Of a stretch of DNA of 64,000 nt, positions 1-64,000 are shown piece after piece (the first letter of the stretch is position 1; the number at the start of each line of letters is the position of its first letter). This DNA comes from Octopus vulgaris (taxonomy: Eukaryota), in assembly GCA_951406725.2 (NCBI GenBank), contig OX597818.1, positions 78,926,001 through 78,990,000 on the forward strand, given 5' to 3'. Both the position numbers and the translations under genes were made by a program. The notes beneath the pieces are model-generated. The model ran no database searches. It worked only from the letters and a program-made list of their open reading frames with translations, and was not told the origin of the DNA.

Positions 1-81
1 AGTACAACTTGATTCTGAAAAAGTTCTATGTTAGGAAATATTGCTGCCCTAAACGCATTGATTTGTTATAGGCTTAATTAC

Positions 82-248
82 TTGGTGAGCAGCTGATTCT
101 GACATAGGAGTTTGTAGGGCAAATTTGGTCAGTCCAGTCGGAATGGGAACATTGGTCGATATAAGATTCTCGTCCTGAACATTGAACATTCTGAAGCCAA
201 GTTTTTGTTGAATACTTTGAGGTCGATCCTTCTAATGTTATTCCGGAT
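82..248 (-). CDS. SRCR-domain protein exon (second half of domain 4 in window)
   Basis: tttcag acceptor and gtaatt donor, phase 2/1. Translates SGITLEGSTSKYSTKTWLQNVQCSGRESYIDQCSHSDWTDQICPTNSYVRISCSP. Confidence 0.92.
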
Positions 249-300
249 CTGAAAAAAGTACAATGTAATGAGAGAATTAGTTTTTACTAGATTCAAAGAT

Positions 301-546
301 GGATTGGTGCATAATTATTGCGGGTTTTTTTTCAACAAAAATTTTATTCAACAAAACAATAACAACATGTAACAAAACCATCTTTAAATGATTATTCCGG
401 AACATATTCACCATGTGCTTCAATTACTGCTTCCCATTTGCTTGGCAGACGGTCAGAGCATCATTTAAAGATGTTTTTGTTAAATATTGTTATTGTTTTT
501 GTTGAATAAAATTTGTTGGAAAAAACCCAATAATAATGCGCCAACC
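301..546. mobile_element. Mariner-type MITE
   Basis: ~90 bp imperfect terminal inverted repeats (ttggtgcataattattg ... caataataatgcgccaa) with no ORF. Confidence 0.7.
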
Positions 547-951
547 CAATAGATGTAGAATAGGAAATACAAATAGAAATAAACTAACTAACTAACTTGC
601 GGAAGAAGAATACGGAAAGAATAAACTGAGATACTTCTATGGAGATATTAATGTGGTCGATGTTCAGTTTAGTAATATGTAGATCAATACTTGTTGGAGA
701 AACGTGGTTGTGATGAGGCCCGGGGTCTGTACTGAAAACTAGCCACATAATGAATTCTGTTAAAGGCATCCAAAGCCCACGTGGTAGTGTTAAACAATGT
801 GTGTGGGTGCGTGGGTGTATTCATTCTACAATCATACATATGCCTATATATATACATATAAAACATTTCCCTTATTTCTGTTGCCTGGGTTATATTTTAC
901 CTCTAATATAAGTGTTATATTTGGAATATAGTACAATGTAAAAGCGCTTAC

Positions 952-1075
952 GTGTATCCAAGTTCCTGACAGAAAATAATCGTATTTTCTATGTTCCAGT
1001 TATTGTCGCATATACCTCCCCACTCTCCGTTATAGAATACTTCGGCATGGCCATTAGAAATGAAACGCTTTGGCA
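952..1075 (-). CDS. SRCR-domain protein exon (first half of domain 4)
   Basis: ttcag/gtaagc, phase 1/2. Translates PKRFISNGHAEVFYNGEWGGICDNNWNIENTIIFCQELGY. Confidence 0.93.
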
Positions 1076-2437
1076 CTGAATTACAAATAAAGAATTTTCA
1101 TTGCGACATTTTAATAAATCAAAAGACAAGAGTGCAAGAATTTTCCAACTTTCATATGAAAATGGTTCAGTAATACATATTCTGTAAATGTCAATTGTAA
1201 AATCAATTATAAAGTTTTTAAAAATAACTTTTGTCATTTAAAAATATAATAGCTTCATATTAGGCAAACCTCCATCCAGAAATAATTGAGTCGAAGGTGT
1301 GAGAGCGAGGATGTAATCAATAGGAACTCCACGGTATCATTTATATCATTGATGCTGTAAGGGTGAAAAGCAAAGCCGATCTCAACACGATTTCAACTTA
1401 GATCGCAAAGGTCCATGACTAAATTAATCGCTTCTAAAAACAAATTAATGTTAGATTAACAATTATATTTTTTACTAAGTTAACCCTTTCTCAATTGACA
1501 AAGATCGAGGGTGAATTGGATGATATTATGTTCGAGTATCCATAGCAAATTCTAGATTTTAAGCTACAGTATTTCATGAAGCTATTCTGCCGGGAAAATT
1601 CAACTCTTTGTTGTATGGTAACGGATTATAAACAATTCCAGTAACAATACTGTTAGTTCAACAAAGATTTATTTTACATTTATGCTTTCAAGAAGTGATG
1701 GTCAATTCCTTTCCGACGTATTAATGATATTAGTGAAATGGTACCAGGTTGAGATCAAAACTCATCTAAATATGACCTGGTTAGAGCATAGTGCTGTAAT
1801 CTATCGTTCGTCTGTAAATCTTGAATAGTAACTGAGGAAAACGAGGCATTCGTTATTTTAACGCTGTTGTTATTTCTTGGGGGCAATGAGGGATAAAGTG
1901 AAATTTAATGTCTTAAAACATCATCGCTTGAATAGCAAGAAACTAACCTCAGATTTTTCAGTGGTCAACTCTAATAACTAGGAGGATTTGCTTTTGTTTG
2001 ATCCCAGGAAAAATCCCAACGTGGTACGAAAAGAAATGTAATTGAAATATCTTTGTGTCACTGAGAAATTCGGTTGTTACTGGTATCCAGGCTACATAAT
2101 GTTTCGGTAATTGAGCTTAGCAAAAATAAACGAGCAGTACGTATTTTAAATCCCACCCTGTAGTACATTAACATCTTCCCATCAGTAGTACAACACGTAA
2201 ATTGATAACATTGTTATGAAAACTTTAGAAATCATTTCTTTTTCTTTCACACTCGAAACGTTTGAGTCTTTAAAATGAATTCTTTAAGCCCATATTTGAA
2301 ACTGAAATTAGCCACATATGCATTAAATCCTTAGCTACCAGCAGGTCTCCTCGATGTGACCTGAGCTAGGGCTAATCAACAATAACAACAAAACTCTGCG
2401 ACATTAAAGCAAGAGTATATAGAAACATCGTCTTGAT

Positions 2438-2719
2438 CAGCGGTTTCGAAACTTTTGGCGGCTAGTGTCCCGTTGGCACACGCGTCGCATTTCTCGCACC
2501 CCTATCACTACCACCACCACAAACATAGACCACTTTCTGAAGCAAATTCCAAGCAATTGTATTTCACAAAGAAAACTCAACCTAATAAGCACATTGTTTT
2601 GTTGTTTTTACATCCATCACTCTCTTTTGGCCGTCCCATGATCGCCTCAATGCTCTTCAACTCGTCTCCCTCGCATTTTCCCCACCAGGGAGCAGTGCCA
2701 CCCACTTTGGGAACCACTG
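2438..2719. mobile_element. hAT (Charlie-like) non-autonomous element
   Basis: Termini CAGCGGTTTC ... GGAACCACTG with an 8-bp TSD gtcttgat/gtctagat (NTCTAGAN-type site). Confidence 0.85.
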
Positions 2720-2929
2720 GTCTAGATTAACCAAACTAGGGGAGATATCCAACGTTCTTTTTCAGAACAATGAAGCTTCGGTTAACCCAGTAAATTCTAA
2801 ATAGTAATCTAAAGAAATTAGCACTATAATAATTGTTTAATTCATAAGTGTTATAAATATTTAAGTTGAAAAAATATCGGAATTTCTTTCATTAGTTTTT
2901 GAAAAACATCAATAAGTTTTACACTATAC

Positions 2930-3099
2930 CTATTGTACAATTCACTCCAGTATCTTCGTTATGTCCACAATTGTGAGTACCAAGTGCACTATGAGAACAG
3001 TCAACTATCCGTTTCTCATTACCGTTGCAATTAACGTCATCCAACCAAATGTTTCCGGTTCCATCTTCAGTTAATGAGTATACCACGTAATCCCCGTCA
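2930..3099 (-). CDS. SRCR-domain protein exon (second half of domain 3)
   Basis: ttttag/gtatag, phase 2/1. Translates [56 protein letters not shown]. Confidence 0.96.
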
Positions 3100-3379
3100 C
3101 TAAAAGATACGAAAAGCTTATATTTTACCAAACAAAGAACTTACAGAAGGATATTTCCAGCAAGTTCAACGATTGAGCAGAGTCATAATGCTTTTTCTTA
3201 GACAATAGACTTGTGGGTTTAATTATTCGTTGAACACTTACTTACCTTATGTATACTTGATCAGAGCTGATCTGTTATTCATCAGCTACAAAAATAGGTT
3301 ATAGAAACCGCATGCATGTCTTTGAAAAAAAAAACACAAAAACAATAACATTTGAGTAGCAATATTTAATTTCTGATTA

Positions 3380-4460
3380 AAGCGGCAAGATGACTGAGTC
3401 ATTAGCACCCCGGGAAAAATGCAGAACAGCATTTAAGTTCTGAAATATTTGCTTTTCATCATTTCTGGATCAATAAAATAAGTACCAGTTGACCACTGGG
3501 GTCGATGTAATCGACTTACTCCGTCTCGGAGCTTGCTGGCTTTGTTCCAAAATTTGAAAGCAATATTTAATTTCTTACTATGGCTGCAAGCTGGCATTCA
3601 TTAGCTTTCCAGGCAAAAGGCAGGGCGGCATTTCATCCGTCTTTATGTTCTGAGTCCCAATGTCGTCGGAGTCGACTTTGCTTTTCATCCTTTCGGGATC
3701 GGTAAAAAAAAGTGTCAGTTGAATCAAGGGCTCGATGTAATCGATTTACCTCTTCCCTAAAATTTCTGGCCTTATGTAAAAATTTGAAATCAATATAATT
3801 TCTGATTACCATATTCAGCGGCTGACAATCAAAATATATTTTATATGTGTATTTCATCAATCTGGGTTCGATTTGATGATGGCGTAGAGTTAATTTAACC
3901 GACAGCACGTTTACGTAACATTTCAAAGAAGCTAATGTATTTAATTGTTTAATAATCATTTCAAATTTTTGCCACAAGGGCAGCTTGGGATGAGTCGATT
4001 ACATCGACCCCAGTGCTCAAATGATACTTATGTGATCGACCACGGAAGAATGAATGGCAAAGTCGACCTCAGTGGAATTTGAACTCAGAACGTAGCGACG
4101 GGCGGACTACTGTTATGGATTTCGTCCAGCTTGCAAACGGTTCAGCCAGCTCGCCACCTTTTTTTTAAATTCTTAATAATAAAAGCTAATATATTTAATT
4201 CTAATTTAGGCATCAAACCAATAATTTGAGGGGAATAGGTTACATAATCTCCCCCGTGCTTGACTGGTACTTTATTACATCGAGGAGATTAGTCAATTAC
4301 ATCGGCCCTTTTACTTGTCTGGTAATTTATTTTATCGATACGGAAAGGATGAAAGACAAAGTTAACCCCAGCAAAATTTAAAAAATTTAGAGCATAAAGA
4401 ACCACAATAAACGACAGAAAGTATTTTTACTGATGTTCAAACGATTCTGCTAATGCACCG
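3380..4460. mobile_element. Cluster of about 4-5 degenerate tRNA-derived SINEs, both orientations
   Basis: Repeated gtcgactttgc(c/t)tttcatcctttcggg...gataaa...agtaccag core and ggcgagctggc head. Confidence 0.8.
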
Positions 4461-5143
4461 TCTATTTTTATTTAGTAACCATTTAAATAGTCACATTAAT
4501 TAACTATAACGTGTAGATTGACACAAAAAGTAAAGCTTGAAGTCATAGCTGGTAATTAAATATCACCATCCATCTCAATTTTACCCCTAATGCAAAACAT
4601 GTGACATAGATGTGCATAATATTAAACCACTACAGATATTGAAGTTTGGATTATATCTCATAGGGAACATTTTACTTTTTAGGATCACTACAACGGCACA
4701 AATAGAGGCGGTTTGTGAAATTAGTATATTTCCTAATTTCAGTAAAGTAACTGAAATGCTATAGATTCACCCAGATATAGCAATTTTCAAAGACTAGCTC
4801 CTCACTATTTTAGGGATTTCGATGTGGAGTCGGCAAAATATTAGTTTCTTTACAAACTAAGTTTAGTCAGATGAGGTGTGTGAAGCATATTATTAATATT
4901 TAAGTAATTTGAACAGAAAACGATGACGAAATTAAATATTAACTATTTAATAAAACCTGTAATCACTAATCATATTTTAAAAATGAAGGAGACGAAGAAA
5001 TAACCAAAGATTCTCTATGTAGGATGGTCGTGGGTGGAACTATTTTACTCAAAGACCTATCCTATATTTTGGTGGGATCTAATTTAGGTTTAATTTAAAA
5101 GAGCAATTTAAATAAAAGTTACAAAGGTAAAGAACAATATTAC

Positions 5144-5276
5144 CTGTATCCCATGCTTCTGCAGAAAACCTTTGACTCACTTGTTTGCCAACCGTCATCA
5201 CAGACGGTACCCCATATGTTACGATAAAAGACTTCTGCTCGTCCAAAAATATTCTTTTCAATTACTCGAACACGTG
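5144..5276 (-). CDS. SRCR-domain protein exon (first half of domain 3)
   Basis: ttgcag/gtaata, phase 1/2. Translates [43 protein letters not shown]. Confidence 0.96.
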
Positions 5277-5719
5277 CTGCAAATGTTTATGACATTATTT
5301 CATACTTGTTCATAATTATAACACACATCATGAATAGTCTTCGAAAATAATGACTTAAATCATATTGAATACTATCCTTAGTGCAATGATGCTAATGTAA
5401 ACCAACTATATTTGGAACTTAAACTCTTTCTTTCATCGTTTATAATACCCTCTGTCCTAGTCAAATTTAGTGACAATTATCATTCTCCGTTTTGGTGAAA
5501 CATCGCAAACTGCTATTTATATATATATATATATATATATGCATGTATCATCGACATACCTGCAGAATCCACAGAGTTGTTTGACTAAACTTATCTTTTT
5601 TCAAACTTATCTTTTTCTTTCGGCATGGATCATTCAAAGTTTGAACTCGCATTAGTTCAAATCTATTAGCCATTTCCTAACTTCATCCACCAGAGTATTA
5701 AATTAACTCCATCCATCAG

Positions 5720-7200
5720 TGTATTAAAGTAACAACAGACTACCCTAACAAGCACCCAAACTATAGGCTACCGGTTTTAGACGCGAAACCCTGGCTGGAA
5801 ACCAAGAACAGTAAGGTCCAGATCCTTCACTCACATTATGACAAATCCTTGGCCTCTAAATACCTGGTCCACAAGAACGCAGCTATTGCGGGCTACGCCA
5901 AGTTAAATATTCTAATAGCAGAGTTAGTGAGAGTGATGAGGAATGTGTCCCGTATGAGCGATCCTATAGAAATGGAATAACATATCCAGCACTTCATCTA
6001 CCGCATGCAGTTCTCTGGCTACAACCAAAGGGACAGGATTAGAGTGCACAAAGGATCCAGGACTAAGTACAAGGCCATCATAAAGAGTGATGCAAATGGG
6101 ATATTCCTGTTATACAGGAGTAAATCCTGGAACAGCACAGGAAGGACTAGAAAAAAGATTGATAAGATTGATAAGATGACAACAAAATATATCAGTGTCA
6201 TGTTCGTTGATGCTATTCCTGGAGGCAAACTTGAATACCATTTTAGAAAAGCATTAGATAAGACTAATCTACGGATTAAAGTGGTCGAAAGGCTTGACAC
6301 GACACTCAGACAAATTACAGAAAGTACATACATTGCAATAGGCATGCCGAGCCTCGACAGAAAATATGAATAGAACACTCACACCCACCACCACCACCAC
6401 CACCACCACCACCACCCAACACGACAACTAAAGAGATAAGGGAGAAAAAACATACAAGCAGTGTAATACACACACAATAGACAAATATGCACATACCTAT
6501 GATAAATATAAGAAATAGTGATAAAAAAGTAAATAAAAAAATCTGTATAAAGGGTACGAATACAAACAACATGATATGCGAAGCCATATACACACACAAA
6601 CACATAGAGTAACTTCATAAAAGGCCGCAATAAAATCAACAACGCGACCAACAACGATAATAGCTACAACGGCAAGAACAACAACAAGTGTTACTGACAC
6701 GATGGCAGCAGCGTGAGCGAATACACAAACACAGAGAGATGCAGGAACAGTACAAAGAGTCGGGGCTAAGGGCCACAGCAGCAGCAATGAGGAAGGGTAC
6801 GGGGATGAGGGTGAGATCATAGAGCTACTAAGAACAACGACGATAACGATAACAACAATATAAAAGGCTTATGCCCACATGTACACATAAGCACAAATGC
6901 GAAACACATAGACATGCGTACACACACATACGCGCGCACACATATACACACACATGTACACACATACACAAATACAGACGCAAATGCATGCCTATGTAAA
7001 GATACACATCATAGAACAGAATGCATTATGCGGAGCTGGAGTACACACAAGAATTGAAAGTGTCACTGAAGAGGTCACACGTGTGTCATGAAAGATTTCT
7101 GGATAATGGACACGAGTTAAAATAAGAACAGTAATAACGAGTGAAGAACGAATATATAGAGTGTATGTTTACTTGGCAGGAAAAAAAGAAAAAAATTACC
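5720..7200 (+). mobile_element. Degenerate Penelope-like retroelement fragment
   Basis: Interrupted ORF (HYDKSLASKYLVHK...ELVRVMRN...RMQFSGY) resembling a PLE RT C-terminus. A hammerhead-like CTGAAGA..GAAA motif lies at 7066-7093 near the 3' end. Confidence 0.55.
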
Positions 7201-7215
7201 TTCCGAAATGCGACA

Positions 7216-7264
<49 letters not shown>

Positions 7265-7634
7265 ATTGAGTTTCAGTTGAATTAAGTACTTAAGTTGAAG
7301 CACCAACTCTCCCCGGCATTATCCGTACAGCTCGAAGTAAAGTGAATAAAATCAAAAATATGCAACACGATATCAAGTAATAATGCAGTACGACCGTTTC
7401 AAGTGGCTCCATTTAATTGAATAACGCAATCATTACATCAATTTAAGTTTTCTTAAATATTTTAACAGAAAAGAAGATGGAAGAAATTCATGTTGTCGCT
7501 ATTGTAGCTAAGAATAGACTACAACATCTAAGAATCGCATACTAGATATGTCGAAACAATTGTTATGATAAATAAAAATTCTCGTATCTTCCATCCACTG
7601 CCTTTCATTTACTATACTATACTATATTATACTA

Positions 7635-7687
<53 letters not shown>

Positions 7688-7861
7688 TACATACACACAC
7701 ACACACAAGAACATATATGAGCCCTTGTTTACACTATTAGCGTCCTACTTTTAATACTCTTATAAGTATTTATTGAGAATTAGTAAACATGAAGAGATAT
7801 ATTTAATAGACTATGGAATTAAAGCGTATGAAAATATTGTTATGGTGAGAAGTATTATTAC

Positions 7862-8025
7862 CTTCTTCGCAATCAACACCTGCAACCGATGCCTGATTCC
7901 TTGTAAAGTTCTGCGATCTGCTTTTAAAACACTGCATAATATTATTCTCGCTTCCAGTGCATTGTATGTCGGAATGCAAAAAGTAGTTGTTGCCAACCCG
8001 TGGATTTCTATGTGTTTTTCCCGAT
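7862..8025 (-). CDS. SRCR-domain protein exon (second half of divergent domain 2)
   Basis: tcttag/gtaata, phase 2/1 matching its neighbours. Translates SGKTHRNPRVGNNYFLHSDIQCTGSENNIMQCFKSRSQNFTRNQASVAGVDCEE. Confidence 0.88.
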
Positions 8026-8099
8026 CTAAGATAAATTAAAAAAATATAAAATTTTAGATACCTATTATATATTTATTTCTTTATTGGTTTCAGTCACTA

Positions 8100-8757
8100 G
8101 TATACATTGTCTCCCAGACAATGTATACTCAAAAGCAATTCACGTAGGCATAGAGGGAAAAATAACGAAATTAGATTACTTGTGAGCGCGTTTCTGGGTT
8201 AGTTAGATATAGAGATGCTAGAAATACATCCCTATTCTAACATTCCCGTCATCAGCACAAGATTTCATTAAATTTACATTTGAGAGCGCTAAAAATCGAA
8301 CATACCCATCTGATTTGAGTAACCTCAGACAAACCATCGTCCACATCCAGTACTAAAGAATTCAAAACATACGATTGAAGCTCTGCATCTTCCCCTGTCC
8401 ACCCACCTGGGTTATAGAGCAACACATTCCTACAGAAGAATTTGTAGTTTATTATCAGGGAGAGAATTATATTGTCAATAATAATAAGGGTAAAATTAAT
8501 TAATTAATTAGTAATTAATAATTTTACCAAGCAGAGTCTGGGAGACTCTTGTTATAGTAGAGGAAATAGCTAAATTCTTTGGCTGCTATTTCTAAAAGTT
8601 CGGTATGTGGTAAAGCAATTTTTTTTGCTGAACCCTAATTATATAAAGTAATGTTTAAATTTACCGTAAATGGTCCTTTTACATGCTGAACTCTGCTTGG
8701 TAAAATTATTAATTACTAATTAATTAATTAATTTTATCCTTATTATTATTGACAATA
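8100..8757. mobile_element. Non-coding hammerhead-bearing repeat (family A, copy 1) with internal inversion
   Basis: Homologous to 11095-11925 and 37291-38400. Contains an inverted ~68 bp repeat (8471-8538 / 8690-8757) and ends in (TA)n. Confidence 0.8.
8179..8261 (-). ncRNA. Type I hammerhead ribozyme motif, probably inactive (GCU at the cleavage triplet)
   Basis: CTTGTG-CTGATGA-long stem II-GAAAC-GC-GCT-CACAAG. Confidence 0.7.
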
Positions 8758-8793
8758 TATATATTTATATATATATAGATATATATATATATA

Positions 8794-9996
<1,203 letters not shown>

Positions 9997-10101
9997 TACA
10001 TACATAAACACATTTATATATGTATATATATATATTTACATACATAAACACATATATATATGTATATATATATATATATGTCTATATATATATGTATGCA
10101 G

Positions 10102-10136
<35 letters not shown>

Positions 10137-10391
10137 GATAGATATATACATATCTATCTATTTATTTATTTATTTATTTATGCAGCTGAGGATAGCTAAA
10201 TTTTTGGTAGAAATGACTAATTTTGTCCCTCTTAGTGTGGCATGTATGTATAATAATGCCCTCTATATATAAATTAATATGTTCAATAAGAAAGAATTAT
10301 TTTCGAAATTTTTTCTCTTATGAGGTCTTTCACGCTATCTACCTGACAATTTCTTGTTAAGTTTTCCTTATTAAGAGGTTGTCCTTAATTG

Positions 10392-10455
<64 letters not shown>

Positions 10456-10646
10456 ATGTATTTACATACATAAACACATTTATATATGTATATTTATATA
10501 TTTACATACATAAACACATATATATATGTATATATATATATATATATGTCTAAATATATATGTATGCAGGTATGTGTGTATATATATATATATGTATATA
10601 TAGATAGATATATACATATCTATCTATTTATTTATTTATTTATTTA

Positions 10647-10732
10647 TGCAGCTGAGGATAGCTCTGCATTCGAATTGATGTAATGTTTGCGTTTTTTAAT
10701 TAAATAGAGCCGCTTGATACAGTCGTACTGCA
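10647..10732 (+). ncRNA. Hammerhead ribozyme motif (family B), GAAA mutated to GAUA
   Basis: TGCAG-CTGAGGA-stem II (gctct/agagc)-GATAC-AGTC-GTA-CTGCA. A truncated homolog at ~7385-7440 (-) retains GAAAC. Confidence 0.65.
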
Positions 10733-10812
10733 TCACCTCTGGATATCCTGCTGCTTATTTTGATTTTATATACATATATACACACGTACATGTAAACATA
10801 TGTATATATATA

Positions 10813-10860
<48 letters not shown>

Positions 10861-11094
10861 ATATATGTATATATATACATATATAAATGTGTGTATATAT
10901 ATATATATACACACGTACATGTAAACATATATATATATATATATTTGTATATATATATGTATATATATATATATATATACATATATAAATGTGTATATAT
11001 ATGTATACACACGTGCATATATTATATTTATACATATAAGTAACATATATTATATATATGTATATATGTTATATATATACATACATATATTTTA

Positions 11095-11925
11095 TATAAT
11101 TAGGGTTCAGCAAAAATAAATTTGCTTTACCACACACTGAACTTTTAGAAATAGCAGCCAAATAATTTAGCTATTTCTTCTACTTTAAGAGGAGTCTCCC
11201 AGATAATGTATACTCAAAACATTTCACGCCGGTATAGCGGGAAAAATAACGAAAGTTCACACGAAAGATTGATCACTTGTGTACGCATTTCTGGCTTAAC
11301 TGGATATAGAGATGCTAGAAATACAAACTTATTCCAATATTCCCTGATAATATACTACAGATCCTTCTGTAGGAATTTGTTGCTCTATAACTCACGTGGG
11401 TGAACATGGGAGGATGCAAAGCCTCATTCGTACGGTTTGAATTCGTTAGTACTGGATGTTCGAGGTTAGTTCGTCTGAGGTACTCAAATCAGATGGGTAA
11501 GTTTGATTTTTAGTTCTCTCAAATTTAAATTTAATGAAATCATGTGCTGATGAAAGCAATATTGGAATAGGGTTGCATTTCTAGAATCTCTATATGCAGT
11601 TAACTCAGAAACGCGTTCACAAGTGATCAATCTTTCGAGTGAACTTTCGTTATTTTTACCTCTATACCGGCGTGAAATGTTTTTGAGTATACATTATCTG
11701 GGAGACTCCTCTTAAAGTAGAAGATATAGCTAAATTTTTTGGCTGCTATTTCTAAAAGTTCAGTGTGTGGTAAAGCAAAACTTTTTTGGGCTGAACCCCA
11801 ATTATATAAAATAATGTTTAAATTTACCATAAATGGACCTTTTATACACTGAATACTGCTTGGTAAAATTATTAATTACTAATTAATTAATTAATTAATT
11901 TTACCCTTATTATTATTATTATTGA
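11095..11925. mobile_element. Non-coding hammerhead-bearing foldback repeat (family A, copy 2)
   Basis: Inverted arms at ~11095-11345 and ~11555-11808, flanked by (TA)n. Confidence 0.85.
11541..11623 (+). ncRNA. Type I hammerhead ribozyme motif
   Basis: CATGTG-CTGATGA-long imperfect stem II-GAAAC-GC-GTT-CACAAG. Core boxes are intact. Confidence 0.7.
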
Positions 11926-11929
11926 AAAT

Positions 11930-11989
<60 letters not shown>

Positions 11990-12242
11990 ATTTATATGTG
12001 TATATTTATATATTTATATATGTCTATATATGTTTCTATATGTCAAGCCTAGTCATGTTTATTTGCACCACTATCTCCCTATCAGCTCACTTGGTTTTCT
12101 TTTATAGCTACTCTTGACCACGTTGACCTAGTTCTCGACAAACATTTCGGAGCGAAGCTCAAATGTTTTGAACACTGATATATGTTCTCTAAGCAGAACA
12201 TCGCCAGCTTTTTTCTTTTGACTTCATATGTATATGTAGAGG

Positions 12243-12355
12243 TGCGTGGCTTAGTAGTTAGAGGTGTTGTACTGAGTGATTCTTAGCGTTCCTGAGGAAA
12301 ACGTTTCATTTTACGTTGCTCCAGTTCACTCAGCTGGCAATAATGAGTATTCTTG
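12243..12355 (+). mobile_element. Degenerate tRNA/CORE-type SINE
   Basis: gcgtggcttagtagttag head and ttgctccagttcactcagctggc core. Similar to 35050-35365. Confidence 0.6.
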
Positions 12356-12667
12356 TGACGTATAGCCTTCCCATCTAGGTCGTGGCGAATATATACGTCA
12401 CAAAATCGGGGAAACATACCTTATCTTCGGAAAGGGCCTTTGATCATTTTTCGAATTGTGTCACGGTATTTTTTTTATTCAAAAAGGGTGGATTACCACA
12501 TTAAGGCGTGGTTTCTTGTAGTAGTTCTTATACGAAAAGATATGAAAGCAGTGGACAAAAATACGTAGGATGTCCTAAGAAATATAAATAAATGGGTACA
12601 GAAAATTTGAACTGTGAGAGTTTCCTTTTCTATAATGTTTCATTCAGTGAGTAAAAAGTAAACATAC

Positions 12668-12800
12668 CTGTATCCAACTGATTTACAGAAAACTTGGGCA
12701 TCAATGTCATTCCAATTACTATCTGATAATGTCATCCATTTACCCTTATAATACACTTCTGCTGCTCCTACTGTGGAAGCTTCAGAAATACGAAATAGTT
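12668..12800 (-). CDS. SRCR-domain protein exon (first half of divergent domain 2)
   Basis: ctccag/gtatgt, phase 1/2. Translates LFRISEASTVGAAEVYYKGKWMTLSDSNWNDIDAQVFCKSVGY. Confidence 0.93.
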
Positions 12801-12884
12801 CTGGAGGAAATAAAATAATGAAATAATCAGAAACTTTATATTTATTTAGCTGAGTGTAGCTTAAATATGTTAAACAATACTTAC

Positions 12885-13054
12885 GAGCTGTACAATGTAC
12901 GCCAGTGTCTTCACTATGTTGGCAGTCATGATTACCCCATGCGTTATGCGAGCAAGAGTCAAGTGATAACTCTGGCCCGGAACATGTTACTTCGTCCAAT
13001 ATAATTTTACCTTGACCATCTACAGTCAATGTATTAATTATAGAAACACCAGAG
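12885..13054 (-). CDS. SRCR-domain protein exon (second half of domain 1)
   Basis: tttcag/gtaagt, phase 2/1. Translates SGVSIINTLTVDGQGKIILDEVTCSGPELSLDSCSHNAWGNHDCQHSEDTGVHCTA. Confidence 0.95.
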
Positions 13055-13307
13055 CTGAAAAGAAATATCTTTATATAGTTTCTACAAAGGTTCAGTGTAG
13101 CATACATAAGTTCCTGGTTTCGGGAAAAAGAAAGTTCAGGGTATCAGTTAATTATGATTTTATTCAAAATATTCTTCTCTCAGATTCACAGACTTATTGC
13201 AGCGGTCCTTCAGTTTTTCTAAGCCCTTTAAATGGAACTCGGAAGTTTGGGTCTCCGGCCAAGCCTTTCGCGATACCCTTAAAGCTAGGAACTTTTCAGG
13301 GCCCTTA

Positions 13308-13383
<76 letters not shown>

Positions 13384-13420
13384 GTGTGTAGAAGGTTGAA
13401 AGGAACACACGAGTTGATGC

Positions 13421-13770
13421 ATATGGAAAAAAGTCAAGGTTGAAAATGCTAAAATAATTTTCTAAAAAACATTTCAGTACCGGTTTCAGTCATAGAGACT
13501 CTTTCAACTGTCAGTATGGAAAACAATTAAATTTTGGAAAAATTAAAAGAAAAGTTTTTCAAAAGAATAGTGTTCAAATACAAGTGGCATTTTCCTTGCA
13601 TCTGCCTGTTTCTGTCGCTCTTGTTTACTCGTGTGGGTTCGAGGTCTTTCTTTAATTTTTCCAAAATTTAATTGTTTTCCATACTTACAGTTGAAAAAAT
13701 ATCAATGACTGAAACCGGTACTGAAATGCTTTTTATAAAAATATTTTAGCATTTTCTACCTTGATTTTTT

Positions 13771-13776
<6 letters not shown>
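13421..13776. mobile_element. Small foldback element (family C) with a minimal hammerhead in each arm
   Basis: Inverted arms at 13421-13554 and 13646-13776 between (TA)n tracts. Motifs at 13475-13510 (-) and 13688-13723 (+). Confidence 0.8.
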
Positions 13777-13861
<85 letters not shown>

Positions 13862-13921
13862 GTGCATGCATCTGTGTTTGTTTGTGTGTGTTTGTGTGTG
13901 TGTGCGCGCGTCTGTGTATGA

Positions 13922-13984
<63 letters not shown>

Positions 13985-14271
13985 TGTGCATGTGTGATGT
14001 TTGTTTGTGTGTGTTTGTGTGTGTGTGCGCGCGTGTGTATGAGCATATATATATATATATATACGATATTATCTGGCTAATAATCTCATAACGTGTATAT
14101 ACGATATACCATATGCCATCATACAACATGGTTATTGCTTATACTGGATATACATGTGAAAATTTATGTAAAAATTTATACAACCATAAGATGGAAGAAA
14201 TAAGCTTTAATTGGAAAATACAATTCTTTCGTTGCTAGCTGCTGAATTTTTCATATTAGATAAATTCTTTT

Positions 14272-14700
14272 CTACTCTATGCACAAGGCCCAAAATTTTG
14301 GGGGAGGGTTCCAGTCGATTACATCGACCCCAGTACGCAATTGGTACTTAATTCATCTACCCCGAAAGCATGAAAGGCAAAGTCGACCTCTGCGGAATTT
14401 AAACACAGAACGTAAATACAGACGGAATACCTATTTATTTACTACCCACAAGGGGCTAAACACAGAGGGGACAAACAAGGGCAGGCAAACAGATTAAGTG
14501 GATTACATCTACCCCAGTGCGTAACTGGTACTTATTTAATCGACCCTGAAACGATGAATGGCAAAGTCGATCTCGGCGGAATTTGAATTCAGAACGTAGC
14601 GGCAGACAAAATACCTATTTCTTTACTACCCACAAGGGGCTAAACACAGAGGGGATAAACAAGGACAGACAAACGGATTAAGTCGATTATATCGACCCCA
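14272..14700 (-). mobile_element. Multimeric tRNA-SINE
   Basis: Repeated SINE core plus ccccttgtgggtagtaaa tail units. Confidence 0.85.
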
Positions 14701-14799
14701 AGATGACTCACTTTCACCTTCAATTTTTTGCATAGTTCTAATAGCCCTTAAAAGTGAACTTAATGGAACTGAGTAAGGATATAAAATTGGCGACAAGAA

Positions 14800-15695
14800 A
14801 ATAACTTACCTATTTTATATGGATGACTTACCTATTTGATATGGCAAAGACGATAATGAGCTCGAAGTACTACTACGCAGTTGCTATTGATATTTTTGCG
14901 GTCAGTACTCTTGTTTCAGGAAGTTTGAAATCACAGGAGAAATTTTGAAGATATCCAGCGATTTCAATATCCATGAATGCGGTATGCTGTCAAAGGCCTT
15001 TTTATAATAAATTCATACGGAACTGAGATTTCTGCGTTTGTTATGACAGTTCTCAAGGATTTAAGAGTTGGTCTTTGCATCCATATGAACCTCGTTGGCA
15101 CCCATTTTGTTCAGTGGAGAAAATATCATTCTGTTCCATAGATTTGTATGTTTTCACTACGAGGATGTACATTAAAATTTTGTACGTGGTAGATAGAAAT
15201 GTTATGGGCCGATAGTTTTGGAAAAATTTGGTTTCATTATTCTTCGGGAGTAGGTAAATTAATACCTATTGCTAATTAATCAAGTAGGATCTCTCATGAT
15301 TTCATTGAATAATTTAACTAACTTTTCGTGTGCGCACGGCAGCGATGCGAGCCAGAAATTCTTCCCATGCTTCCTCTGGTAAATTTTGGTGGGATAATTT
15401 TTGCATCTAATCCAGTCTGCATTTTCATTGTATGTGGTTTTCATAACTTCAGATATTTTTCCAAAAGTTTTCAAGTTCTTCCATAGGAGGTCGTGGTGGG
15501 GAAAAGGTCTTTAACGTTTATTTTCTCCTTCCCTATTCCTCTGTAAAATGTTTTCGCATTGGATTGGAACAGCTTATTTTGCTTGTAAAATTTGTTTCTC
15601 CTCTGAAATCTCCGTATTCTTTGAGCGTTTGCTTGGACATTTTGCTGCAGTGTTTCTTTTGTTGAAAGCAGTTCTTTTTTTGTTGAGAGTCTTTG

Positions 15696-15764
<69 letters not shown>

Positions 15765-16340
15765 AATAATATTATTATTATCATCATCATCATCATCGTG
15801 CCCCAGCATGGCCGCGGCCTTCGGGCTTAAACACTTTTAAGGATTTAAGGATTATCATAATTATTGTTGTTGTTTTGTTTCCTGTGTGTTGTTCCAAGTC
15901 TCACTCAGAAATCCCTTGAAAGTGCAAGTTTGATGTTTTACTGTGGCTGTAATTAAGAAGTAGCGATACTGTATTTCAGAGGCAAAAAAATACTGAAAAT
16001 TAAGGTTCCATTAAAGGTTTATTGTAATATTTGCAAATTTCAGAGATTTAAAAAATTTAAATATTCTCAGGTTGACCGTGTTTTTCTTAGGATTTGAACA
16101 GTACTTTTGTGAGCAATTTTTCTTAGTACTAATATTCCTGGATTTCCTCGTATTTGTCCATAATGGTTAAGAGTGTCTTTTGGTATTATCTCAAAAGCTC
16201 CGTTGATTACAGACACAGTTGTCGTTCTTAGTCGCCAGATTCTGTGACCTTTATTTCAAGGACCTTGTATTTACTTAACTGTTCAAACGTTTTTACCAAG
16301 ATGTTGCACTCCACTACGATTGATGAGTAAACATGATGTC
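14800..16340 (-). mobile_element. Two degenerate R4/Dong-like LINE fragments separated by (TAA)n
   Basis: Remnants AQRIRRFQRRNKFYKQNKLFQSNAKTFY, an RT-region YRPITFLST, and an RLE-region LSKYKVLEI...WRLRTTTVSVI. (TTA)n tract at 15697-15780. Confidence 0.75.
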
Positions 16341-16685
16341 AATCTATCTATTGTAGGCGCACGAATACTTTGAAGACTTAGATCTACAAACAAAACTTGC
16401 TGGTGGTCACCGAGAAGAGTAATTGATTCATAATGATGAGGTTATTGTTTAACAAGTTCCCACCAACTTTGAGAATTAGAAGCAAGAGTAATAGAACTGC
16501 CATTGTGAAAATGAGAAAGAATGATCTACGTGTAAGATCATCATATAGTTCAATAGGTTGGAGACAGCGAAGACATTCTTTAATTTTCTTTTTATAGTTA
16601 CACACATTTTCAAAATAACGCATCTTAACATCAAATAGAAGCTTATGTTTTTTTTTCATATGCTAATAACCAAAGTGTATATTAC

Positions 16686-16821
16686 CTGTATCCAAGCATT
16701 CTACAGAAAACGGTAGAACTTGCATTGTTCCAGCTATCATCACAAATAGTACCCCAGCTTCCATTATGAAATATTTCAGCACGTCCTTTTAATTCGTGTC
16801 GCACTATTTTTTGAGGTAAAG
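16686..16821 (-). CDS. SRCR-domain protein exon (first half of domain 1); most 5' exon found
   Basis: ttatag/gtaata, phase 1/2. Translates [44 protein letters not shown]. Confidence 0.94.
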
Positions 16822-17594
16822 CTATAAAGTAAATATTTATAAATGATTTACAAAACTGTCGTCAGCCATTGTTTATTTTTACTTATACAACTCATTAATC
16901 AAACAGGTCACACATAGGTCATGAATAAATGATGTAAGTTCGAGGTATGAATAAATCGGCGACGAATAGATAATGATACTCAGGGTTCAAAGTTGCGCAA
17001 CTTTTCAAAACCTTGCCAAAAGGCCCCTTCTCCGAGGTATAAATGAGGATGTCTTCAAATTTAATTTGATATAAATAATGAAACTATATCACCGCAAGAA
17101 ACGCAGAGAAAGGCAGCTCTGCACAACTCACGACTCCAACAAGACCGATTCCAGAGAGACTGGGAAGTAAGTTTAAAATTAACCTGAGCATTAGCGCAAA
17201 CGGCAGCGGCCCAAAATAAACACAACCTCTGGTTCAAACCGATAAGAGAATAACAGAATAGAATTATTGAATATATTAGAAAATACTTATAATTTAATTG
17301 TATGGTATCCAGTCTGTTATATCGTATTAGATCAGCCAAAACAAGAAGGAAAATGCAGAATCGACCTTTCTCATTAAGTGTTGTGATTTTGAATAGCGTA
17401 ACGTCACTGATTACTATTTCATTTAAATGGTAACAAAACAGGTGAGACAGGAAGAAAGTAATTTCACATGAAAATACTACGATTTCTGGATACAGGGAAA
17501 AATGGTTGGTGCTATATATTTACCAATTCAAAAATGGAATACAGACACAATGAAGACATGTCTCATTTATGATTCATATGACATATATGTATAT

Positions 17595-17625
<31 letters not shown>

Positions 17626-17666
17626 CATATAATATATATATATAAATATATATATTCCCACACACA

Positions 17667-19670
17667 ACATCCACATTCAACAACAATGAAAAGACTAGAG
17701 CTGGAAAAACTTCATCTGCAGACTAACGTGAAAACCTCCATTGAAAATCAAAGAGCTGTGGAGGAACAATGGGTAATCAAAAACATCAAACAGAACCCAA
17801 AAGTGTTCTATTCTTATGCAAATAAGCATAGAACCACTGTCTCACCTATTGGGCCATTGATTGATGATAACGGCATTCCCCAACACGATGCTAAAGAAAT
17901 GGCAGAAATACTGCAGAAACAATATTGCTCTGTCTTCAGTGTTCCCACTGATATTGACGTGAGGGAAACGAACGAAGTTGACTCCCAACACAAAATCGCA
18001 GACATAACCTTCACTGCCACCGACATCGTTGCAGCAATAAATGAGGTCAAACATTACTCTGCTGTAGGCCCTGATAGATTTCCCGCTAGTCTCCTGAAGG
18101 AATGTAGATATCAACTTGCAGTCCCTCTGACCAACCTCTGGAGAAATTCGTTAGACGCAGGTTATATACCGAAACAGTTTCTATCCCAGTCGGTCATCCC
18201 GGTTTTCAAACATGGAAACAGATCCCTCGCAGTCAACTATCGCCCAATCTCACTCACCTCCCACTCACCTCCCACATCATTAAAGTGTTTGAAAGAGTGT
18301 TAAGATCAAGGATAGCTGACTTCCTGGAGACCCACAAACTCCTAAATTCAAATCAGCATGGCTTTCGCTGTGGCAAGGACTGTCTAACACAGCTCTTACA
18401 CCACATTGAAGATGTACTCAAAGCCTTGGGAACAGGTTCGAACTCTGACGTCATATATCTTGATTTCAGTAATGCGTTTGACAGGGTAGACCATAACATC
18501 CTACTCTCAAAATTGGCAAATGTTGGAATCCGTGGAAAAGTTCTACACTGGATTAAGTATTTCCTGGCGAATAGAACACAACATGTTGTAGTTGATGGAG
18601 TCCCAGCAAAAGTCACCAGCGGTGTTCCCCAGGGAACTGTTTTGGGTCCGCTAATTTTCATAATTTACGTAAATGACCTTTCCAGTGTCGTACATCACTG
18701 CAAAGTGAAAATATTCGCTGATGACACTAAGCTCCAGCAAATCGTCAATGAAGAAGCAGACCGAACTCAACTCCAGTCTGATCTATATGGGCAGACAGAA
18801 ACAAAATGCAACTGAATGAGGGAAAATTTGAGCTGATGCATTTTGGAAGAAATTCCTCACTAAAACAACCATACTCTCTTCCTTCAGGGGAACCGCTCAC
18901 AGCCTCTAACAATATCAGAGACCTGGGTGTAATTGTTGATGACGATCTCAGTTGGAGTGCACACATCAACAAGAAGGTCGATATAGCTCGTAGGATGAGT
19001 TCCTGGATCTTAAGAACTTTCCAATCCTAGAACAAGGTGTCATCATACCACTTTTTTCCTCCTTTGTACGGCCACACCTTGAATACTGCTGCCCACTGGT
19101 CTCCTCACACAAAACAAAACATCTCCAGAATTGAGTCACCCCAGAGGGCACTCACTAAACAAATTGAAGGCATGGCTGCTCTCGATTATTGGGATCGCCT
19201 TAAAGCCTTGAAACTTTATTCCCTCCAGCGTCGCCGTGAGCGGTACATCATTTGTACGATGTGGAAAATATACCGCCAACTTTGCCCAAACGACCTAAAC
19301 ATTAGCTTCAAGGTTCATCCAAGACTTGGACCACGGGCTATACGTCCCCTGCCAAATTCAAGATCACAACATACATGTACACTGCAACATAATTTCTTTT
19401 CCTCAACAGGCCCTGCCCTATTTAACATTGTCCCGAGGGAGATCAAAGAGGAAAAGGATCCCATCAACTTTAAACAGAGTCTGGATAGATTCTTTCAAAG
19501 AATACCAGATAAGCCACCCATAATTGGATACAACTCACCCAACAAGAACTCACTACTTGAACAAAACTTGACTTAAACAGGATTCGAATAATCCTATCAA
19601 GTGGTGCTATTAAGTTAGACATGGCCTGGACCAATCTCTGGTCGAAACATATCTAAGTTTATCTAAGTTT
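17667..19670 (+). mobile_element. 5'-truncated CR1-like LINE (frameshifted RT pseudogene)
   Basis: Motifs NYRPISLTS, QHGFR, YLDFSNAFD, SGVPQGTVLGP, FADD, DLGV, YSLQRRRER. Tandem 3' tail (tatctaagtt)x2. An 11-nt duplication at ~18251-18272 causes one frameshift. Confidence 0.92.
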
Positions 19671-19956
19671 ATATATATACATATATATATGTATATATAT
19701 ACATATAAATATATATATAAACATACATATATATAAAAATTAGGAAGATAAAATTATTTTGAACAGAATAATACTGAACAGTATATATAAAGGACAAGAT
19801 CCTTTTAAGAACAGAAAAATTAGCCGGCAAATATTTCTGCTCATAAAAGGATTTTATCATTTATATATACGTGTTGAAAAACATTTATCTTTCTCCTTGT
19901 TCTACAATACATTTCAACGCTTTAAAAACAAACTTACGTTTGTTTGTATATGATGG

Positions 19957-20049
<93 letters not shown>

Positions 20050-20124
20050 GTTATCTTTACTATGTTATCTCCCCTACCTTCCTTCACGTGCGTGACCCTT
20101 CTGTCCGAGTCTGACGCCATGATA

Positions 20125-20312
20125 GATCGTTAGCCACTACACACATCTTTTTCTCTCCTTGTTTTTTCTGTGTCCCTTTCTGTAGAAGAGCGTAAGCTCG
20201 AAACGTAAAAGACTTTTTCTATTGCTATGTTTCGAGCCTACGCTCTTCAACAGAAAGGAACACAAAAATAAACAGAGAGAAAATACAAAAAAAGGTTTCC
20301 TGGCTGGCGATC
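20125..20312. mobile_element. Inverted pair of Penelope-like termini with hammerhead-like motif (family D)
   Basis: CTTT-CTGTAGAA-GAGC(GTAA)GCTC-GAAAC-GTA-AAAG at 20176-20211, with an inverted copy at 20229-20257. Confidence 0.6.
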
Positions 20313-20410
20313 AATATATATATATATGATCTGAAGATCCAATATACTAGACCACTGGTTTTTAAATTGATATTAATCAAATTAATATTCAATTTCTCAC
20401 TCTTATTATT

Positions 20411-20460
<50 letters not shown>

Positions 20461-20468
<8 letters not shown>

Positions 20469-20680
20469 GAAATGAAGAAAATGCTGACAAATAATTGAAG
20501 TAATTTAAGTAATTTAATTAGGTGAAAGTTCTATTTACGGTCATTTGTTATGCTTATCAAAATATGCATATTTTGATAAGCATAACAAATGCGCAACCGG
20601 TAAATAGAACTTTCACCTAATTAAATTACTTAAATTACTTCAATTATTTGTCAGCATTTTCTTCATTTCCTTTTTATATA
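20461..20680. repeat. Spacerless palindrome with ~105 bp arms
   Basis: Centre atg|cat at 20566/20567. Arms are identical except for a ~7-nt indel and a 1-nt run difference. Flanked by (TA)n. Confidence 0.92.
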
Positions 20681-21608
20681 TCACCACTCGTGTTCGATCT
20701 TTTTTTAAATATATATATATATATATATATATTCCTCCAGTTCACCGTCGTAGATATATATCGATCCTATAACGCTGAAATCCGAACACGATAAACCGTT
20801 ACATGTAAAGGTTTATTTTTTTGTAACTGTAGCAACTCTGCTACTTCTCCGCCTAGGAATACAGTATAAGTAAATCCAGATACTCAGCATTTGACGACAT
20901 AACAGTACCAAATAAGTTTTTTTTCTGCGTTTTTTGTTGGCTTGTGGCAGGATATGATTAAAAGTCTGCAAGCCACCACACTAATCAATAACTGTATCGA
21001 TTACTCAATCGATAAAGTGTTCTCAAATGTAACTAAAACTACAGCTACGTCACCGGTTATTTTGCTGTCAACTATCATTACCAGCAACAGATGTTCTGGT
21101 GGCAAAATAGAACACAAATTTGGAATACTAAACAAGACCTTTATGGAATTCGTCAGAGCTCTAACTCTTGTTACTTTGTTTAAATATAAATTTACAACTT
21201 ACAAACTGATGAAACATCATATGAGCTCACAAGAAAGATGACAGCCACCAAATCTAGTGAAAGAAATATAAGAAAATATCAAATATTTTGTAGAAAATGT
21301 TATGGGATATGAAGAATAATATTTGCGAGATGATTCTGTAAACATTAATGGTTTGTAAACTGAAAATGAAAAAAACATTTTATCGGGAATACTATTTCAT
21401 CGTTCAAATAGTAAATTACAATTACATTTTGAGACCTGTAATTACGTTAACATAATATTGTTGTCGGTGGGTGAGTATCTGTCCTGTAGGGAAACACTGG
21501 TTTCAGTAATTTGAATTTTCGGCTTGACATCAATCCCGCATTGACTCCAATTCTTGCTGCTACTTTTCTTCAGAAAAGAAGCTCGGATATTTCACTCTAT
21601 AATTATTA

Positions 21609-23246
21609 TCTATATATATAAAAATGAAGTTGTGTGAGTGTCTGTCTCCTTCGATTTCGATTCCTAACTACTCCCACATTTTGCGGTGCAGTTTAACCAA
21701 ATTTGGCTATCTTATAGTCGTGATTCATATCGATCCCGTCTGGGTATTAGCGCGCGTCTACAATGAGTCTACGATTTAAAAAATAATTTACCATAATTTT
21801 TTTCCATTTTAACGCATATCTATATATATAAAAGTGAAGTTGTGTGAGTGATGCTCACACCTGCACCTGTGTTGCTTCTCCCCCTTCTTCCCTCCCTCGT
21901 GAAGCTGTGGGTAAGGGAGTGTAAGGAAATCAACGTCGTAAAGCGTTGTCAAGGAGACCAGCGTTCTTTTAGAACAACGACTTCATGGCTTGAAGTCGCC
22001 AAAACAGAAATGGCTAAGAAAGCCCGAAAGCAAATTCTACAAAATCGGGAAACACGCCACACAGGGAAGGTTTCCCGAGCAAATAATTTGCACAACCGAA
22101 TGTTATAGTTATTGCACAACTTTTACTTAAAAAATATTATCCAAACACTAACTTTTGAAGGCAATATTGTATGGCGATGGTACTTGTGAAATATGGTAAT
22201 GGATTTAGTAGCCAAAAGGAGAGAGCAGAGGCATAGTATGGTGGTGGTGGAGGCGGTGGTGGCGGTGGTGCTGGTGGTGGTGATGGTGGTCGTGGTCGTG
22301 GTGGTCGTCGTGTTTGTGGTGGTGGTGGTGGTGTTGTTGTTGGTGGTGGTGGTGGGAGTGGTGATGATGGTAGTGGTGGTGGTGGTGGTGGTGGTGATGG
22401 TCGTCGTCGTGGTGGTCTTCATGATGGTGGTGGTGATGGTAATGAGCGTAGTGGTGGTGGTGGTCATGGTGGTAGTGGTGATGGTGTTGGTCGTGGTGGT
22501 GGTGGTGGTGGTGGTGGTGGTGGCTGAAGCTGTCGTCTGGGTTCTTCCAATTTTTTCGTGTGTCGGTGGTGGCGTTGGCGTTCATGCTCGCACCTGCACC
22601 TGTGTAGCTCCTCCCCTTCTTCCCTCCCTCGTGAAGCTGTGGGGAAGGCAGGGTAGGGAAATCAACGTCGTAAAGCGTTGTCAAGGAGACCAGCGTTCTT
22701 TTAGAACAACGACTTCATGGCTTGAAGTCGCCAAAACAGAAATCGCTAAAAAAGCTGAAACAGATCCACAAAAACGGCAAAAACCGCCACACAGGGCAGG
22801 TTTCCTGTACAAACAATTTGCACAACCGAATGTTTTAGTTGTTGCACAAATCTTTATATATAAAAGTGAAGTTGTGTGTCTGTCTCCTACGATTTAGATT
22901 CCTAACTACTCCCACATTTTGCGGTGCAGTTTAACCAAAACCGGGTATCTTATAGTCGTGATTCATATCGAGCCCTTCTGGGTATTAGCGCACGGCTACG
23001 ATGAGTCTACGATTTAAAAATAAATTTACCATCATTTTTTCCATTTTAATGCATTTTTTCGCTATTATATAAGGGAAGTAACTCTCTAAAAATGTCTACG
23101 ATGAGTCAACGATTTAAAAGAAAAATTACCATCATTTTTATTCCATTTTTAATGCATTTTTTTGCTATTTTTTGCTATAACTCTTTAAAAATGCTTATAT
23201 AGTTATATCCCTTACAAACCCGAGCAACGCCGGGCGATACTGCTAG
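21609..23246 (+). mobile_element. Composite non-autonomous Helitron
   Basis: A|TC 5' end, 3' hairpin cccgagcaacgccggg then CTAG|T. Internal extra 5' ends at ~21819 and ~22851. Internal (GGT)n tract and a duplicated ~270 bp segment. Confidence 0.88.
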
Positions 23247-24744
23247 TTCTCTATAAATTTTGTTACCTTGTACCTAACACAAAACGTTACTGAATTTGAA
23301 AAATGACACTGAATGAAATTAAGCGACCTTATTCTCAGAAACGTTTGTGCTGCTTCTACAAACGCAACGATAACATTTTTTAATTTCTAAAAGCTGATCA
23401 TAAAATTACATTGTTTCAGACAAAACGCAGAATATTTTCACAAATGCCCCTTTACAGAATTAAGAGGTTTCTAAAAACAAAGTATATATAATCGACTTTA
23501 AAAATTCTATTTGAAACAAAGTCGCAGAAATTTTGTAAAATTGTTAGAAATTTCGTTTAAATAACATATGGGAATTTCTTGTTTGCAGAAGCACCAATGT
23601 TTAAATAGATCAATGTGTAAATTTGATCAAAAGTAATGGTAATAGATTTCCAGATATCTTAAGTCTTCGAATCTTTTATTTCAGCATCTATTTGCAGTTT
23701 TTGCTTACTGTCTATATAACAATTATTAGTTTGCTGTCTCTGTATACGGATTATCTAATATGCTGTCTTATATATACATGATCTGGTTTATTATCTATGC
23801 AAGAATTATCAGTTTATTTTCTATTATAAAAGCACGTATATAAATACCGTTATGGTACAGAGAAGGGCTTAACTATCGCCTGATCACGACCTAGTTATTT
23901 GCAATCAGAGATTATCTACTGCAGGTTGTGTGTGTCCAAGGTGATTTACAAGATGAATTGGGAAGCACTAACTCTACATGATGAAATCAGAAACAAATAC
24001 GCGGTAACTATGCTGTGATAGTTTCTTCTTCAAGTATGAACGAGAGCGGCTTGGTGTGACACCAGGTGGTAAAAGAACCCCCTACTTTAGCCATATATGG
24101 ATATATAAATAATGGACGGATATACAAATAATGTGGTTATAACAACTGTTTGAAGCCAAATAATGAGTTGGCTTTGATTTCGTGTTTGAAAATTTCTTTG
24201 TAAAAGTCATTGAAATGTAATCTATTCTATTTTTCCTTCCTAAAAAATCTAAGTTATATAGGTTAAAAAAAAATTAGCCTATATGAATTGAGTGCGATCC
24301 TTCAGTCGGTAGAATACCTCTGGGTCAGCTTAGTAAATTTCAGTTATTAAGTGAGGTTTACGGAACAAAATGTAAGAGAATTGACTTGGTGATTTAGCTT
24401 GCTGTCTAAATAATTGTTTCTAATTTTGGCGGAAGGCCAACATTTTTGAGAAGACGACTTACAGTGACTCCTGTCATCTGTTTCATACTATAGTTTATGG
24501 ATCCCATATGGATGAAAGGCAAAGTTATTTTCAGAATGCAAAAAGGTGGGACAATTACCACAAAGCATTTTCTCTGATGCTCTCGTGATTCTGTCATATA
24601 TAGGTATTGAATTAAACACAATAAAACATTTTATTTTAGAACGAAAGAGAAAGTTGAATTTGAGCTCAGAACATAAGAGGAGCGGAATGCTCCTAAGCAT
24701 TTTGCGCAGTTTGGGAACAGTTCTGACAGTTCGCGCCTTATAAC

Positions 24745-24930
24745 TTGAAATAATATAAAAGTAGCTTTTCTACCACCAAATATAATCAACTTCATTCAAC
24801 ACGTGGACCAAGAAGTTATTGCTATATTCAAATCTTACTTTCCATGGTGCTATGCAATCAACTGATTACATGGTTTTAGTATGTTTGCCATATAGTATTA
24901 TGAATATTATTGAACTTTTGATTGAAGCGT
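24745..24930 (+). mobile_element. pogo/Tigger transposase relic
   Basis: VAFLPPNIINFIQHVDQEVIAIFKSY resembles the FLPPNTTSxxQPMDQGVIxxFK motif. Confidence 0.65.
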
Positions 24931-25027
24931 ACAGTGATAATAATCACATAAAATCATAATAGGAGTAAGCTTTATCCAAACAACATTGCAGACGTCTTAC
25001 TGTACTTAATATTATGTACTACAAAGA

Positions 25028-27046
<2,019 letters not shown>

Positions 27047-30000
27047 TATTTTCTATAATAATAATGCAATGTTAAATCCATTGTAATCTCGTAGTTAGTT
27101 CCGAAGGTCCCGACATGTTCTGTTCCTTGTAGAAGTGTTATAGTTTCTTCCTTTTTCTTCTCACTTTTTCTGTCTCTTGATCAAGGAGCACACTCTGCAT
27201 GGGTGGATTTTCCTCTTTCGCTTCTTTTCAGCGTAAAGTTTCTTAGGTCTATTTATTTACTCCTTTTTTGTTGTGGCTGTTTTTGCATCAGGTTGCATAA
27301 GATCTATGCCTTATGAAAAGTTGTACTTATTGATAAATCAATCGTTATTGAGTATTTTATTTCTGTGTAAGTATTAAAGAGTGTTCGATTTCGTTTTTAA
27401 TGTGGCTTTGATCCGTACAATTCTAATGGAAATTAGAAATAGAGCACAAATAAATGTAAACTTCGATTTAATTTAACACATAAAGCCCGACGGGTCATGA
27501 TCGTGGTCATCAGGCACACATCGACAGGTCACGATCATGGCTCAGATAGACGCATTTAATTTATGCAAGATGATTATTAAGAGTTTTTTTTAATATTTCT
27601 TTAATGGCTTTGTGAAAGAAGTAATGAGAGCACGTGTGATCCATTCAAGGATATCTAAGATAAGAGAAAGGGAGATAGGAAGATATTCTCAGAGACGAGT
27701 CTAGTTGTAAATGCTTGCAACAGAGGGATCTCAAATAAGAGTTCGCAAAAGACGGGAAATAATACTACGCTAGATTAAGAATAGGTTACAGCCAGATAAT
27801 TTAGGTGTTAAGAAGTTCTGATACTGCAGATTTCGTCTACAAATATTAGGGGGCCCGGGATCGAATTTAAAACAGACCTCTTAACCACAGCCGTGTTGTA
27901 CCCCCTTAAATCGAAAGAAGCTGGAATAATTTTGCTACAGAAAAATGATGTGTAATATGGATTAGAGTTAATATAGAAACCTTATTTAATGGATGAATAT
28001 GGTATTACATACACTGTTGAGTTATATCAACAGTCGATATAATCGACTTAATCCGTTTGTCTGTCCTTGTTTGTCCCCTCTGTCTTTAGCCCCTTGTGGG
28101 TAGTAAAGAAATAGGTATTTCATCCGTTCTTAAGTTTTGAGGTCAAATACCGCCAAGATTGACTTTGCCTTTCATCCCTTCGAAGTAGATAAAATATGTA
28201 CCAGTTGACACTGGGGTCGATGTAATCGACTTACACCCTCCCTAGAAACTGCCGGAATCATGCTAAGATTTGAAGCCAGTATTAGAAACGATAAAATAGG
28301 CAACGAGCTGGCGGAGTCGTAAGCACACCGGGAAAAATGCTTAGCGATATTTCATCCGTACTGCTCCCTCACTCAATAATAATAATAATGGTTTCATATT
28401 TTGGTACAAATCCATCAATTTCGGAAATTACGAAAATACCGTACTGCAACTCATTGTTTTACATTCTATAATATATTAATGCACCCTACTACTTTATATG
28501 ATAGTTTTATATACCCAGGCCTATTCCACATTTTTTAGGAGGGGGTAGCCGCAAGAAATCATATGATACTCGTTATATATAAAATTTCATAAGCAAACTC
28601 GCATATCCCTTCATTATTAGACAGATCAAAAACGAATAAATCATGTGCTAGCGGTTATATCGATAAATGATTACTTACATGTTAATGGCATTCTCTTCTT
28701 GTGTTTGCTAAATGCTTGATCTTACTACCTACGGGATATATATGTGTACACATATATATATATACATACATATCCATGTTGTTTGAGAAATAAGACAGCT
28801 GTTTTCATATATCAATTGATAGAAAGTGAAAGTGAAGCCTTTGACAATGATAATAAAATTTGTGTTATCATTCCCGGATATCATTTATATTTTATCTTCT
28901 GCGTATTTCAGCCATTGGGCAGCAGCCTTGAAGAATTTTAGTACCCCGGTACTTAATTTTCTTTCACCTGGTGTTTATTTGATCGATATCTTTCGCCGAA
29001 GTTACGGGGTTAACAACAAATGTTATCAAGCGGTGGTGGTGGACAGTCGTAGACACAAATACACACGCACACACGTTTGGTACGCGTCTACCAAATTCAC
29101 TCACAAGCCATTAGTCGGCTCGCAGCTATAGTAGAAGATACTTGCCCAAGGTGCCACTTTGTGAGACGACTAAAGCCTGAACCACGTGGTTGGAATGCAA
29201 GCTTCTTACCACACAGTAACGTTGATATAAATAATATCAATAATGGGTTGAAAGGTGTGAAATTTTACGCTGAAAAGAAATAACAAATGTGTTGATATTA
29301 TGCGGGCTGGCAGAATCGTTAATACATTTGACAAAATGTCTTGCGATATTTCTTCCGACTTATTACGTTCGATCTTGCCTTTCATCCTTAAGGGGTCGAT
29401 AAAATAAGATCCAGTTGAGTACTGGGTTTGACATAATCGACTAGCCCTTCCCCACAGAACTTTTGGCCTTGTGCCAAAATTTGAAGCCAATGATATGTTA
29501 CCTGCATTCGTATATTATCTAATATATTTTTAAAGGACATATGAAAGCCAGATAACAACAACTGTCAAAACACAATTTACTATAGGAATATATTTAATCC
29601 ATTGTAATTCAGGGATGGGTTCCTCATTCAGATACGAGCCGCCGTCAACGTTTCTCCTTTGTCTTACTTCTCACTCTTTCCGTGTTTTGACATAGAACCA
29701 CAGTCAGAAATGATAAACTTGCCATTGTTATTTCTTTTCAGCGTGAAATTTCTCACCTTTCTTTCTGCTATATTTCTTTTTTCTTGTAGTTGGTTTTTAT
29801 GTCTGGTTGTAGAAGAAGTATAGCCAATGAATAACGTGTACTTACTGATACAGAATTTGCTATTGAATACAGTTTGCTACAGGTGGTTTTATTATTAAAG
29901 GATAGAGAATCTCTTCTACGTTAAACTAAGTCAATTTGAGGAATTTACATTAAAGGGTGAAACGCATATACATATATGTATTTTCTTTCTACATAAAATA

Positions 30001-30650
30001 AAATACGTAGAGTTTTTTTTAATTGCTTAAAACTATGCATAACACTATTTCATCCTCTTTTGAAATCGTCAAACCGGGATAACTCGAGAGACAAATAAAT
30101 GAAGATAAATTCGACATTCTACGATGTTTCTTATAAAGAGAAATTAATTTATTTATAGCTTAAAAAACATATTTCATTTTTTCTCGTTCTAAATCGTCAA
30201 TTGTTCAGCATTAGAGAAAAGAGAAAGAGCAGAATTTCTAGCATGCAGGTAAAAATATTTCCAGGGCAAATCTACCTTAGAAAAATAACGTTCCTAGTGT
30301 AGTTACAGTTTATGCTTTGTCTGCGAACAAGTTTCGCAGGCCCATATTGATATTTTCTATGTGCAGATAAGGAATTCTGTCATTTTATATTGTGCTATTT
30401 GTCTGGATTAGTTAGAAGAGATTTTCTTAATGTTCATCTCACCGCAGCTCTTACCGCCAGTTTTCGTGGACAATTTTTGGAAAGCGACCAGAGCATTTTG
30501 AACAGATGATTTGCTTCTCGTCATTTTACTATTAAAGAGAAGAAAATCACATCCGGATTAAATAGTGATCGATTTTGTTCTAGGTGTGGCTTTGATCAAA
30601 ACCATTCTAATGAATGTGTTGGTGTCTGCTCTCACTTGAGATGTGGCTAA

Positions 30651-31869
30651 TATGACGCTAAGTCAAAAATTATACGCACTCTTGTTTCAATAATTAATTA
30701 AAACTAAATCAGAGACTGAAGAACTACATCATTTATTGACATATTCTTTTTACTTTTCGATGCACTTATTCAAGCACCTCATACCATCTGAGAAAAAGGT
30801 TTTCGGCTGGTTGTGCAGTCATTTATGCACCGCTTCCTACACTTCTTTGTCTGTAACAAATCACCAACCTCGTAAATGTTTGAACTGTCCAAAGAGGTGA
30901 TACCGGAAGGGACGAGATCTACATTATGCAAATGTTCCGGCAACTTCAATCCCAATTTTTGAACAACTCCAGTGGTGTGGATGGTCGTATGTGGGTCTGC
31001 ATTGCCATAAGACTTGCTTTGACAATAGACCTCAGCGCTCGGTGCGAATCGCTGGTTTCAGTTTGTTGACCAGCATTTCACTGTAGCCTACAATAACTGC
31101 AGAACATTTTCCCAGGTAATGTTCCAGTACAGACCCTTTTGCATCCCCAAAACCGACAGCATTACTTTTTGGCTGACGATTCCGGATGTTTCCAATCCAT
31201 AATCTGCTTTTGGATTCTGGTTTAAAGTGATGAACTCAGGTCTGATCTCCTATGACAATTCTCACCAAATAATCTTCGTGGTGATTGAGGGTTGACAGCT
31301 ATCCACATAATCGCACTTATGTGCTTCGGTAAACTCTCTTGGTACCCATCTCGCATTGACTTTACGGAAGCAAAACTTGCCGTTGATTATTTTGTATGCA
31401 GAATTATGACTGATTTTCAGAGACATTTCGTCTCATCGATGTCACTTCTGTTCGTCAGAACCATCTCTCGAGCTTGTTGAATATTCACGTCAGTGCTGGA
31501 GGTTGATGGGTGTCCTGTTCCTTCTTCATGCTTTATGGTTGGCTGAACATTTTTAAGTCCTCAATCTGCTCATACACACTTCCACACAGTAAAGTGCTGG
31601 CCCCGTATTGAATTGGAAACCTGCGATGAATTTCTGCCCCTGACACTTGTTCAGACCATAGAAATTGGATTACTGAACTTTGTTCTGTGGTGCCAGCAGA
31701 GCGTCCGTTTTTACTCTGTAACACACTTAAAAAAAATCTGGAGCGATAACAGTCAAACTTTGTTGCATAATCACAAAAGTACCACCCTTCAGCATGAAAG
31801 CACTGAAAGCAGTGTGGCAAAACTAAAGTTTTTCCCGAAAGTGTGAATAATTTTTGGCTTCCTCTCATA
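30651..31869 (-). mobile_element. Degenerate full-length mariner element
   Basis: TIRs aagtcaaaaattatacgcact / agtgtgaataatttttggctt, ~1.2 kb long. Remnant EQSSVIQFLWSEQVSGAEIHRR. Confidence 0.75.
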
Positions 31870-32377
31870 CTTTCGCTCATTTTCCAACACCAACTGTATA
31901 TACCACCGGACCGAGGTGTGCCAGGCAGACACGTTGGCGCGCCGGGCGAAATGCTTAGCGGTATTTCGTCTGTCGTTACGTTCTGAGTTCGAATTCCACC
32001 GAGGTCAACTTTGCCTTTCATCCTTTCGGGGTCGATAAATAAAGTACCAGTTTCGCACTGGGGGCGATATAATCGACTCAATCCCTTCGTCTGTCCTTGT
32101 TTGTCCCCTCTATGTTTAGCCCCTTCTGGGTAGTAAAGAAATATATAACAATTTACTTATACTATTTATGTTTCCATCCGCCAGCCTCTCGTTAGTGATC
32201 TTTACTTTCAAATTCTCCACTTGCATGAATAGATAATGGGATTCTTTCTTCTTACAGCTATTTGTCTTGTTCATCCTTTTGTCCGTGAACTCTACTGTTC
32301 ACGCGACACTGACGTTTTTGTACATTTCTAACCGCTGACTATATTCTTTCTTTTCCCAATATCGCAATATTGATGAA

Positions 32378-32803
32378 GGCGGCGAGCTGACAGAAACGTT
32401 AGCACGCCGGGCGAAGTGCTTAGTGGTATTTCGTCTGCCGTTACGTTATGAGTTCAAATTCCGCCGAGGTCGACTCTGCCTTTCATCCTTTCGGCGTCGA
32501 TAAATTTAGTACCAGTTACGCACTGGGGTCGATATAATCGACTTGATCCCTTTGTCTGTCCTTGTTTGTTCCCTCTATGTTTAGCCTCATGTGGGGAATA
32601 AAGAAATAAGAAACGTTAGCACGCCGGAGGAAATGCATTGCAGTATTTCGTTTGTCTTTACGTTCTGAGTTCAAATTCCGCCGAGGTCGACATTGCCTTT
32701 CATCGTTTCAGAGTCGATAAATTAAGCACCAGAGTCGTACTGGGGTCGATCTAATCGACTGCTTCCGCCCAAATTTCGGGCCTTGTGCCTAGAGTAGAAA
32801 AGA
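32378..32803 (+). mobile_element. Dimeric tRNA-SINE
   Basis: Head, core and tail A followed by a second body and tail B. Imperfect TSD aatatcgca...ttga. Confidence 0.88.
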
Positions 32804-34704
32804 ATATCGCAGCGTTGACATATGACAAATTTCTGCAATTTTCCTTTCTCGTTATGTAGAACCTGGTTATATTACTTTTGAGATAGTATGCATTGCACAA
32901 TGACAGCAAGATTCCAAGTTCTTCTATCCAACCCTGTCTTTGTTCATTCTAAGACGAAGGAGCAGAGTATCTGAACACTGTCAAGACAAGTCTATTGACT
33001 ACCTCCTTATAGTTTTGTTTGAAGCACCTTCTAAACTCCTCTCGTATACTCTTTGAAAGCTTTCTTATTGACCATTCAATTTCCTTATCATCTTTCATCA
33101 TCCCGAGGTAATTTTGTCATTCATTCTCTTTCAGCGATCATGTGATAACATCTTGCGGTATTTACTCTTTGTTGAAGCAGTATACAATATTAGTTGCATC
33201 ATCAATACTTTATCCATCGCAGAATTCTACCGAGTGGTATTTGTTGTTAGGCTGGTAAATTGGCATAATTGTTACAACATTGGTTCCGACATTACGTTCG
33301 ACAGTATCAATTAATGGTGCCGATGATACCGACTAACCTCGTCTCATCAAAGCCGCTAACTTTGGGCCTAAATTAGAAATCTTTAAAGCACCGAGCTGGC
33401 TGAATTGTTAGAACATCGGAAAAAATGCTTTCAATAATTCTTTCTGGTTTCTTACATCTTCACTTCAAATCCTGCTAAAGTCAGCTTTGCCTTTCATCCC
33501 TCCGGGATGAATTGAAGTACAAGACAAATACTGGGCTCTATGGCATCCACTAACGGCTATCTATCTACAATTGCTGGTCTTGTGCCAAAATCTGAGCCTA
33601 TTATTCCTTGTATTGTGCCAACCTTATCACATTCTGTGTCACGCTAAATCTCGCTGTCTGTGAAGTGCTCAGCTACTTGCAATTAATTTCACGAGCAACT
33701 GGAACACTCGTTGTTGTAACCGACGTAGTGCCAGTTTACTCTACCTCCAGATTTCAAACCTTGTGCCAATAGTGGAAGAAATTATTATTGTTGTTGCTGA
33801 CGGTGCAGTTTTTACTGTTTCTCCTTTTACTTTTTCTCGATTTTTAAAAAAAATCATTTCTAACGCTATTTTCATGCGAATTTAAGTAGAATCGTTTGAT
33901 GTTACGATTTGACTTAAGAGCATCATCTCCTGCAAGACATTATCAAACAAAGATGTTAAAAGAGATCACCTGAATTCCTTGGAGTCTTACGACTGTTAAA
34001 TTTATAACATTTCATGTTTTCATTCTTTGCTTGCTTTAGCCTTATTTGATGGTCATTTTTTCTTTTTCTCTTTCTCTTTTCTCTCACTATTTTTCGCTTT
34101 CTTTCTTTCTTTCTTTCTCCATCTCTCTCCCTCTCTCCCTCCCGTTCCCCCCTCTCTCTTACTATTGGTCTTTCTAGATTTATAACTCTGTAAATCTTCT
34201 ACATACACTCTGCTGACAAAAGATTTTAAAAAGCTTTTTTGCTTGAAGGTTTAAATGTGATTGATGCTGCTGCTGCTGCTGCTGATAGTGTGTGGGTGGT
34301 GGTGATGATGGTGACGCGGGTGATAGTGAGGGTGGTGATGGTTAGGGTGTTGATGACAGCAGTGCAGGTGGTGGTGGGTTGACGATGATGGTGATGGAGT
34401 TGGTGAAGATGGTGACAATTGTATCCGTGTTTATTCTGCTGCTCCTGTTGTTTTCTTCTTCTTCTTCTTCTTCTTCTTCTTCTTCTTCTTCTTCTTCTTC
34501 CAATCAGGACTCACGCCATTAGCCACAAAGAATAATCTCTAATTCGAGCCTACTCTAAGCTACTAAGAATGCGTGCTTCAGCTTGAAGATCCACCCGCCA
34601 CACGTGATAGACTGGCGGTTGCACGGTGGCTTTTAACGGGTGGAGAGGATTCGCTATCTAGATTACGGTCTGAAAGTTTACCACACCATAGTGGTTACAC
34701 CACG

Positions 34705-35365
34705 GTTCCTCTGCTTTGTGGCAGAAGTAGGAAGAAAGAGTGAGAAAGTTGTGGTGAAAGAGTACAGCGGGGTTCACCACCACCCCCTCGTGGAACTTAG
34801 GTGATTTTGCTCAATAAACACTCACAATGCCCGGTCTGTGAATCGAAACGGCATTCTTACGACCGCAAGTCCACTGCTTCAACCACTGGGCCATTGCGCC
34901 TCCACTGTTGTTGCTGCTTTTAAGAGCTAAAGAACGTAATGGGAAAGAAGCTTCACCGTTAAGTCACAGCTTTTACTTTTCTAAATATGAGATAGGCTGT
35001 TGATAATTGTTGCATTTATTATTGCTGTTCTTGTTGTTTAAGTGAAAACATGTGGCTTAGTGGTTAGGGTATTCTACTCCTGATCGTAAGGTCGTGAGTT
35101 CGATTCCAAGCCGCGCGTTGTTTCCTTGAGCAAGGCATTTTATTTCTCGTTGCTCGACTTCAGTTAGCTGGCAAAAATGAGTAGTAGTTGTATTTCAAAG
35201 AGACGGCCTTGTGACATTCTGTGTCACACTGAATCTTCTTGAGAACTATGTGAAGAGTACGTGTGTTTGTGGAATGCTCAGCCACTTGCACGTTAATTTC
35301 AGGAGTAGGCTGTTCCGTTGATCGGATCAACTGGAACCCTCGTCGTCGTAACCGACGGACTGCCA
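34705..35365. mobile_element. Two tRNA/CORE-type SINEs (34705-34905 on -, 35050-35365 on +)
   Basis: A/B-box-like tggcttagtgg ... gttcgattcc, and CORE-like ccttgagcaaggcattttatt. Confidence 0.75.
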
Positions 35366-35526
35366 CTTTCCTGTTGTTTAGCTCCAGGCTGATGAAGAAG
35401 GATTCATATGGCAGTATGATTATCTCACCTACTTTTTGCAGAAAGATACCAGAATCAGTGGTCCAAATTGAACTTGATACTTGACTGGAAATTTGGTTCA
35501 TCAACTCATCGAAGCTGAAACATAAT

Positions 35527-36110
35527 CATTTCTACTCTAGGCACAAGACCCGAAATTTGGGTGGGGGCAGTCGATTAGATCGACCCCAGTACGGTACTGG
35601 TATTTAATTTATCGACCCCGAAAGGATGAAAGGCAAAATCGACCTCGGCAGACGAAATACCGCTAAGCATTTTGCCCGGCGTGCTAACGTTTCTTATTTC
35701 TTTATTGCCAACAAGGGGCTAAACACAGAGGGGACAAGCAGGGACAGACAGAGGGATTAAGTCGATTACATCGACCCCAATGCGTAACTGCTACTTAATT
35801 TATCGAACCCGAAAGGATGAAAGGCAAAGTCGACCTCGGCGGAATTTCAACTCAGAACGTAGCAGCAGACGAAATACCTATTTCTTTACTCCCCACAAGG
35901 GGCTAAACACAGAGACGACAAACAAGGACAGACAAACGGATTAAGTCGATTATATCGATGCCAGTGCGAACTGGTACTTATTTAATCGACCCCGAATAAA
36001 TGAAAGGCAAAGTCAACCTCGGCGGAATTTGAACTCAGAACGTAACGTCAGACGAAATACCGCTAAGCACTTCGCCCAGCGTGCTAACGTTTCTGCCAGC
36101 TCGCCGCCTT
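35527..36110 (-). mobile_element. Trimeric tRNA-SINE with perfect 16-bp TSD
   Basis: TSD gaagctgaaacataat at 35511-35526 and 36111-36126. Confidence 0.93.
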
Positions 36111-37201
36111 GAAGCTGAAACATAATACTCACCTCGGTGGGATTTGAGCTCAGGAGGTAAGCGGCCAGAGCAAGATACCGCAAGTCATTTAGCTCTGATT
36201 CTACCGATTCTACCAATGTACATACCCCAACACGCCATCTTTGATATGTATTGTTTGATTTACAAAATAAATAGATAAATAAATATATAAATAATTTTCT
36301 AAACTAGACCGCATTGTCGCTATGAAGTAAAGCATTCAACATCTGCAGTCTCTTACAGCCGGAAAATTATAATCTTTTATCAAGTTACAGATGACAGTTC
36401 TAACAGAAGATATTTTGAAGAGAGAGTAAAAGAGAAAGAGAGTAAGAGGGTAAGAGAGTAAGAGAGAGAAAGAAGGAAAGAATGAAATATAGAAAATAAA
36501 AAAAAAGATATAGAGAAAGAAAAGAGGGGCAAAGAGAGAGGGAGAGTAAAAGTGAAATAAAGAGAGGAAAAGACAGAAAGTTTGAAAAAATGAGAAAGAG
36601 AGAGAGAGAGCGAAAGAGAGAAAAGAGAAGGAGAGGGAGAAAGAGAGTGAGAAAAGAGAGAATGAATATCCTGTGTAAACAGGATACATTTATATTTGAT
36701 AAATTCTGCTTAGTTTACCTTTTAAACATTTTTATAAAGCAATGTTGTTCTTAGAAACGCTAACGCTGGCTTATTTCCAAATATATTTCTCTTTGCATCT
36801 AGTGATGTTTTAATAGAAGCTATTATACAAAATTCTACAATATTCCCAACAGGAGCTTCACTGAATCATTCCTTTATCTTTTATCTTTTACCTTTTTTTC
36901 TGTCATTAGACTGCGGCCATGCTGGGGCACTGCGTTGTATGGTTTAGTCGGGCGATTTGTGACACCAGTGCCTGAATAGACTGAGATTCTATATAGCGTT
37001 AAGGGAAATCGGCTGTTATCATGTTGCAGGACACTGCAGGGTGAAATCACGTTACCTGGCAGTTCCGGCGGCCGTAGCAGATGATTCCTGACTGTCAACG
37101 ATATAATTATGTGTGCTTTTATGCACCGCGGGTCCTTTTAAGATATCCTCTCAAGGTAAATAATATAGTATTCTATATTCTAGCATAAACTTTACGTTAA
37201 G

Positions 37202-37297
<96 letters not shown>

Positions 37298-37486
37298 ATT
37301 AGGGCTTAGTAAAATAAATTACTTTGCCACATACTGAACTTAGTAGAAATAGCAGCCAAAAAAAAAAAAAAAATTTTCTTAGCATTTCTACTACTTAAAG
37401 AAAATTTATCTCAGATAATGTTTACTCCAGACAGCCCACGAAGGTTTGGAGGTAAATACAGAAAAATATCACAAGTACATAGATCG

Positions 37487-37549
37487 TTTGAGTACGTCAA
37501 CGTTTCAAGATTAGCCAAATAAAATCAGCATTTCTATCGTCAGCTCAAA
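37487..37549 (-). ncRNA. Type I hammerhead ribozyme motif
   Basis: Reverse complement of 38053-38115. Confidence 0.8.
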
Positions 37550-38052
37550 ATTTCTTAATTTGGATTTGGAAACACTAAAAAGAAGGAACTTTACCTATCA
37601 GCGAACTTATCGCTTCAGATGAACCACTCCAACTAAACAGTGTCAACAAATTCAAAATGCGCAGGCGTAAATTTCTTCAATCCCCTTCCACCCACGTGGT
37701 CTATCTAGCAAACACTATATTTTAACCGCGAGAACCGAGGCAGTATGACCGAGAGAAATGAATTATAATTGATATTATAATTTAACCGCGAGAACCGAGG
37801 CAGTATGACCGAGAGAAATGAATTATAATATCAATTATAATTCATTTCTCTCGGTCATACTGCCTCGGTTCTCGCGGTTAAAATATAGTGTTTGCTAGAT
37901 AGACCACGTGGGTGGAAGGGGATTGAAGAAATTTACGCCTGCGCATTTTGAATTTGTTGACACTGTTTAGTTGGAGTGGTTCATCTGAAGCGATAAGTTC
38001 GCTGATAGGTAAAGTTCCTTCTTTTAGTGTTTCCAAATCCAAATTAAGAAAT

Positions 38053-38115
38053 TTTGAGCTGACGATAGAAATGCTGATTTTATTTGGCTAATCTTGAAAC
38101 GTTGACGTACTCAAA
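38053..38115 (+). ncRNA. Type I hammerhead ribozyme motif; predicted cleavage after GUA at 38109
   Basis: TTTGAG-CTGACGA-stem II (aga/tct, gctga/ttggc)-GAAAC-GTTGAC-GTA-CTCAAA, with a perfect 6-bp stem I. Confidence 0.82.
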
Positions 38116-38398
38116 CGATCTATGTACTTGTGATATTTTTCTGTATTTACCTCCAAACCTTCGTGGGCTGTCTGGAGTAAACATTATCTGAGATAAATTT
38201 TCTTTAAGTAGTAGAAATGCTAAGAAAATTTTTTTTTTTTGGCTGCTATTTCTACTAAGTTCAGTATGTGGCAAAGTAATTTATTTTACTAAGCCCTAAT
38301 TATATAATGTAAAATTTTGAATTCGCCTTAAATGGTCCTTTTACATACTGAACACTTGGTGAAATTGATTAATTAATTAATTTTACCCTCAATTGTTG

Positions 38399-38429
<31 letters not shown>

Positions 38430-38493
38430 CATATATATATATATATGTGTGTGTCTGTGTCTGTGTCTGTGTGTGTCTATATATTTATAAATT

Positions 38494-38539
<46 letters not shown>

Positions 38540-39266
38540 CAAACATATATATGTATATATGCATATATATATAAGGTGGGATTCTTCTGTTACCATCTAC
38601 CAAATCCGTTGAGAAAGCATTGATTGGCTTGGTGCTATGGTCGAAAACATTTGCCCAAGATGCCATGCAGTGAGACTGAACCTAGGACCATGCGGTTGGG
38701 AAGGAAACTTCTCACCACAAATCTTTGAAACTTGAGAATTTCTTTCAGAAGAATTCTCTCATGTAACATACTTGTGCTACATATGTAGAGCTTCTGTCGG
38801 TTAATGTTGAACGCAAATCTGCACATCTTTGCGCAAGCCCCGCTAAGATTTTATTTTAGAATGACTACTTGTTGTCCTCGAGTATGATTCTCCTCTCTCT
38901 TTTCTACTGATGCTTATCCAAGGTAAGGGCCACTAACTTGGGCGTTTACAGCTTGACATCAATGTCGTCTCAGACGTTGCTGTTACCATATCTAATACAA
39001 AACTGTATTAGATATGGTAACTGTTGCTGCTACATATCTAATACAAAACTGTATTAGATATGTATCAAGCATCTTGTCTCATTTTTTAGAGGTTCCGTTA
39101 ATCTGCTGCTCTTCATTTGTACCTTCATCAACTTGGAAAAGATGTGATGGTCAAGATGGGGTTCAAAATCAGAGAGGATTCTATTCGATGCTATTCTACC
39201 CGATACTATAACGACACTCTCAATTCGCGAGCTTTGTGTAGAATTCTATAAGAGTATACTACACAA

Positions 39267-39407
39267 CGGGGAATCACTCGGCAGGTCCGTCGATGAAAAG
39301 CGCGGCTATCCGCGTGAACTGAAGCGAATTGCCGGACTCAGTGAACATCGACACCTCGAACGCACATTGCGGCCCCGGGTTCCCATCGTCCCAGGGCCCT
39401 GTCCGGT
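39267..39407 (+). rRNA. 5.8S rRNA retrocopy (near full length, dispersed pseudogene)
   Basis: Colinear match to conserved 5.8S blocks: atcactcggc, cgtcgatgaa, gaattgc, gaacatcgacac, cgaacgcacattgcggccccgggttcc. No ITS, 18S or 28S flanks. Confidence 0.92.
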
Positions 39408-39410
39408 ATA

Positions 39411-39640
39411 AGGCGGCGAGCTAGCAGAAACGTTAGCACACCGGGCGAAATGCTTAGCAGTATTTCGTCGGCCGTTACGTTCTGAGTTCCAATTCCGCCG
39501 ACGTCGACTTTGCCTTTCATCCTTTCGGAGTCGATAAATTAAGCACCAGTTACGCACTGGGGTCGATGTAATTGACTTATTCCGTTTGTCTGTCCTTGTT
39601 TGTCCCCTCTATGTTTAGCTCCTTGTGGGCAATAAAGAAA
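39411..39640 (+). mobile_element. Full-length monomeric tRNA-SINE fused to the 5.8S copy
   Basis: aggcggcgagctagcag head through ccttgtgggcaataaagaaa tail. An 18-bp TSD encloses both 5.8S and SINE. Confidence 0.93.
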
Positions 39641-40342
39641 TAAGAATATACTACACAATTATATCAAATTATAGCAATAGATAACCAGATACATAATACT
39701 TTAATAAAGAAACAATCAGCTATACAGCACTCAAATAAGGAAGTAGATAGCAATTTACAGTACAGTGATAAGGCAGTCAACTGCAAACTATACAATACGT
39801 TAATCATGCAGCAGACAGCCAATCATATAGCATATTGATAAACAGAAGACATCCAGGCTAAAATGTGTCGAGAAGATAACAGACAAGTAGTCTATTTCGC
39901 ATTTTCTCACGCTGTTACTCAGTGGCGACATTGAGGAGAGCATACAGCTCTGACCCATAGTGGTTCAGTTGATCACTTTAATCAGTAGCAATAACGGTAA
40001 ATTAACAATGTTTAAGTTCTATTTCCGTGGATAATAAAAAAAAATAAAAAAAAATAAAGATCTGATTTCACTTGTCTAATCCAAATGATGTGCAATTCCT
40101 TTATATTCCCTTGTCATGTAATCAACGTCTTCATTATACTCCACAGCGTATTTCTATTCGCTGTGTGACAACGACCCATTAACTCAACGAGACATTGCAT
40201 TTTTCTTGCAGCTTTATGATATTAAATATCATATCTGTTGTGTTTCTTCCAGATTTGAATATATATTGAAACTCGAGACAAATTATGCTTGCAATTGAAT
40301 CAACTCATTTCAAGTGAATAAATTATGAACAATCAAGGAATA

Positions 40343-40600
40343 ACGGAAACTGAAAGAAGCCCGTCGTATATATGTATATATATGTGCGTGTGTGTTTGTG
40401 TGTCTGTGTTTGTCCCCCTAGTATTGCTTGATAACCGATGCTGGTGTGTTTATGTCCCCGTAACTTAGCGGTTCGGCAAAAGAGACCGATAGAATAAGTA
40501 CTGGGCTTACAAAGAATAAGTCCCGGGTCGAGTTGCTCGAGTAAATGTGGTGCTTCAGCATGGCCGCAGTAAAATTACTGAAACAAGTAAAAAAGAGTAA
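40343..40600 (+). mobile_element. 5'-truncated SINE with internal (TA)/(TG) microsatellite
   Basis: ggaaactgaaagaagcccgtcg...cagcatggccgcag...ctgaaacaagtaaaa. Same family as 50775-51198. Confidence 0.8.
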
Positions 40601-40612
40601 AAAAAAAGTGTA

Positions 40613-41807
40613 TGTCAAAAAGTGTTGTACACGGTATTCTTAAGGTCTACGATGATTGTGGTTCGTGTGAAGCAAGAAAGTTTACAGGTAGGCCAAGAAA
40701 AACGACCAAGAGAGAAGATCGCGCTATGGTAAAGTTGGTTAAAATGGACAGATTTAAAACTGCTGCTGCTGTTTCTCGGAAAATGAGCATTGTATTGAAG
40801 AAAACTTTATCTCGAAAAACTGTGTCTCGTCGTTTAGTTGAACATGACCTACAAGCAAGAGCACCTGCAGTGAAGCCACTGATCAGCTCCAAGAATAAAA
40901 AAGTGTCGTCTTACCTTTGCAACCGAACATGTGTTGTGATCTCAAGAAAAATGGCAAACGATGCATTTCAGTGATGAATCTAAGTTTATATTATTTGGCT
41001 CAGATGGGAAAAAGGTACGTTCATCGAAAAGTAGGTGAAAAATTGTCGCCTAAATGCCTTAAGACTAGTGTTAAATTCGGTGGAGGAAGTGTCATGGTTT
41101 GGGGGATGATATCTGGAGATGGTGTGGGCCCTTTGGTGCGATTACATGAAAAGGTAAATGCAGGAGTTTATAAACAACTTGTAAAAGATCATGTCTTGCC
41201 TGTGCTGAGAAATTCAACTAAGCGACCACCCATATTCATGCAGGACAATGCCCCATGTCACAAGGCTAAGGTGGTCATGAACTTCCTCAAGGCTGAAAAG
41301 GTTATTGTTATGGATTGGCCTGCTTAAAGCCCAGATCTCAATCCTATTGAAAATATGTGGAATATTCTAGGAGAACATTCGAAAGCCAGAAATCCTAAAA
41401 CAACTGAGCAATTATGGAATGCCCTTCAGGAAGAATGGAATAAGATCACCCAGCAAGAAATTGAAAATTTAATTTCCTCATGCTGTCGAAGATGTCAGAG
41501 TGTGATTGAAGCTAAAGGGCTTCACAGTAAATATTAAATAATTCCAGTATTCTCTGTCATTTTTGATTATTTTGTTATTTTTTCAACCGTTCTGATTATT
41601 TTGGCCGCCATGGGTTTTGCAGAAAATCACTAAATCATCCATAACTTTTGTATTATCCTCTCAAATTACACCAAAATCTCAGGCAATAACAATTAATATT
41701 GTATTTATTGTCTGTGAAAATTATTGAATATAAAACGACTTTGATAAAAACTTATACCTACTTTTCTGACGAAAACAATGCCGTTCTGAACATTTTGGCC
41801 GCAACTG
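40613..41807 (+). mobile_element. Tc1 (DD34E) transposon, 5'-truncated, right TIR intact
   Basis: HFSDES, GGGSVMVWG, QDNAPCH and SPDLNPIE motifs with frameshifts and a stop. Ends ...ggccgcaactg|TA. Confidence 0.93.
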
Positions 41808-42123
41808 TATTTAACAGCTATTACTGCTTTATATAATATTTCCATCTATTGTGGATCACTTATAGAAAAATGTAAAACCCTTTGTTCATAACTTCAAAGT
41901 ACCCCTAGCAATATTAATGTGGACCTATATTTAGTTCGGAGTCAAGCAATATATGATTCGTGAAGACCAAATATTTAACAAGCTATGCAATCTTTTGTGA
42001 TAGTTTTATTGAAACATCATTTGAATATCCATAGATTTACTCAACCACTACGTTTCTTTTACAGTACTGAATTCTCTTTGCAACACTAATTCATCATAGT
42101 TATTTTTCTCTGTCAAACGTTAC

Positions 42124-42181
<58 letters not shown>

Positions 42182-42369
42182 ATATAATATAATATAAATA
42201 AAATATAATATCATCTCTCTCAACTGGTATTTATTTTATCGAATTCGAAAGGATGGAAGACAGTCGACCTCGGCGAAATTTGAACTCACACTGTAAAGCC
42301 GGACGAAATACCGCTGAGCATCTTCCTCGGTATGTTAACGATTCTGACAGCTTGCTGCCTTAATTTGTG

Positions 42370-42410
<41 letters not shown>

Positions 42411-44226
42411 AGGGGAAAATATATACAATCTTGTCGTTAAAAAATATATGTTCTATGAGTGTACTGAGTTCTTTTTCTATTATAGATAGTCAAATTTTGT
42501 ATTTTACTCATATATATGTGTATATGTGTATATATATGTATGTGTTACACTTATCCGTATTACGCACGCACACACACACACACTCGTACGCACAAATACA
42601 CTCATACGCACAAATACACTCACACTCGTACGCACACATACACACATACACATATATGCAACGACGTCGTTTGCACAACAGCAAAAAGTGAACTTTAATA
42701 AAACTTAGCTGACTATATCTCATATAGAACAGGGTCCTATAATCAAAATATATTGCATTAACCTGTAGTGTTGATATCAAATAATATCTGTCAGTCTTAT
42801 AAAGCGGATATTTATACAAACAATAGTCTCTTTATTGATGACACGTCAGAAACATGTGTCTCAATATTTCTCATTGGTGTTTACAAAACAATCAATCAAA
42901 CGGTTTATTCCGATTTTCGTTTTTCGTATTGACAGAAAGAATTATATCGATAAAAGAATATCGATGTTAATCAATATTCCGATAAAATTTATCGAGACCC
43001 GTCTGATGAATTTACTTTAAAAAATTAAGACTTTCTTTAAGTTTGAAATCGTTATTCATGGAATATATTATTTAGAGTCAGCGAATGGAATTTTGGTTAA
43101 TTTCTAAAAGGCACCAGTGATCTATCCACAGCTCACTTTTTTAACGTTTTCTTGAGCCCTAGAATTCTTCAGGCTGGTCCCCTATTTCCATAGCGTATAA
43201 ATAACCAAGATCACAACACACCCCTTGAACGTGACGTCGATCCTTTGCACACTTCAATGTCAGCAAACTGAAATGGAGAGGAAAAGCGATTACATCGACC
43301 CTACTACTTGACTAGTAATTATTTAATCGAAGACATGAAAGGCAAAGTTGATGTCAGCGAGATTTTGAATTAAAATGTTAAGAGTCGAAATGCATACCGC
43401 TAACCATTTTGTCCGACGTGCTAACGATTCTGGCAACTCGCCGCCTTCAGGATTCACATTAGGTTTATTAATTTTCCTTGAAAGATTGATTAAAATATGG
43501 TTGCATGAAATAAGATATAATAGTCTCTTTTATGGAAAGTAATAGAAATGAAATGTTTGATAAAATAAAAATAAATAATTGAAATATAAACAATGCGTAT
43601 GTTTGTTATTAACATAATGACTTTCACAAGATACAGCAATATATGTATATTATTTCGTCGGCCGTTACGTTCTGAGTTCCAATTCCGCCGATTTCCTCCA
43701 TATATTTTTTACGTACTTTTCTTTCTCAGCAAAGTGATGTTATATATTACTTTACAAGTTTATCATTTTATATAAGGAAATCGCCATACAAAAGCAGCAG
43801 TGAATAGCTGTGACCACGATACTTCGCAGGGACTCGGCCTTCTGTCTGTTGGTGTTGATAGTCGTGGGGATGTTGAGCATCTTTCAATACACAAAGAAAA
43901 AAAAATGGTCTGTAAGGAATAATAAAAATGCAGTTAGTAATTTTTCATAATAGTTAAGACATCAAATAATTAGTGCATAATGAATACAGACATAATAGAT
44001 ACTCGGACCGAGTATCTACAATCTAACGTAGAACGAAAGGCTACAGCATCAGTGCAAATAAGAGTTAGCAATTAGGTAATTTATTAGTCGTGCTATGAAA
44101 GTATGATAAAACAAAAATGAAATGATGGACGGGTAGATGCAAAGGTAAAAGAAAATGGTTCATTTACATAACGAAAAGGGAAAAGTAAGAAAATTGTATA
44201 TAAAAAAGGAAATTTTCTTGATACAA

Positions 44227-44269
<43 letters not shown>

Positions 44270-44450
44270 AGAAACAGAATACACTTCATAGTGCTCAAGA
44301 GGTTTAAACTTGAGCAGGCAGACAAGTAAAGCAAGTCAGACAAGTCGATATACAAAAAAATATTAATTATATTTAATACAAAAAATGTACATAGATATAT
44401 TTAATATGTTTTGTATATCGACTTGCATAAATTGCTTGTCCTTACATTTA

Positions 44451-44513
<63 letters not shown>

Positions 44514-45557
44514 TACTGCTCTATTAAGGTAAGATTAACAAAAAAAGAGTACTTCACTTAGTGAGAGATATCACTTAATGTACACTGCATTAAAATAGGA
44601 ACTTCTACCAAGACATTTTAGAGTGCGAAGAGTAGATTTGGGTTTAATAAGACATCGATGTATATAATCCAAATGGTAATCGTTACATATATTTCCTTGC
44701 TTTGATCGTTTCTTCATTAAATCAATCTCGTTCAAATATAAAATGCTTTCAAGGACGAAATCTCAGTTTCGCTTAATGTGATGAGTAAGAAACTGCTTAT
44801 AATAGTAAATATAATAGCTTGTATGCGTTTTCGATCCCGCATCTCTTCCTTCTGAAAAAAACCCCAACTTTATAAGGTATTTTCCTCTATCTACGAAACT
44901 GATAGTGTTCATGAGTTTAGCTTGATAACATTGTCATCATGTTCAAGATTTCTGTAAATACTAGTAATTTCCAAAATTTTAATTTAAAGGTGTTAACATG
45001 AGCAATCAAGAACTACGAAAAGTTGGTAATGAATACGTGCAAATTCATATCTACGGTAATTTGGTAGTGAATGCTATTAAAATATTAGCGTTTTGGTTCG
45101 ATACAGACCTGCATATAGATCAAAATTGGTATAGAACTGTAAGGATTATCAATTTTATCTAGTATTCGTATAAAAAGAACTATACAAAACCTATATAAGA
45201 AAAATCAGATTGGGCTAGTGAAGGAAATAGGGGGCAGAAGAAAGAAAATCCCACATTTTACGCAACCATAGTGTGTTGCTAGGGAAGCTAGGCAGATGGT
45301 AAGAGTGTCTTCATGTGACTAATGCTTGATCGAATGTAGTTTGTAGCTACCATCGTATTTTGTACTCGTGCGCAATGTACATCTGCTGTTAAAATGTTTA
45401 TCACTCTGTAAAATATAAGAGGTTTTTGCGTCACCCTATACATACATAAATACATACATACATACATACATACATACATAATATACAAATACATATATAT
45501 ATATCATATATAAAATAATATATAATATATATATATATATATACATACATACATACA

Positions 45558-45639
<82 letters not shown>

Positions 45640-45640
<1 letters not shown>

Positions 45641-46065
45641 CTGGCCTTTCGTGCTTAGCAGTCGTCGCGGCAAGACACATTTTTTTCTCTGTGCCCTAAG
45701 GCATTTTTCTAACACGCCAGCTCAAAGTTTACTCGTCCTGTCGAAAGACGCCTATCTGTGACGTCCTGTTTTTGTTATTATTATTATTATCATTATTGTT
45801 TTTACGTATTTTTGTATTCTTATTCGTGTAACCTCGTCCGTTTTTCCGTCCTTGTTTTGTATACATTCGAGGCTTTCTTCCAAGGAATCTAATGCGCTTG
45901 GCTTAGATTTTCCTTTGGGGCTGGCCAGATCGGAGCAATCTCAAGATAAATCAGCCGAAATTGCGAGGATGATCCGGTTCTTGACTGAAGATTGAAGGCT
46001 TCGAATGTCCCGTCCGTGTTTTTTGTATCGTCTTCTAAATGTTTTGCGTTCTTGTCCCAGTTTGT

Positions 46066-46072
<7 letters not shown>
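45640..46072. mobile_element. Interspersed repeat (probable retroelement terminus), inverted relative to 57990-58400
   Basis: Reverse-complement match to the aaaatacaaactgggacaagaacg... family. Confidence 0.75.
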
Positions 46073-46155
<83 letters not shown>

Positions 46156-46401
46156 CACTGTTCTCTTTCGCCACAACCTTCTCTCACTCTTTCTTCCTGT
46201 TTCTGTTGTACCTGTATTTCAAAGGGCCAGCCTTGTCATAATCTGTGTCACGCTGAATCTCCCCGAAAACTATGTTAAGGGTACACGTGTCTGTGGAGTG
46301 CTCAGCCACTTACACGTTAATTTCACGAGCTGGCTGTTCTGTTGATCGGATCAACTGGAACCCTCGTCGTCCTAACCGACTGAATGCCACGCTCATATAT
46401 G

Positions 46402-46514
<113 letters not shown>

Positions 46515-48294
46515 CTTTTGTATTCATAAATACTCAGCTGGTCGTACCTTCTACATGGAAATATGTATAAGCTTTCTCTGGAGGTAATATATTCTGAGGC
46601 AATAAGTACCAGTTGAGCTCTGGGGTCGATGTAATCGACATACCCTCACTCCCGAACTTGTTGGCATTGTGCCAAAAATTGAAACCAATATGTTCTAAAG
46701 CAATGCAAATATTTCCAGGCGGCTGGTAAGTCTAGTTTAGTTGATATTTAAGTAGTAGATGTTCTCTTGGTTGGCTAATTTTACTGAGAGGCGCATCTAT
46801 ATTATTCTGCAATTGAGAACAAGATAATTAATATTTTTTTTTTTTACTATATGAATAAATACTTCCTCAGACTTTGCTCTACTATATTATGAGAAATAGA
46901 ATCTTCATATAACAATACAAATTCGGAATCAGCTCCGAGATAATGATGGACTCTTAATTAATAACTCAATTACTCGTAAGTTGAAGTTACATTTTGTCAT
47001 TAATCAAGTCAGCAAATATTCTCCTAATCTTTATATTGATTTAACTATTGTTTATGTGATAATTTCTCTCTGTCTGTATGCCTACTTTTTATAACTATCT
47101 ATTTATCACACTTTCTATCTCTTCTTTAACGTTTCCAGTTTCTAACTTCTCTTCTAATACTATTTACTTATGCATTAGATTCGAAACCCTTTCCCATTAT
47201 GAATAGCAAGAAATTATTTCGATACCTTGTTTTCATTATAGCCTTAGTCGATCACAGCTAAGCAATATCATTCTAATTATAATTTTTATATTTGGTATTC
47301 TATTGTGCAGAATATCTCAATCTACGAATGTATTTTATTCTATTTTCTTAATTATTTAAAAAAACTTTTTGTTCAGAATATTGCCTCGCTTTCACATCTA
47401 TCCCATAATATCATTCCAATGAACTGGAAGACAAACTATAATTAGCTGATGTATTGATTTTTCTGCTTTATAAAAATAGTATTTTTTTCTTTACGTTGTA
47501 AAGTACTAGAAATTTTAATAGTTTGCTGTGTAATTCACTATTTTACTTCGTTTAATTTCTGAAAGGTTTAAATTGAAAAACAAGACAAAAAAACATAAAA
47601 TGAAATATTTGATTTTTGTTTATATATAATTGTCCAATGTATTTTAGATATTTTTCTGGGGCCTGACAAAACCGTTCTAAAAGATTTGGATTTAAAAATA
47701 TAAATAAAAGTAATTGCAGTTTTTCTTTGAAATCGCTCAGAATTTACAAAAATATCGCCAATGATAAAAAAATTAAAGGAATGCAAACCATAAAAGCATG
47801 ACTGTGTGATTTAAAGCCATCGACTTTTCTAATATTTTAAAATAGTTTCTTTATAATCTAATATAAAATTTCTATTTGATATTATTGATTTCTATTTGAC
47901 TAGACACTATATCCTCTCTTTAAGCATAGACAAAAAATGCAAGTTTGGCTTTTATGCTGTCCTGACGGTATTAGGCATAAAATGAAACGGCTTTAAATGT
48001 ATCTCCAAATGGTACAGTAATTTCAGCATATCTCTTGTTTCATCCCTACTCTCCATTACTCGATAAGCTGTTATCTTTCTCTTTTACTTGTGTGGGACAC
48101 GGCCTTGACGGGTTTACTCAAACAAATTGACCACTGTACGTATTTTTTAATGTTTGGAATTTATTCTTTCCGTCTCTTTTACCGAACCACTGAGTTACGG
48201 GAGGTTAAACAAAATAACACCGGTTGTAGTTCAGCGAATGTGGTGGGTTCAAACACAAAGACGTATGCACAAATATATATATATATATATATAT

Positions 48295-48343
<49 letters not shown>

Positions 48344-48394
48344 CACACCACACACATATATATATATACAAACAAACATATATATATATATATA

Positions 48395-49670
48395 TATTCC
48401 AGGGTCTGATGAAAAGTTCGTGGAATGTGACCAAATTAGGTTTATTTTTAAGCATAGTCCCCTTTGCGGTCCACACGCTTCTTCCATCGGTGTTGCAGTG
48501 CTTAGAGCCAGTTGGTGAAGAAACTTTCATCCTGTTAAAAAGTCATCAACAGCAGGTACGATGTCATCATCACTGCGATACCGGTTCGCAACCAAGTGTT
48601 CTTCATGGTGAGGAACAAATGATAGTCAAATGTTACTAAATAAGGAGAACAGGATGGATGATCAATAAGTTCAAATCCACAATCACGCACAGCAGCCATT
48701 GAAAGCAAGGAATCATGTGCTGGAGCATTGCTCTGATGAAACAAGGCTCCTTTCAGCGGTTTTCCTGGGCGTTCAAGTTTAGCCTTTTGTAACTGTCTCA
48801 GCATGTTGACATCGTATTCGCCATTGATGGTCTGACCCTTTTTGAAGATAATCAATAAACTCAATGCATTTTGAATCTCAAAGAAACTGAGGCCATCACT
48901 TTCCCTGCAGAGGGAACATTCTTGGCTTCCTTAGGAATAGGTGAGGAGGTGGTTTTTCTGCAGCTTGGGTTGTCACTTTGTTTCTGGCTCTAAGTGTTGC
49001 ATGCAACGTTCATTCTGGGTTAGGAAACGTTCAAGGAAACCAGCTGGATCTGCCTCAAACAATCTTAAGTTTTCCTGTTATGTGATGTGACAAGTGCGCT
49101 TTCAATCAAGTGTCAGATGACGTGGCACCCACCGAGAAGAAACATTCATCATGCTCAGTTCATTGTGCTGAATATTCTCAACTCTCTCACGGGATATGCT
49201 AATAGCAATGGCTATTCCATTCATAATCAATCGCCTGTACCCATCACCATATGGTCAACACGATCAATGTTTTCCTTAGTGATGGCAGTTACGGGACGTC
49301 CAGATGTCACGTCAACTTCAAGACTCTCCCTTCGCCTCCTAAATTCAGCTTCCCTCTTTTGTACTGTGTCATCTCCTAATGTAGCAACCATGTTGCCATG
49401 AATGTCTTTAGGAGCTAAATCTTTTTTCTACAGTTTCTTGATAACACCAGGATGCAAAAGTTTGTGAACTTTCAAGAGATGTCGCTACCAGTTACTTTTG
49501 AAGTGTTCTTTGAACATTCATATGTAAGTTTATCTTGAAAGACACAATGCAGTTATTAATAAGAAGGGTTGAAATCAATGCATGCAATTCATAGAGCTGT
49601 GAATGCATGCAATTGTACAGCTCTAGCATCACTCCTACATAGCTTATGAAATTTTTAACCCACTCTCGTT
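48395..49670 (-). mobile_element. Degenerate mariner element
   Basis: Remnants HQSNAPAH and HPSCSPYLVTFDYHLF (YSPDLAPxD motif), with TIR-like ends. Confidence 0.8.
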
Positions 49671-49681
49671 CATAAACACAC

Positions 49682-49712
<31 letters not shown>

Positions 49713-49737
49713 TGTATGTATGTATGTATTATGTATA

Positions 49738-50262
49738 TACGAGTGGGTATCCAACAGAAAGCGAAATTTTGCAATATTATTTTATTCACTTAGTTTTACG
49801 TGTTTACACTTTTATCGCCTTCAAGGTATTCTCCATTTGAAACAATGCATCGGTCCAGACACGTTTCTCGCTGTTGGAAGCAGTACCAGAACTCTTGCGA
49901 TGTGATTAATGCCTTTTAATGCCTCCGTCATTTTTCTCTTTACCCCTTCCACATCTGCAGATTCTGTAGCACCAGGTTTCATCAGCACTAATGGTCTTCG
50001 AAAAGAGGTCCGGATCAACTTCCAACTGTTCTTTCAGTTTACGACACGCATTTAGTCGTCACTGCTTTTAATCTTCCGTGAGCAAGCGTGGCACGAATTT
50101 TGCTACAAATCTTTTCATTCACAATTACACACTCAAAATTCGTTGGCAGGAGCTTCAGGACACACCAGTCATATCAAGAAGCTCGTCAATTGTTCGGTGA
50201 CTGTCCTCGTGATGTTTTCATTCATTCGGAAGGTTGACGGTGCCCTGAACGAGATTGGTCCA
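49738..50262 (-). mobile_element. Internally deleted mariner relic
   Basis: tacgagtgg terminus and ADVEGVKRKMTEALKGI C-terminal remnant. Confidence 0.55.
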
Positions 50263-50774
50263 CAAGCAACAAGTGACAATACAAATATATATAAACGACG
50301 GCTTTATCTCTTACTTTTATTTGTTTGTGTCATTCGACTGCGGCAATGCTGGGACACAGTTTCTACCAAATTCACACATACACAGCAATGGTCGGCCCGG
50401 ACTTAGTGCAGAAGACTCTTGCCCGGATGCCGCGCAGTCTAACCACAGACATACTTGGTCATGTATATTATATATTACCTGTATGAGATATGGTACTTTT
50501 CTAGGATATTGTTCCAGTATATGAGTTAAGCTTGATAACAGTGTTAGCATATTCAAGACATTTGTAAAAAATATTAAACAGTAATTACCAAAATTGTAAT
50601 TAAGAGAAATTTTAAATGAACGATTCTGCCATCAACCAAGAAAGATTGGTATTTGTGATGGTCAGTAATGAATAAAAGCCAATCCACATTCACAAAAATT
50701 TGTTAGTGAGTGCTGTTAAAATATTAGCGTTTTGATTCCATATTGACCTACTTAGCAGCATTTCATCCAGTTTT

Positions 50775-50998
50775 ACTCTTTACTCTTTTACCTGTTTCAG
50801 TCTTTTGACTGTGGCCATGCTGGAGCACGGCCTTTAGTCGAGCAAATCGGCCCCAAGACTTATTCTTTTTAAGCGTAGTACTTATTCTATGATTTTTTTT
50901 GCCGAACCGCTAAGTAACGGGGACGTAAACACACCAGCATCGGTTGTCAAGCGATGTTGGCGGGACAAACAGACACACAAACATATACACACACGTAC

Positions 50999-51057
<59 letters not shown>

Positions 51058-51198
51058 AATACTATGGGCTTCTTTCAGTTTCCGCCTACCAAATCCACTC
51101 ACAATACTTTGGTCGGCCCGAGGCTATAGTAGAAGGTGCCACGCAGTGGGACTGAACCTGGAACCATGCGGTTCTTACCACACAGCCACTCCTACGCC
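50775..51198 (-). mobile_element. tRNA-derived SINE with internal microsatellite
   Basis: Head ggcgtaggagtggctgtgtggtaag...ggttcagtcccactgcg and tail ctgaaacaggtaaaagagtaaaagag. Confidence 0.85.
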
Positions 51199-53089
51199 GA
51201 GACCTACTTTACTTTTCATCCTTTTGGGGTAGATAAAATAAATACTAGTTTAGCCTTGCGATCAATGTCATCAGTTAACCCCGCTAACCAAAAATTTCAG
51301 GTCTTGTATCTATAGTAAAATAGAATTATTATGATTTATCTTTGCTTAATATCGATTTCAAATTTCAGTTCTCCACTTCCAATTTTTTTAATGATGCTAA
51401 CATCTTCACTGTGATTCGTTATCACATTTTTATCACTTTTATTGCATTTCTCGATGTATTTCGTTTTGTGATGAAGTCTGTGTAGGAATAAATTCCAGTT
51501 AATCATAACAATAATATTGGTTTGAATGTCAGTTCAATGTTATAGTAGTGTCTGTTCATTAATTTCTCTTCATTAAAGCGTATGAACTGGTCCGATACCG
51601 CTGATAATCACTCTATTGAGAGATGAAAGGAAAAGTTAACTTCTAATAGAAACAAAACTAAATATTGTGGTATATATAGTGTAGATACTCTAGTCGCTCG
51701 GTTATCTTCTCCATTCTCAATTCTACTATATTAAATTAAATTGGCAAATAATGAATGTGTATATTAGTCTGTGTGTGTATGTATAGAGTGTATTGTGTAT
51801 AGATGTGTGTACTGAGAGATAAAGATACAAAAATATATACATAGATACATACATACAAACATATATGTATTTATGCCTATATGTATATGTGAAGTTATAC
51901 ATATATGTTGGTATGTATGTATACACACACACATGCATATACCTGAATGCATATTATTTCTGCCCTATGGACAACAAACTGAAGATAAATACACATGTCC
52001 CCCCATATATATATATATATATACACGCCGGTGTTTTCTTTAAGCATTGTTGAGAGGAGAGGTATAAGCCATAACTTATGAGTCAGCTTCTAACCAGAGG
52101 CCTAGTTTGCAAGCTTGCAACGGATGAACCCTAGCAAAAATACCTAGTAACCAGGTGATGGTATTAAACTAACATCTGGTCTTGACTAGCCTTAGCGGGA
52201 AAGATTTCGTAAGTCTTGGTAAACTGAAATCTTTTCCTTTCAACACTGTTAATACCTTTAATACATATATCAGATTTTCTGAAAATTAATAAATGACTTT
52301 CAGAGAATATTGGATTCAAATTTTGGCACATGGCCAGCAATTTTGTGGGGCGGAAGTACGTTGATTACATCGATCAGGGTGTTTAACTGCTACTTATTTT
52401 ATTGGTCCCGAAAGATTGAAAGGCAAATTCGACTCGACGGAATTTGAACTCAGAACATAAAGTCACAGGAAACACAACTAAGCATACTACCTAGCGTGCT
52501 AAGGATTCTGCCAAATCGCCGCCTTAAGAGGCAAGATAATTCTGGTTTCAAATTTCAGTACAAGACCAGAAATTTTGTGGGAGGGGTTAAGTTGATCACA
52601 TCGATCCTGGTGCTCAGCTGGTACTTAATTCATCGACACCAAACCTAGTGAAATTTGAACTCAGAATGTAAAGACGGATGAAATACCACTAAGCACTTCT
52701 CTCGGCTCGTCGCCTTTGCCAGCAAAATAATATTAATAGCAAATATGATATCATTAATTATTCTTCGTTTATCTCCTTCCAAAAATATGATACTATATTC
52801 CAATAGACTGTTATAAGATGTAATTGTATCTGTTTGCCAGACAATTTATTCTATAATTAACAGCGATAAATGAGATTAATGCTTGCCGCGATTTCCAATC
52901 ATTCACTATCGCGAATCATTTTGCCATGTACATAATTCTCTAAGAGAAAATTTTAATATTTAGATAAAAAATGTCCAAAGAGATTAATTGCTGTATCACC
53001 GGTTGTTATGACGATACTTTTTTACTCTATAAACATGTAGTAACAATAAACATATAACAAAGCATAGTAACCACAACGTAACAATCCAA

Positions 53090-53855
53090 CAAATTTTCCA
53101 CGAACTAAACACGAAACAACAAACGATATTCCGACAAACTACCAAATCGACACCTTACGACTTCCTGCAATTAACATCTTCTCTACTATCTAATTCAGAC
53201 CACTACTATTTATAGCCGTCCGGTCAGTCGATTCTCTTGATCGAACAAAAAGCAGACAATACCATTCATCTCCACACACAGTCCTGGCATAACAAATATT
53301 TTCCAGGCTATAAGATCAAACTTACCCATCCTTCTACAAAGCCCCAAAATGATGAACCTGATGAACAAAATTCTTACTTAACTGCAAACGCCAACCGAAA
53401 AATCTTAAAAAGCACCTCACAATGGCAGAATTCAGATCGGAGAAGGGACCATAATTCTCAGTAACAGAATGTGGAGACAAAAGATGCGGAATATGCAAGA
53501 ACGACAATAATTACAAATACCTAGAATGTGGTTCAAAAGTGGCCCTCTCTTTAAAATCAATGCAAATATGACCTGCAAAACGCACAAACTCATATATTGC
53601 ATTACCTGCCCAAACTGCAAGCAAAATTATATAGGCGAAACGAACAACTCCCTCTGCCAACGCGCTAGAATACATAGACAACATATAAAACAGGAAGAGT
53701 TACGCAAGATACAATTAAGCACACACCTGGAAGTATATGGAATGGGAAAATTTAAAATTATTCCATTCTACAAATGCTCGCGAAATGACCCAGAATACCG
53801 TCAAGCTGTGGAACTGCATTTTATAGAAACATTTAGCCCAAAATTGAACGGTTAA
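53090..53855 (+). mobile_element. Penelope-like element, GIY-YIG endonuclease relic
   Basis: MTCKTHKLIYCITCPNCKQNYIGETNNSLCQRARIHR...ELHFIETFSPKLN. Confidence 0.85.
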
Positions 53856-54318
53856 AAAAAATAAAAAAAGTAGTAAAACTCAAAAAACGATGATGATAAT
53901 GAAAAAATATGATCTGTGATACATAAAAAAGAAAAGATCTTTTTATATCTTTATATACAAATGAAAGAATTCTCTCTTTTCTTTTTATATATACAATTAT
54001 ACAATTTAATATCATAAACGTCTAACAATGTATGTATATGTTTATACATTCTTATAGGCATGTAGATATGCATATATCCGTGTGCATATGTGCAAATATA
54101 TTTGTATGTTTATATATATGTTGGTATATGTGATCGTATATATGTATGTATGCATGTATGTGTGGGTATATATGTGTGTGTGTGCATGTATATGTACATG
54201 TATGTGTGTGTACATGTATGTATGTGTATATGTGTATGTATACATGTATATATATATGTATGTGTGTGTATGTATCTATATATGTGTATATGTATGTGTG
54301 CGTATGTATATATATATA

Positions 54319-55603
54319 CAGTTGCGGCCAAAATGTTCCGAACGGCATTGTTTTCGTCAGAGAAGTAGATATAATTTTTTATCAAAGTTGTTTTATATTC
54401 TATAATTTTCACAGACAATAAATACAATATTATTTGTTATTGCCTGAGATTTTGGTGTAATTTGAGTGGATAATACAAAAGTTATGGATGATTTAGTGAT
54501 TTACTGCAAAATCAATGGCGGCCAAAATGATCAGAACGGTTCCTTTTATTCCGTGTTTTAGTATATTTAACCGGCGAACTCTAATGTTTTGAATTTGCTT
54601 ACGTGATGGTTCGTTTACTAAACATTAGTAAGAATATTTGCAGTGTACTTTGTTAATATAATGCCACTTACTCCGTTACCAATTCGTCAGCAGATTATTA
54701 AGCTTCGAAGGAAGGATAATTTAAGTATTGGATCTATTGCAAAGATTGTTAACAAGTCAAAAAGTGTTGTACACGGTATTCTTAAGGTCTGCGATGATTG
54801 TGGTTCGTGTGAAGCAAGAAAGTTTACAGGTAGGCCAAGAAAAACGACCAAGAGAGAAGATCATGCTATGGTAAAGTTGGTTAAAAAGGACAGATTTAAA
54901 ACTGCTGCTGCTGTTTCTCGGAAAATGAGCATTGTATTGAAGAAAACTTTATCTCGAAAAACTGTGTCTCGTCGTTTAGTTGAACATGACCTACAAGCAA
55001 GAGCACCTGCAGTGAAGCCACTGATCAGCTCCAAGAATACAAAGTGTCGTCTTACCTTTGCAACTGAACATGTGTTGTGGTCTCAAGAAAAATGGCAAAC
55101 GGTGCATTTCAGTGATGAATCTGAGTTTATGCTATTTAGCTCAGATGGGAAAAAGGTATGTTCGTAGAAAAGTAGGTGAAAAATTGTTGCCTAAATGCCT
55201 TAAGACTAGTGTTAAATTCGGTGGAGGAAGTGTCATGGTTTGGGGGATGATATCTGGAGATGGTGTGGGCCCTTTGGTGCGATTACATGGAAAGTTAACT
55301 GCAGGAGTTTATAAACAACTTGTAAAAGATCATGTCTTGCCTGTGCTGAGAAATTCAACTAAGCGACCACCCATATTCATGCAGGACAATGCCCCATGTC
55401 ACAAGGCTAAGGTGGTCATGAACTTCCTCAAGGCTGAAAAGATTATTATTATGGATTGGCCAGCGCAAAGCCCAGATCTCAATCCTATTGAAAATGTGTG
55501 GAATATTCAAGGAGAACGTTCGAAAGCCAGAAATCCTAAAACAACAGAGCAATTATGGAATGCCCTTCAGGAAGAATGGAATAAGACCACCCAGCAAGAA
55601 ATT
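54319..55603 (+). mobile_element. Tc1 (DD34E) transposon, left TIR intact, 3'-truncated
   Basis: TA|cagttgcggccaaaatg. ~220 bp TIR with an inner direct repeat at ~54517-54539. ATG at 54661. D..D34E triad and one frameshift. Confidence 0.94.
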
Positions 55604-55728
55604 GCCCCTCTCTCTCTCTTTTTCACCTTCTCCCTCCCTCTATTCCCCATTATACACACACACTCTCCCTCTCTCTCCACACTTCATTCACCAATAATAT
55701 AAAAACAGGCCAAACTCTGCAAACTCAC

Positions 55729-55769
55729 ATTTCTGATGAAACTACAGTAGTAGTTGAAAGCGCTTAAAT
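55729..55769 (+). ncRNA. Minimal hammerhead ribozyme motif (Penelope-type)
   Basis: ATTT-CTGATGA-AACTAC(AGTA)GTAGTT-GAAAG-CG-CTT-AAAT. Confidence 0.72.
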
Positions 55770-55904
55770 AGGTAATTATATATGTGATTTGAAGAAATAA
55801 TATGTAGTATGTAAATGAATATATATTTTTTTGATATACAACCATCAGCATTCTGAACGCCTTTTTCTTTCATATGTTTTAAATCTGTACATCGCCCCCA
55901 ATGC

Positions 55905-55960
<56 letters not shown>

Positions 55961-55963
<3 letters not shown>

Positions 55964-56302
55964 AAATTACCATTTTTTATGTCAAACGTAAGTTAATAGT
56001 ATTTAAAAAGATCATTTAGTAAAAACCACTATATACGTTATAAATTTATTGAATAAAACTAGTAGAAAAGTCTAGTAAAAAATTAACAAAGGAAGAATAC
56101 TTATCGACATAACGTTTAGTCATACACGTTCCTCTGTAAACGGCTGCTACCTTTGTCATGCAGTAAGTATTATGGGAATAACATAAATAAAATAAAATAC
56201 TCTGAAAAATTCTCTAAGATTAATATTATAAGAAAGGTTGAATTCAAAGGAAGATAATAACTAGAAATATGCTATACTCACATATATATATTGTCACGCG
56301 AC

Positions 56303-56346
<44 letters not shown>

Positions 56347-57291
56347 TAGCAGTATCGCCCGGCGTTGCTCGGGTTTGTAAGGGAAATAACTACAAAGCAT
56401 TTTTAGAGTTATCGCCAAAAAATAGCAAAAATATGCATTAAAAATGGAAAAAAAATGATGGTAATTTTTTTTTTTAATCGTTGACTCATCGTAGACATTT
56501 TTAGAGAGTTACTTCCCTTATATTTAAAAAAAATATGCATTAAAATGGAAAAAAATAGTAAATTATTTTTTAAATCGTCGACTCATCGTAGACGCGCGCT
56601 AATACCCAGAAGGGCTCGATATGAATCACGACTATAAGATACCCGCTTTTGGTTAAACTGCACCGCAAAATGTGGGAGTAGTTAGGAATCTAAATCGGAG
56701 TAGACAGACACACAACCTTACTTTTATATATAAAGACTAGCAGTATCGCCCGGCGTTGCTCGGGTTTGTAAGGGAAATAACTATATAAGCATTTTTAGAG
56801 AGTTACTTCTCTTATAAATTCGGGCTTTCTTAGCCATTTTTGTTTTGGTGTCTTCAAGCCATGAAGTCGTTGTTCTGAAAGAACGCTGGTTTCCTTCACA
56901 ACGCATTACGACGTTGATTTCTTTACACTCCCTTCCCCACAGCTTCACGAGGGAGGGAAGGGGAGAAGCAAACAGGTGCAGCCGGAGCGTGGACGCCAAC
57001 TCCGCCGCCATCGACATACGATGCATTTTATGCATTAAAATGGAATAAAAAATGATGTTAAATTATTTTTAAAATCGTAGACTCATCGTTGACGCGCGCT
57101 AATAGTCAGACGGGCTCGATATGAATCACGACTATAAGATACCCGAATTTGGTTAAATGTGGGAGGAGTTAGGAATCTAAATCGAAGGGGACAGACACTC
57201 ACACAACTAGAGTTTTATATATATAGATATATATATATATATGCATACCTATATAAATTTATATTTACACACACATATATATACATTTATC

Positions 57292-57340
<49 letters not shown>

Positions 57341-57345
57341 TTATG

Positions 57346-57417
<72 letters not shown>

Positions 57418-57430
57418 ATTTATGTATATA

Positions 57431-57504
<74 letters not shown>

Positions 57505-57898
57505 GATAAATGTATATATATGTGTGTGTAAATATAAATTTATATAGGTATGCATATATATATATATATATATATATGAGTATAGCATATTTCTAGTTAT
57601 TACCTCCCTTTGAATTCAACCTTTCTTATAATATTAATCTTAGAGAATTTTTCAGAGTATTTTATTTTATTTATGTTATTCCCATAATACTTACTGCATG
57701 ACAAAGGTAGCAGCCGTTTACAGAGGAACGTGTATGACTAAACGTTATGTCGATAAGTATTCTTCCTTTGTTAATTTTTTACTAGATTTTTCTACTAGTT
57801 TTATTCAATAAATTTATAACGTATATAGTGGTTTTTACTAAATGATCTTTTTAAATACTATTAACTTACGTTTGACATGAAAAAATGGTAATTTATAC
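55961..57898. repeat. ~320 bp inverted repeats (55961-56290 / 57572-57898) enclosing Helitrons and (TA)n
   Basis: Near-identical reverse-complement arms. Confidence 0.9.
56346..57227 (-). mobile_element. Two head-to-tail non-autonomous Helitrons (56346-56736, 56737-57227)
   Basis: Each has TC...hairpin-CTAG. The CTAG|TC junction is exact. Same family as 21609-23246. Confidence 0.9.
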
Positions 57899-57950
57899 TT
57901 GTATACGTAGGGGTAAATCTTACGTGAAATTATAAATTCCGTAATGCTTT

Positions 57951-57984
<34 letters not shown>

Positions 57985-57991
<7 letters not shown>

Positions 57992-59060
57992 ATATGTAGA
58001 AAAATACAAACTGGGACAAGAACGTAAAACATTTAGAAGACGATACAAAAACACGGACGGGACATTCGAAGCCTTCAATCTTCAGTCAAGAACCGGATCA
58101 TCCTCGCAATTTCGACTGATTAATCTTGAGATCGTTCCGATCCGGCCAGCCCCAAAGGAAAAACTAAGCTACGAGCATTAGATTTCTTGGAAAAAGGATC
58201 GAATGTATACGAAACAAGGACAGATAAACGGACGATGCCACACGAATATAAATACAAAAAAACAATAGTAATAACAGGACAAAAACAGCGGGTGTCTTAC
58301 GACTATAGACAGTACAACTTAGTTTAGCTGGCGCATTTGGAAAAAAATGCCTTTTTCGGCAGACGAAGAAAACGATGTTCTCGTGGCGCTGGTCAGAAGC
58401 CGAAAGGCTGGGTGACCAGCGGTCACGTGAGAGATGAAGAGAGAGAAAAAAGGGGGCAAAGGAATCAAAGAGAGAGAGAGAAAAAGAGGGACGAAGGCAC
58501 CTAAGGGGAGAGAAGAGAGAGAAAGAAGGAATTAAAGAGGGGAGAAGAAAGAGAGCGTGCCAAGGATTGGTTTGGCGACAGAATCAGTGAGGGGCAAAGT
58601 GAGAAAGACAGAGAAATGTGAGAGAGTGGGGGAAGAGGAGACCAGAGAATCAGAGGCAAGAAAAGAGAAAAGGAGGAGGAGAAGTAGAGAGAGAGAGAGA
58701 GAGAAAGAGACAGATCAAAGTAGAGTGCAAAGTGTGAAAGGCAGAGAAATGTAGGAGAGAGAGACAGTGTTATAGAGTCGTACCAAATTTAAAGAAATAT
58801 GTTCTTACATACAAGGCCAAAGAGGGTTCGGGCGCCGCTATATATATTATTATATGTAGAAAAATACAAACTGGGACAAGAACGTAAAGCATTTAGAAGA
58901 CGATACAAAAAACACATTCGAAGCCTTCAATCTTCAGTCAAGAACCGGATCATTCTCGCAATTTTGGCTGATAAATCTTGAGATCGCTCCGATCCGGCCA
59001 GCACCAAGGAAAAATTAAGCTACGAGCATTAGATTTCTTGGAAAAAGGATCGAATGTATA
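57985..59060. mobile_element. Element with ~210 bp direct terminal repeats (pseudo-LTR-like)
   Basis: 57985-58210 is repeated at 58845-59060 around a purine-rich non-coding interior. No TG..CA ends. Confidence 0.7.
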
Positions 59061-59835
59061 TATATATATATATATATATATTAAGTCTTTATTATATGTG
59101 CATATATATTTATTTATAGAGATTATTTTAGATCTTAATTATAATATTTATATATATTTTATATTTTCATTGATAATTTATATATAATAGTCATTTTTGT
59201 TTTTTTAAATATTTATTTAATTAGATATGGACTATTACCGATATTAGATTATTGGTGGGTTTCTTACCTTATAAATTAAAATTAATATTTAACATTATAA
59301 TCGATTTTGATTTAATCATAATTGTTAAGTTTTAAGTTTCTAGTTTGATAATAGAGTTTATTATAAGTAAAATTATTATATTATTTATATCTTAAAAATA
59401 TTGTTTAAACATTTCTGATTAATTTTTAAATATTTCAATTAACCTGAAGATTGACAGTAACCATAACTCGAATTATTAATTGAATTTAAATTATTGTTAT
59501 TCGAATTGGTACAGCCTTGAAACGATCGTAGTGTTTTATTCTTTCTCTTTTATTAAACTTTTAATACTCTTGATATTTAAAATAAATAAATAAATAAATA
59601 AATAAAATAATATAATAATATATAAATATAAAAATATACATACATACATATATATATATTTGTATATATATATATATAAATTTATAAGTTTAAATTATTT
59701 AAATAATTTTTTATTGTTAACTTTTATATTAAAATTAATTTTATGTATTGGCTTATGTTTTTCAGTTTGATTTGCCTAATAGTGGTTTTTATCTCTAATT
59801 TAATATAATATATATATATATACATACACACACAC

Positions 59836-59867
<32 letters not shown>

Positions 59868-60369
59868 ATGTATATATATATGTATATATATATGTATACG
59901 CATATATATGTGTATCTATATGTCTCTATATGTATATACATATATTTGCATATATATATGTATATGTATATACATTTATATATATGTAAATATATACATA
60001 TATATATGTATATATATATGTGAGTATATAATATATATGTATATATATATGTATGTATATGTATATATGTATGTATGTGTATATATATGTATATATTAAT
60101 ATATATGTGTAAATGTATGTATACCTGTGTGATTGTATGTATATATATATGTATGTATATTTGTATTTATATATATGTGCATGTGCATATATATAAGCAT
60201 ATATACATATATACGTATATATATATATATATATATACATATGTTTATATATGTAGGTAGGTAGATAGATAGATAGAAGATAGGTAGTCACAGAGGTAGA
60301 TACGTATGTAGAGAGAGGGGGAGGAGAAGGCGGATCCACCTTTCCTATTCACCTTTCATTTATTCATTT

Positions 60370-60550
60370 ATTGGAACATGCAACAACAAATAAATTTTAA
60401 GAGCGGTTCCCTTTTCAAAATAAATACAGATATGAACTGCAAAATACAAAACCTCATATACTGCATTACCTACCCAAACTACATAGAAAATTACATTGGC
60501 GGAACAAATAATTCCCTCTGCCAACGTGCAAGAATCCACAGGCAACATCA
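60370..60550 (+). mobile_element. Second GIY-YIG (Penelope-like) fragment
   Basis: MNCKIQNLIYCITYPNYIENYIGGTNNSLCQRARIHRQH. Confidence 0.8.
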
Positions 60551-61000
60551 AAAGTTGAGACAGTACATTTTTTATTCTAAATATAACTCAAATATCGGAA
60601 ATATAATGCTCACCTCAGTAAATATTCAGGTGTATATGTGTGCCATTGAGATGTTCTGAGCTTTGCATGTTTGTCTTGTCTCTAAATTAATGTTCTCTAA
60701 TGCAAAGCATGAAACTGAAAGAGGCGTGATTTTGTTTTTCATTGCAAAACATCGAAGTTACATAGTATAAACGGACATGTTCCCAAACATACACACAGAC
60801 ACACACATACACACACACACACACGTACACACTCACACAAACACACACAAACACTCAATACTGTTCATCAAGGGATTTCTCTTCAAGATTGAATGTTTGA
60901 AGGTAAAATGGAAAATTTATATATTCCAAATGTGACTCATCTCTACAAATGCTCAGATATATGTGTAACATTGGTATGTTCTAGCTTTTTGTATATATTT

Positions 61001-61352
<352 letters not shown>

Positions 61353-61571
61353 ATATATAACTACAAGAAAGTTAGAGGTTGTGAATCCAACCAACTAAGG
61401 GATAATATCTATCCAATATACTGCTAGTAAAATACCCAATTATTAATACAGAAATATTTTTATTGCATTGAAATTACATTACCTAGTGTACTAAATGGGT
61501 GAAGGTAAAGAGACATTTTACCATTAATTTATATTGCAATAAGAAAATGGAGGCGATTAATAGGTGGTTCG

Positions 61572-61642
<71 letters not shown>

Positions 61643-61829
61643 ATATATATATCACGTATGTAAACTTGGAAATGGATGCGTGGCTTTTAATTAAATAATA
61701 ATATACATGATATATATATGTGATGGAGTGTGATGGTAAAGTATAAACTAGATGAGCTAGGCTTGAGTGAGGCCAGATAGAAAGGCACAAAACACTAACA
61801 CTGGAAGAAGGTAACACAACGCTGTTGTA

Positions 61830-62500
61830 CACAGGGAACGAAATGGGTGATCTTATTATTTCTCAATTTTTTCAATTTCTTTGGTATGGACACTGTAATA
61901 GGGAATTGCAAATTTCATAGTATTAGACTGTTTCTTTATTTTGTCCTTCATAATCATATCTGGTCTTCTTTCTTCAATAGTATGGTCAGTCTTTAGCAGA
62001 AAATCCTACAAGATCCTGATTCTCATTTTCTATAATAGCTTCTAGTTCGTGTTCACATCACTTTTTTGTTACTTTGAAACCTCATATTCACCTAATATCC
62101 TAATGCACGATTTGCCTAAGCAGTCATGCCTGCGCTTATACGCCATTTTGTGCAAAGTATACTGCACTCACTCAAAAAGTGATTGATATTTTAATCTTCT
62201 TTCCTGCTAATTCTACACTTGATATCTGACTGAATTTTGCCGACTTTAGCCCTTATCAGATTTGATTTAATGGTTTGTTCCTGAACGGCTATAATTATTG
62301 CTTTGGCTTTTCGTTCCAAGTTCTCGTCTGTCAAACAGAGCCAGCGTACTTTATTTCCAAATTTCTCGATTTGTTACATGAATTGTTCATGTAATTCCAT
62401 TTCCTTACATTTGCTTATTCTATTGTTCTCCCTTTCTTCTTTGAAACCTCTGTTTCAGTCACCTTTTGGTTATCTCTGGCCGAGAGTTTTTTCCTTTATT
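61830..62500 (-). mobile_element. Highly degenerate R4/Dong-like LINE 3' fragment
   Basis: Remnants IIAVQEQTIKSNLIRAKV and DHTIEERRPDMI. Confidence 0.65.
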
Positions 62501-62741
62501 CTACGCAACATTTTTTTTTCGGGCTCAGTATCGTAATATTGGATTGGATTGAATTCGACTGGATTACCTGTGTTCAGTCCACTTCCGAACGAAGGCCTCA
62601 CTATGGCCCCGCCCACATAAGACCACAGTCTTATGTGGGCGGGGCCATGAATTTGAGCTTGTGATATTACTAGTTTGATGAGCCTACTCTGCTACACTGG
62701 CTCGATATGGCTTCGTAGAGGAACGTTGTATTAGTAATAAT

Positions 62742-62809
<68 letters not shown>

Positions 62810-62829
62810 TCATCATTATTACTATTTTA

Positions 62830-64000
62830 ATTTTAATCTACATGTTTGTTACTGTCACTTGCCGAGACAGACCCAGTGTCCTGGGGCGAGTGAACGATAA
62901 GAAATGTTACAATATGGCTGAAAGCTTGGGGAGGGGAAGTAGCGAAATATCACCGTATAATACAACACAGACATTTAAATGGATAGGGTTTTTCTAACTA
63001 TGGGAGCAATACTTGTAAGTACAATCTATTGGATTTCTCTGAGATATCGTTCTCCTAGGATCTTATCTAGATCCCTTTTTATCATACCTAAGGCACCTAC
63101 AATAACAAGAACAGTTCTTGTTTTAAGATGCCACATCTTTTGTATGTCAATTTCCAGGTCCTTATATTTCCTTAATTTGTCAATTTCCTTTACAGATATA
63201 TTTTTATCAGTGGTAACACTTACTTCTATTAGTCTACAAGTATTTTCTTCCCTGTCTTTAATGATTATGTCTGGTCGATTAGCTTGGATCATTCTGTCGG
63301 TGTTGACTGGAAAATCCAAGAGGATAGTGACATTTTTACTTCCTGCGACTGGCTTATGATGATGTTCATACCAGTAAGCAGAAGTGCCGATTTTGTAGTG
63401 TCTACATATTTTCCAACTAAATACTGTCCTACAATATCGTGGCGATTTTTGTATTCATTTGGTGTCTGTACAGGACATCCCGAGACAAGATGGTGTATTG
63501 TTTCGTCAATCGTGCCGCAGAATCTGCATTTAGAGTAAGTACCGTTTTGAAGAATGTTAGCCTGGTAGTTTCTGTTAAGCAAATTTTGATATTGTGCCAC
63601 GAAAATGAAACTTCTAGTATTTGCATTTCGTCCTGAACTTCTCAGCCACTGATGGGTTGTTGCTTGGCCTAAATAAGCATTTCGACTTCGAAGAATATAC
63701 TGCCCACGTGAGGCTTCTGCTTCCACCTCTCCTTAGTTTGTTCCCGTTCATTTTTGAAGTCTGTTTGATCTATTGTACATGTTTTGTGGCGGTGGTTTCA
63801 GGTTCTTCAAATATTTTAGTATTATTGCCAAGTTCCCTTGCGTATTTTCAAGCTTCCTTGAGATGAGAATGTGATTTTTTGCTCCTTGAGAACAGAATGT
63901 GATTTTTTGCTGCTTTCGTGTTTGCACACAAATCGCACACAAGTCCAGTCCTCTGTACTGGATAAGTACATGTTCATTGCTATAGCACAGTCTTATAGCC
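62830..64000 (-). mobile_element. R4/Dong-like LINE (CCHC finger + restriction-like endonuclease), frameshifted
   Basis: CRFCGTIDETIHHLVSGC, RHD, NRPDIII...LIEVSV...KLRKYKDL...IVGALG. The 3' end abuts (TAA/TAG)n at 62730-62825. Confidence 0.88.

What the first reader, a model, noticed from the sequence alone, without database searches (positions are those of the whole stretch)
37291..38400. 1-kb perfect foldback carrying two opposed hammerhead ribozymes
Seen: ~490 bp arms that differ only in homopolymer length, each with a type I hammerhead (6-bp stem I, CUGACGA, GAAAC, GUA). There is no ORF and the element sits in (TA)n. The 38-nt spacer is a copy of adjacent arm sequence (60-bp period at 37721-37829), a template-switch signature. 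Known: Penelope-like elements and retrozymes carry hammerheads in their terminal repeats, and PLEs often have inverted termini. Inference: a very young non-autonomous element. Transcription from either direction would give a self-cleavage motif plus a long dsRNA able to sequester it or feed ADAR/RNAi.
Basis: partly seen in the sequence, partly recalled or inferred. Interest (0 to 1): 0.8.

Follow-up and report, generated by a model that had tools for sequence, protein, structure and literature searches.

The report
Octopus hammerhead repeat inserted as foldback
The 1-kb mirror-image sequence is one copy, likely recent, of a many-copy, 566-base non-coding octopus repeat that carries a predicted self-cutting hammerhead RNA, and its mirror shape is likely the ordinary footprint left when Penelope-like retrotransposon enzymes paste such a repeat into a TA microsatellite.

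Summary
Observation confirmed: arms 37291-37782 and 37821-38311 differ only in two homopolymers, each carries a type I hammerhead motif, and the spacer copies adjacent arm sequence. The right arm runs 88 nt further (a one-sided tail) to (TA)n. Two older relatives (about 70-78% alike) lie in the same window, also inverted and hammerhead-bearing. Short-read contigs of several studies hold many copies. The real unit is a 566-nt non-coding repeat (37835-38401) with covarying hammerhead stems, a strong predicted fold (z -5.3) and a tail-to-head junction seen in independent contigs. The host is an Octopus (nearby gene 95% to an O. vulgaris protein). Head-to-head arms, a junction palindrome, a one-sided tail, (TA)n targets and paired opposite-strand hammerheads are all published Penelope-like-element (PLE) signatures. 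Best reading: a retrozyme-like or pLTR-derived unit mobilised in trans by a PLE, with the foldback made at insertion. In read-through RNA from either side the ribozyme strand is made after its complement and is predicted to be fully sequestered. Cleavage, circular RNA, the partner PLE and this locus's exact centre are unshown. New member of a known kind; interest 0.35.

The parts
37203..37290 (.). left (TA)n microsatellite, likely insertion target
37291..37782 (-). left arm: inverted copy of the unit, lacking the tail; ends at CCCTAATTATATAAT, the same place as the left arm of relative B
37487..37549 (-). mirror type I hammerhead motif (A17 = 37493)
37761..37782 (.). 22-nt AT hairpin turn, loop TGAT; contains the family's tail-to-head junction read in sense
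37783..37820 (.). 38-nt spacer, copy of 37723-37760, entered through a 7-nt microhomology with one mismatch
37821..37842 (.). second 22-nt hairpin turn, loop ATCA (flipped); centre of an inner perfect hairpin 37776-37887
37835..38401 (+). full 566-nt non-coding unit, head to tail; predicted rod-like fold
38053..38115 (+). type I hammerhead motif; predicted cut after A38109; U.U at the base of stem II where the family majority has A-U
38301..38376 (+). TATA-like word (38301-38308) and a 14-codon ATG frame (38332-38376) kept in all three relatives; role untested
38312..38401 (+). one-sided tail (88-90 nt) with an AT-rich hairpin, absent from the left arm
38399..38573 (.). right (TA)n/(TG)n microsatellite
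8100..8760 (.). older relative A: inverted head-plus-hammerhead part preceded by about 70 nt of tail (tail-to-head junction), then a 5'-truncated sense copy ending in (TA)n; intronic
11090..11927 (.). older relative B: head-to-head foldback with tail on one arm, arms 6.8% diverged, hammerhead on the right arm and part of one on the left; intronic

Best explanation
The foldback is one copy, likely recent, of a many-copy 566-nt non-coding, hammerhead-bearing octopus repeat, likely pasted into a (TA)n tract by the reverse transcriptase and GIY-YIG endonuclease of a Penelope-like element acting in trans, with the mirror arm likely built during that insertion. Shown: the unit, its tail-to-head junction, its relatives, the one-sided tail, the microsatellite flanks, the shared rare alleles of the two arms. 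Inferred steps: (1) the PLE protein nicks (TA)n and primes cDNA at the unit's AT-rich tail hairpin; (2) cDNA runs through the uncut (or re-ligated) hammerhead to the head and a few bases past it, so the template came from a head-to-tail source or an RNA circle; (3) the cDNA folds back at the AT hairpin at the head and copies itself, or a second cDNA primed from the other target strand is joined to it head-to-head; (4) the second arm stops at TATATAA, where it can anneal to the other (TA)n end, hence the tail on one side only. The doubled, loop-flipped centre needs one more template switch: either the template RNA already carried a foldback turn, or a bare palindrome was later rearranged. The hammerhead would serve the family's RNA (likely as a dimer through the palindromic stem III); in this foldback it is predicted to be silenced by its own antisense arm unless transcription starts at the centre.
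For: Relatives A and B repeat the architecture at 70-78% identity, and B's left arm ends at the same site as this one. 20 of 24 listed runs, 8 studies, 3 organism labels hold the stretch or part of it. In 4 runs laid on 37716-38398, 2110, 4633, 902 and 60 contigs fit, with summed depth falling from about 1e6 at the 3' end to about 1e4 at the head in the three DNA-like runs, as 5' truncation would give (not a copy number). Four X1 contigs continue past the turn exactly as this copy's reversed tail; relative A shows the same junction. Both arms carry the minority letter at 6 of 6 sites where 57-98% of depth has another. Hammerhead stems: 93% of cells paired, 7 of 16 pairs changed on both sides, 3/500 shuffles reach the covariation score, slid controls 27-41%. 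No variant at 10% or more in the catalytic core in 4 of 4 runs. Unit fold z -5.3, relative B z -4.3; head-to-post-hammerhead duplex beats 300/300, 300/300 and 296/300 shuffles in C, A, B. Indels between subfamilies are multiples of three in only 3 of 10 and 1 of 12 cases. Published PLE signatures match; octopus has (TA)n-targeting, hammerhead-bearing PLEs (Hydra-1_Obim) and a Neptune-type GIY-YIG remnant lies in this window.
Against: No autonomous partner sharing this unit's 3' end was found: five family motifs plus a 16-mer in both orientations are absent from the Craig et al. supplement. No array of two full units was seen. The covariation rests on two subfamilies (5 rows, two of them the same arm); for the long-range rod it is not significant against shuffles (33/500), and 5'/3' halves pair about as well across subfamilies as within. 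The depth gradient also follows conservation (3' part 73-91% alike between subfamilies, 5' part 51-66%). The tail is 88-90 nt, longer than the 30-40 nt in print. Rfam does not recognise the hammerhead; position 10.1/11.1 is non-canonical in all three loci.
Confidence: 0.62

Rival explanations
1. The unit is the solo pseudo-LTR of an autonomous PLE whose ORF lies upstream of the head in copies not seen here; the foldback is a stump-sized insertion of that element, and the tail-to-head junction comes from the element inserting into an AT-rich site in its own pLTR.
For: PLEs nick an ATT site in their own pLTR and form partial tandems (PMC11167929). A TATA-like word and a short ATG frame in the tail are kept in 3 of 3 relatives (MVLLHTEHLVKLIN*, MVLLHAELCLVKLLITN*, MDLLYTEYCLVKLLITN*), where rotifer pLTRs carry a TATA box and the first 12-22 codons (PMC3846280). 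Only 24 of 205 loose ends were shown.
Against: 3 of 3 loci turn at, or run through, the same head-tail junction; the only continuation shown past the head is the tail; that short frame ends in a stop in 3 of 3 copies; the 225 nt upstream of the hammerhead behave as non-coding.
Confidence: 0.22
2. The family is real but this perfect palindrome is an assembly or library artefact (read foldback or mis-join through the microsatellites).
For: Arms differ only at homopolymers, the typical long-read error; both ends lie in (TA)n.
Against: A read foldback would mirror the tail and right flank; here the left arm lacks the tail and the flanks are different sequence. Relative B has the same layout and end point with arms 6.8% apart, which no library artefact makes. 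Head-to-head joints of other copies appear in short-read contigs of X1 and X3 (sides 23-28 nt, weak). The T5 arm variant is a common family allele in X2, X3 and X9.
Confidence: 0.06
3. A DNA-level event: a MITE/foldback-type transposon, or an inverted duplication of a resident copy made by fork stalling after insertion.
For: The loop-flipped, 60-bp-duplicated centre with microhomology is what DNA template switching leaves.
Against: Ends are asymmetric, not terminal inverted repeats; 3' bias, one-sided tail, hammerhead and (TA)n targeting point to reverse transcription; a random duplication would not end at the same site in two subfamilies.
Confidence: 0.05
4. The foldback is kept by the host as a functional dsRNA/ribozyme switch, feeding ADAR or RNAi.
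For: Predicted hairpin of -875 kcal/mol; relatives A and B sit in an intron of a DMBT1-like gene.
Against: The older foldback B is decaying (6.8% between arms, damaged stems); this copy lies about 16 kb upstream of the first coding exon found (21251).
Confidence: 0.05

Closest known systems
EN+ PLE insertions with inverted pLTR, junction palindrome and one-sided tail (Arkhipova et al. 2013, PMC3846280, parts 1-3 of 5 and passages read; Craig et al. 2021, PMC8557442, passages, one section and supplement searches)
   Same: Head-to-head inverted copy, palindrome at the junction ascribed to self-priming, tail on one arm only, (TA)n targets, hammerhead in the terminal repeat.
   Different: No ORF; tail 88-90 nt rather than 30-40; doubled, loop-flipped centre; not the published octopus Hydra-1_Obim or Naiad families (motif searches).
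Paired opposite-strand minimal hammerheads of metazoan PLEs (Cervera and de la Pena 2014, PMC4209133, parts 1-2 of 4 read)
   Same: Dual hammerheads about 100-700 bp apart on opposite strands are described there (here about 515 bp); long helix II, palindromic helix III, predicted dimer action.
   Different: No G10.1-C11.1 pair; a conserved 3x3 AAU/UAA internal loop in helix II; 4-bp stem III in this subfamily.
Animal non-LTR retrozymes (Cervera and de la Pena 2020, PMC7229834, parts 2-3 of 6 and passages read; Li, Clavereau and Pollet 2026 preprint 10.64898/2026.07.22.740005, parts 1-3 of 5 read)
   Same: Non-coding, AT-rich, many-copy, type I hammerhead, highly self-paired prediction, head-to-tail junction, proposed PLE mobilisation; U.U at the base of helix II also occurs in the active axolotl HHR_Amex2.
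   Different: 566 nt (above 150-450; inside the 51-972 of the preprint); seen here as dispersed foldbacks, not arrays; circular RNA and cleavage unshown; no cephalopod example surfaced in my searches.
Poseidon PAc of Anolis in vitro (Frangieh et al. 2024, PMC11167929, parts 1-2 of 4 read)
   Same: AT-rich nicking, both strands extended, two internal RT start sites that define the tail, uncut RNA as the main template: a ready mechanism for this anatomy.
   Different: PAc is autonomous and its ORF starts inside the hammerhead; nothing like that here.

Membership tests
Autonomous EN+ Penelope-like element | RT plus GIY-YIG ORF | tested here: not met
   longest frame 69 aa, no Pfam match, frame-breaking indels
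PLE-type insertion | head-to-head inverted copy with palindrome at the junction | tested here: met
   also relatives A and B
PLE-type insertion | tail on one arm only | tested here: met
   38312-38401 and the same in B, but 88-100 nt rather than 30-40
PLE-type insertion | microsatellite (TA)n target | tested here: met
   3 of 3 loci end in (TA)n
PLE-type insertion | target-site duplication | tested here: inconclusive
   both ends lie in microsatellite
PLE-type insertion | 3' end shared with an autonomous PLE | tested here: inconclusive
   no match to family motifs in the Craig supplement or to PLE remnants in the window; no genome held
Non-LTR retrozyme | type I hammerhead in the unit | tested here: met
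   5 motifs in 3 loci by a model built from them
Non-LTR retrozyme | non-coding, low GC, highly self-paired unit | tested here: met
   (structure is a prediction)
Non-LTR retrozyme | tandem arrays of two or more full units | tested here: inconclusive
   tail-to-head junction in X1 contigs and in locus A; no array seen
Non-LTR retrozyme | unit size | tested here: inconclusive
   566 nt: above 150-450, within 51-972
Non-LTR retrozyme | self-cleavage and abundant circular RNA | not testable with these tools
   only contigs were available
Canonical type I hammerhead | conserved core and three stems | tested here: met
Canonical type I hammerhead | G10.1-C11.1 pair | tested here: not met
   U.U here, A-U in the family majority, C.A and A.A in relatives; Rfam models do not score it
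Canonical type I hammerhead | loop 1-loop 2 tertiary contact | not tested
   no tool used for it
MITE / foldback DNA transposon | inverted repeats reaching both termini | tested here: not met
   right end has 88-90 nt with no mirror

The most novel reading that the evidence does not exclude
Octopus carries a very abundant 566-nt retrozyme that lives as a rod-folded circular RNA; a PLE reverse transcriptase starts inside the circle at the tail hairpin, stalls after exactly one turn and snaps back, so insertions routinely form head-to-head foldbacks, some of them copied again from earlier foldbacks. The family would thus seed the genome with self-silencing perfect hairpins and be a major source of dsRNA for cephalopod RNA editing.
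Probability: 0.25. Interest if true: 0.62.

Novelty: new member of a known kind. Interest (0 to 1): 0.35.

Why it matters
It ties a retrozyme-like non-coding unit to PLE insertion signatures in one locus series (young, old, partial), which is the link proposed but thinly shown for animal retrozymes. The shared end point of the mirror arm and the turns at the head-tail junction make the self-priming and two-start-site models of PLE integration testable by a simple census. A hammerhead variant with an open 10.1/11.1 position and a conserved internal loop is a ready assay target. The foldback with opposed hammerheads itself is already in print.

Tried and rejected
No whole genome is held, so no census. 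Rfam: no hammerhead match; miRNA-type hits at the centre only reflect the hairpin. Coding origin: an antisense 69-aa frame ending ...LNSVNKFKMRRRKFLQ... looks faintly like the C-terminus of Hydra-type PLE proteins, but it is antisense to the hammerhead, not kept in A or B, has no Pfam match, and substitutions show no third-position bias; an 82-aa antisense frame of B found no homolog among 14 candidates. The Neptune-type remnant found no longer homolog among 8 candidates. A conserved family pattern gave 0 matches in metagenome and viral contigs. No RNA holder listed on record; X9 is only guessed to be RNA, so its contig across the predicted cut site says nothing on expression or cleavage. The locus-specific centre was not bridged by any of the 32 pieces shown of 7780, and no listed piece spans the stretch; only 37716-38398 was laid, on 4 of 24 runs. 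One search used a mis-registered structure string and is void; one search replaces it. Circular folding is no better than linear (-144.4 vs -148.9). Earlier-finding look-ups by sequence and place were empty. The 2015 octopus genome paper is not held. Repbase, Dfam and the consensus library of PMC13282606 could not be searched, so the family may already be annotated there as Penelope, SINE or unknown; the preprint's supplements are closed.

Full report
Observation. The palindrome is as described. Arms 37291-37782 and 37821-38311 match over 491 positions with no internal substitution and two homopolymer gaps; 38 nt separate them and repeat adjacent arm sequence with a 60-bp period. The hammerhead at 38053-38115 has a 6-bp stem I, CUGACGA, GAAAC, a 4-bp palindromic stem III and GUA; my descriptor finds it in both arms and once in 60 shuffles of the window. 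Rfam does not recognise it and the monomer does not favour the fold, while two copies co-fold into the dimeric form with an intermolecular helix III at -27.2 kcal/mol against -9.2 per monomer. There is no ORF.

The right arm runs on for 88-90 nt before (TA)n, and that stretch is family sequence, not flank. BLAST inside the window finds two older relatives, A (8100-8760) and B (11090-11927), about 70-78% alike in the alignable parts. Both are inverted structures with hammerheads and end in (TA)n. B has the same plan as this locus, with its mirror arm ending at the same CCCTAATTATATAA site and its arms 6.8% apart. A carries about 70 nt of tail joined directly to the head. The host is an Octopus: an exon in the window is 95% identical to an O. 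vulgaris DMBT1-like protein, the next hits being 70% or less; A and B are intronic, this copy lies about 16 kb upstream of the first coding exon found.

Family evidence from public runs. 20 of 24 listed runs from 8 studies and 3 organism labels hold the stretch or part of it; one may be the source sample. I laid 4 of them on 37716-38398 at 88% likeness: 2110, 4633, 902 and 60 contigs. Summed depth is not a copy number, but it falls about a hundredfold from tail to head, as 5' truncation (and lower 5' conservation) would give. Four X1 contigs continue past 37834 exactly as the reverse complement of this copy's tail, so a tail-to-head junction exists in independent short-read data, and the six bases at the turn of the foldback are its remnant. 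At six sites this copy has the minority letter and both arms share it, so the arms come from one molecule or one narrow source. One of these is 38066: the majority restores an A-U pair at the base of stem II, where this copy has U.U. No variant reached 10% in the catalytic core in 4 of 4 runs, against 22 variant rows elsewhere; the likeness cut-off biases this. The locus-specific centre was not bridged by any listed piece.

The unit. Head (37835) to tail (38401) is 566 nt. It folds at z -5.3, and B at z -4.3. Hammerhead stems covary between the two subfamilies: 93% paired, 7 of 16 pairs changed on both sides, slid controls 27-41% (effectively two lineages). A long duplex between the head and the region after the hammerhead is predicted in all three loci, but its covariation is not significant (33/500). 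Indels and substitutions show no coding signal. A TATA-like word and a 14-17-codon ATG frame in the tail are kept in all three copies and keep the pLTR reading alive.

Mechanism. Writing T for the 22-nt turn and B for the 37 nt beside it, the + strand reads arm-B-T'-t-B-T-B'-arm'-tail. The minus strand, which would be the cDNA if priming was at the right (TA)n, reads tail'-arm-B-T'-B'-a-T-B'-arm'. This is what one cDNA gives if its template already carried B-T upstream of the head and the cDNA then folded back on its own T' through the 7-nt microhomology; two cDNAs primed from the two target strands and joined at that microhomology give the same product; so does a simple hairpin insertion rearranged later. 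All are inferences and I cannot separate them. Arkhipova et al. infer self-priming from exactly such head-to-head palindromes; Frangieh et al. show both-strand extension, two RT start sites and uncut RNA as template. Zero substitutions in 491 bp bound arm divergence below 0.6%; on the calibration quoted in PMC13282606 (0.09 for 25 Myr) that is under about 1 Myr if the arms have not been homogenised, against roughly 9 Myr for B. Because the arms are head-to-head, read-through from either flank makes the antisense strand first; the stem I closing pair has predicted probability 0.0000 in both such transcripts and 0.48 in the lone unit. The locus is therefore likely a dead, self-silencing copy.

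Comparison with what is known. Inverted 5' copies, one-sided tails and (TA)n bias are standard for PLEs; dual hammerheads 100-700 bp apart on opposite strands were reported in 2014; octopus PLEs with a hammerhead and (TA)n targets are listed in the Craig supplement, with a different sequence; PLEs make up 6.83% of the O. vulgaris annotation. The unit works like a non-LTR retrozyme but membership is open: arrays, cleavage and circles are unshown. Searches for octopus plus hammerhead ribozyme (5 papers, 4 listed) and cephalopod plus retrozyme (2 papers, 1 listed) showed no description of this family; repeat databases were not searchable. Earlier scan notes report similar PLE-type palindromes in a shark and PLE-type non-coding units in other animals; they are unchecked and are not counted as support.

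Verdict. Real with high probability, young, and explained by known PLE biology; the new part is an apparently undescribed octopus hammerhead repeat family with a variant ribozyme and a readable insertion record. New member of a known kind, interest 0.35; most novel reading (circular octopus retrozyme that habitually inserts as self-silencing foldbacks) probability 0.25, interest 0.62.

Noticed in passing
window 39241-39657: A 5.8S rRNA copy (39258-39416, Rfam 75.7 bits) is fused to a reversed unit of the abundant 184-bp repeat and the pair is flanked by a roughly 17-nt direct repeat with one mismatch: looks like a chimeric retrocopy with a target-site duplication.
   Followed up: partly
window 77-21251, minus strand: Exons of a DMBT1-like SRCR gene, 82-100% to an Octopus vulgaris protein. 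Relatives A and B lie in one intron; A ends about 75 nt from the exon at 8027-7824.
   Followed up: partly
window 53480-53855 and 60312-60659: GIY-YIG remnants; the first has a CxxxxCxxC linker upstream, as in Neptune-type PLEs.
   Followed up: partly
window 5981-6373: A 130-aa frame that by recall resembles the C-terminus of Naiad-type PLE proteins; no Pfam match.
   Followed up: no
window 14313-14700, 35569-36110, 39410-39646: A 184-bp repeat family in tandem and dispersed form; recalled as an octopus SINE, not verified.
   Followed up: no
window 17554-19576; 40591-41327; 54622-55702: Broken frames that read like a LINE reverse transcriptase and two Tc1-type transposases (labels by eye).
   Followed up: no
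window 8099-8128: A second small foldback (30 nt) closes the left end of relative A.
   Followed up: no
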